DNA of 64,000 nt from Lepidodermella squamata (GCA_047495785.1 JBLDXI010000001.1:3472001-3536000); one strand, 5' to 3'; counted from the stretch's first letter, positions 1-64,000 are shown. Numbers and translations: made by a program. The notes: generated by a model not told the origin, from the letters alone.

Positions 1-166
1 TCACTTAGGTGAGCAGAAGAAACAAGCGCCCATAACGTCTGGTTGAATGCTTGGATATTTATTTGTCAGTCTTTTCGCGTTACGAACATTAAACGTGAAA
101 AAGCAAGCGCGAAAACGACGTAACCAGATAAGCTGGGTTATAGCTATCAAAAGTCATTTATCATCA

Positions 167-1144
167 TTACTTGTTGACGATTTCCCTTATGTCGTTTTGG
201 GTGATCGCAAAATACAGCCAAGTAAAAGACCTCACTAAGTCTTTGCTACCCAGCGCTAAGCAGGCTCTGTCCTCAAGAGATACGTGCAAACGTTCGTGGT
301 GATAGCGAAGGTTGCTGATTATTGAAGACCTCCCAGATAAGGTAAAATGATCCAACTGATGCTTAATTTCAGTCAATTGCTTTGTCGCTATTTCGAGGAA
401 ATTTCCCCAGTCGAAATGACTGTTTAATGGAGAGGGTGCTGGAACGTAGTAGTTGAAGGTCACGTCGACGATATGAAAGATGTGCAAGTATTCTCCGGAG
501 AGCAGGAAGTCCAAGAACTCAGGCCGCTTCCTAGTCAGATGTTCATGTTTCCGTTCCATAACGGTGCGTTTGAACATATTCAAGTCACCTAGAATTTCGG
601 TAAAGTTCGATTCTGAATGGGCTTCTCGAATATATCCAGTTCCAATGTTCCACAGCGGACTAAATATGTTGGAACTTTTGTGCGAAATATCGCAATAGTT
701 ATAGCCGAAATTAGCCGCTTTGAGAGATCGGTGGTTACCCTGGTTAATGATAAAATGTGTTAGTTTTACAAATCGTGTGCAAGAACTAACCATGTGCCTG
801 AGCAAAGACCCAATTGACGAATAGTAATTGCACATTGACTCTAGCAGATTCTTATACACAACTTTGTCCCCCTTTTGAAATGCTGGATAACATTCAGCGC
901 TAGCGGTTGGGTTGCTTCGAGGCTCAAAGTTAAAGCAGCACTGAATTCTTTGCCAATCTCTTTCACTGAAATAATACAAGCAGATGATGGGGAGTCAGAT
1001 GAGTGGAAATTGAGCTTACGATATTTCGTCAAAGTCAACTTTCACGGATGGAATATTGCGTTCCTCTACTTCGTAAGCAGGCAGACAACCTCGACTTGAA
1101 ACAGCGAAAAGAGTAGCAACTGCGAATGTTAAAATGTGATGCAT
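167..1144 (-). CDS. Unknown secreted protein, tandem copy 1 (3 exons)
   Basis: Exon 1 reads MHHILTFAVATLFAVSSRGCLPAYEVEERNIPSVKVDFDEI, a signal-peptide-like start. A GTAAG..TTTCAG intron joins it to SERDWQRIQCC. A second, in-frame intron GTTAG..CCAG lies at ~740-790 and the stop is at 167. The same structure is conserved in two paralogs. Confidence 0.8.
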
Positions 1145-1589
1145 GCGAAGTTACAGTTACTTAGTTATTTTAAAGTTTTTGTTTTAACAAAGATTTGAGC
1201 AAATCGGGCATTATTTATAAGCCCTATTCCTATTCACTGACCGCCTTAGTCACTCACCAACGCACTTCATTAACGAAGTCTTCTAAATCTAAAAATATAC
1301 CTCATGGCTCTCGTCAGATAGCGTGAATGGCCGTTTGGCACGTTCTCTGAAAAGTCAGCTACCAAATTTACTCTACTCTCGCCACTTCAGGTGAGTTAAT
1401 ATGATCAAACATATGGTACTCCTGCTCAATTTCTGTTAAGAAGTGACGTCAAGCACGCGACGTCACTCGTACATACACTCACACGTGAATTATTTTTCGA
1501 ATTCACCGCACCTATTTGTAGATGCTGATGCAATATGATGAATCGATTGCAGAGTGAGAAAAATTAACTATAAGCTTCTGGGAAGAAAG

Positions 1590-1750
1590 AATGATGATGA
1601 ATGACTTTCGATAGCCATCGATAAGCTAATCTGGGTTATGTTTTCGCGCTTGCTTTTTCGCTCTTCGAATGTTCGGAACGCGGAAAGACTGACAAATAAA
1701 TATCCTAGCATATTCAACCTGACGCATATGAGCTTGCTGCTCGCCTAAAC
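1590..1750 (+). repeat. Inverted diverged copy of the 3' flank/UTR of copy 1 (bases ~1-167)
   Basis: ttttcgcgcttgctttttc...aaagactgacaaataaatatcc.agca..ttcaacc matches the reverse complement of bases 1-165. Confidence 0.8.
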
Positions 1751-2031
1751 GACTTCGCCAAGCAAGGAATACCTCACCTTGTTTTTGGATAGTTCAAGGT
1801 CATTCCTTCGCAACACAACGCAAAAGAAGTCCAGTCCACCGTAATTAACTGCTGTGAAATTTTGTAAAAATGTACCGGGTTCTTTGGGATCGGGGATACT
1901 TGAAGGATATTAGCGAATTTCATCGCAGAAGCATGTTTTATTTTTCGCGAATGACATACGAATCACAGACCAGGGACCGGATTTTTGACGCTGTGTAAAG
2001 TTTTCCAAGAGCTTTTAAAAAAATCGGGTTA

Positions 2032-2601
2032 CCGTATTTTCCGTAATAGCTTCAGGGGGCATTGTAATTTCAAAGCTTCGAAAAATGGGGGTTGTAAACG
2101 GGACGTGTTGCAATTGCGAGCACGCGACCTTATTGTTTCAAAGCAAGTTTTCAAGTGTTAAAATTGAGTAAAAAAATAGAATAATTGCTCATGTTTGAAC
2201 TAAAGTCAACAGCTTTTCATACAAATCGAGAACTTCATCGTTCGAGTGCGAGATTTCAGCCATTTTAATGCACATTTTCGAAAATTTGAAAGCTGAGTTT
2301 TTTCAAGTGATGTATGGTAGGAAATTGATAACTACTTTGGCAGTTTTCGTTGCTCAAATTCTCTCACTCAGCTATGTTTCGCTATTTTCTAAAAAACATT
2401 GTCATCAAATGCCCCCGAATGGAATTTCAAAAAATTGTGCGCAATTATTTTTAAATGCGATTCTCGAAGTTTGATTGAAAATTTAGGTCACGGGAAGCAT
2501 TGCGAGTATGGGGCTTTATTTTTTCAAAGGCCTTGAAAAGGGGGGTTGTAAACGGGACGGGCGGTAATAACGGGTATATGAAGCTATTACGGAAAATACG
2601 G
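2032..2601. mobile_element. Tc1/mariner/pogo-type MITE
   Basis: TIR CCGTATTTTCCGTAATAGCTTCA / TGAAGCTATTACGGAAAATACGG, flanked by TA on both sides, with no coding capacity. Confidence 0.85.
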
Positions 2602-2777
2602 TAACTTGAGTTTTCGCATGCCCGCAATTGAGAATCTGAGCTTCTCAATGTGGGACTGGGCACATTCGCGCAGTCTTAAGAAAATACCACATATCCTGAA
2701 TAAAGGCCGTATTCGACCAACAATTCAGTGCAATAATAAGTAATCGTGAATAATCGGCGATTAGCGGTCACGACTTA

Positions 2778-3115
2778 CCTTCAACTGGGGGGACTTAGGA
2801 CAGTGGGGTCACTTCGACATACCAAAATTGGGTGACTTCGGCGTGCCAAAAAGATGTGTACAACGCACACATCCAAGGACAACCCATCTGAGGACATATA
2901 ATAGCAGGTGCTGAAACTGTGTGGGAAAATTTCGAAAATTTATTTTTGTATCTAAACTTTGGTGACTGTCATTTTCAGACTGCATTTCCTCAAGGCTATC
3001 CAACGGTACCCCACTCTCGTGCGGTACTTGCCTTACCATCTTTTTGGTACGCAAAAGTCACCCCATTTTGATACGTCGAAGTGAACCCACTGCTCAAAGT
3101 CACCCCAGTTGACGG
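2778..3115. mobile_element. Tc1/mariner/pogo-type MITE with ~80-bp imperfect TIRs
   Basis: CC(T/G)TCAACTGGGG..GACTT..CAGTGGG.TCACTTCGAC..CCAAAAAGATG is mirrored at the right end, with TA flanks. Confidence 0.8.
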
Positions 3116-3239
3116 TATCGAGATAAATTCAAAAATAGGTAATTTTTACATCTTTGCAAATCTCGCAGGGTCAAAACATCAAGTAACAGATGACACAGAT
3201 ATCTAAGAGAGTAGGAGTATAAATCGTCGTCGGCGCGGC

Positions 3240-3890
3240 CAAAGGTAATATGTCCAAGAGTGTTAATTTTGAGATAAATCGAAAAATAGCTTCATTTGCG
3301 AAACTTTCAGTAAAATATGTCACTGAGTCGACAGGCACCGAGTCGGCGGTAAATGATCACGGCGGATCGAATGGCGCCGGCCATTTTTACCGGTGATGCA
3401 GCGTTTTCGCGCCATCGAGACTTGCGTTGGACATATTACTGTTTTCTACTTTTTTTGTTTTTGTGTTGTGGTGCTTTTATATGGGGCGGTTCGATTTCTC
3501 ATGCACACATCCATTTTTAAGCTATTTCATTTTTAAGCGTGAAGAAAGAGGATTAATCTTCACTTGGCATCAACATCAAGCCGCTGTGGTTCGATTCCTA
3601 ATGGCGACATCTATTTTTTCGGCGATTTTTACACCACCATTTTCCTCGCGATTGAGTGATTTTTTGCTGGGCATATTACTTTTCTTGCTCTCTTCAAACT
3701 CGAGCCATGGACATATTGCTGTTGATTCTGTCTACAAAGTGGCCTAGTAAAAAAGGCACGAAATCGGACATACCACTTTTGATGTCTGACGAATTTTGAG
3801 ATGCGGTTTTCAGAATAATAACCGGCGTTAATTTCTGAGGCCGAAACCGTAAAAATCTCAATTTCGATTTTGGATCGACATATTACTTTT
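3240..3890. repeat. Degenerate region with a recurrent GACATATTAC motif in both orientations (probable TE remnant)
   Basis: The motif occurs at ~3430, 3670, 3710 and 3877, and inverted at ~3245 and 3310. Confidence 0.4.
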
Positions 3891-4240
3891 GGTCGCGCCG
3901 AAGAAATCGTCCACGCTCGTTTGAATAACGTATCCGTTTCAGCGTGGCCATTCAAGGACCCAAAAAGTCCATAAAAAATCGACTTTGGATGCGATTCATC
4001 ATTTATTTTTTAAATTCAATTTCTAACATTAACAATTTATTAAACATCGGTTGATCATGGGCCCGAAAAAATTCAGGTATATGCATTGCGCAATAGATTT
4101 GGGCCGATCGATAATACCAATCGATGGCGCTTATCGACGTCACTAATCCAATATTCAATTCGTAAACTCAAATCTACCTTCATAAATAACTTCAAAATTT
4201 ATTAGCATAGTACAGCTTTAAAATCGAGAAAAAAGCTAGA

Positions 4241-4275
4241 TCCTTGGCAGGGAATCGAACCCTGGTCTCCCGTGA
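4241..4275 (-). pseudogene. 3' half of a tRNA-Asp-like gene
   Basis: The reverse complement TCACGGGAGACCAGGGTTCGATTCCCTGCCAAGGA resembles the tRNA-Asp 3' half including the T-loop. A T-run follows and the 5' half is missing. Confidence 0.6.
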
Positions 4276-4321
4276 GCAGTTAATCGCAGTTTCTGGGGTT
4301 CGAGTCTCCCGAAGGGCGCCA
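4276..4321 (+). pseudogene. 3' half of a tRNA (Asn/Lys-like)
   Basis: GTTAATCGCAGTTTCTGGGGTTCGAGTCTCCCGAAGGGCG contains a B-box (GTTCGAGT) and is followed by TTTT. Confidence 0.5.
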
Positions 4322-4396
4322 GCTTTTCAAAAACTTACTGCTAGTTTTACGTTAGTGTTTAGAATGCCTTTGTTATAAATATTGACTCAAATACAT

Positions 4397-4469
4397 GGGG
4401 CATTAGCTCAAATGGTAGAGCGGTCACTTAACATACGAGAGGCAACGAGATCGGCACCCGTATCCAACA
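4397..4469 (+). pseudogene. tRNA-Ala(AGC)-derived pseudogene (anticodon now AAC)
   Basis: GGGGCATTAGCTCAAATGGTAGAGCG...TTAACAT...GAGAGG...ATCGGCACCCG follows the tRNA-Ala layout, with broken stems and a mutated T-loop. Confidence 0.65.
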
Positions 4470-4531
4470 AAAGATTTTTTCTTCTGCTTTGGCAGCTTAA
4501 ATTTGGGATTGAATGGCCATCTAAGCCAAAA

Positions 4532-4601
4532 GGCTAAGTAGCTTAGTGATACAGTGTCTGCCCAGTTAGCGGAAGATTGAAGGTTCGATCCCCCTGAGCC
4601 T
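4532..4601 (+). pseudogene. Degenerate tRNA-Thr(AGT)-like gene
   Basis: It has an A-box TAGCTTAGTG, an anticodon arm TCTGC-CCAGTTA-GCGGA, a B-box GGTTCGATCC and GGCT../..AGCC ends. Confidence 0.5.
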
Positions 4602-4662
4602 TGCTCGATTTTTTGCGATAAGCAGTGTGATTTTTTCAAAAAACTCATTTCAAAGCAAAACT

Positions 4663-4734
4663 TTCCCTGACCGGGAATCGAACCCGGGCCGCCGCGGTGA
4701 AAGCGCGGAATCCTAACCACTAGACCATCAGGGA
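4663..4734 (-). tRNA. tRNA-Glu(TTC)
   Basis: TCCCTGATGGTCTAGTGGTTAGGATTCCGCGCTTTCACCGCGGCGGCCCGGGTTCGATTCCCGGTCAGGGAA forms a full cloverleaf with a TTTT terminator. Confidence 0.95.
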
Positions 4735-4841
4735 GATATGAAATTACATGCCTGGATTATGTGATAAATTTTCAATAGCTTGTTGAAAGTTGAAATTCAA
4801 ATGAAGAAAAATCGAGTGGGCCAAAGGCAGCGCAAAAGGTA

Positions 4842-4914
4842 CGCCGAGACCCGGGATCGAACCAGGGACCTTTAGATCTTCAGTCTAACGCTCTCCCAAC
4901 TGAGCTATCTCGGC
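4842..4914 (-). tRNA. tRNA-Phe(GAA)
   Basis: GCCGAGATAGCTCAGTTGGGAGAGCGTTAGACTGAAGATCTAAAGGTCCCTGGTTCGATCCCGGGTCTCGGCG has TTTT downstream. Confidence 0.95.
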
Positions 4915-5742
4915 TAGATGGTCACTTTCCGCTACATTTCATATTTCATATTTTTTTTTCATATTTCGCAGAAAAAAATTAAACCAACCCCTCGAACCAT
5001 GTCGCGTGCTCTTTGAACCAACCAATCACAGACTTGAAACCACCCGACCAATCAGATTATTGTGGATTCACTGGTTCCACTAAGATAATTCATCTTGGGA
5101 AAAGAGTTTAAGTTGACAATTAATTATTCATCTTGTAGATGTCATCTTCTTGGCCTGCGACTTATTTTCCACTGCCGGGGTGAAATAATTCTGAGCAGAT
5201 CATGGCTTTCTCGACTTTTCTGTCCTACAGCCGAATTTATTTCAACAATATTCAATGGACGTGCAGATAAATCTTTATTTCCTCGATCGATTTGATCAAT
5301 CGCCTCGATCTCTAGTCTTCATGCTAAATAATTGTTGCTGCTTTTTTCGAAAAGCCGATAACTGTGAAATTTGTTGAAGTAGAAGAAACTAATAAGATTC
5401 GTACGTTTTTTTTCCGGAATGATTCAGCGAAAATTGACTAAGACCGACAATAAATCGATAAAATAATGGTCGTGATTTGAAAAAATGATGTTAACATTGA
5501 AATTTACACGGCAAGTCAAAGCTTAGTCTGCAAAAAGAGAGCTGCTCGTTTTATTAATACAAAATTTATAAAAAAGCCATGATTAGACTTTGGGCGCGCC
5601 AAATAATTTTATGATGGCAGCTATTGCGTGCAGTGATATAATTCAGACATCGATATTCAAGTCAAGATAAAAGTTAGCTAGAGTATAGGTATTGGAGTGA
5701 GTTTTATCGTCATTCGCAATAAATGATATGTGAAGTCATTCC

Positions 5743-6734
5743 TCACCATCCCTTATTGACAATTTCCCTTATGTCGCTTCGGGTGGTCGCAAAATACAGC
5801 CAAGTAAAAGAACTCAGCAGGTCTTTGCTAGCTATCGCTAAGCAAGCTCTATCCTCAAGAGATACGTACAGGCGTTCCTGGTGATAACGAAAGTTGCTGA
5901 TTAGCATTGACCTATCAGAAGGAGTGAAATAATCCAATTCATGCCTAATTTCAGTGAGTTGCTTTGTCGCTATTTCGAGGAAATTTGCCCAGTCGAAATG
6001 ACTGTTTAATGGAGAGGGTGCTGGAACGTAGTAGTTGAAGGTCACGTCGACGATATGAAAGATGTGCAAGTATTCTCCGGAGAGCAGGAAGTCCAAGAGC
6101 TCGGACCGCCTCCTTGTCAGATGTTCATGTTTCCATTCCATCACGGTGCGTTTGAACATATTCAAGTCACCTAGAATTTCGGTAAAGTTCGATTCGGAAT
6201 GGGCTTCTCGAATATATCCAGTTCCAATGTTCCACAGCGGACTAAATATGTTGGAACTTTTGTGCGAGATATCGCAATAGTTATAGCCGAAATTAGTCGC
6301 TTTGAGAGATGGGTGGTTACCCTTGCGAATGAAAGGTGTTGTTGTTTAAAGCAATCGTAAGCGCGAACAAGAGCTTACCACATGACTCACCATCAACCCA
6401 ATTGACGAATAGTAATTGCACATTGACTCTAGCAGATTCTTATACACAACTTTGTCCCCCTTTTGAAATGCTGGATAACATTCAGCGCTAGCGGTTGGGT
6501 TGCTTCGAGGCTCAAAGTCAAAGCAGCACTGAATTCTTTGCCAATCTCTTTCACTGAAATTTAATTAGCTGCTGCGATGAGGAGTCAGATGAGTTGAAAT
6601 CAAGCTTACGATATTTCCTCGAAGTCAACTTCCACGGATGGAATATTGCGTTCCTCTACTTCGTAAGCCGGCAGACAACATCGGCTAGCAACAATGAAAA
6701 GAGAAGCAACTGTAAATTTCAAAATTTGATGCAT
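5743..6734 (-). CDS. Unknown secreted protein, tandem copy 2 (3 exons)
   Basis: Start MHQILKFTVASLFIVASRCCLPAY. It has the same two intron positions (GTAAG..CAG; GTAAG..CAAG), an intact frame across both junctions, and ends VNKGW*. Confidence 0.8.
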
Positions 6735-7846
6735 GGGGAAAGTCATAGCGTATTATTTCAAGGTACTTTCTCAAGGAAGATTTAAAGAAATTGCTGGGCT
6801 TTTCTGGGACGTGGGTATTTATAAAATAGTCATTGAAACATGACTAAATTCACAATTTAAGATGATTCATTCAAATGGCTAATCTAAGTAACTCGCGGCT
6901 TAGAGTATGTGAACGGGCGTTTGATACGTTTTCAGTTGAGTCAGCTACCACATTTACTCAGCTCTCGTCACAACACGTCGAGTTGATACGATAAAACATG
7001 TGCTACTTGTTAAAAAAAATGCTGTTAAATGCTGTTTAAAAAATCTAAAAAGTTGTTTAACTTCGGATTTTTTCGCCAAAACGGTAAGTCGTATTTAGGC
7101 GTTTCATTTTGGCTATAGATACATCGACCTATGCTCTAATACCAGCCGTAAGGGCAACTGTGGCTTCTGCAAGTGAGAAGAGCGGTAGAGTGTGTTTTTT
7201 TCCTAATTTTTGTCGTAGATTGTTATTAAAAATGTCCATCGTGCGCGCATGATTCATCGTAGCTGTGTGAGCGACTCAAACAATTCAAAGTGAGGAACAT
7301 TTTCGCCGATTCTCGCGATTTTGCAAGTATAACGTCGATATTTTTTGATCAGCTGATATTTCGCCCTGATTCAAAAGTCTGAAACTTTTACAGAGTGTAG
7401 ACGGAGGTGTGATATGATCATGAGCCGCCGGGCGGCGGAAAATTCGACTTACCATTTTGGCAAAAAAATTCCAAAGGTGGACAACTTTTTAGATCTTTTT
7501 TAACAACGCATCCATACGGCTTCCATACAGCCGGGCTGAGCAACAAATTTCAACTTTTGACGCTATGAAAATAATTCAACCAAGTAAGGAATCTAGGCAA
7601 TAAGATGCCCCTGACTTAAGACTGAGGTCTTGCGCAGGGTTTGTCATGTCGGCTATGCAATAAGAGTGAGAAGTGAGGCTTGAAAAAATGCCAAATTTTC
7701 GATTACGAAAATGCACGAGCGTTCAACTATTGGTCACAGCTGACGCCGAATTTCGGAACAATGCTCATGCAGGAGTTTCTAGTTTCTTATCTTTTCTCAC
7801 TTATTATTTATCTATGGTTAGCCCACAATTAATTATTCATCTGGTA

Positions 7847-8571
7847 CCGTAACGCTGGTTAATTTTGGACAGGCTAAATTTGGACATTACGCCTTATTAG
7901 CTGAATTGTGCTCGATCGGGAAGGTGAATAAAACTATCGGTAAAAATCCTCAGATTCCTTGAGAGTTGGGCTTTCCAACGGTACTAAATACGAGGTCTAC
8001 TGGAAGTTACCTGTCTTCGACAAAAATTGAAAAGGTAGGATGTCTCTAAACGTCGATTTGGGACCCTCTAATTCCCAGTCAATCTGAATATATCTCGGCT
8101 TGAAATTTTTACCAGGAGCAACTGACACCATGAACTCTCGACTGGCAAAAAAAACTTGACATTTGTCGACGGGAATTCTGTACAGGTGACCTCAACGTTT
8201 AGGCCTCACGTGGGGCAATTTTGGACATGATAAATGCGTTGCGATAAAAATAGCGGGAAAAAAATTTGAATAGAGTTTGGATGACGTCATCAGTTTCTTG
8301 GCACCATGCGTGCATTTTTTCGGAACTTCAATGCAAGTTTCAAGTTCTGCACGCATCCCGACAATTGTGAATATGCTAATGAGGTGTCCAAATTTAGCCT
8401 GACCACGCACCATTTTTATAAAATCAAGGTAGCATGGGAAAATTACCAAATTTTGCACAGAAATGTGAAGTGGGCCCCCCTTATGCCCTGAAATTTTCAC
8501 GTGTGTATAATTTTTTCCTGGTTTTCTAGAGCTGAAAACCATGTTTTTGTCCGAAATAACTACGCTTACGG
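7847..8571. mobile_element. TA-flanked MITE (Tc1/mariner-type)
   Basis: Imperfect TIR CCGTAA..GTTAATTTTGGACA / TGTCCGAAATAAC..TTACGG with TA flanks. A paralogous empty site lies at ~5120-5146 (aattattcatcttgtagatgtcatc). Confidence 0.75.
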
Positions 8572-8746
8572 TATGTCATCTGAGATGATCACGGCTCCTC
8601 GCCTGTGATGTTCTACAATATTCGATGGAGATAAAGAGAAACATTCATTTGATCAAATCGATTGCCAGCCTTCGCATGCTTCATGCTAAATATTTGCTGT
8701 TTCGTCGTTCGTCGAAGAAAATACCCGAGTATAATAAGCCGACAAC

Positions 8747-8802
8747 TGTGTAACGTTTTGTGTAACGTTTTGTGTTACGCTTTGTGTAACGTTTTGTAAC
8801 GT
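8747..8802. repeat. Short tandem repeat (TGTGTAACGTTT-like, ~5 units)
   Basis: Directly visible, and absent from the paralogous segment at ~5360. Confidence 0.8.
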
Positions 8803-9153
8803 AAGTAAGAGAAACGAATCGTAAACTTTTTTGCCAGGAAGGTTGAGCGAAAACTGACTATTGACTTAAGTTTCGTGATTTAAAAATTATATGTTGTAAC
8901 ATTAACATTAAATTTCAACGGTAATACACAGCTGAGTCTGGAAAAGACAGCTGAACTTTTTATTATTACAAAAAATATAAAGCACCTTGTGTCCCCTGTC
9001 ACGGTTGCACTTTGCCCCAATTAATGATGGTAGTTATTGCATGTTGTGATATAATGCAGAAATCGAAATAGAAGTCAAGGTATAAGTTAGTTAGAGTAGT
9101 AATTTTTAGCATTTTTTAGCGTCTTTCGGTATAAGCATTTATTTAAATCATAA

Positions 9154-10139
9154 TCACCATTCCTTGTTGACGATTTCTTTTATGTCGTTTTGGATGATTG
9201 CGAAATACAGCCAAGATAGAGATCGCAGTAAGTCTTTGCTGCCTAGGGCTAAGCAGGCTCTATCCTCGAAATTTACGTGAGAACGTTCCTGGTGGTAGCA
9301 ATGGTTGATGATTAGTGAAGACCTCCCAGATGGGGTAAAATGATCCAACTGATGCTTAATTTCAGTCAATTGCTTTGTCGCTATTTCGAGGAAAGTTGCC
9401 CAGTCGAAATGACTGTTTAATTGAGAGGGTGCTGGAACGTAGTAGTTGAAGGTCACGTCGACGATATGAAAGATGTGCAAGTATTCTCCGGAGAGCAGGA
9501 AGTCCAAGAGCTCGGACCGCCTCCTTGTCAGATGTTCATGTTTCCATTCCATCACGGTGCGTTTGAACATATTCAAGTCACCTAGAATTTCGGTAAAGTT
9601 CGATTCGGAATGGGCTTCTCGAATATATCCAGTTCCAATGTTCCACAGCGGACTAAATATGTTGGAACTTTTGTGCGAGATATCGCAATAGTTATAGCCA
9701 AGGTTTGTCACTTTGAGAGCTTGGTGGTTGCCCTGGTATGAAATGTTTAGTTTATGCAATCAAAAGAGTGAACAAGAGCTAACCATGTGTTTGACTATCT
9801 GCCCAACCGATGAATAATAATTGCACATTGACTCTAGTAGATTCTTATACACGAATTTGTCGCCTTTTAGAGAGGCAGGATAGCACTGGTCGCTTGCAGT
9901 TGTGTTCTTTTGAGGCTCGAATTTAAAACAGCAATAAACGCGTTGCCAATCTGTTTCACTGAAACAAAATAAGTTATTAATGAGGAGTCAGATATGAGAG
10001 GAAATCGAGCTTACGATGTCTCGTCAAAGTCAACGCTCACAGATGGAATATTGCTGTCCTCTAATTCGTAAGCAGGCAGGCAACCCCGGCTTGAAACAGC
10101 GAAAAGAGCAGCAACTGCGAATATTAAAATATGATCCAT
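9154..10139 (-). CDS. Unknown secreted protein, tandem copy 3 (3 exons)
   Basis: Start MDHILIFAVAALFAVSSRGCLPAY. It has the same intron positions, an intact frame, and ends VNKEW*. Confidence 0.8.
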
Positions 10140-10247
10140 GCCAAGTTATAGCTTCAACGAATCAATTTTTCAACGAAGGTTTGATGAAGAGGCATATTTT
10201 TTACTCCATTTATACAAGAGTTATTTTAAAATGACTACATGGACCTT

Positions 10248-10514
10248 CAGGGGCGTAACCAGAAATTTTCTTTGGTAGTTGTTATGGATCCGAGAGTGAA
10301 AGTTGCCGATTTCCTAGGAAATATTGAAAAAATCGGGATTTCGAGTGAAGCGAGAAATGTTGTTGGCAATTGTGCAAACATTTCCTCCACGTTATACGAT
10401 TATCTCCACGGTAAGCAATTTTAGCAATTTTCTACAGATAAGAGGCCGAAGAGGGGTTTTTGGGTTTTCATTTTGGTAGTTGTTTGAACAACCAAAACAC
10501 TGGTTACGCCCCTG
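10248..10514. mobile_element. hAT-type MITE
   Basis: Perfect 15-bp TIR CAGGGGCGTAACCAG / CTGGTTACGCCCCTG, with an 8-bp TSD TGGACCTT at 10240-10247 and 10515-10522. Confidence 0.9.
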
Positions 10515-11447
10515 TGGACCTTCATGAGATTGCAGATGATTAATGAAGATATTGAAGATGAATGTGTTATGATTATTAAGAGATGACCAAGATGATTCAA
10601 CTATAACGCTCTTATTAAATATCTCATTTCTCTTTTTCAGATAACAAAAGAACGGCCGGTTGAAACGTTATCGGAAAGTTACCAAATCTACTTCTCTCGC
10701 GTCACTTCAGGTGAGTTGATGCGATCAATGTGTTAATTCTGAACGAATCACATGCTACTAATGCCTAATCAATGTCCAATCCGCGACATCACCCTTCAAA
10801 ACCAGGAATCATCAAAATACAAGCATTTTTATTCTCAAATTCAACGCAAATATTTATAGATAGATTGTTTCAATGTAATATTTTCCAAGAAAAATGATGA
10901 ATCGATTGCACAATGAGAAATATACTTCAACTATAAGCATCTGGGAAGAAATGAAAAGCTAGTATACCATTTTCATTCAATATAAAACGAGAGCGAATAC
11001 CAGCTACGTTTTCGTTTCCGATGTAACAAATTTGCTGAAAAATATCATAGATTTCTAACCAAAGGCCGATTCGATAATGTAGAATTCAGATGCTGTAAAA
11101 GAATAGCGTGAGTGTTTAGATTTCAAGCATCGCTCTCGTTTCAGGCAAAACTGGCACCACTCAATGAAAAACGTGACAAGGCAATAGTTTCCCTATTTCA
11201 TTGCTGAAATTCTGTTGAAAACAAGATTAAAAGGTATAGTTCGTGTTGTGACGTTGAAACAGAAATAAAGCTGTATTGTAATGCGCGGCGTGTTTGCATA
11301 TTAGCGTAATATTTTTAAAGCAATTAGGTGCGGAAATATCCGAAGAGACAAGGCTCGTGTTATTAGCAATGTTTTCTTTATCACAGACGAGAGAAAAAAT
11401 GGAACTGCGTTCAAGACCAAAGTTCCCACGATCAAAAGCATTACACA

Positions 11448-14400
11448 TTATTGTTTACTAAAAAAGTGAGGCACACTGGAAGAATGTTCTTCGAATTTCT
11501 TTAGGCGGCCTTTCAAAGCTGAGTTTTCCGCCATGAGCCGAGCTATTTCCGCTTGAAGGCTGTTGATTTGCTCTGAAGCAGGGGCAGGCGTGATTGTTAC
11601 GCCGAAACCATCTTGTGTCACCAGCATAGGGCAGCTCAACACGGAAAGCGACATGGTTTTCTCCTCGACAGGCGGGGGAACGAAATGGATCAAATCCGAG
11701 GAAAGGTGGTCGAAAACGTTAGGCGTATCCATCTGAAAGCAAGATGCAAAACATATTAGTCAGGCTTAATTTAGAAAAATTATAATTATTTTATATTATA
11801 ATCATTTTATTTAATCATGTTTTGAGACATTGAAAAGCTAGAAATCATGCTGGATTATGAGTATCGATCGAAAGAGATCTTTTTCAATTCACTGTAAAAA
11901 ATCCCGTTTTTTAGCGGCTTTCAAGAACCCTCGTATACAGTCGAAATTAAGCTAATAAGGCCCGTCCCAGCTTTCTAATTAATCCAGAAAAATAATTCGC
12001 TCGAGGATAATTAGACTGTTAAATAATTCAGGGTTTAAAAAGCTCCTAGATTATTTTTCAATCAAAATGCATCAGCATCAAACAACGGTTCATAAATCGC
12101 AAAGGTTAAAAATCCCACTTCTCAAAATCTGCTTATTAATTCATTCATTTGCCGGATTTTTTACATCGAGCCAGTCTAAAAAGACGGTCTTGAAAGCCAG
12201 CATTTTTTACAGTGTTCAAAAAGAATGTAGGTTAATTAAGGTAAACTCATATTCGATTGAACGAATAACCAGTTTTTTCGAATAGAGCTTGTTTTAATGA
12301 AATGTAAGCTTTGATTTTTGCCTCAAACATTCCGGTTGGATTCCGCATATTCAGAGATAATGATTTGAAGTAGTGAGCGGTTTAGTTGAAAGGAAAATTA
12401 AGGTCGATCAATTAAAAAATTTTGGTAACAAGATTTCATAAGGAGAATTATTCCTCATCCTAGGCATCGTTTATAAGCTCTGGCTCTCGTTAGCGATCTA
12501 TTTGCAGCATTCGCCAGGATTTCTCATTAATTATCTTGAATAATCAAATAACTCTTATCTAAGTCAAGTCTGCCAAGTTTGATAGGAAAACAAGCGTGAC
12601 TTAAGTAAAATTTTGCTAAATTTGAGAATTAGGAGAAGAAAACACAAGCAATAAAAAATGACTTGAGAGCACAAGATGTGTCAACATTCCATACTCTTTT
12701 CAGGTTCCGAAAATTACCAATCCGTTAACATAGCTTAAAAAATGATTCATTCTCCAAATACTACTAGGATTCTTCAAAATTTATCTCGGTGAAAATAATG
12801 ACTCATACCTTGAGAGAGGCGTGAATATTTGCTGATGAATGAATTTGTATCAAAGGAGGAGCGCTCGTCAGATCTGTGACAGGGGCATCCGGAGACATGA
12901 AGTGCGCCAGCGCGTTGATGGCTGACATGCTAATCAGCGGCAGATCATCCGGCGCCAGCCATACGTTGATACACTGCCGTGGCATAGCTGATTGATTCAG
13001 ACCATCTTCCACCGGAATTTCAGAAATCGTTACTTTATACTGCCTCCTTAACATATGCTTAGTGATATCGTTATAAGACAGCGGTAGCTCAAGAGGAAAA
13101 TACACATCACGACGTGGTATGACCTTAGGCTTGTTGATCGGGGCTAACCGGTCGAACCTCAGCTCGATTTTCGGAGCTCCATCCATCGTGGTTTCAACGC
13201 ATAACGTCGTGCCTTCGATGCAGAGCTGGACTGAAACCACCTCCTGCAAGCCGCCTTGAAGTCCGAAATTCATCGACGAGGGATCCAAAGGGTTTTGAAT
13301 CAAAATTTGGTCTGATTCTTCCTCCTCAAATTGCTCATCGGTGGTTTTCAACACAACAAAATCAGCCATATCGTCGCTTGAAGATGACGAAATGATATTC
13401 GAGGCAGATGTAGACATGTCATCTGTAGTCAACAGTGACGCTGTTTCGTTTAGAACGGACCGACTAAGCGATTCTTCCATGCCATTTTTCACTCCGAATG
13501 CGAACAAATCGTTCACGCTACCGATTTCAGACCCGTCTAACCTCGACTGAGGCTGAGATAATAACGAATTGTGATCGTCGACCTGGTTTTGCAATGAACT
13601 CCTACGCAGTTTTTCATGATTTCTCGAGATTTCGCTATATACACCTGATTCAGAAGAGTTATCTGTGAGGAGCATATACGTTTGCTCTCCAGTTTGGCAC
13701 GAGACACTTGAAGTTAAAGGCACGACCAGGGGCGGAACTGCTGGCAACAGAAGGCGAATTGAAATCAACGGAGCCAAGAAAACAATTTGGGCAGACTGTT
13801 CCATGGGGGCTGAAGAGGCTGAATCGATTAATTTCAACTCAACTAAATTGCTGAGAATGTTCAACGATTTTTGAATTGAGGCGGCGAAATTTTGAAAAAC
13901 TTGTAGCATTTCTTGTAACTCGTCGAACTGCGCCCGCTCGGCGAAAACTTGCAACGGACCTTCGACCGGGTCGCATTTCAACATGGCGAAAAACTTGCTA
14001 GACGACAAGCTATGCGGCATGAAGCCGACAACTTTTGGCAAATACAAAAGTGGAATATCACCATCAGCAGCTGTTACCGTGCGGGCGAAAATCGAATTTA
14101 GCTGCCAGTGCCATAGCGACCGGCGAGAGGCTTCGATTTCCGAACAACACGTTGAGCATTTCGCTTCGAAATCTTCAGCAGAAGCCGGTTGCTGACCTTC
14201 CGGCAGCAGAAATGAATGCAAAAACGAGTATAGCTCAGTTTCAGATACTTCGACATTTTCAGTGAAAGTCGGCTCATTCAACGCGGACATTGGCCTTTCG
14301 ACCAACTGGCCTAAAATATGGCTGACACTCAACAAAATCACAGGTCGTTGATTCATGGACGTTTCCTGATTTTTTGGCACCTGCGGCTGATAGACCAAAT

Positions 14401-16634
14401 CGACCTCACATAACTCAACTTTTGTACACCGATTCGCAGATGAGCCCGGGTCAAGACTTTCCGAAATTTTGAACAGCTCCCTCGCGTCTTGAACCATTAC
14501 AATCATGTAAAGCAAGGTTGGTAGGTGAAAATTCACGGTAACTCGAGAAATTCGGACCGCATTTCTGCTGTCTACGATTGACAGGTCTTTTTCCGAAACG
14601 ACCTGGCTCGAGTCGAAATAGACGGCGGGCCATTTCCCGGCGCCGCAAATCGAAATGCACATTTGATTTGGGTTGTTATCTGTCGGCAAATTTGCTGCGT
14701 ATAATTTGACAGCTTCAATCGAGCCGTAGCCCACCGCCTCGAAACAACCCTGGAAATCGACTGAATTATTCCGATTTTCTCGAAATAATTTCTGATAACG
14801 AGGCCACGCTTTAGTTTCCGAGCCTAAAACATGCGCTGGAAATAGGTTGAAAATCAAATTTTCCAGTGAAAGTCGAACCGCTCCTTCCAACAGGATCGGA
14901 TCCAGCAATTTTAAAGCCTCCTTATTAGTGCATGACGAGGCTCGTTCCGCGACCAAATGAAGGTCGATCCGGCATAATTTAATGTGGGTGGAATGCTCCG
15001 AAAAATCATGTGCGATGAAATATGCGTGGGTCTTGTGATAGGCCTGGCTAGCCGTATCAGGGCCAGGTTGATTTGCAACTGGTTTTGCACTCTGCTGAGC
15101 AGCTGTTTCGTTATTATTCGTGGCTAGCGATCTCGCAAGAGCGGCTCGTTTCGCTGCCAATTCAACGCTGCTTCCAGCCGAAAGTTTTTGCAAATGGCTT
15201 ATGAATCGAAGTCCGACTTGAGCCTGCGCATCTGTTAGCACAGATAATATATCATCGATTTCCACGTGCAGCTTAGTAGCCAGCACCGATGAATCAGTCA
15301 AACTGCGTTTGAACTGAATTTTCACGTGCAATTTGTTGATTATCACACGAAAAGGCGTTAATTTCGGTTTTTGGCCGGGCTGGGACCCGTCCGGTCCCAT
15401 TTCTGTAGTCTCCAATCGAACTGTTGTGCATCGAGCGAGTTTGAACAGTAATACTTGCTTGATATCGGCGTTCTTGATCCGAGTATTTTTCAAGTGTTTT
15501 ATGTCCCGGGACCAATCAGGAAGGCAACTCTAAAAAACATTGAAATAAAAAATTAGCAAAATTGTTTAAAATGTGATATTTGTGCGTCTTAGGAGCAAGC
15601 GAAATAAGAACAATATGAGTTGGAAATAAACGCGAAAATTCTTGTAAGTGGTGAAAATATTGAGCCGAGAAGCCTGAATATTCCATCACTCTATATTGAT
15701 ATTTGAGCCTACTTCTTTCTTCATTCTATTGAACGCAACCGTAGAAGTTCACACTTCTAGGAAATATTTCATGCCTCTGAATTTTCATCAGCCTAGGAAA
15801 CCTTATGAAAGTAAACAGATAAATCAACGAAATTGAGCTTTTCAATCAGGTGAAATTAGATCAGTCGAGAGTAATCAAATTTTCAACAGAGTTAGAGTGA
15901 TTCTATTGGACTGATTGAAAGCGGAAATAAATGTTGGCGAAAATGTAAAATCAGCCAGAAAATTCGGAATTCAAAGGAAATTTGAGCTCAAATGTAGTCA
16001 ATTCACCTTACGATGCGCCCATCATAAAAATCTAAAAATATGGAAATTGATATTCCTTTTGTTTTTGACGAAAATTTCGTGAGAATTTTTGTCCTTCGCA
16101 AGGTTTTAAAAGCTGGAGTGTCCAGCTGTAGTTCTACGTTTAACAATTTACCTGTAGCGTTACGTGTGAAAGCTCGAGCGATGCGAAAAACGTCCCCGCT
16201 TTGAACTGAACTTTGATGGTATTGATCGCCAGTGAAATTCCATCAACTGCCTTATTGATAAACCCATAAGGCATGCGAAACGAATTCATCACAGCTGAAT
16301 TCGACGCCTGTTCCTTCTTCTCCTGAGGCGTTTCGCCCGGCGCAGGCGGCTCGCCGGCCTCAATATCCACATAAACAACATCAAGAGCGATTTGAATAGG
16401 TTCTGAAGTCAGCCGAGTCCAATGCAGGCGAATCGACATTCGATTGCAATGAGCCCTAGTGAGTCTGAGCCATGGTGGAAGCCCGAGGGTTGAACTGAGC
16501 AGCGCTTCATTCAACTCGATATTTTCGATATCCCCAGCGCCTTGCAGTAGTTTCAGCGACAAATGATCGGAAGATAGATTTTTAACAAATTTCGACAGAT
16601 GCTTCAACAATTGCGCTTTCACAAGTGTAGACAT
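11448..16634 (-). CDS. BLTP3: Bridge-like lipid transfer protein 3 (UHRF1BP1/UHRF1BP1L-like); exons ~16634-16152, 15529-12809, 11732-11448
   Basis: Chorein-N start MSTLVKAQLLKHLSKFVKNLSSDHLSLKLLQG..LGLPPWL, canonical GT-AG junctions in frame, and a C-terminal coiled coil. Confidence 0.85.
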
Positions 16635-17475
16635 TGCGTTCAACAGAGATCAAAGTAATCCATTTTATGTTAAATAAAAATATAAACCCTATGTAGAAGC
16701 AATAACAAGAGCCGTCAACCAATTATACAAATGAGGGAAGACTTGCAAAAAAATCCATATTTTCGCAATAAAGATAAAACGCTTGGCAACCGCACTAGTA
16801 CTACTAATAAGCCACTGCTTTATATATATATATATACATATATATTTGCGTTATTATATAAAAGCGTAGTAGGAGTATCTTCGATTTTTTCCTCCATAAA
16901 ATTTAATAAAAATGGACAAGCAGTAGTGCGTTGGTCAGACAAAACAAGTTATTTTCGAGCGTGCGGCTGAAAAAATCCGGTCGATATAAATCTTTAAATC
17001 CTATAAAAAAACAAGAACAACATGAATAAAACGATGGAATGGTATTATTTTGTAAGTTTCAACGTGTTGTACAACAGAGCGCTTTTACTAGAAGTAATAC
17101 GCTGTGATTTATCTCACAAAAAGTAAAAACCGGATTATTTTTCATGACGCGCTTCATGATTTTTGACTAATTTGCGATCGCCGCTTCGAAGGATTCTTAC
17201 GAGGAAAGATAAAAGCAGCAGACCCATAACTGTGATAGCACATTATTATTTTTCATCAGAAATATATGTGGCACGAGGAAGCTTTGTTTCAACTGTATCA
17301 CAAATCGTTTTGTATCATGACAAGAATGATCATTTTTACACTTCGTGAAGTGTTCGCTAAAACACGAATTTTACTATCGTTTTGTATGTAACACTTATTT
17401 TCTATTTTTTCAAATTATGCAAAGCGCTTCAATGAAATGGAAAGTTTCAACACGAACTCCTTCGACTTCGAAATT

Positions 17476-18849
<1,374 letters not shown>

Positions 18850-20334
18850 TTTTACAGATTGAAAACAAGATTAAAATTAATCCTATATGTAAAGCAGAAA
18901 GCAGAGCAATTTAAAGTTATCTGGAAGAGGATATAAAAGACAAAAGAGATGCTTTTGATGAATTTCAACAAGAAAAGTCCGTCATCCGTCAGTCACTCTA
19001 GATTCTCACAGCTCGAAGGCGTATATTCACTCGGCTGGCCTCTGCCTGAATCAAGCCATTGTTCACTTCAACAGCAAAAAATGCAGCTAAGTGCGAGTTC
19101 CTCCGTGGTTTGAACGCGATGTAAAATTTCAGCAGTTCTCAGTTCTCAATAATCAGTACTCTCATCCAGGAAGCAAATGAAAAAGAAGTCCTAAAAGACA
19201 CTCTTTAAAAGTATTTTTCATTTTAGTGACCAGTTGTCACACGCTACATGAGAAGTCGCCACTCTACTAGCTACTATCACATTGCCGCCGGCGTCTACTC
19301 ATTTACGATACGGTGGATAAGTAGATATAGTTCAACTCGAATGTTTAAACGTTTTAGCTGCACGAAAGTAGAAAGTCCTCTGATACTATTCCCGAGCCAC
19401 CGATTATTGAGAATACTGCGGGCAAGGTTTCACCCTTCAGGACCCGCAGCGGGTACATCCGAGTCAACGGTCCTCAATCATCACCTCTCCAACACACTTC
19501 GTTTGGCATTGACATGAACACCTGCACCAGGTAAAATCAATGCAAATCTAAGGTATTGCTACATTCACCTGTCCCGCAAAAAGCAAAAACTCTTATCAGC
19601 AAACACAGCCAGACTTGGAAGCTCTCTCCACGCAACAAAAAACGCGGAAACAGCGAGGTCTGCGTTTGAAAAATAGCGCTACAAAGTAAATTTATTTATC
19701 TCATATGAATGTGTTACTAATATTAATATAAAAACTTATTCGGAAAAATTCCGTATTAATATTTGCATAAATTTGCCGCATGGAAATCAGACGAAAACGC
19801 CGCGTGTCGAGAGACGAGATCGGAGAGCGTTTTCTGGTCGTTCCTCGTCATTTTTAAATGGCCAGATACCTATGGCATCCATACATGCATCTATATGGCA
19901 TCTATATAGCTGGACCTCGGGCTCCAGATCTTGATCTACGCCTGAGATCGTTCCCGATGATGGTATTTGAAGGATGTTTTTTTAATGGTTGCTCGTGTGC
20001 GACGAATGATTTTGGCAAAGAGCATCGCGAGAACGGGATTCCGACAAGACGTTCATCGTCGATATCAGCATACGCACTTAGTTATCCAAATTCTCAATAA
20101 ACATTTGATTTGGTGCAATCAATTGTCATTATTGTTCCAAGCATATCAACAGAAGAGAGGAGAGGTAAGTTCAACATGCGCAAGTTGCCTGGCTATTTCA
20201 AATTAAAATAGCTGGTTTATTATATAATGAAAACTCCTGGGGACAAAGAGGTGAGATTCAATTACACTTCAGGGGGATATTTCGTTTTGGCTTGATGTCA
20301 TCAGACAGGAAAATCTCATTCAGGCAGCCTCGGA

Positions 20335-20481
20335 AGCTTTCAAAATCGGCCGGTCGCCCGCTCCGTAGTCACGGAGGGTTGCCATTCAACACTCGCAGCT
20401 GTCAATCAGGCGCATCGGCTTCGGCTGGCCTGTGAACCCCTACGCTGGGCGTAACGGCGACCGGCTGATATCGAAAGCTTC
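20335..20481. repeat. Imperfect inverted repeat (~25-bp arms)
   Basis: AAGCTTTCAAAATCGGCCGGTCGCC ... GGCGACCGGCTGATATCGAAAGCTT. Confidence 0.6.
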
Positions 20482-20628
20482 TGATAGCGCCAAGATCAGG
20501 TTCTGCGTAGCTTCTGGCAATACAAATATGATAACTAATAACTAGCATAATTGAGTTAGAAAATAGTGATTTGATAATATGCAGTTTGATTTTGAAGACC
20601 ACCTGAGAGATACAGGTTCTAAATTTAA

Positions 20629-20653
20629 AGCATAGCATAGCATAGCATAGCAT
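20629..20653. repeat. (AGCAT)5 microsatellite
   Basis: Directly visible. Confidence 0.9.
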
Positions 20654-20689
20654 TTTCTTTATTTCATCTTTTCCTTCACTAATCACTAA

Positions 20690-21540
20690 TCAACAATAAC
20701 ATAACAATAACAATTGAGTACGTGTACAAAGACGAAGAAAAATGTGAAGGAAAAATGATAAAATAAAAATCACTCCGGTGTACCCAATTCGCCGGGCGTG
20801 ATGTAAATTTTGTTCACGCAAATTGAATCGAGTGTCGGAGGAGGACCGGTAGCAAGCTACCTATCCTGATCGTCAGCCTCAAAAACTCACCCTTAATATG
20901 ATATTTCAATTCCACCAAAATAACTATGAATTTTTTGTCTCCAAGTAGTTCTATCCTGGGCCAGGGCGTCGGCCTCCTCAAAATTAGTCATCCCTATTTT
21001 GTTCAGATGTTTTTTGATGCAATCAATCCACCTCAATTTTGGTCGCCCTCGAGATCAACTCCAAGTATCATCTGGCGGCTGCCAGTAACGCATCTGGCGT
21101 GCCAGCCTTCCAGGGTCCATGCGAGCGACGTGCCCGTACCAGCGAAGTTGCGGCCTAGCAATTTTGAATGTAAATTGTTCTGAACCACACATATTTCTAA
21201 TGACCTCATTGCGAATCCTGTCCCTAAGTGTTACGCCGCATATTTTACGCAAATAACGCATATAACCTACGTCGAGTCGCCTCGCATCCTCAGAAGTTAA
21301 CGTCCAACTTTCGCTGCCATGCATGATAGTTGCATCCACAACACCCTTTAAACATTTCATTTTTTCTTTAGTCGGGACAGATCGATTGCCAAAAATATAT
21401 TTCCGCATAGCGCCAAACGCTTTGTTGCCTTTTTCTAAACGAGTCCTTACATCAGCTTTACACCTGCCGTCGGACGCGATAACACTTCCCAAATATACGA
21501 ATTCATCAACTTCTTCAATGTACTGCCCGTAGATGGAGAA
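20690..21540 (-). mobile_element. 5'-truncated RTE-clade non-LTR retrotransposon (copy A)
   Basis: RT thumb/C-terminal motifs VDEFVYLGS, HGSESW, DRIRNE and LRWYGHVARM. An in-frame TGA precedes RGRPKLRW, and there is a (TTG/TTA)-type 3' tail at ~20692-20712. Confidence 0.85.
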
Positions 21541-22610
21541 TATAATAATAATTTTAATAATAGTTTTATTTTGCCTCTTCGAGACTGAGCGTCGTGTACC
21601 GTTTCCGGTTTTGAAGAGGGCGAAGGCAGGCGAAGAATGATCCTCACCCACCCCCACAGTCGAGGATTCTGCTTTTTGTATAGAATTCATAATTTTCAAT
21701 CGAGTTTACAACCATGCGCCATTCATCTTTTTCGAAAGAAACCGATTCCGCTAGTTGGACATCGGGAATAATTTTGATCTCAAAATCCTTTTCGCCGGGA
21801 TTTTTTCTATTTTCTCGTTTCTTAGTGGTTTTATTTTTCTTATCCTTGACCTTATTTTTCTTATTGGTTTTCTTTTTCCGGCGAATTTCCTTAGTAAGAC
21901 CTACTTTAATTAGGCTTCTATGCACTCCGTTGATCCATCTGGTTCGAGGTCTACCTCTGGGTGGAAACCACCCAAGCGGAGGCGTCCAAATATATATTTT
22001 GTGTATTAGTCCTTCTACGTCATAGTCACGTGACCTAATTATGTGACCTAGATACCTTAGCCTTTGTTTTTCAACAATGCGGCTCACTTCAATGACTTCA
22101 ATGAGACCTCCGCATAACGCATGTCGAATGTCTATATTTGGAATATAGTCCATTAGGTGGACACCTACTATAGATCGAAGCCATCGATATTCTATAGTGT
22201 TTAGTCTATTTTCTTGGGCTATCGATATGTTCCACGATTCGCAGGCGTAAATGATGGTAGGTATTATAACACATGTCAGTACCTTAAGTTTTGTAGCTAT
22301 AGAAACCTGACTTTTGTTGCACATGAAATTATTCATGGCGCCGAAAACACTGCCTGCCTTAGAAATTCTGTAGTTTAGTTCCTCATCGATTTTGCCGTCA
22401 CTAGTAATAATACTCCCTAAATATTTAAATTTGGTCACTTTTTCAAGTTTTTTCCCGTTCAATTCCAATTCGTAATTTTGAGTGGCTGACTCGTCTCTAG
22501 AAATAATCATAAATTGAGTTTTTGCCGCGTTAATTTTCAGACCCAATTCGGTGCAAGCCAAATCGAAAATGTGAAGTAGTCGTGAAATTTCGTCGTGGTT
22601 CATGCCTAAA
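21541..22610 (-). mobile_element. 5'-truncated RTE-clade non-LTR retrotransposon (copy B)
   Basis: Motifs GLKINAAKT, VTKFKYLGS, YACESW, RLRYLGHI and RGRPRTRW, with an (ATT)n-like tail at ~21541-21560. Confidence 0.85.
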
Positions 22611-23816
22611 CGTGTTCCGTCGTCAGATGGAGAAAGGTATATGTAAATTGCAGTCATTTTTATTAACTCATGAATTTGGTTTTTGGAACATTAATTTTCA
22701 AGCCCAAGTGTCCACACGCCTCAACAAAAATATCTATAATCAATTGCATTTTCTCCGAATCTTGCGAAAATAAATCTAAATTTAAAATTAAATCAAATCA
22801 ATTTTAAAAGGACCTAGGACCTACCTCACTTTTGATGAAATGGTGTAAAACAAAAGTTGCTTCAGTAGTGTAGTCTCAGTGACTCCGTGACTCAGTGACG
22901 ACCATATTAAAACTGGTGTAATTTGATATCCCACGGAACTAATAGGTAAACCCCTACGACATACACTATCAAAAAAATAACCACCTATAACCTATAAATA
23001 ACTCGAAGTCTGGAATTCCTTCGCCGCTGGCAAGATCTCCAGGGAATGTGTCCATCATAAAACTGGGTGATGAATAGTGACAGCTTAAAATTTCAATCAA
23101 AATACCAGAAATAAGAGTTAGGAATTGATGATCCTTCAACGTATAACTCTCTGACGGAGAGACAAATCGACGCTTATTGAGTTGCCATCCCAGTCTATAC
23201 TCAAAACTCAACCCATCATGTGCTCACATTCAAAATTGACACCAACTTACGTCCCTGCAACGGGCATAATCTTGTGTAAGAAAGCAATAATGGCGTCTAC
23301 CTCATCGGCCCGAAATCTTTACTCGCACGATTAGCAAGTGCATCGAGAACTACAGTAGCGAAACAGTTACGAACGGTGAAAAAATCGATGTCTGCTCATG
23401 ATATTGATAAGAATTTTATTACTCATACAAAAATGATATCTTTGCTTCAGAAGAACTCACAGAGAAAAATTTAGAAGCAGTGCTCTCTTCACAAAACTTG
23501 CTGTTCACGTATGCCAGAAAATTAATCATATTCCACTCTCAAGTGGAAACTTCGGCTTTTCAAAAAAAATAAACTCAATCATTTTGATTTACAACCGAAT
23601 CCTGAACTCGTAGAATCTGAAAGCAGCTAAATGGAGTTTCATTCACACTGGAACATTCTTGACTAAATACAATCGATAACAAGAAAGTAGGGATTTCCAA
23701 CTTTTAATGCACCTCTACCAGATATCAGACAATAGTTTCATGTCGCAGAAGTAAATAAAAAACTTTGAAACTCAATCAAAACGATCAATCTCATCGAATT
23801 CGGAGAGAATAAGGGA

Positions 23817-24482
23817 TTAATCACACGAGCCATCCGGCCAACCATCTTTCCAGCGCTTTTCCACAAGCGAGCAGTCGTACATGGGCTTGCCAAGTTTAGC
23901 ATTCACTGAGTTGTGGGCTTCACATAGCCACCTCGAGAATTTCTGACGATTGCTGGTATCAGGAGGGTTAGCGCGAATTATCTTGACGAAGTCTTCTGCG
24001 CAATGATGGCATGGATAATATTTGCTAAATAAATTTATGAATTGTTTCATTTCCTGCTGCTGTTCTAGAGAAGGCGCATCTGGAAAATAGCCGGCCATCG
24101 AATGTAGCAGGCCCCAAGAAGCACGACCAAGTTCTTCGCGGTCCATCGGACATCCTCCATGCTGTGCTGCCATTCCTCTGGCACCTGAGGAAGTCGGTGG
24201 TCGTTGTTGCTGATTCTGATGTTGCTGTTTATTCACCCAATCATGAAATTCCTTGCATGCACGGCAAAAGGGATCATGCTGCGCCATGTTTTTCAAGCTC
24301 TCCATGTTGCTCTGACCAGGATTTTGATTGGGCCTTGACGTTGACGCAAAGGCAGTAAACGGCCTGAACTGAGTAAATGATGTCGATGGAACCAGACCGG
24401 GCCTAGCTCCCCCGCAGTTATACTCCTCTCTTCTTGCATCGCCAAGACCCTGATTGATTGGGCCGGGACGATTGAACGACAT
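23817..24482 (-). CDS. GFER: FAD-linked sulfhydryl oxidase ALR/Erv1
   Basis: CRAC shuttle motif, CPMDREELGRASWGLLH, redox YPCHHC, and WLCEAHNSVN..KP.YDC..RW.DG..DGSCD. Confidence 0.95.
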   Translation of the reverse strand: MSFNRPGPINQGLGDARREEYNCGGARPGLVPSTSFTQFRPFTAFASTSRPNQNPGQSNMESLKNMAQHDPFCRACKEFHDWVNKQQHQNQQQRPPTSSGARGMAAQHGGCPMDREELGRASWGLLHSMAGYFPDAPSLEQQQEMKQFINLFSKYYPCHHCAEDFVKIIRANPPDTSNRQKFSRWLCEAHNSVNAKLGKPMYDCSLVEKRWKDGWPDGSCD

Positions 24483-25777
24483 CTTTATAACAAAAACTAT
24501 ATAGAGAGCATAGAAGTCAGAGATACCGAGTCACAAGATTCACAAGGTAAAATGCGTCGAAAGTTGGTTAACCAGCCGGCTGTCCCCAGATTGCGAAGCT
24601 GAACCCCCTTGTAATAGTAAATGAAAAAGCTATACAATAATTTCCTTTATCACAAGACAAAAAACAAACGAGCAATAAAAATTTAGCCTCACTAAGCTCG
24701 CGAGCTCCTAAACCCAGTTCCTAAAATCGGATTCAGACAAACCGATCAATGTAATATATTTTACATTTTCCAGCTTATCAATAGAGCAAGACTGCTATAG
24801 CTTGTTCAAGTTGAGCGGAATTCTCTTCCGGCATTAACTAGAGTTTTTAGCCCGGCGGCAACAGAGACCAGGAAGTCGGAACAAAATCCATCGATTTTCG
24901 ATGACGAGTGCAATGCGTTTTTCGGATCGGGTCGCCCATAACAACGAACGCATGCCTTAATTTTTGATTTTTTAATTTAGGTTTGATTAAATATTAAAGT
25001 TTCGAAAATACTCATATGCGTAAAAAAATGTGAAACATTTAACCCGCTAAAGTTTAAAAATATGGTTACCAAGCAGCAGCGTCGTTAGTGGATGGATCTC
25101 CCAGAACATCCTCCTTTTCTTCGCTTGAGTCCGCAAACGAATATCGAAACGTTTTTTCGTGTGGAAATACTGCTGTACATGCTATTAGAAATGCATAATC
25201 AATGGATAGCGATGTCATTTGAGCAAGACATTTAAGCAACTCAATGTCAGAGTTGCAATCGAAGTCGAGTCTTGTAGCGAGGCGGCACTCGCACTACTGG
25301 CAGCCGCAGCCTCAGAATATCGTAATCCGACAGCGGTTGCCATTTTTTTCATGTGCGGAGAAGCCAAAGTGAAACATTCATGTAGACAGGGGCAGAATTA
25401 GGCCAGGGAGCGAGGGAGCGAGACTTTTGAGCCCATTTAATTAAAGATTGGTTAGCGACTTCTGTCTATTTCCCACTGTCCCTTTCCTGTAATTTGTCTA
25501 TTGTTTGATCTAATGTTTGATGTTCCGCGGTGTTAAAGATTTGATCATTTGAAAAGATTTATCTAGAACTTACCTGCAGGAAAATCAAGGATACTTGTTT
25601 CTGGTCCTGGAATGCTTTGTACACACATTTACGTCACATGATTTAGAGTGGAATCATTCATTAGCAGTTGCCTTAGGGCGCTTGCCATTTCATGATCCAG
25701 AACTGCGTATTTATATTTACACGTAAAACCGCTGATAAATTTGGTACGATACTCATGGGGCGAATTAGAATAGTTTT

Positions 25778-27017
25778 GGGTGTGCCAACTGCACCTACTA
25801 AAAATGAGGTTCCAGCACTAAATTTGAAAGTGACTCGCACTAATCCTATTTAACACTAAATAAGCAACTCTAACACTAAATATACAAAGCCACCACCTAA
25901 TTCGCAGATAGGAATGCCATCGTGCCGCTCTAGCGAGGCCGCTGGAGAGCGCAGTTACTTCGAGGATCTGCCAATCGACCTTGGCCCTATTCCATATCCC
26001 CTATCCCCAATCAATCAACCGTAAACACTTGCTTTTTCATACTTGGACACTGCAGATTTGGTGGTAATATCTGCGGCTAATCGCAAGCAGGGTCAGGCGT
26101 CACTTGTAGGTCAAAGGTCAAAAGTTTGCTAAGCCGTAAAAAATGTGCGCATATGCAAATAAGGCAGGATGTTGACATTTAAGTTACGTTGGGAGGGCCT
26201 GTTTTAGGAGGGACTCATTGCCAGGCTACCTTAGTCATGGGCAAATACAACTATTTTATGCTTGGCTACTACAGCCACTCCCTTCCTGCTAAAACGAGAC
26301 GTGGCAAACCATTTCAGTACTATCCCTATCGTGTGCATTTCAAAAGGTGAAAGCTGACTGTGATCACTATGGCGCAACACCTAACCTTCAAACAAAGACT
26401 GTGACGTCTCAGTTAGCTATATCTAATTACTCTTGAAGCTAATAAGTTTCAAAGTTTCGGATAAAGCCCTTACTGCCACTCAGGGTCCCACCATGATGGT
26501 CCCTCGTAAAAAACCAATGGCGGCGTTCCGTAGCAGAGCTGTATGCAGTGAGCAACTTGTCAATTCTCAATCGAAAGGGTGTGTCATAAAGTGATGCTAA
26601 TCTCAACAACATGGCTCATTTGCATAATTTGCATTATTTTTAAGTCCGTATTTCTCTTAAAGTTATGCAAGCGAGCCTAAAATCGCGGGTGCATCATATC
26701 CTAATCCTGACTCCTTAACATTTCTCGGAACCGTAAACCTATGCCCACCTTCAGCACTATAAAAGTGGCTTTAGCTGCCGGTAATACGGACTACGGTGAA
26801 AACCTAGTCATGCTTCGTCTGAGGGCGCGTGGTTGAGTATGCCCGAGAGCCTCGCCTGGGATTAACAGCAGTAATAGGCACTGAATGCTGATATTTAGTG
26901 CTGGAACTCACATTTAGGTGCCCAAATGATTTAGTGCGAGCTGTTTGCAAATTAGGTAAACGCACTCTCAAATTTAGTGCTGGAACCTCATTTTAGGTGG
27001 TGCACTTATTTAGACCC
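25778..27017. mobile_element. Non-autonomous Mutator-like (MULE/Foldback) element
   Basis: 9-bp TSD AATAGTTTT at 25769-25777 and 27018-27026, GGGT..ACCC termini, and long TIRs built from repeated CACTAAA/CACCTAA units (AAAATGAGGTTCCAGCACTAAATTTGA mirrored). Confidence 0.8.
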
Positions 27018-27334
27018 AATAGTTTTGGCTCGAAAATTTATTTCTTCATCAACTCAGATTTTATGTAAGGATACATGTAATGCATAGTAAGTATTACATT
27101 CCATATTTACAATTGATACCTGCTATTATATATATTGACACATGACGAGAATCTCGCAACAATTTATAGCTATAAGTATAAGGCATCATCATCATCATGA
27201 AACCATAGTCTCAACCCAGTTATTTGCAACGATATTTCGATTAGATAATTATAAAAAAGGCTGACTGCGATGACGGGCAGCGTTAGGGAGGTATTGAAAC
27301 GAGCACGAGCTCCACGCTTCGATGCTGATGACTA

Positions 27335-29166
27335 CTACGCTGGGTAAACCAGTTGTTCCTCGCAAACGTGCTCATCTTTCTTCCCGTCAACTATAAGTAG
27401 CACAGCAGGCAAGATAAGAAGCAAAACGCCGATCCAGGCCAGTATAAAGCCCCAGCCGCAAGAAATCGAAGCCATAACTTGCGGCCAAATCGACGAGTGA
27501 ACTTCACGCGTCATTTCACCCGTAATCGTTACGTTTTTCTGATGAGAAGGTGTGCTGTACAAGTTAGGAGCTTGGGTAACTCTTTTAGAACTACTGCCAA
27601 CTTGAGAAGTTTTTCGCGTTGAAAAATAAATAGATGAAAATTTGGTTGACTGTGTATAAGGGCGAGGTGTTGTTTTGGCGCCTTGAAGCCAGGCATAAGC
27701 CGCTGTATCCGAGGAAGCTGTGGCGTACAGACGTTGGCGGTGCAAAATTGACACTTCGAACAAAAACCGGGCTGACCAAAACAGCAAACACGACGCAAGG
27801 ATGAATGCTGAATAATAATAACAAATCAATAGACGTAATCGCGAATTCTCTATCGGTCTTACCTGCGGCTAGGAGAAGACCTGTACATGTTTTGTAAAGC
27901 CGCCACTTCGAAATATTGTCGGTATCCATTTTGAAGGCGATGCACAAAACGATGAATGCACTGATTGCAATTAAAATTGCTGCTCCATATAGGCCTCCGC
28001 AAATTTGAATCCAACCTAAAAATGCGCAAAACAAGGCTTAGAATCAAAGGCGCGAAAATATGAATATAATACTTTTCTGAAAAATCGGCCAGAATTGGCA
28101 TCGAATGTCGGTCATTTCACCCGACTTTCGGTTGAGAAAACCGTGGCAGAACTCGAAAAATCCATAACGATAAAAAGTTGTGCCCAGCGGTGAGTTTGGC
28201 TGGTCGAAGCGGCCCAGCCATTCGGAGGTAACGGCAGCGATGAAGAGGCACACCAGTGAAAGGAAGACTATTAGCGCCGCGCCAACCTTATAAAGTTGAA
28301 AAAAGCCAACAGATTTTCAAACGCAAATCGAATTCAAGAAACAAGTGACTTCGCAACTAAGAGAGACGTAAAATAAAGAGTTTGGACCTTTTAGACCCAC
28401 CTTATCAGGCTCAGCCTTAATTTATCAAATGAAATTCAGATTATAAGTTCCTGAGCTGTATTTGAGACTAAGGTATATTAGTTCGAAAACTTATAGCTTG
28501 GGAATCAGTTCATTTTCCTAGATCGTAGTCATTCAAGTTTCCCTACTTGGGAAAACAATGAAACGGAAGTACCTGAAAGCACTGGTCTAAGATTTTGAAA
28601 TTCTATTTTTCCTAGGCTTCGTAAATACAGCAATATACCTATTAATCAATCATTTTGGAAGTTGAAATAATCTAATGAATGAAAGGTGTCGAAATTACGA
28701 AGACATACCTTTGCAGGGCGATAAGTTTTGATGGTGATGATCTTGGCGATAGGTGCACTTGTGTTAGCCGGCATCATGCCAGAGTGATCATCCTGATGAT
28801 TATTCTCATCATGTGCCGCCAGCAGCGCTGTATCTTTAGTAACTGTCGAGTCGTTGTTACCCGCCTCTAACAAGAGCTTGCTATCTTTTTCTAACATATT
28901 TAACGTACAAGCCGATGTGGAACTCGCAGTGTTACTGTTGTTCGCAGCTGTAATAACAATATAGTAGGTTCGGCTTGTTTTTTGTTCGTATTTTATTTGT
29001 TATTACCTTTCGGCTTCGCGGCGTTGTTATTTTTCGAGGTAGTTTGACCAGCGGGTTTTTTACGGTAGGCAGCAGGCTGCTCATCATCATCGTCGCAATT
29101 TATGCCGTTATTGTGAGCCGGCAATAGCAGCAAGCTCGGCGCACTTCCCGTGCCCGATTCATCCAT
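27335..29166 (-). CDS. Claudin/PMP22/EMP-superfamily tetraspan membrane protein (5 exons)
   Basis: TM1 is followed by a W..(YGFFEFC)..C ECL1 signature. There are four hydrophobic segments and a SISCGWGFILAW-type TM4 entry, with in-frame GT-AG junctions. The 5' end is uncertain. Confidence 0.7.
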
Positions 29167-32100
29167 AGCATCCACGATACTTTGGTAACTTTGATTGCTC
29201 CTAGAATGTACCAATCAATTTGGGACAAATATACGAAAAGCAAAAATCAGCCGTTATTGTAATGATAATTGCAAGCAGGCGATGAAATTAATCTAAAATA
29301 TGGTCATGCTGAGACATCGGATACGGATGGTTGATTTTCCGTATTTTGATAACGATAAAAATCCCGCTATTATTTGTTTAGGTATTTTGCTCAATGATCG
29401 CCGAAATAAAAGCTTGAACTTACATTGTGCAGCTGATTATTATTTACCGATAAATAATTTTCGCCGCCGGTAAAAAAGACACGACCGATTTTTCGCGCGG
29501 GTGTTACGCTAGGTAGCGCATTCTCCGATTGAGGTAAACTATCTCTGATTAGCGATTTTTATTGGCGATGGCCGAAAAATAGGAACTGCGGTACTATATA
29601 CAGCGGATGAGCAGCTTCTAACCGTGTATATAGCTTGCGAAAATCAAAACAAAATATTTATAGACAAAGTGCTTGAAGCACGCCAGTCTTGACGTGCTGC
29701 ATAAATAGCAGCTAGCGCTAATATATTTATTATTATTGTTCAAAATATTACTACGTGACTCTTCTATATGTAAAGGAGGGGCGCCAAAAAATCATCTCTG
29801 GTGCCTATATACATACACAAGCATCAATACCTAATAATGTGTATCAAGGTGCTTCAGATTTATTCCAAACTGCCCGCGCTTTTGCGCGCATATATCATGC
29901 GTGTTGTAAAACCTGCGCGATTGGAAAAAACCACCACCACCACATCGGTGATGAGCTGCTGCTGGCGGAAAAAGTAGCTACTATAATAAATGTTGAGTGC
30001 GCACGTGCGCGATTTTTTCTTGCGTTATGCGCGAAAAAAGTGCGTAACATACATTTCGGACACGGGTTAACGATGCGCTCGCGCAGGTGGTATCAGCAGT
30101 ATCAGCCCCGGGTGCAACACAACAATCCATTAGACTCATTTACCACCTTCGTCGAATTGACAACTACTAGTGGCAAAAAACGCCACGGATTTTTTTCCGC
30201 AGAAAAACGGGGTGTCCATCATGGGCTAGCTCTACGCAGCTGGAGGTGTATAACAACGAAGGAAGTGTTGTGTCAATATACAGTCGAAAAAAATGATGGG
30301 AGCCATTATATTATTATTCACTCTGTGATGAAATAAAAGACGCATGTCCTTTTGTTTGCTTCAAAGAAAAATAGGCGCCCATATTTCGCCCCATATATCG
30401 CATGCAATTAGGGGGCTGCAGAAGGACACTAGAAAATCTCGATGAGGCGTGAAATAGGCTAAGGTAATACTGAAGAAGACAGCCGCATCATATCCTATAA
30501 ATGGAGAGTGAATTAGGAAAAATGAATAGAATAAATTATCTATTTATCACACAAATAATACGGAAATAATTCCCGTGAAAGGTAGGGGGATAATTGATGG
30601 GAGATAGGAATAAAATAGGTGTTATGAATTATTCCTTTTTACAGCCAAATAATAGCAGTTAGATATAATAATAGAATTTTCGAGTCTACAGTGACTCCTT
30701 AATAAATCAGATTCGGGCGTTTAGTCATTAAAGGAATTAGGTTGAAAGTGACGCCGACTTTGATCGATTTAGGATATAAAAAGGATCTGGTGGTGTAATC
30801 TATCGCGCATCTTCGATTGTGCACGGCCCCAGCAGCTTGTTTCACGCTCCTGTAGCAAAATATACAAACCTATCATCGTTTCGCGGTATATTTCGCGTTT
30901 ATATATAATAGAAAATTGGCGAGCATATATGCAACTAGCAATTTGCCAATAATAATTTCTACGCCACGTGAATAAGAGATTGAAAAATGGTATAATAGAA
31001 ATAGTTTGTCTCGTAATAAGAGCAACAAATATAATTCTATTGATGAAAAAATAGCATTTTAAAAAGAAAAACGTGGCCCGACAAAACAGCATTTAATTGA
31101 CTAATTATTGACGGTCAAAAGGCGCGCACAAAAATGTTTAAGGTGGATATATGGGCCATGTTTTTGACAACGTCATTTATTTTTTGCGCCGCAAAAATCG
31201 AGCGCAGTAAAAAGAACGAGCAGACACACACGCGTCCAAGTCATACGCATAAAATGATCCTGTTTGATATACACACCATACATCAGGATGCGATACGGTG
31301 GCGCTCGACAAGTATGTTTACAGTTATATTACAGCTGCTGTACAAGATAGCCAGCCAGAGTATATATATATATCTATACGCGAGCGGAAATAACAAGATG
31401 CCGCATGGTATTATTATTATTCGGCAAATACACATCATAAAAAGTTCGGATATTTTTTGTATCTCAAGCTCGACGGGGTACTCTAAGATAGCAGATTAAA
31501 GATGCGGATCAAGTTCATAATTTACGATCCTCAATTCTAGTGCTTATAAGAGAGGAACATTATCCAAATACAGATGAAACAGTAGTCTATAGGACAATGA
31601 GGTTCTTTTCTTCACTCTTTTATATCAGGAAAACTCGAAATTCCAGGCTAATTTTCATTATCGAAAAGGTCCGATGGTAACAAATTCACCGACTGCAGTT
31701 ATACAGGTGTCAAAAATGAATTTATTTACTCAATAAAAAACTCGATAGGTAATTTTCCATTTTATTTTTTGTTTGGTTCATCATTTTTTTACACATATAT
31801 TGCGCCATGTATACGCCATTTGTCATATCACCGCAAAAACCGGCCCTTATTTATACATAATCTTACATTACGAAAAGATCAGTCCAGGTGCGTGCAAACA
31901 ATAATTCACCATCCATTATCATCGCAATTTCTATTCAACAATTTGTCGCATATTTTTTGTAATCATATTGCAGGTGTGAATATAACGATGATGGTAATAT
32001 TCGAAAAATAATATTTCTGTAAAAGACTAATGCGCTCGCCGAAAAAAGATCAAGCCGTCAGCAATAAAATAGTCCGTTTTTGTTCATTGAAATCGCAAAG

Positions 32101-32425
32101 CAATATTTTCCATTGAAAACAAAGCAAACTTATATAGTGTATACGCGTTTGTTGAATATCATATAACAGCAGCAGCAGAACCAATAAAACGACGGCCTGG
32201 TGGGCTGGAAAAATATCATGATCCAGCTTCGAATTATGTAGTTAACAATAAACGGCTGGGTATATATAAGAATTTGTTTAGCAGAATTTTCCGAGAAACC
32301 GCATAGATGAAACGTTAGAAATAAAATACTTTTTTCAATGCATTTTTTGTTTGTTTTTAAAGCTGATGGCAAAAACATTGCGAGTATGGAATGCACAAAG
32401 GAATAGCCATATAACAAATTCACTT

Positions 32426-35400
32426 TCATGCAATAGTCACTTGAACAAGCAACGCCGAGCAGGATGAATTTTCCGAATCCAGCCGAATGTAACGGAAGCC
32501 TATAGGAAAATTGATTAAAACCCTCTTCATTATTTTTTTTTATTTTTCTTACCTGGTCGAATGAGCCTAACAGGTAGCGTATATTGCGCGATAAAATTGT
32601 TTCGACTTAGCGCCGAATTTTCATCCATTACAATGAACCGCATGATAGCAATTTCGGGCCGCGTGATTTTAAACGTGAAAGCATCGTTCCAAATCGGGTT
32701 GAAGCCGTTGTTGTTGACAACGGTTGTCCGGTAACGGGCGTGATCTTCCATCGCCCCGTACACTCGAACGATGACGTAAGGATCGAGAATGTCCTTGACG
32801 TTTTGATCGTCAACTTTGCCTAGTTGGTAACCACTGATGATTTGAACCCTGACAGTCATGGGCGGCGATTGAGGTGGGTGGAATTGTTTCAGCACATAGC
32901 CACTGATGCCGTTGTCTAGGAAGAAACCGCTGTACATTTTGAAGTATTTATCCGGCGTTTGGAAGTTGAGCGCGACCAGTTGGCAACCGGTAACCAGGCC
33001 GGGTATCGGGTTGTAGTTGCCCGAGTTGGTTCGAAGACCGGCCGGGTAAACGCGGACGAAATACTTGTCGGTATGCTCGATCAGCTTTTTCGAGCTTTCT
33101 TGAGCCAGTTCTATCAAATCACTCTCGACTAGGGATGATACAGCTGCGAACGGAACTGAAAAGAACAATTTAGAAAAATTAAAATTCCATGATACCGAAT
33201 GAAATTTCAGCAGCGATAGAAAATTCATTCGACTAAAATAAATTATGCATTCGTCAAATAAAAAAATCCAAGATCAAGTTAAAATAAAAGTTTCAGAAAA
33301 TTTAGATAAATAAATAAAATCCAAAATCCAGACTCACTCTCAGCAGAACCTTTGGTTGAGCTCTTGTGAAAAAATGACGAACCTTTTTGGTGAAATGAAT
33401 TTCGAAGTTGTGAATATTCATACTGATCTTCAGAAATTTTAGAAAAATATCAGCTTAAACCCTAGGTTGAACCTTTAGCTAGAACATCCTAAATAAAATG
33501 CCCAATAGGTCCAAAAGGTCCAAAAGGTTCAAAAGGCATATTTCCGCGCATGGAAATCGTTTTCCAAAACTTACGCGGCTTCGAAGATCCTTCACTCAGT
33601 TTCGGCATAGAAGCAGACGGTATCGCCGTGATATCGGACAGCTCCTTCGCAGTTTTCTCCTTTTCCGCCTTCCCAACAGCGGCAGAAACTTCGTTGGCTG
33701 ATGGCGGGGGTGCTTGGTCTATCGAATTCGTCGGCGCGTATTCAGCTTCTTCACCTGACCCTACTGTCGAGTAGTGCTTCGACAACGACGGATGAACCTT
33801 GAGAATTTTGCCCTTGATGAGAAATTTGTACTTGAGCTCTTCGGGCGACAGCATCCGCGACGGGTCGCTAGGGTCGGCCAGCGACGTGCACAACGAATCG
33901 CCGAATATCTGCTTCATATGCTCGGCCATGCGGCGCTGTTGCGCGGTGGAGCAGTGGTTTTCTATCGAAACAACGACCGGATAGGGAGTGGTGATGAAAG
34001 CAGTAGTTTTAATTGCTTGGATGACATCACGGAATAGCAGAACTGATGTCAGAGTTCGACCATGCGTGACGATTGGCTCGCCGTTGTCACCGTCCCAACT
34101 GTCAACTGAGAATTTCAAAAAATAATAAAAATTTTGAACAAATTGAAAATTAAATTGGGTAAGGTTTAAAATTTGAAAATTCTATTTCATCAAATACTTG
34201 AACCGCTGCTTAATCAAATAAAATTTAAAACTGGAATAGAAACTGAAATTTGAAATTTTCACGGAAATCGAAATTTTTTCATTTTTAAAAAAATGCAAGA
34301 TTGAAATCGATTACCCTAAACAAGTAACTATTCTTAGAATAAAATGTTCCGAAGTATTTGAAGAATTTACTTTCAACACATCGGCATCCTTTGTTGAGCG
34401 ATGCGATGTAGCCATTGGTACTGCTTTCGCCGGTCAGCTGGTTGCCAATGAGGTAAGTGTTATGGGACGAAAATATCCAGTAAGAAGTCAACGGCTGGGA
34501 CATGTCCTGATAAATCACCGTCGCCTCGGGTTTTATCAAAGCATTATCCTCTGACATTATGTACGACCGGAATCCTTCATAACTCAGCAAATCCGACCCA
34601 CGCATCGATACACTCAATTCGTGGCGGCGCATGAGCTTTTCAATGGCGGCTGTTTGCAAAAATTGCTTCTGATGGGCGCTGAGGAAGGCTGAAAAGTTGG
34701 ACATGTTCAGGTATTCATCGCTTCCTTTTTGAGCCTTGTAAATATTTTCTATCTCAACGCAGTGGTATAGGATTTTGACGAATTGAAGGAATTCGCGCCG
34801 GTCAAGATGCCCATCACGATCGGCATCCGAACTGCCCTGTTCGACCATTTTGAACAAATCTCTGACGTAGTGCCGGTCCAAATTAAGGTGGAGGCGTTTC
34901 AGAAGATTGCAGACTTCATCGACTGATAAACGCCCGTCGCCATTGACGTCCGCCAATTGGAAGTAACATTGCGCTATACTACAAAATAAAATAAAATAAA
35001 TGAATGTAAAATAAAATGAGTAAACTGATCGTAGCCGCATCGTACACACATCGTAGTTTTTTTTCGGTGAACTACGATGTTGCTACGGTGTTGTTTTAGC
35101 GCATCGTAGCATTTTAAAAATCGAAAATGTGCGCAAAACTTTATTATTTCATGCTTTGATTGCTGCTATTGGTCAACCACATTGATAAGAATGTCCTCAC
35201 CAAAAAGCATCGCGATATGTCACGTGATCATTTTCTGATAAATGGCTGATTTCAGCTTCGAGGTTTTTAATCGAATGGGTTAACTTTTTCGTTTGTCCGA
35301 ATCATCTGATGACCTCATCTTTGGTACAAATGATGTCCCGGGAGTGGGCTATCCAGCAAAACTAACCTCGTCCAGTTTGGATTCTCCGTCGGGGCGCGCC

Positions 35401-36456
35401 GGGTGCCGGAAAATGCGTTCAAAATCGCACTTATCACTAATTTTAAGAGTTTTGGGGTCACCTGGGCGCCCAGAGGAGTCTCCTCCTGACCTCATCTTTG
35501 GTACAAATGATGTCCCGGGAGTGGGCTATCCAGCAAAACTAACCTCGTCCAGTTTGGATTCTCCGTCGGGGCGCGCCGGGTGCCGGAAAATGCGTTCAAA
35601 ATCGCACTTATCATTAATTTTCCGGCTGATTCTATATTTTTTCGAATTTTACTCTCCACAATTCCAAAATTTGAAAAAACGCGATTCCTCGTATAAGGAA
35701 GGTTTCTAGATGGTTTTCTATAAATTTTGGTACAAATATACCCTTTTTCGAAATTTTCAAAAACGCATCGTAGCACCGTAGTGCTACTAATAGCAGTGGT
35801 AGCAGCCGCATCGTACTCATATCGCAGCAGTGCTATTTGAGTGCTATTTTTTTCGTATAGTGTTTAATATTTTTCCATTTTTCAAAAAAATAATAAAATA
35901 ATAAATTATTTTGAAAATTAAACTCACTCATCAGCCGTTTGAACTGTTGGCATAAGTCGCGATATAATGAGCGTCAGTCCATGAACCCATGCTTTCTTTA
36001 TATTCGCATCCTTGCACATAAAGTCGATGGTTTTGCATCCGTTCCCAAACACAAGTGAAAAGCATCTATTCTCTGCCTGGGAATAATTAAAAAAAATTCG
36101 GGAATTTATAAATAATTTCGCTGTCAAACCTCTTTCAAAGCGTTCCTTTGAAACGCTTCCGTATGCGCTCCATCGATAATATTGTCAACTTCTCGGAGGG
36201 CTAATATTCATTTGAAAAATTAAAGAATATAAACGAAATTAAAATCTCGAGTCTTACGGATGAGCCGTTTTGTGCCATCAAAGGCGAACATGCTGTTCGA
36301 ATATTTGCGTAAGACAGTTGTTCGATCGTCAATAAATACGACGCGATTTTTGCGCTTGCCCCATTTATCGACAATGGTAATTTCGTCGCCCTTGGTAAGG
36401 TGAATCAACAGCGCTGCGTCCTCCGGCTTTTCGCGCTCTGCAATGGCCGAGATCAT
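32426..36456 (-). CDS. PLCD: Phosphoinositide phospholipase C, delta-type (PH, EF hands, X/Y, C2)
   Basis: PH motif CFSLVF..WVHGL, EF hand DVNGDGRLS, X box SSHNTY..DSWDG..HGRT..SIENHC, Y box RVYPAGLR..NYNP..VALNFQT, and C2 DPYV..NNGFNPIW. The start codon is uncertain. Confidence 0.9.
35310..35613. repeat. Intronic direct duplication: two identical ~127-bp units with a 177-bp period
   Basis: TGACCTCATCTTTGG...CGCACTTATCA occurs at 35310-35436 and 35487-35613, embedded in a region with repeated GCATCGTAG motifs. Confidence 0.9.
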
Positions 36457-38889
36457 AAAAATTAGGCACGTTAAATCGCCAAGTTGATTTTGGTATGTAT
36501 ATTTTTTGATTTTTATAGCGGATATATTGCCGTGTAAATAATTATACTCCGGCAGAATTAGCGTTCAAGCAAAATTATTCAAGACTTTATTTGTAGTTTT
36601 TTATACATATTTGCTCTTATGTTATAGTATAATATGTCAAAAAAAATCGAATAAAATACCCTGGTGCGCGTAAAAATGTCCACTAATATCGGCTGAATAA
36701 TATTGCTGAACGCCGAAAAGTGACGGGTATTACATTAGATTATTAAAATAAATAATAATATTAGACGACTTTTACAATAAATAATAATATCATTTTTTCG
36801 CGCGACCAAGCTGGTGCCAAAACGCGCTCTCGGCCGGTGCCTAAAAAATAGCTGCAGGCCCGTGTATAAGCTTCCGATTACCCAAAGACTGACAGGCGCC
36901 AGACAAAAGCGTAATATTTATTATTATTATTATTATACATCTTGGGATCGCAAAATTTTGCGCGCCTTATGAAACGAAAGTGCGAATGCGAGATGTAGTT
37001 CTTATAATTATATTATGAGATTTTTACTTTTATTTTTAGCCATGACTTTTGACAGCGGCAGTGGCCTATCTGTTTGGTGGATGTAAGCGGGTGGCGTGAA
37101 CGAAGGCCCGGTGTTTCGCCGATGCGCGTGCTGATTACTAGTAGTACTCATTTTTTCACGCTCGATTGATTTCGGGTGGTAAAAATTTATCGCGAAAATT
37201 TTGTTGCAGTTATAAACACGAAATGGAAAAACTTATTAATGAAAAGTGCTGCTGACATCAGGAAAAAACAGGCGCCGATTTATTTACTCAATTTTTTCCG
37301 CGCGGCTGCTTTTATATAAGACTTCATCTAAGAACATACCCTTAACATTCACGAAAACACTAGAGCGATGTTTGAGTTTCTTCGCCATATCGACAACAAA
37401 AATCTGAATCTACACTCTAGCTACTTGTCGCTATGTACCAAAGACAGCGTAGAAAAATTATATACCCATGCGGGTAGTATTAATGTCGCTGGACGAGTGG
37501 TATATATCACTGCCAACTGTATCCACCATAAAAATGAAATGTTATCAGGCTTTTTGCGGTTCACTGCTCAGTATATCTCGCGGCGATATGCGTATAACTG
37601 TAAGAAATAACTGGGCGCGTTCTGAATTAGCTTAGAGAACGCATTTGTCTTGTGTCACATGGAAGAAAAATCCCGAAAATTAATATTCTTACCGAAATCA
37701 CGCGGAATAACTTCAGTCAAAGGACAGTTCTCGCCGGCACCGCCTTCCAAGCAGCGCATTTTTTTGCAACAAATGCAAAAAAAATAACTGGGTGAGTAGA
37801 TGATTCTAAAAAAAGTTACACATAAAAAGCCTCGTTCTGTCCACTGCGTTGAGTATAGTGGAATTTTAAATAGCCGAATCACTTGGTTCAGAGCTCATCA
37901 GAATGCGCATATGATGCTGGATATAATATTTTACGGGATAGCAGATAAGACTTGTGCTGGAAAATAACGTAATTTTACGACCAGGTGGTAATTACGATAT
38001 ACAGGTATACTAGAACAAGAAGTATGTGAAAGATCTACGCGGTTACATGTTGCTTTTTCTATACGCTTGGCTGAATCTAATGGCTCAAGCTAATGGTTTT
38101 ACGCCTTTTTGGCATGTGCTAAAAGGAACGATACAAAAATAGTAGCTGTAGGTGGTAAATCATTTACCGGTTACGCTGGCTGAAGGAATAACACCTCCAT
38201 CAGGTAGAGCGTTATTTATTTTACGCAGCATCTGGCCCATTTTTTCAGCTGTTGTCTGCGATTGAATCGAAATGATGATTAAAACATTTCTTTCTTCAAA
38301 AGACTTTTACGATCCCCAGCATAAAGGGTCGAAAAAAGCTTTGAAAAATGTCGCTCATAGATTTTAATGAGATTTTCTCCGAGTCATGTATCAAAGTCTA
38401 TAACAATTATATTTTTAATTTAAATATGGACGAAAAGCGAAGAAAAGTTGTGATACTACATGTTGGCGGAAACATCGGAGTAAAAAGGCGAAAATGGCAA
38501 TTATTTTCAGAATTTCAACCTTTAGCCTCAAATGCTGAGAAAATTGCAAATCAAATTCAGGGAACTTTTCTGCCTGAATCTCAAGTAGGTATAATTGTTT
38601 GATACGAAGGTAAAATTTTGAAGAGATTTCGTGTCTAAAATAAAGGTCCAACTCAGTATAAATCGTGTTCCACTTTTCCATAAAAAAAAATGCATGCTTG
38701 AGCCAGAAATAGCAAAATATGATAGCGATAATAAAGCCTCTTGAAATTCAAGATGGTAATAATGGTAATAATTCAATTACTGTATATTCAGCGGTTTAGT
38801 TTCAATGCGCCCGGGGTTTTCTGGAGGTCATTCAGAGCTAGTATTGCTATAATTTATGCTAATCAGCTATATTTAAGTCAATCAATTTT

Positions 38890-39141
38890 TTACCCACTTT
38901 TCTTGTTTTTCGGCGTCGATAACTCATCATCGCCATCATCATCATCGATATGCTTGATTTCGTCGTTGCCATTCCGATTCTCCTCGCGCTGCTTCACAAC
39001 CGAAGCGATAATCATAACGCTGCGCTGCCTGCAACTTTTCCGCGACCGCTTTTTCGTGATCCAGAATAAGAAACGCGATCTCGGCCTCGGTTTTCGCTCA
39101 ACATCAGGTGGAATGTATAACGGCTCCGTATCACTGTCCAT
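38890..39141 (-). CDS. Hypothetical small ORF or upstream exon
   Basis: An ATG-started 83-aa ORF with coding-like composition (basic then acidic) that ends at a possible GTAA donor. No recognisable motif. Confidence 0.3.
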   Translation of the reverse strand: MDSDTEPLYIPPDVERKPRPRSRFLFWITKKRSRKSCRQRSVMIIASVVKQREENRNGNDEIKHIDDDDGDDELSTPKNKKSG

Positions 39142-39656
39142 CGTAATTTATACCGGGAAAAATTCGTAAAAATCCTGAAAATGAGCCATAATCTGAGATC
39201 TGAGGAACTAAATCGAAAAGAGCATTTTTCTTTGCGTTTACCTATCGATAAAAAATATATTATTATCTGCGATAGCAATGTTATGCTTTTCGCAGTCTAA
39301 TGATATACGAGTCAAGCCTTCCACCGACGATGATTGATGAAACGAGCATCCTCCTATATTCCAATATAAAACATGATAATCCCCGCAACAGATGTTTGTA
39401 TATAGATTGATCCCATGCTGCAAAAATGGGTTAAATCGAAATCGAAATTCTCGTAAAAATCATGCAATTCTATTGCCCTAATAGTTTTGCACTCTCTCCG
39501 CCAAAGGTGTAAAAAACAAGTTATCGAGGTGATTTTTTTATTCAAAATAATAGCAATAAAAATCATCACATTTGTGAGCACATCACTCTTTGGATTTATA
39601 TAGCAGCAGCAGCAGCACCACAACAACTTTTATTATGTATTCTCATTGTAATTTTT

Positions 39657-40958
<1,302 letters not shown>

Positions 40959-41099
40959 TCAAGGTGGCTCGTATCAATCGCAAATTAAATCTAGATCACG
41001 TCTAAAATACAACAACAGGAAACGAGTCAGAGAAATATGATCTTTTAAACATCGATTTGTCATCAAGATGATAAAGGAAACAAGAGAAGGGTGAGTGGG

Positions 41100-41682
41100 C
41101 TAGATATCAATTATCACAAAGACGTCGCAGCGCGGTGCACCAGCGTTTTCTGACTCCGTTTTCTCGTGAATTTGCATATTCGAATAGGTGATCGCCTTGA
41201 CTTCGGTGCCTTGCGGGTGTTTCGTCAAGTCGAATTCCTCGCCATAAACATCGGCTTTAATCGTAAAATTTTCGCGATCAAACTCGCGAATTCGAATTTT
41301 GCGGCCTATAAAATTTTGTTCGGCGCAAAATTGGTAGAGCAATTCATTCAAAAACGAGTAAAGCAACGTGTCCAAGTCGTGCCCGCTCGCTTCGATGCGA
41401 ATTTTCTGGTGAATTGATATCGTAGAAGGGTCGTCTGTCATATAAGCGTACATTGCCACGCCGGCTTGTTCGAAACATTTTGTTAAAGAATCACCCCAAG
41501 CGTGGATTTGAATGTCAGCAGGGTGGTCCAAATATTCATACTGTATTTCATCAGGGCCAGAGTCAAACTCAGGATCGTAATCATACCTGATTATACCAAT
41601 TTTCTATTTCCAAAAAACTCGACAATTTTGAGTAAAAAAACCTATAATCTGGCTCGTAATCTGCTGGATCGTCGAGTGCCAT
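41100..41682 (-). CDS. ZBTB8OS: Archease (RtcB tRNA-ligase cofactor); exons 41682-41642 and 41586-41100, 175 aa
   Basis: Motifs YEYLDHPADIQIHAWG, GTEVKAITYS and terminal DI. A 55-nt GT-AG intron supplies the only in-frame ATG upstream of the conserved motif. Confidence 0.9.
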
Positions 41683-41965
41683 TATTTTTTCGCCTGTTCG
41701 TCTTCAGCCCAACGTTTCTTCGCGTTGTGAATTTGGACGGCTTCAATGACGTTTTGAATCGCTTTCTTAGTTTCTTTATCTTCACTGCCCAAGTTGCCCT
41801 TAAATTCTTCAATAAACGACAACACACACCTAAATCGCAAAGTTTTACCTTGTTACCAGCAATTGCTCTTTCAAAGAAATAGGGATGGTTAAATAGGTAG
41901 AACAGACCGACTGGGAAGGTGACGTACATCGCCATACGAAAAACTTCTAGTTTCCAACCACCCAT
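41682..41965 (-). CDS. PET100: Cytochrome c oxidase assembly factor PET100; exons 41965-41857 and 41806-41682, 77 aa
   Basis: MGGWKLEVFRMAMYVTFPVGLFYLFN is the PET100 N-terminal signature. A 50-nt intron (GTAAC..GAAG) gives a charged helical tail ending EQAKK*. Confidence 0.85.
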
Positions 41966-42399
41966 TTTTCAATAATGGGCATCTATGGGGAAAAAAATCA
42001 GAAAAATCGCCATCTTTTATTAGTTTTTCCTCTCGGTTGAGTATACATCATCAGCGGCTAAAACAACCAACAAACCCTTGATATTTGACTACTTTTCGCA
42101 ATAAATACTCGAATCGAAACAACGAAAAAAATTCGTTATATTATCAGTGATTTTTCTCTTGTTCCCGGGTATAAGAGGAAAAATTTTCTCACTCAAAGAT
42201 GACAAACTGTTTTTGAGATGATTTTGCACATGGACGAACAGCAGCTTATGTAGCAAAACATCTGTTTGATGAGCATGAACGATACAAATAGAGGACACAA
42301 AATACACAGATATTTTTGCAACGTAAACAAAAAACAGCAGAAAACTTGGCATACACTTATTTAAAACAGATTATCTTCAAGGATTGCCAAATGACGAGA

Positions 42400-43677
42400 T
42401 TAAACACGCAACAGCTCAAGGTGGTTGTTATAAGTGATGGAGACCCAATCAGGCTGCGAGGAAGGCCAGTGAACTTGGTTTATTTCGCCCCCGGCAGTGT
42501 AGGCTAAAATCGGTTCTTCAATTGCTCGTGGTAGTTGACGGATGTCCCAAATTAAAGCCTGACGGTCATCAGCAACAGTACATATACTGAAAATTATTTC
42601 ATGAAATATACATTACTATAAATTAAAATATTGCATACTGGAAGGCTGAATGAGGTGCCCAACTAATCGAGTTAACGCAAGCTCTGTGATTACGAAGTTG
42701 AGCCACAGCCATACCCGGCATTCGAACGTCGATTATCACAACTTCTGGAGTGTCGATCACAAAGGTAGCTAGATAATTAGGGTCCTGTTTGTTCCAAGCG
42801 AGGCGGAGTAAAGGCAGATGGTTCGGGTCTTCATACATAATCGTCGATTGTTCGAGGTGCCGAAGATCGAACATTCGGACAGAGCCATCGGCACCGACTG
42901 ACGCAAACATGTCACGACCGCCGCCAGCTCGGCTGAAAGCGATGTCGTACACTTCTTTATCGTGAGCAATTAGCTGAGTTCGAACGTGACCATTCACGTG
43001 TTGCGATGTCCGGCCAACGACTTGGCCTGTTTCCAGCCCCCAAATCGTGCACGTCGTGTCGATGCTCGAGGTCCCGAGGAGAGTAGGATCGACTTCATTC
43101 CAATCAAACGAGGTGAGAGGAGCGCAGAAGTCAGAATTTTTGTTCTATTACAAAATAATTAATACGAAATTCTTTGAAAGCGTGTCTAACTTACGTTATT
43201 CAGTAGACATTCGAGTTTGGTTTCGCCATTTTCAGGATTAACCTTCCATAATCTTAAATAATCACCCGTCGTTGCAAGAAGATCGGCATGGACTCCGCCC
43301 TACATATTTTTCACGTAAAATACCTGCATAATAGTAAGACAGGCAGTGAGCTTACCGAGTCTGGCATCCATAGAATTTTCGTAGTCGGATAAGGGTGCTC
43401 AAACGTACTAATTACAGTGAATTCGCCCGAATTCTCGTCAAGCGTTACTATACGAACCTGAAAGTAAAAACAATTAAATAAATCATGATGAACGTCCTAG
43501 AGCGGGACTTGCTTTATTGTTGTATTCTTCTACGAAACTACCGACAGCTAGCCGAAAGTGACGGTCTTGACGAGTAGCCCATGCAAGGCCATATAGCACC
43601 CAAGGAGCTTCGTAACGATATATTTCTTTCCGTTTGTTGCCCCCAGAGTGAGCTTTAGCCGCTGAACCCTGAGCCAT
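42400..43677 (-). CDS. DCAF7: DDB1- and CUL4-associated factor 7 (WDR68), 5 exons
   Basis: Motifs [47 protein letters not shown] and C-terminal LELLRV*. Confidence 0.95.
43458..43512 (-). other. GC-AG intron in DCAF7
   Basis: AAA|GCAAGT...TTTCAG|GTT restores the conserved YNNK-V junction. The intron is 55 nt. Confidence 0.85.
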
Positions 43678-44655
43678 TTAAAATGAACCTAATACGAAGG
43701 AAAGAAAGTAATCAACACTTGCAGTAGGATAGAACATCGCAACATCGCATTACTTGACCGGTCAAGAATGTAAATCGTGAATCAAATGAGTACATATCGA
43801 CAGTGCATATTAAGCCTTAGCAAGTAATTAAATAGCTGATTCGCGAAAATAAAAGTTCCACGGGCAAAAAGCATGACACTGTTGCTACCTTTTCATTCAT
43901 AAACTACGAAGTGATCCCGCCATTCAAGCATTCGGATATTCCAACTCGAAATTCGAAAATCACACCCATCTAATCATTTTCAACGCTTCATTTGATCAGG
44001 TTGGGAATGACGGATGACGGAAATCGGCCAAATAAGGCACCTGAGATATCATTGCCACATGCCGTAGACCCGCAATGCGTAATGCGCGCTACGCTAGTCC
44101 GACTGCTCATCCTCTCGGCGCAAACCGAAGCTCAGCAAAAAAGTTCAGCACAAAATCACAAAAATCATCGAAATTACGCTTTGACGGATAATAAAACCTG
44201 CAAATTTGCATTCTGATGGATCGAAATCGGTTGAGCATTAATTTTCTATGAACGCAACTCAAATAAAATATTTTTGATCTTGAACGAATTTTGAATTATT
44301 CATGAGTTGTTTTGGCGCGCCGTCATTTTTTTGAGGACATCTTTTGCCTTGTCCCAGGGTGCTCTCTTGGGCATTGCGCCTAATCTGTGAAGTTGATATT
44401 TACTTGCTGTATTCTTGCTTCTTGCTATAATTTGAATTAGGTACTTATGCCCGATTTCCAATCTAACTTGCTCATATTTTGTTTTTCTCATCATTTCGGC
44501 TTGCTAAGACAATTTCGCATTATCGAGCACGATGGAACTGAACGTCCTGAGTTACCTTCGGTTTTTTCAGCGCATGAAATCTCATCTTGTTATAGTCTTA
44601 GCATACTTACTTTAGTTTTAATCTTGCAATCACGTGTCTTTGGTTTTAGATTTTG
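43678..44655. promoter_or_regulatory. Divergent intergenic region between DCAF7 and DGCR8 (probable bidirectional promoter)
   Basis: The genes are head-to-head with under 1 kb between start codons. This is a positional inference only. Confidence 0.5.
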
Positions 44656-46761
44656 ATGACAAAACGTCAGCTCTCAGCCAATGAGGAGGGAGAGCTTAAC
44701 ACTCCGGAGTTTGACGATGACATAGATGACCGGCCGATAAATGTTTTGCCATTAGCTATCGGTCCCATCCGACGCCAACCATTGCCTTTCAGCTCGCCTC
44801 CAAAGGATGAGAAGCCATCATCTTCTACTCAACCTAGCCTGAAAGTTGAAGAAGCCGAAGATACTACTGAGGCTTTTGAGAAATCATCGGACACTCTGCC
44901 CACCGCAGGTTAGTGTTTAAATTTAATTTTTAATATAATAATCGTGTATATAACGTCTTGATTAGATGCTGTTGAATTATTTGAGGCAGAACAGGAGCAA
45001 ATCGACGCGATGGACGAATCAATGTCCGAAAGTGAGCTGTACGATTTGATTGAGGGGAAAAGCGATGCAAATCAAAACGAGCCTAGCACATCAGGGGCGC
45101 CTCCGGCAAAACGTCGACAGTTTGCTATCGTCGATGATAAAATCATAAGTGGACCCGATTTCAATGTGACTAAATACGTCATGGAAGAGTTCCCGGATCC
45201 TAGTGTCCTGCCGACAGACTGGGTCAAAATCAATCACGAATCTGGCATTCCCGTGTACTTTCACAAAAGATCTCGAGTTGCAACTCTGTCAAAGCCGTTT
45301 TGCGTTGGAAAATTTCCCGTCCGTTTGCGTCACATTCCACTATCGGCAATCCCCTGCCTCAAGCAAAAGCGTGATTTAGAGGCGGTTAAAAGTGCATCGG
45401 AGAAAAATGAGGCTGTTTCATTCGACCATCGTAATTTGCAACACCCAGAAGTTCGAGATTACTGCAGTAACCTGTTTAAAATCAACCAGTTATCAATTGC
45501 GCGGTGGACGAGCTGGCGCAAACGGCGGCAATATGAAAAATTACTTCATCGAGTCAATAACGATGCTGATAATCCTGAATTGAGCAATGTCAAAATTGTT
45601 GGTGCGACTTCGACAAAAACCTTGGTTCAAACTGTAAAGCCTACTATTTCTGAACCCGAGAAGACTGTGGAATTGCCGGTTGATGAAGATGACGAAGGAG
45701 AAATGGACGAAGGCGATGAACAAGACGCCGGTCTCGAGAATGGGGAAGTCGATGAAAATGAGAAAGCTCCTGAAAATCCACCAGAAGAAACTGGGTTAAT
45801 CTCAAGAGGCGCCGCTACATACATTCGAGTTCCACAAGTCGCGTCGAAATCAACCGATGCCAAGGCCAATTCGAGTAATGTGCCAAACAAGGGCCGGAAA
45901 CAGTACTTGCGAGTTGACGGAAAACCGGCTAATGCCGTTTTGAACGAGTATACGGTGCTATCAACTGGCGATTACCCTCAATATGAAGATGTCCAACTAC
46001 CTTCCTGTGAAAGATCGGGCGAGTTTTGTTGCGTTGTCAAAATAGGTGGAATAATTTACGGAATAGGCCAAGGCCGGAATAAAAAATCTGCAAAATTAGA
46101 AGCTGCTCAAGAAGCGCTCCGAGCGCTTATTCCTGGTTGGAGGACAACTGCTACTCAGAAGCCAGGCGCCACAAACTTGCCGGAAAAAGATACTACTGAA
46201 CGAGATCCAATGTTACAAAGTGTTACTGTTTTCGATTCTGTCCCGGTTGATAATCCAAATATCACTGAAATGTGCCAAAAGCTCGGCCTGCCAACTCCTT
46301 ACAAGCTGCTTCAGACTTGTCTGCTGCGGAACTTCGGGATCGGTGATACTGAGTTGAATTGCACCGTTGAGCAGCTGAGTGCCGAAGAAGTTGCAAAGCA
46401 CAATTCCAAAGGTGCTCAGCATCACCAGTATCGTTTAGATAAACTGGTTAAGCTATCAGTCGGCGAGCGGTCTGTTGAGGTGAAAGCAGTGAGTGCGAAG
46501 CAAGGCAAGCATTTAGCGGCGCAGGCTTTGCTGAAACAGATGCATCCACATATCGGCAATTGGGCGTCGATTTTACGGCTGTATCTTCGTGGCCCTGATG
46601 TCAATCTGACGGCGACAGCGGCGCTGCAACGCGACACGGCCGTGCACGAGATGGCGGTTCAGAAGCGCAGTTCCTCTGAGATTTTGGTCAAATTGCGCGA
46701 AGAAATGCGAAAGCTGGCGGCGCAACTTGAGCAGAAGAAAGTCACACAAAATAGCGCGTGA
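44656..46761 (+). CDS. DGCR8: Microprocessor subunit DGCR8/Pasha; exons 44656-44908 and 44966-46761
   Basis: WW-like LPTDWVKINHESGIPVYFHKRSRVATLSKPF, heme-binding HIPLSAIPCL, and two dsRBDs (KKSAKLEAAQEAL; KQGKHLAAQALLKQMHPHIGNW.S.LRLY). Confidence 0.93.
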
Positions 46762-47193
46762 TTTGTAAATCTCCTAATTTCATAGTGGGAAAGGTCAAAC
46801 ATTTCAACAGGCTTTCAAATGGAATACGTTGTTTAGATCTGATAGTAATCAGATTATATGATATGTCCCAAATGGTGATTTTTTCGATATTAATCCGGCC
46901 CATTTATCATATTTTCTGTCAAATATTTAATGGGAGATAATAAAGATTCACATTCTAGAGTCTTCCTCCTTAAATTCTAAATTTTCTCTGCATTTTTAAC
47001 GAAGGGATCATTAGTTTTAATTTTTGGATGGCTGTTAAAAATTGATCTTTCCCAACTATGAAATGTTCAGTTTTTACCATGAAAAATCGGTGCAACACTA
47101 CAATCGTCTGAGATGCCATTTCTTTAAAAAAAAATTGCTCACTTTTAATGCATAATTTTTCTGTTTGTTGATATAGAATGTTTACGTGATAAA

Positions 47194-50100
47194 ATGATAC
47201 GTGTTTTGTGGCTGACTTTAGTCGTCGCAAATGTTTTACCGCCGTCTATCCTGTGCAGATCAGCCGATGGTTTGCACAACCCAGCCGGGCAAGTTGCCGA
47301 GTATCTTCGAACAACGCTCACAAACGAAACCAGCGCTTCTTTACTCGAACAATACACGGCCAAGTATATGGAACCTCAACAAATATCGATGGAAGATGAA
47401 TTTCATCAAGTTACCAGCCTGATTGGTCGACATTTTTTACTGCTAAGCAGTACTGTTGACGCCTTTGATAAGTCTACAGTTAACGATAGCTTTTACGGCT
47501 ATGCATTTACCAGCGTTTTGAGTCGTTATTTTGGCGGTTCGAACGGTTTTCACCTCACTATCTGCTCCGATGGTACCGATTTGACTGATATTGTCTCGAA
47601 AAATGTACCTCAAAGCGTGTGGTCGGTTGTTAAACCGTACCACCCTGCTAATTCAACTAGTCCTCATTGCAGTAATGCAATTGCGAATAATTCGCGCTAT
47701 CACCTCATCGTTCATCTATGCTCATCGATAAATTGTTTTTTCGAACTGCCTTACGTTCAAAACTGCACCCAGTCGTCGCTGGTTGAATTTGTCTCGTTAC
47801 GAACTGCCTCATCCCTGCCGAATAACACGTGTTCCGGCAGCCATATCGTCGAATCTTACACGCCTTGCATGATCTCACGTTACGTTTGCCTTGAAATGGA
47901 CCAAAAAATGTCGCATAAAACGCAGCAGTATCGTAATTTATTCGCGTCGTCTGTTTTCAACGAAACTGCCTTCCTAAATTGGGCGTCGACGTTCGTTTCC
48001 AGCGATAAAAAGCCGGAGGAAGTGCCGGCGCTAGTCAGTATCAAACGAAGCCGAGCCTTTTCGAAGGAATGTTTACACAATCCTGATTTGATGTTGATGT
48101 CACTTTCTTACAACAACCACGCTTGCTGCAATCGGGCAGTTACAGCCGAAGATCTTAGACGTAAATTTTTCCTCTATTGTTCTGTATTACCGCGATTTTT
48201 TAGAATTACATTTTCTTATTTTTGGCCTGACTTCCCTCATTTGTGGAAAATATTAAAATTTTAAAATAAAAAAAAATTAAAATTCTTGAATTCTTTATGT
48301 TAATGAGCCCCGAAATAAAAAAATTCCTGAATTATTTTTATTTACGAGAAATTGAAGTAAATTACGGTAAAATTATCCGTAATTCCCTGTATAAAACCTT
48401 TCAAAATATTCAAATTTCTGACGATAAGTTTTTAAATCTACTAAATCTATTGCGAATTTATTCCAGGTTTTGCCGCTGTGGCTACGTCGATATGCCACAA
48501 AGGTTCGCCTAAGCAAAACATCGAAACTTCCAGCCTTGGCCTACTGCTAAAATACCGCCTTCAATTCAGCGAATCAACACTCGCTTTCCTTGTTGACACG
48601 GATGCAAAGGCTATTGTCTACCATCCTCATTTTTCGTTCGTTCAATCGATCTCATTTGACGACCTGAGACGGTCGTCTTTCAACGACTCGTTCCTCGCCG
48701 ATTTCTTACACATTTATTTGGCGGATTTGCTATCACTTCATGACGCTGATAACGATCGACATTTCGTTTATTCTCATCGATTGAGAGGGACTTTTGATAT
48801 TTATGCTCACAAGGTAATTTTGAGAAAATTTAAGGAGGATCTTTAAAATTCTGTATGGAATTGTTTTTGCAGTTTACTTTGACCACGAACTGGGTTCTCG
48901 TGTTTCTAGTCAACAAAACGGAGTCTTTCCACCGCCTCGTGCCTCGGGCCAAATCTCCACCACCAAAGGAGGATAATACAGTCCTAACTACTCGTTTTCA
49001 TCGCGCTTTTATCTATGACAGCACTCACGTTAAAACCTACCCTAAAGACTCACCTTGCTCTTTGTACCGATACAATGTGTCATTCGGTATGCGTATTTCA
49101 TGATAAGTTATTGCGTCATTACTATTTTTTTTACTCCAGACTCGTCATCGGTTTTCTTTTCAAGCGCTGCATTCGTCGATCCGAGTAAACAAGAAGCTGC
49201 AGTTCACACGTCGTTGAGCGACGAAAACAACCTGGAACCAGTCGCACCGTCTCGCAGCCTGCTTCTCGACCACATTCCAGCGCACATTCACCTGCTGTCA
49301 AAACTCAGCTACAGCTGGCCGATTCAAACGCCTTTTTCCCCGCTGAAGCCTTACATCATCCGGCGACTGGTCGCGACTAATGCCGGGGTCCATCTTATGT
49401 ACCCTGGGTCTTTCGAGCCGCACCCTGAATGGCGCGCCTCAGTTTTTAAGGCGGCTTTCAACTCGCCTGGTGCGATCGTGGCAACTCGGCCTTTCCTCGA
49501 CCCAGTCGGTTTCGGCTATGCCGTGATGTTCTCGCTGGCTGTATCGCCTTACGTCGCCGTTGCGATCGATTTCTCGCTCGGTTTCGCATCAAGTGGCCTG
49601 TTATCACGCGCGATTCGCCACCGCACTAGCCCAGCGATCGATTATTACCTCATCAACGCTAATGGCTATGTTATTTCGTCACTGGCCAATGCGTCCAGTC
49701 GCCATTTAGCCAACGCGTTCGGCCCGACAGAGCGGTTTCACGCCTCGCAGTTGGAGACTGACGTCTTTGCGGATATGCTGCATCGTGGGTTTGTCGCGAA
49801 ATACAGCTGCGTCCAGTTCTACCCGTGGTTGAGTCAAAAATCGAATTCACTGCTCGCAAAACGGCATTTGATTCGATTTCACGTCAATGCCTCGATGATA
49901 CCGCCGGTTTCGCTCAGTTCGTCATTTGCGGCCCAATCGGCGAAGCCGTGTAGTGCCTACTCGCTGTATCGATTGTCGCCGTCCAGTGAGCTGTATCTGG
50001 TCAAAGTCAATCGTTCATGCCCACTTCGAACAGCATTTTGCCCTTGCAGCATTGTAAGTTCTCGATAGAGTGCCTCTATTATTGCTAGAAATTTGGGAAT

Positions 50101-52721
50101 TCTCATTGAAATGACAAAAAATTGTCAAAATTCGAGGTTACATGGTTCGAAAATGTAGTTAAATCCGTCGATTTGAACCTGAATTTTTGAAGTTGATCAT
50201 TCCGCAGTAGATCGAGTTGTCCTCACTTTTGTATCAGATGTTCAAATGATGTTAATGGAACATCACCCATTATTGCTGAAGTCGTAGTTGAAGAGATTTT
50301 GAGATCACCGTAGTAAATTACCAAGTTTATTAGCAAATGACCTACTTTTCGATACTATCAGCATCAATATCAAGGTCAAAACAAACGAAGCTTGAGTTCC
50401 GATAAATTTCTGAAAACAGTTTTTCAGTCTTAAGGGTTGCCCACTGATAGATTCGACCAGTAGCTTGTGGAAGTCTACACCCCAGGCATGTCTGATTTTG
50501 GGGTGTGACCACATCTGCTAATTGCGATCGAGCGAAAGCTTTAACGGGAGTAAACCGATAGAGTTCGCGCCATTTGTCCAAGTCGTATATAGCACATGTT
50601 GCGTTATGCCGGGCGAGTTCGTAGTTGTCAATCTTCTTGCCATGGTATGAATAACCAGCGGCTGTTGAGCCTCTCCACTTGATAAGATCTAAGTGATCTG
50701 AGGTAAGATTGATAACTTGAGCCATCATTACTAGATTTTTAGCCGGCAGAACCAACAGATCCGAGAGCCAAAATTAGTTTCCTGGAAATCGGGCACCAGC
50801 TCGAGGGATTTTCGCGAGCCAACTGCCTAGGAACTTGTCGACTTTCTTTTTGTTCCTTTTGCTAGCCGCCTCATCGGTTCCCAACTGACAAAATAGATCG
50901 CTAATTCAAAAAATCTGTGAACGACCTAGGCCTAGTTTTTTAACATCCGAAAACTGACCGAAAATTCTTCGTAAATAAAAAAAAATCGTTAATCTTAGCG
51001 TGCAGATTAGCCGCATCAACAGATAATTGCATATTGGTTTATCATCATGCCATTTCGCATGCGAATATTTTGTTGGATCCTCCAGTCCTCTGATATCTAG
51101 TAAGCCATCTTCTTCGATGTAAATTTTCATTGGGTATTTGTGTTTACGCTGGAATTTGCATCGAAGATGAAATTAGTGGCCTTAGAAGCACAGTCGCTTT
51201 TCGGCCAATGTTGATCCATCATTGTGAATATTGTGGGAACCAAGAACAGTTGGAGGTAATTCTTCCGTAATTGATGTTAGAGAGTTCACAATAATGCATG
51301 TAAAACGGGGTAAAAATCTTATAATAGGTAATGAGTCACGACTATGTTGTCTGATGAATTTTCGAAATACTGTAGATCGTTGAGCTGTATCCTTTTGTCA
51401 ACTTCAAGCTTGTAACGTTTTGGAAGTTTCAGTTCCTGAGCAAATGAAAAGTGGCATGGAAGAATTTAGAATTTGGCAAGAGACGTAGTTTACTCAATCA
51501 CTTGTTCCCCTGCGTAGATGATCATTATGTTTTCAAATCAAGAAAAATTGATTCAAAATTCGTATTAATATTTCGTCATTTACCGAATAAAGTGTAAAAA
51601 GATCTCCGAACTATTCAAATTTATATTTTGAATAACTTTTTTAGGTGGCTCGCAGCTGTCTATCGTGCACAAATACCTACTCACCCGTATTTTCGCCGTC
51701 AGACTGCGAATGCCCTTGCGAATGCTCCAACCTATCAAAGGGCCTCAACTACAAATTCAGCGTCAACGACGCGTGCTCATCCGAGGACGAATACCCCGCT
51801 CTGCCATCTTTCGTCCAATCAATCGAAACTCGAGATTCAACCCCCCACCAGTCACCGATACCCGTACCAGCCTCCACATGCCCGTTACAACCCTGCAGCG
51901 CCTACAAGCCCGCCAATTGTTCGGGCGCTATAGGCTGCGAGTTGTGTCACCGAGACTCGAATAACGCGAAACTGCCCCATCCAGTTTGTTCATTGCTGAA
52001 AACGTGTTTCGGTGGCTCGATAGGCTCAATAGGGCCGTATCACGAGTGGCGAACAGTGACCGAATCGAAACACGACGAAATCTTCCCGCCTCCGATGCAA
52101 GAAACGCCTAGTTTATCACCATTCGGCCTGGTCGCGTCTTGTCTAGCGATTTCGCTAGCCCTCGCCTCGATTCTTATCTACATTTGCCACCGGACGCGGA
52201 ATTTGAATTTCGTCGCGACTATTCGCCAATCGATTTCGGCGCAACACCTCGACCCCGCCGCGACAAATCGGCTGTTGAACAATCTCGACCCGGATGGTTG
52301 TGATAACCCGTCGAATAACAACAACAATCACTGGGGTGATTCGGGCGGGACAGAACTGGTCGCAACGACCTCGGCGAATGGCCCGTCGGACCAGCGGCAG
52401 CCCCAACAAACTCTTCTGCTCGCAGTTTTCGACCAACCAGCCGTGCAAGGGTCGATTCTGCCCTCAGCTATTCGAAGGCCTCGCCCGCCGCCGTCCGATG
52501 TTGGCTATTCCTCTTCGATGCCGAATGAAGATTCAGCCGCTGAGGATTCGTCTGTGTCGAATGGCGTTGGCAATGCGGCTGTTTTAAGGTGGAACGTTGG
52601 TGGTTTGACCAATATTGCCGATGTTTTCCCGACTACTGATATTTTCTCAACAAATCGAACGCCTTCACCGCGATCTCGATCGAACATCCGCTCTCAGCAT
52701 AATGTTATAGATTGTCTATAG
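47194..52721 (+). CDS. CACHD1: Cache-domain type I membrane protein, CACHD1-like (5 exons, divergent)
   Basis: Signal peptide, Cache motifs (MYPG, PFLDPVGFGY, YLINANGY), the CACHD1-type Cys cluster FCPCSI|VARSCLSC..CECPCEC, and a single TM followed by a low-complexity tail. Confidence 0.75.
50342..51130 (-). pseudogene. Disrupted glycosyltransferase family 8-like fragment inside CACHD1 intron 4
   Basis: Fragments YLLMRL, FSDVKK-LILA-x-SDLLVL and AIYDLDKWRE occur in GT8 order, interrupted by an insertion and a frameshift. Confidence 0.4.
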
Positions 52722-53243
52722 CTTTAGTCTGTAAAGAATGCGGGAAAATGGTCTCTCACGAATTTTCGACCGTTTTTGCCTCAATGTAGTCTGTTATAAT
52801 TAGAATATCGATGTTATACATTTTTTAAAACGTCATTCAGTGATTTCAAGTGTGATTGAGTGATTTCCCTCTTGAGGGCCTCAACTGGCGGAATTTTCTG
52901 TCCTCGAATTGATTTTTTTTTGAAGTTTTAGAACGTTGGCATAATGTTTTATTGTAATATCTCATAACCGGTTGTCGTATTGTTGAAAGCAAATGATTGA
53001 GAACAAATCTAGTTATCACCTATGCTGGGTTTTATTTTGTTGAATTCGAAATTTTGCGTGTAAATATTTGTGATTTTTTAAATGTCGCTTCTACTCGTTG
53101 AATTCTCCGAACAATCGTGTTGTTGACAAGTAGCGTGCTAGTCAATGTATTTTATAAAATGCGAGATATTAGAAAAAAATGAACAATTTGTGAGATGAAA
53201 TAATTTTCTTTGATTTTTTAGGATATTAAATTGAAATGAAATA

Positions 53244-56200
53244 ATGCTTCCTGTAAATTTGCAACAATTTTTCAAACAAGGCTCGCCATCACTTGTGAGT
53301 CCACCGCCTCAACAGGGTGGCCAGCAACAACAAGAACCGAGGCCTGCTCTGTTCAACGGAAACGAGCCGCGACTGCCTGATGAAGCGCAGCAAATGTTTC
53401 GAATGCATTTCGCGCAAAACGGCTCGTCGGGCCATCAAAACGGCCAGGGTTTGACAATACGGCCGGTTGCGAATGGCACTTCAGCTCAACAGCCATCGCC
53501 GAACGATGCGTGGAAGTTCAAAGCGAACATGCCGTATGCGAGGCCGGGGGAGAATAACTCGGCTATGAACTCACCGGCAAATGCTCAGCAAAAAATGTTG
53601 TTACCCCTCGTGGGTTTAGCTAATATGTTAGCGAGCCAAGTCCCGCCGCCCCAGCCACCCCCGGCAATTCCCGCCCCGGTCGCAGTTCCAGCCCCGTCGC
53701 CGAATATGACGGAGAATGCTCAGGAGAACCCTCTCATGAACCCGCTACCTTTCGGCTCGTACTGGCCGGAAGATCTCGTCGTGCAACTGGCTCAACGGGG
53801 CATTTTAATCATGGGCCCGTTGCGGGTTAACCAACGCGATTACACGCAGTCTTTCGTACCTCACCCGACCGAAGACCTGGACGTCGCCATTCCAGGCGTT
53901 ACCCTGCGAAACGGCGCGATGAACGGCGATATATGCGCGGTTCAAATTCTGTCCCTCGAGCGAATCACCACCTTAATGCCGCAGAATGACGTTCAGCAAT
54001 TCTTTACGAATAAATCGAAAAATGCCGAAGATGGTAGCGATAATTCGGAGTTGCGCGCTATGTATGGCCGTGTTGTGTCAATCATGCGGAAAGTTCACCC
54101 GCGAGTTTGCGCTGGTACGCTGAAAAAGGCGCCGAATTTTGTCGGGGACGACCAGGCGTTCATGCTGAGCCCGGTCGACTCGCGAATCCCGCGCCTGCTC
54201 ATCCCGAGCGCTTCCATCCCGCCGGCGGTTCGGTCGAGTCTGACGCGGTACCAGGACATGATTTTCGTCGCTGATATCATCGACTGGCCGGATGTGAGGT
54301 TCGCGCGCGGGCAGTTGCGCCAGCAATTAGGCGTTCAGGGTGATTTGAAAACGGAATCGGACGCGATTTTGTGGTCGATTGGCATCGACCCGGAGAAGAC
54401 GCACGATTTCGGCGCGGAGGCTGTCGCGTGCCTGCCGCCGGCCGACTGGCAACCGCCGGCTTCTGACATCTCTTTCAGGCTGGATCTGCGCCAATCCTGC
54501 GTTTTTACCTGCGATCCGGCGACAGCGCGCGATTTGGACGATGCGATTTCCTGCGAATTTCTACCCTGCGGCGTTTTTGAGGTGGGTGTCCACATTGCGG
54601 ATGTGGCGTATTTCGTGCGGGAGGGCTCGGCGTTGGACGTTGTGGCTAGCCAACGAGCGACCTCGGTCTATCTCGCCGAACGAGTTGTGCCGATGTTGCC
54701 CGAGCGGCTCAGTTCGGACCTGTGCAGTTTGAACCCGGGCGTTGACCGCCTGACGTTTTCCGTCATCTGGCACTTGGACCCGGCTGGTAACGTGTTGTCC
54801 GAGTGGATAGGCCGGACGGTTATCCGGTCGTGTTGTAAGCTCAACTACGAAGTGGCGATGGATATCATCGATGAGAAGCCGGACGTTGTCACGCCGACGA
54901 TTTATGGCAATTTTACGCTGGATCATCTGAAGCAACGGCTCAAGTGGCTGCACCCGTTGACGCAGTCGTTGCGGCAACGGCGTGCGGCGTCAGGTGCGAT
55001 TTCGCTCGATCAAATCAAGCTGAAATTTTCACTGTCGCCTGATAACGGCCAACCGATGGGTTTTACGACTTACAAGCGAATGGGATCGAATGAACTCATC
55101 GAGGTAATTTTGATTTTTATAATTACAGCGGTTCCATGAGAATCAAAAACATGAAAAATATGCGAAAAAAGATTAGAAAGTCTAAAATGAGAGGCGAAGT
55201 CACATCCCATGGCCAAAAAACAATCAATTATGTTGCTTGTCAGTGGGATTGAAAAATCCCGAGAAATGTGGTCCAAACGGGTAAAATACCGAAAATTACC
55301 GAACAGTTACCATCGGGTTACTTCGAGTTTTCTTGGGTAAATTTTCAATTTTAAAATTGCGGATAGAAGTTGGGAGATGTTCCCGGCAGATTTTAGTTCA
55401 AAAAATATTCAAATTTCCTGCAAAAAGGTGCAAAAATAGGAAATGGTTGTGCAACTTATGGGACACGCTACAATTATATCTAAATATTTAGAAAATTACC
55501 TGGCCTTGGAATGTGAACCTATAATTTGATAGCTTCTAGGGTAGAATTGAGGGACAGGGGCTTGATTTTTGTTCTCTTATCCTCACTATGGGTCCACCCA
55601 TATCCGAATTCCTTTACTTTCTTATTGAAAAGGTTGAATCCGCTGAAAATGGGCGATTAGAGTCGTTTGAGCGTCTCGTGACTCAGTGACCGAAATATTT
55701 TTAACCGTTTTTTTTAATTAAATTTTTAATTAGGAGCTGATGCTTCTTGCGAATATGGCCGTGGCTCGTAAAATCCAAGTCCGCTACCCAGACCTGGCCG
55801 TCCTGCGCCGTCACCCGCCGCCGCAAAAGGGCGCCGCCGACCGGTTGGCGGAACGATTCGCCAAAATGGGCATCACTCTGGACTTCACGACGTCCGGCAC
55901 GCTGTCGGCCTCGATCAACCGGCTGTCAGGCACGACTCGAGTCGCGCTGCTCAACAACGTGATCCGCATCAACCAGCTGGCAGTCTACTTCCGATGCGAC
56001 ACGATGAAAGCGAACGGCTTCTCGCGGCACTACGCCCTCGCCTGTGACAGCTACACGCATTTCACGAGCCCGATTCGCCGATACGCCGACATTCTGGTCC
56101 ACCGGCAGCTAGCAGCCGCCTGCTACGGCACTACCTCGCCGGGCGAGGCGCGAGATATCGACCGAATTTTACGCGTTTGCAACGAACGGAAACAACTGGC

Positions 56201-56720
56201 GAGAAACGCGTCAGATGAATCATCCCGGCTGTACTACGCCGCCTTGCTACGCGAGGCCGGCCCGTCCTACGACCAGGGAATTGTTGTCGGCGTGTTGGAC
56301 CGAGCCTTCGACGTTCTAGTCATGGGTACCGGCATGGTGGCCCGGGTTTATACCGACGCGCTATTCGCCATGTTCAACCCGAATTACAATAAGCAAAATG
56401 GCAATAACAATGCTGAAAACAACGGTTTAGTCAAATTTGACAAGGCGAATGAGCTGCTTGAGGTGCAGCTGTTCTGCCCGACCGAAGTGCTAGTGCAGTA
56501 CCAGCAGGCGAAATCTGCTGATAATAACAGTGCGACGAATGGCGCGTGCTACGTCAAGGCGCAGAAAATTGCGAAGCAGGGCGCGACAATCACGGTTGCG
56601 ATTCGCCCCATGCTCGTCGTCGATCTGATCCTGCGCCACGCGCCGTCGAAAACCGACCCGTTACGCTGGGAGGCCGTTTTAGACCCGTCGGCGTTCATCA
56701 GCGTCGACAAATCTGCCTGA
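53244..56720 (+). CDS. DIS3L2: DIS3-like exonuclease 2; exons 53244-55103 and 55734-56720
   Basis: No PIN domain. Cold-shock region RNGAMNGD, then RNB catalytic DPATARDLDDA, LCSLNPGVDRL, LIEELMLLAN and YTHFTSPIRRYAD. Confidence 0.93.
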
Positions 56721-57187
56721 AATTGCTCGAAATAAAATGATTGCATAATTTCATGTTTCATCATAATTATTGTTATAATTCGAAAAAATGATCGATGCGA
56801 AAATGTTCTGTTGTGAAAATTCGATCTTCGTTCTTTCTTTCCTTATCTTCCCTGTGTAATTCCGGGCCGTTGACTGACTGAGTTTTAATTATTATTCTAG
56901 CTGATTAATTATTATTGTTAAAAAATCAATCTCTTGTGACAAGAGCCACTGGTGTTGTAAAAATGCGTGATATCTTGTATACAAATTTTGATGTTCAAAA
57001 AGTTCTTTTTTGTTATTATTCTCTGCTGAAAAGTGCGCTTTTTGTGACGAAATTTTCTCTTTTTTCGATAATAATTGGGACCAAAATAAAAACAACCAAA
57101 TTTGGCGATAAAATCGTCGTTCGTTTATTTTTGCGACAAAAAATCTATTCCGTGGAAATTAGAAAACAAGGTTAACGAAGAACAAGG

Positions 57188-57652
57188 TCATAGGGAATCG
57201 AGGGCGCAGGTCAGCAGTTTCGCAACTCTTGACGGTGTGCAGTCGGCCAGGGCGCATTTCAGGTACAGCTGAACATATCCCTGAAAAAAACATAAATAAA
57301 ACTACTAGAAAAATCCGCATTTCAAGTTTTGAAAAAAGCATCTATCAATCCCTAACTTCAGCCTCTTATCGTAGGTCAAAATTCAGGCAAGAACTAATAT
57401 TTCCATGAGCTGATTTGTTAAAATCGTTACCTCGTAACACACTGCGCACAACCGCTTGCAATTGAGAACATTTTTTCTCGATAGCCGAATCTTCAACCGC
57501 ACATTAGCTATTGGCATCCGCGTTGAACTCGAGTTCGGAAGATGATTATCTGAAGTTGTCGAATTTTGTTGTTCGCTGCTGCAGGCAATGTGATGAGCGA
57601 TGAGCAGAAGCACGAAAGCTTGCGCCGATATCAGAGTATATAATTGCGGCAT
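57188..57652 (-). CDS. Small secreted 6-Cys peptide precursor (eclosion-hormone-like spacing); exons 57652-57431 and 57280-57188
   Basis: A hydrophobic signal and an RK site precede CKRLCAVCYE|GYVQLYLKCALADCTPSRVAKLLTCALDSL*, joined through a GTAAC..TTTTCAG intron. Confidence 0.7.
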
Positions 57653-58553
57653 ATTTTTACTAGTAACGAATTCGAGCAAATCAACCACCGAGATGCCGGT
57701 TTTATAGCCCGAGCTGACAAGCGTTTTTACCCGCAAAATCGGAACGAGATCAGCTATCTCAGCACGCGGGCGTCGAAATTGATCAGATAACCATCTACGC
57801 CGGCTGAATTGCGCACATCGCGTGACTAATTAGCGGCACAGTCACTGCATCAACCAATCAGTACATGGGCTAGGAAAAAAATGACCACTTGACACAGTGA
57901 CGCATGACGCAATCACTGACACAGATAACATCGGTTTCAGTTCATCAATGCGCTCATTTTATTCTTTCAAATGAAATCGTTTCAACGAACCAGTTTTTAC
58001 GAATTTATATCAGCAGTTCTTTCTGCTTTTCATCGCTACAAAAAACACGTTTGTTTTTGCCCTAAATATAATACATCATGCGATAAATCAACAAAAAATT
58101 CACATTATATTCATCCGCTGCTTTTTAATAAAAGATTCAATGATTATTATAACATTAATATTGCCACGTTTGTATTGATAGTATTGTTGCAGTTGTTTTT
58201 TTTATACAAAGATTCGTAATTTTTCGTATAATAATCGAGAGTTGAATTTACGGGTGATCAAAATTGCTACGCGATGTTGAAAAATAGAGGTCATCATTAT
58301 TTATACACATGCACATCGACAGAATACTCATTTAAATTATTATTGTTTATCGTACAATATTTTCCGCAAAATAATATCGCCACAAAATCGAGCTGATTTC
58401 TTCCCGTCTAAAGCGTAACAAATCATCAAAGCTGTGTGGAAATTTGCGACCATTCATTATTTTCGTGATGAGCACGACGTGGCAAGGTACAAAAATATAC
58501 AGGGATGTTGATGAATAAGTGGAAGCAGCTTTTCCGAATCGTAGGTAATACTC

Positions 58554-61500
58554 TCACAAACCGGCGTAGGTTCGACCCAGGTCGCGCGGCACCGAGCCAA
58601 CACTCGTCGACAGCGCGGGCGGGGCTGCGCTGCTGCCGGGCGAAGACGCGCCAATTACGCCGATGCCGGAGGCCGATGGCTGGTGGCGTTCGTCGAGAAA
58701 CGGAAGCAGTAGCAGCAACTTGGCCCGGGTTAGACGCGAAAATTCGGGCTGTAGCCGGGTTAGCAGGTCAAAAGTAGTTCGCAAGTACGTCTGAAAATGA
58801 AAATTCGATATTAGTTGGATTTCATAAATTTGTTAATTTGCATAATTCGTCCAAATTCGCAAAAGCACCCATTAGCCACCAATTTTACACTGAAATTTCA
58901 AAATTTGTTCTAGCTTCAAATGTTACGAAGATTAAAAAGGTCCTATGACATGATCGGCGGGCATATAACACCTCAACGTTTCTCGAAATCTCGCCGTGAC
59001 TCAGGCCGTGACTTCAAGATCGTCATTCACGATTCTGACATGGAAGACCAGTCGCGATTTTTCATTTTCCCAACCCGCTGTTATTTGCCATGGATCATTT
59101 TCTACCGCAATCTTGCCGCGGACGGGTCATCAAGGTCGCCCCGCATCTTGACCCGGTTGCATACGATCCATATTGTACTACCGCTTGGTTTATGCGCGCC
59201 TGCGACGTGCTCGAAGCGCTGAGTATGTCGCTTTGGATGCCGCTTTACAACGACTTGTCGCCCGTTTCAATGAGGAAGGTTCCGTCTGGAGTGACTCTGA
59301 AATCCTTGAATATTGGGCGCGATCTCCCGCTGCTTCCGCGCCGAGGATGTCGACGCCGCGGACAACCAAATGAATCACGGGGAAAATCAAAGGGAATGAC
59401 TACTTGTCCTTGGCGTTCTTCTTTTTTAGATGCTTCTGATTTTTCTAGTTAATTGTATTCAATGAATTGCGTGGGGCAAAGTGTTTCGGGCGGAACGTGA
59501 ACATCTGTATAATGGGCTGAAACATTTATGGCGCTATCGTCGCCCAGTAACATAATTTTCTTAAGACTGCAATGACGTTTCGCGTACATGTACGGGCGAT
59601 AAATGTACGGGGGCGAAAGACAACTAGTCCTCCGAGTTTTTTCGAGACTCGAAAGTGTCTGGCACTGGAAAGAAATTTTTTTCGCTAAGCTGCTGTCCAT
59701 TGGTTCGAAATTCGCGAAACTAGCTAATACGTGATTAAAAAACCACTGATGTAATTTTGTAAAGCTTAAAGCCCAAAGTCTTCGATTTCATTCTATGGGA
59801 GGAAGGTCTGAGATTATCCCAGAATTTTCGGTTTCATCTTTGAATGAATGATATTGTTGCGAAAATACCAAAATTAAAAGCACAGAAAATCAATTCCATT
59901 AATATACGATCATTTCGAGTTCTAAAGAAAACTGGGTACCGAAAAGTAAGAAAACTGAGACCCAGAATTCTCAAAACCGAAATTAGTAGTGACCATCGAA
60001 ATTTGGTTGATATTAAATTATTCATTTTTTTGTATTAGTTTTTACTGCGAATTTTCATAATGCCTCAAAATTTCGTTAACATTCAAAAAATCACCGAAAC
60101 AGAATTTTTGAATTGCATTTAGACGTTACTACTGGCTTTTTCTTCTAAAAATCTTTTCAAATAATTATTTCCACATCATTCGAGTTAAATTAAATTCAAG
60201 GAAGCCAAAACTGCTCAGAAGAGTTAGAAAATGAGCCAAAATCCCAGAAAATGTCAAAATCAGAAGGTTAACATTTTTATAAAACAAGACTCACCTGAAG
60301 AGCTTGCCGCCGATTTTCGACAAATTCCGGCTTCTTATTGCCCATTGACTTTTTCGGTGGGAATGGCACCTTCCCAACCGCGTTCGGGTACCGCCTCCGC
60401 ATGGCCTGATGGAAGGCGTACATTTCCGAGTACCTCCGAAACACATTCCACTCATCGTCGCGAAGCCGCAAATAAATCTGGTAAATATGGTGCGGATTGC
60501 CGGCCGCTTTCAGAAAAACCAACGGCACCCAAACGTGGATCAACTGCTGATTCTGCCCGGCAGGAGGCGCAACTGGCACCGGAATTTGCTGTTGCTGCGC
60601 GTTCCTATTGCCCGTGACATCGGTATAGGCTCGATTTTTCAAACGCTGCTGCTGGTTATCACTAGGTTTCTCTTCGTCTTCGTCTTCATCAGGCGGTAAC
60701 GGACCCCGCAATGCTGTCAATTGCTGCCGATAATTTTTCAACTTCGTCTCTTTCGCCCGCAATTTTGTCTGCAATTTCTCGACAAATTCCAACAATTCAC
60801 CGTGCATTTCACTCAGTTCAACCATGCGTTTCTCAATTGCAGCATTCCCGAAATCACCGTTGTCCCCGTCGCCATTTTGCAGCGACGACGACGACGACGA
60901 GTGATTTTGCGTCTGTAACTGCGCGATATATTTCTTCAATTGCTGCTTTAATATATCGTTTTCTTTAGCAGAGGCCGAAATTCTCAATTGATGGGCTGAT
61001 ATTAAATCAGTCTCTCGCCGTCTTAAAGCGTCAACACTAGCCTCTAGTTCGATTAGCCTATCTCGGTATTCTGTCACTTTGGCCTCCATATCACGGGTTG
61101 ATTTCTCTAAAACTTGTTTCTCCTGCATCACGTTTAGTAGCAATTGTTTCAGTTCTGCGTACGAGTATTCATCACTCGCCTCGCGACTAGTTGGTTTTAC
61201 GACAACTTTCGCGCTCGAAGAGACAAATGGCAGCGATACTACAGACCGACTTTCGTGTATAACTTTGCTAGGTGTTTGGTTTTGTGTTAATTGCGATGTA
61301 GTAATTCCGCCACTGCCAGTACTCAACCGGCCGAGTGATTCTGCGACGGAGGAATTTTCGGAATTTTCAAGAATTACACCCCCTGCACTTTGCGATGGCG
61401 AGTTGTAAAGCGATTGGCGACTAGACGATTGCCTGATATCACTCAATGTAGACGAAGATAGCGGGACGGATGATTCGCTTGTTGGCACCACCGGAACCAT

Positions 61501-62406
61501 CCCATTGGTATCAAATGAAAGCCTAAAAATCATTGAAAAATCGAATATAAGCGAATTATTTCAATAATTTACAAACCCATAAGGCTGCATAGTTAACGAC
61601 TGATCAATTTCTTTATTTTCCTCTTCAATATTGTCAATGTCTTGCGAAGAGCCGGCGGCCCAGGCTGATAATACGTCGTTGTAAGAAGATGCACTCACAG
61701 CAGCTGAAAATTTAGCAAAAACCGTAAAAATGAATGAAGAAAATAAATTTTCGACTTACAGCTAACTGAAGTAAAACTTTCAGCATAAGGTCGACTTGGA
61801 ACAGATACCGGCATAGTAACATTGCCATCTTGCGCCGAAAACGAGAATAACATCGTCGATAAACAACCTGAAGTTAGCTGAATCAGCGCTGAAGGATCGG
61901 CTGATAACAAAGAAACAGCAGACCAAGGTTCGTAAAATTTCCTAAAAATTACCACTACGTTATCTCAGTTTAAGTCTTCAAAGATGATTGCACTTACTGG
62001 AGCAGTGATCGATTGGATAAAAGAAGCCGAAGATACTTGTCGAAAACACGGTCGTTCATAGTATTCTTGAGCCAAGCTATCACCCGTTTCTCGTCGCTTT
62101 CGAATTGGTTAAACCGGAATAATTCATCGGAAGGAATTAAATTTGAAATTATGAGCCAAGCACTTGGAAACTGATTGCGGCACGAAGTAGGCGATAGACC
62201 GTGATTGAACAGTGTTACCCATGCGTCAAGCAGTTGCCGAACTCTGGTTACAAATGAATAAGCATGCGCATATTTCGCATATTCATCAATCAATACCTAG
62301 TATCAGCTTCAGAAGCAACACGCCGCGCTCCACCGCCATATTCTTGCTGGCAAGTTTTAAGCGCCACAAATAAGTCGCTAACGACTTCCTCTGCTTTCCG
62401 ATCCAT
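58554..62406 (-). CDS. SNX29: Sorting nexin 29-like (RUN, coiled coil, PX), ~6 exons
   Basis: N-terminal ALKTCQQEYGG..VASEADTRV..HGL, RUN motifs AWL and FYEPWS, EMHGELLEF, and PX motif HHIYQIYLRLRDDEWNVFRRYSE..FPPKK..FVENRR. Confidence 0.88.
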
Positions 62407-62553
62407 CAACGCGAGTCATAAACTGACCCTAGCTTCAATAAGTAACAGGCATATCTAGATCAAAAAGCGTTCAAGGTCATACGAATAAGACAATAATTCA
62501 TAAAGCGATACAATTTTATTGTTGCAAATCAATTAACAAACAAGAATACTAGG

Positions 62554-63417
62554 TTAATGGCGACGTTCGCTTTTGTGACCCTTGTCACGGTCGCGATGCT
62601 TGGAATCATTATCGCGGCGCTCCGAATGTCGATCGTGCTTGTCCTTTTTGTGACGACCGCTGTCATGCTCCGCTTTACTGCTACTGCTGCTGCCACCAGC
62701 CGTTCCTTGAAGCTTCGACAGCTTGGCTAACAGCTTTTGTCGCTGATGGTCGGATAAGGAGCTGAGGAATTTCTCCTCTGGGTCGTCCTCGTTATTGCTA
62801 ATCAAAGCTTGATTGCGAGCAGAAGGTGCGAAACCACCAACGTTGTATCCCGAGCTGGATGAAGCAACACTCTGCTTCATCTCGATGCCTTGAAGAATTT
62901 CCAGAGTTTGCTTCTTCTGCGGATTAGCAATTTTTGAATAATCTGGCTCGGCTGTCAAGTTTTTGCCAAACAATGGGCAAAGCTTATCAGTATTCATGTG
63001 GCCCCACTGTTTGCATTTAATGCAACGAACATTGCGAACTTCGATGCCGAAAGGTTGATCAAGAATTTCATCCTTTCCCTTGGCATATTCTTCACGAGGG
63101 GCGTTGAATTTCTTCTGCCATTCAAACTTGACTTCAACTTTGTTTTTCTCTGCAGCCTCACGATCTTCCTTGCGGCAACCAGGTGGAGGCTCATACATAA
63201 AACTCAAACCAAGTTGGGCTTTCTCGTCACCAAGAAGGGCTTTATTCTGAGTTAACTCTTGCTCACGTTGATAAGCTGCCATGAGCTCGTCCTGCTTTTT
63301 CTTGTCAAATTCACTCTTTTGTTCGACCATCCATTTTCGCTTCAGGTTTTCGAAGTTTCCAGGGTGAAAAAACTTTTTGGACATATAGTTGTTGAAACCT
63401 TTCCCATGGCCCGGCAT
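62554..63417 (-). CDS. CIR1: Corepressor interacting with RBPJ 1 (intronless)
   Basis: [34 protein letters not shown], the [25 protein letters not shown] zinc knuckle, and an R/H/K-rich tail. Confidence 0.92.
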
Positions 63418-63562
63418 TTTCTAGATTAAAACGGCTTTAAATAAGGATACTCTAGAAGAATAACACAATTAATTAGATTTAAAATTCAAGTTTTCACTGT
63501 CTCAGGCTGTTTAGGATGAGGCAAACTGCTAAACAAAAGAAACGCTGCTCAAGTTTGAATAA

Positions 63563-63598
63563 AAGTACAAGTACAAGTACAAGTGGCAGCAAAGTACA
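63563..63598. repeat. (AAGTAC)n short tandem repeat
   Basis: Directly visible. Confidence 0.7.
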
Positions 63599-64000
63599 AA
63601 AGTGTAAAAGTTCTCCGACAACAGCGGCAAACTACGGTATACGGTAGTAAAAGCTTTAATTCTGGATTGCTCTAATACTGTATTGAAGTAGCTTCCAAAG
63701 TGTGTTAGGTAACGGAGAATGAAGATTTGTCATTGACGTCCTTTCATCATCATCTTTTGGGGCTTTGAAATGCCAGCAAAAGCAGAGGCCTGCCAAAGAA
63801 TTCTCGATAAAATTAAAATTAAGAAGTGTCAAGGCCAATTGAGCGTCTATAAAGAGTAAAATTTTAGCAACAAAGTAAATTTTCTAATAATTTGGTTAAC
63901 GCGAAAAACAGTAAAATATCGTTTGAAAAAAATCTCTCATTCCGCTAGCCGCATGTGTTTCTCCAAAATCCGAAACCGGAACCGTGAAGCTAAGCAGCGT

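Follow-up and report, generated by a model that had tools for sequence, protein, structure and literature searches.

In Drosophila, FlyBase annotates 159 dicistronic gene pairs, and 26 genes carried on polycistronic transcripts share a coding stretch with an overlapping gene that is read in a different frame; on these figures, the statement in an initial annotation of the locus described here that bicistronic coupling is rare in animal cellular genes is overstated (PMC4528330). Hundreds of polycistronic transcripts have been reported in green algae, many of them encoding mitochondrial proteins, and a PET100 orthologue is found at one bicistronic locus, with translation by leaky scanning (PMC11291117). 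Termination-reinitiation classically occurs where stop and start codons overlap, as in UAAUG, and in caliciviruses and influenza B it depends on TURBS (PMC10275272). Operons without an intercistronic region are known from Ciona and, as SL1-type operons, from C. elegans, and no operons have been reported for rotifers (PMC7986045).

The locus compared with these systems lies in the 64,000-nucleotide stretch of DNA that was analysed (the window), where the stop codon of the gene for PET100, a complex IV assembly factor, shares a nucleotide with the start codon of the gene for archease. The best reading of the evidence presented below is that PET100 and archease are expressed jointly as one mature dicistronic mRNA of ~850 nt plus tail. 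What is known here is the type of arrangement, and what is new is the gene pair and the lineage, not a new mechanism; a literature search found no paper on a PET100-archease dicistron. As with the Drosophila dicistrons (PMC4528330), the locus is an animal nuclear one whose mature mRNA carries two conserved ORFs unrelated to each other, and some of the fly pairs likewise overlap in different frames, the mechanism of ORF2 translation in flies being mostly unknown. Unlike the fly pairs, PET100-archease sits in an operon-like run of a genome that seems to trans-splice.

With respect to gene order, the minus strand of the window carries a DCAF7-like gene, PET100-archease and an FDX2-like gene as an operon-like run. 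All PET100-archease features are oriented on the minus strand, and the parts of the locus are as follows.

42400-42402, minus strand: stop codon TAA of the upstream gene, a DCAF7-like WD40 gene identified by WD40 profile matches.
41983-42000, minus strand: pyrimidine tract with AG (41984-41983), where the PET100-archease RNA has its 5' limit and a spliced leader is probably accepted.
41947-41982, minus strand: 11-codon upstream ORF (ATG 41982, TAG 41949-41947), which overlaps the start of PET100 in another frame.
41849-41965, minus strand: PET100 coding exon 1, 39 codons, the transmembrane part (Pfam PF09803; ATG 41965, context aaaATGg).
41799-41848, minus strand: PET100 intron, 50 nt, GT..AG, with an RNA joint at 41797/41848 in X1 (depth 347.7) and X3 (39.3).
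41682-41798, minus strand: PET100 coding exon 2, 38 codons plus TAA (41684-41682), supported by RNA contigs and without ATG in any frame.
41680-41684, minus strand: TAATG overlap of the PET100 stop TAA (41684-41682) and the archease ATG (41682-41680), with one A (41682) common to both.
41642-41682, minus strand: first coding exon of archease, with 13 codons and 2 further nt (ATG in the context ataATGg).
41587-41641, minus strand: archease intron, 55 nt, GT..AG, with an RNA joint at 41584/41640 in X1 (depth 512.7) and X3 (39.3).
41100-41586, minus strand: archease coding exon 2 with stop TAG 41102-41100 (Pfam PF01951).
41027-41099, minus strand: archease 3' UTR, with poly(A) addition at 41027 (end of X3 record 16).
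41002-41026, minus strand: T-rich spacer with AG (41003-41002), the probable trans-splice acceptor of the FDX2-like gene (ATG 40958).

On the minus strand the junction reads GCG AAA AAA TAA TGG, and the TAATG overlap reported in the initial annotation was borne out at exactly these positions. Several further points in that annotation also held: an in-frame TGA lies 8 codons before the archease ATG (at 41706), an in-frame TAG lies inside the archease intron (41606-41604), there is no in-frame ATG in archease from the acceptor to the YEYLDH motif, and the last PET100 exon is free of ATG, in fact in all frames. The first AUG past the PET100 intron acceptor is accordingly confirmed to be that of archease in the window, and likewise in the related scaffold described below. 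The archease intron is 41641-41587 in the RNA, in line with the start coordinate of the annotated stretch, whereas the PET100 intron, previously placed at 41856-41807, was wrong, RNA-derived contigs placing it at 41848-41799. Both PET100 intron models are 50 nt long and keep an identical frame, and the stop codon is unaffected by the correction; exon 2 now begins at 41798 and not 41806, the intron has the donor AAG/GTAAAA and the acceptor TTTAAG/GGC, and the protein reads ...AIAGNK/GNLGSED... across the joint. Shifting an RNA joint by one base also revealed that an RNA-verified intron of the DCAF7-like gene (43458-43512, minus strand) is of the GC..AG type.

The predicted proteins are 77 aa (PET100) and 175 aa (archease) long. 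PET100 exon 1 alone matched Pfam PF09803 at 2.2e-16 over profile positions 1-37, its 60.3 bits lying above the curated cut-off of 24, and the N-terminal transmembrane segment of the family is present; the N-terminus was closest to mollusc PET100, with 88% identity to Physella over 33 residues. The main exon of archease (41579-41103) matched Pfam PF01951 at 5e-42 (143.9 bits) over profile positions 1-136 of 136. A protein search with archease returned 821 homologues. The window's own archease was not among the entries of the protein collection, and the named archease matches, spread across many phyla, were about 60% identical or less, while an ORF for DIS3L2 from the window reached about 40%. 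Because these named matches are so distant, the animal is, as far as protein identity can tell, a member of a poorly sampled lineage.

The nearest archease relative among the protein-collection matches came from a single metagenome scaffold (L001), in which the gene order is DCAF7, PET100, archease and FDX2, as in the window. Identity to the window was 79% for the archease main exon, 80% for the whole archease protein and 64% at the amino-acid level for PET100, and synonymous codon changes were found at 78 of 139 conserved residues of archease and 23 of 47 of PET100. By these measures the two species are deeply diverged; the tight pairing nonetheless persists, and purifying selection acts on both frames. 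Of the 13 codons of archease exon 1, 8 differ synonymously from their counterparts and 1 conservatively; the archease ATG is therefore the true start, with exon 1 translated in that frame. While the adjacency of the two genes was thus recovered in a relative, as the initial annotation had proposed to check, TAATG itself was not: in L001, 18 nt separate the PET100 stop TAA from the archease ATG, with both ORFs in one frame, TAA plus six codons apart. The position of the PET100 intron is conserved there. The scaffold also has an extra PET100 intron past codon 10 (L001 7382-7815), and its introns are longer, at 80-170 nt, than those of the window, which measure 50-57 nt.

Elsewhere the pairing was not recovered. 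PET100 was found upstream of archease at none of 50 other metagenome archease loci (all at most 54% identical), was absent within 6-8 kb of archease in Hypsibius and Lingula, and had no archease beside it in Physella; in a compact metagenome eukaryote PET100 was followed by a WD40 gene and not by archease. Because of this absence from the metagenome loci, Hypsibius and Lingula, and the other PET100 neighbours in Physella and the compact eukaryote, the linkage is, on the genomes compared, lineage-specific. One weak PET100 match, in L019, was rejected because it belongs to archease, as an extension of its N-terminus. In another organism, a Logan contig of 2.25 kb (L054, SRR8690377, positions 243-2044) carried archease followed by TMEM254 on the same strand 726 nt later.

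Contigs of three public runs (X1, X2 and X3) were mapped onto positions 39600-43700. X2 was found to be DNA, with one 2.1-kb contig collinear with the genome and introns kept. X1 and X3, which come from separate studies, behaved as RNA, as demonstrated by GT..AG joints and by almost no depth across the long FDX2 intron, and they agreed on both introns of the pair (PET100, 41848-41799; archease, 41641-41587). Record 16 of X3 (879 nt) comprised 4 non-genomic letters, the segments 41984-41848, 41797-41640 and 41584-41027, and then 22 non-genomic A, this 22-nt tail being A on the minus strand and T on the plus strand. The record holds both complete ORFs, spliced and polyadenylated, and neither neighbour gene, and the mature PET100-archease RNA therefore looks dicistronic. 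It is an assembled contig and not a single molecule, and a contig over two genes is not equivalent to proof of one transcript; contigs in general drop rare variants. One mature RNA with both ORFs was found in this form, as an assembled contig and not as a single read, and both ORFs are conserved as coding.

K-mer depth of contigs, a weak measure, was about equal on PET100 and archease, unlike on both neighbours. In X1 it was 347.7 at the PET100 junction and 338.8-533 on archease, compared with 179.7 on the DCAF7-like and 90.6 on the FDX2-like gene, while in X3 it was 39.3 on PET100-archease and 6.45 and 10.6 on the neighbours. Together with the spliced and polyadenylated X3 record, this near-equal depth supports one mRNA with both coding sequences, which is the RNA half of the stop-restart option raised in the initial annotation. 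No poly(A)-tailed or leader-bearing contig end was observed between PET100 and archease in the X1 and X3 contigs, nor any alternative joint into the archease acceptor. One X1 contig terminated near 41977. Another X1 contig end, at 41726, was rejected as a leader junction as it coincides with no AG, and a SMART adapter joined at 41086 in X1 was set aside, its orientation being wrong for a true RNA end.

The neighbouring DCAF7-like and FDX2-like genes were on separate contigs, with depths differing from that of PET100-archease. The 3' UTR of the DCAF7-like gene lay under an RNA contig down to 42042 (X1 record 4, 42042-42586, depth 179.7), and no RNA cover of 41985-42041 was present in X1 or X3. 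The acceptors flanking the PET100-archease unit have the best tracts: the pyrimidine fraction was 0.83 for the PET100 5' acceptor, the top of all acceptors examined, and 0.78 for the acceptor on the FDX2 side. Downstream, only 25 nt separate the archease poly(A) site from the probable FDX2-like acceptor, and the FDX2-like ATG lies 44 nt beyond the AG, an arrangement typical of operon junctions resolved by trans-splicing. As the archease 3' UTR is without AATAAA, the genome seems to use degenerate poly(A) signals.

As in the operons of C. elegans (SL1-type included), Ciona and Oikopleura (PMC7986045), unrelated housekeeping genes follow one another closely on one strand, and the archease/FDX2 junction shares with SL-resolved operons a poly(A) site and a strong acceptor within 25 nt. 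In those operons, however, the mature mRNAs are monocistronic and have their own UTRs, whereas the PET100 and archease coding sequences overlap and, as judged from the contig, are on one mature RNA. The upstream boundary of the unit is marked by the gap in RNA coverage and the strong acceptor, and the PET100/archease junction by neither kind of signal. AGs within PET100 exon 2 are purine-rich upstream, with a T fraction of 0.11-0.28 as against at least 0.33 in 10 RNA-verified introns, and the combination of poly(A) site and leader acceptor that characterizes an SL-operon junction was absent between PET100 and archease in the contigs, from which minor forms may drop out.

Evidence of a leader for the four-gene run consists of the 4 non-genomic letters with which the RNA of the unit begins. 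They could represent the last letters of a spliced leader; the 5' end at the strong acceptor (41983/41982) probably receives one, and the genome probably trans-splices. An Rfam scan detected no leader RNA gene in the window, the only matches being two tRNA genes, about 110 nt apart on the minus strand (4663-4914). In X2 DNA the pyrimidine tract that precedes the PET100 5' acceptor contains a 9-nt insertion at 41989 (AAAAAAATC, plus strand), and the archease intron has several indels; the samples thus differ in the non-coding parts of the unit.

With respect to how archease is produced, we tentatively favour the dicistronic mRNA with termination-reinitiation as the likeliest route, at somewhat less than even confidence. 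The dicistronic RNA would then be the template for archease. Ribosomes entering at the 5' end would first translate PET100, a short frame of 77 codons, and would terminate at its UAA; a 40S subunit could be retained on the A-rich junction and restart at the overlapping archease AUG, which is in good context (A at -3, G at +4). Restart is favoured by the near-zero spacing of stop and start in both species, the proximity seen in TURBS-type systems (TAATG in the window, 18 nt in L001), together with the short first frame. The layout resembles calicivirus VP1/VP2 and influenza B M1/BM2 (UAAUG; PMC10275272) in that stop and start share nucleotides and the downstream frame is out of phase. It differs from these viral TURBS systems in that the genes are cellular, the first ORF is short, and neither UGGGA nor a structured upstream element accompanies the junction. 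TURBS motif 1, which is complementary to 18S rRNA and was searched for as the sequence TGGGA/UGGGA, was absent from the whole mRNA upstream of the junction, the nearest sequences being UGGGC in the window and UGGAC in L001, which are not conserved. No significant RNA structure was detected near the junction (z -0.7 to +2.4), and the 90 nt before it, where a TURBS structure would lie, gave z = -0.67 in the window and +0.83 in L001; if anything, the junction is an unstructured A-rich stretch. Several points count against termination-reinitiation. With 77 codons the first frame is rather long for reinitiation to be efficient, neither component of the viral helper element (UGGGA, structure) is present, and TAATG itself is not conserved, stop and start being apart in L001. 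In addition, an ATG-free run of ~200 nt precedes the archease start in both species, which is a prediction of the scanning model and needless for reinitiation.

That run belongs to the first of the alternatives, in which the same dicistronic mRNA yields archease by leaky scanning, some 40S subunits bypassing the PET100 start codon together with the in-frame AUGs of codons 11 and 13, an explanation we regard as possible though unlikely. The start codons that a scanning ribosome would meet are listed by position in the mRNA.

mRNA nt 3, minus strand: ATG of the 11-codon out-of-frame upstream ORF, not conserved.
mRNA nt 20, minus strand: PET100 start, with A at -3 and G at +4.
mRNA nt 50 and 56, minus strand: in-frame Met 11 and Met 13 of PET100.
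mRNA nt 253, minus strand: archease start, with A at -3 and G at +4.

Between the PET100 and archease starts there are thus two in-frame AUGs (codons 11 and 13) followed by 197 nt, from nt 56 to 253 (PET100 codon 14 to the archease ATG), that are free of ATG in all frames. In L001 the ATGs fall at mRNA nt 1, 9, 31 and 41, with none after that until nt 243. A scanning ribosome would therefore meet no ATG in any frame after nt 56 in the window, or nt 41 in L001, before an archease AUG whose own context is strong, and a stretch this long arose with P = 0.035 under synonymous resampling in which protein and codon usage were kept. Leaky scanning has also been demonstrated for green-algal bicistrons, one of them a locus with a PET100 orthologue (PMC11291117). 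As 6.5% of the 197-nt segments taken from long ORFs of the window are ATG-free anyway, however, the run is only mildly unusual and is weak as a discriminator of mechanism. The PET100 AUG is moreover in strong context in both species (aaaATGg in the window; ggaaATGg, with G at -3 and G at +4, in L001), with two to three more AUGs behind it, and leaky scanning leaves the near-zero stop-to-start distance in both species unexplained. The green-algal loci (PMC7896298, PMC11291117) are comparable in having exclusively bicistronic transcripts and in encoding many mitochondrial proteins, among them several cytochrome c oxidase assembly factors and the PET100 orthologue. They are unlike the present locus in that the algal ORF1 context is weak, gaps often exceed 100 nt and leaky scanning has been shown experimentally, whereas PET100-archease has a strong first start context and a gap given as -4 nt (+18 nt in L001). 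The 11-codon upstream ORF, which starts at the first base past the putative acceptor, is not kept in L001, where no ATG lies upstream of the PET100 start; in its place the scaffold has a 3-codon out-of-frame mini-ORF just past the PET100 AUG.

The second alternative, that archease is made mainly from its own monocistronic mRNA while the dicistronic RNA serves PET100 only, we likewise consider possible though unlikely. Such an mRNA could perhaps arise by SL trans-splicing at 41800-41799 or at an exon 2 AG (e.g. 41695-41694), or from an internal transcription start. This explanation draws on a genome that probably trans-splices, in which the 5' end of the unit itself coincides with a strong acceptor and carries 4 non-genomic letters; on the archease AUG being the first past the PET100 acceptor in both species, with the PET100 intron position conserved; and on a depth in X1 that is up to 1.5 times higher on archease than on the PET100 junction contig, minor forms being in any case lost from contigs. 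The initial annotation had gone further and suggested one acceptor shared between cis-splicing, giving PET100, and SL trans-splicing, giving archease. No support for this was found: the coordinate invoked for the switch (41807) differs from the RNA-verified acceptor, and among all X1 and X3 contigs with non-matching ends none ended inside PET100 or archease and none carried a leader at 41798, at 41806 or at the exon 2 AGs. For monocistronic archease mRNA more generally, the same absence of non-genomic sequence at internal acceptors (no contigs in X1 or X3) is unfavourable, as are the X3 contig, which is unbranched throughout PET100-archease, the nearly equal depth on both frames and the poor acceptor context of the internal AGs. 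A separate PET100 mRNA would also need a poly(A) site inside archease, where no tailed end was observed.

A further explanation, that the single contig is an assembly artefact merging overlapping but separate transcripts, or is an unprocessed precursor, appears very improbable. It is true that contigs in X1 are fragmented and that a single transcript does not follow from a contig over two genes. Both introns are gone from X3 record 16, however, and because it is spliced, runs from the acceptor to the poly(A) and includes neither neighbour, it is not a raw precursor; the coding overlap also means that two complete separate mRNAs would each carry part of the other gene. Fusion of PET100 to archease by recoding, through a -1 shift on the A-run in the window (where archease is read in frame -1 relative to PET100 and the stop comes after six A's) and TAA readthrough in L001 (where the frames are identical, with TAA and 6 codons between), is the least credible of all: a stimulatory structure is lacking downstream (z = +1.0 and +2.3), the heptamer does not conform to a canonical slippery site, the two species would require two different recoding events, and joining an inner-membrane assembly factor to archease, a tRNA ligase cofactor, has no known rationale.

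If archease is made from the dicistronic RNA, then certain gene pairs stay together on one mature mRNA even in an animal that is able to resolve polycistronic precursors by trans-splicing. PET100-archease offers a natural cellular UAAUG junction, without a viral helper, for telling termination-reinitiation from leaky scanning. A broader proposal, which we put forward as speculative and rather improbable, is that this animal lineage may routinely keep gene pairs as dicistronic mRNAs inside trans-spliced operons, the second gene being translated by a restart that needs no TURBS, at stop and start codons that overlap or abut, a bacteria-like coupling acting genome-wide. On this proposal PET100-archease would be a single instance of the coupling, with RNA data behind it. 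The frequent occurrence of small mitochondrial assembly factors at bicistronic loci in green algae hints at a general rule. Gene finders built on the assumption that each mRNA has a single ORF will overlook PET100 or model the pair wrongly.

Two observations concern the FDX2-like gene downstream of the unit. Inside its 630-nt intron, at 40559-40695, the depth of X2 DNA rose to 1683 compared with about 116 elsewhere, with many contig breaks and with low-depth opposite-strand joints in X1; this segment looks like a high-copy repeat or a small mobile element with inverted ends. In X3, the exon before the first FDX2-like intron (40802-40859, minus strand) runs into similar but diverged sequence with several mismatches in 26 nt, which suggests a second allele or a paralogous copy.
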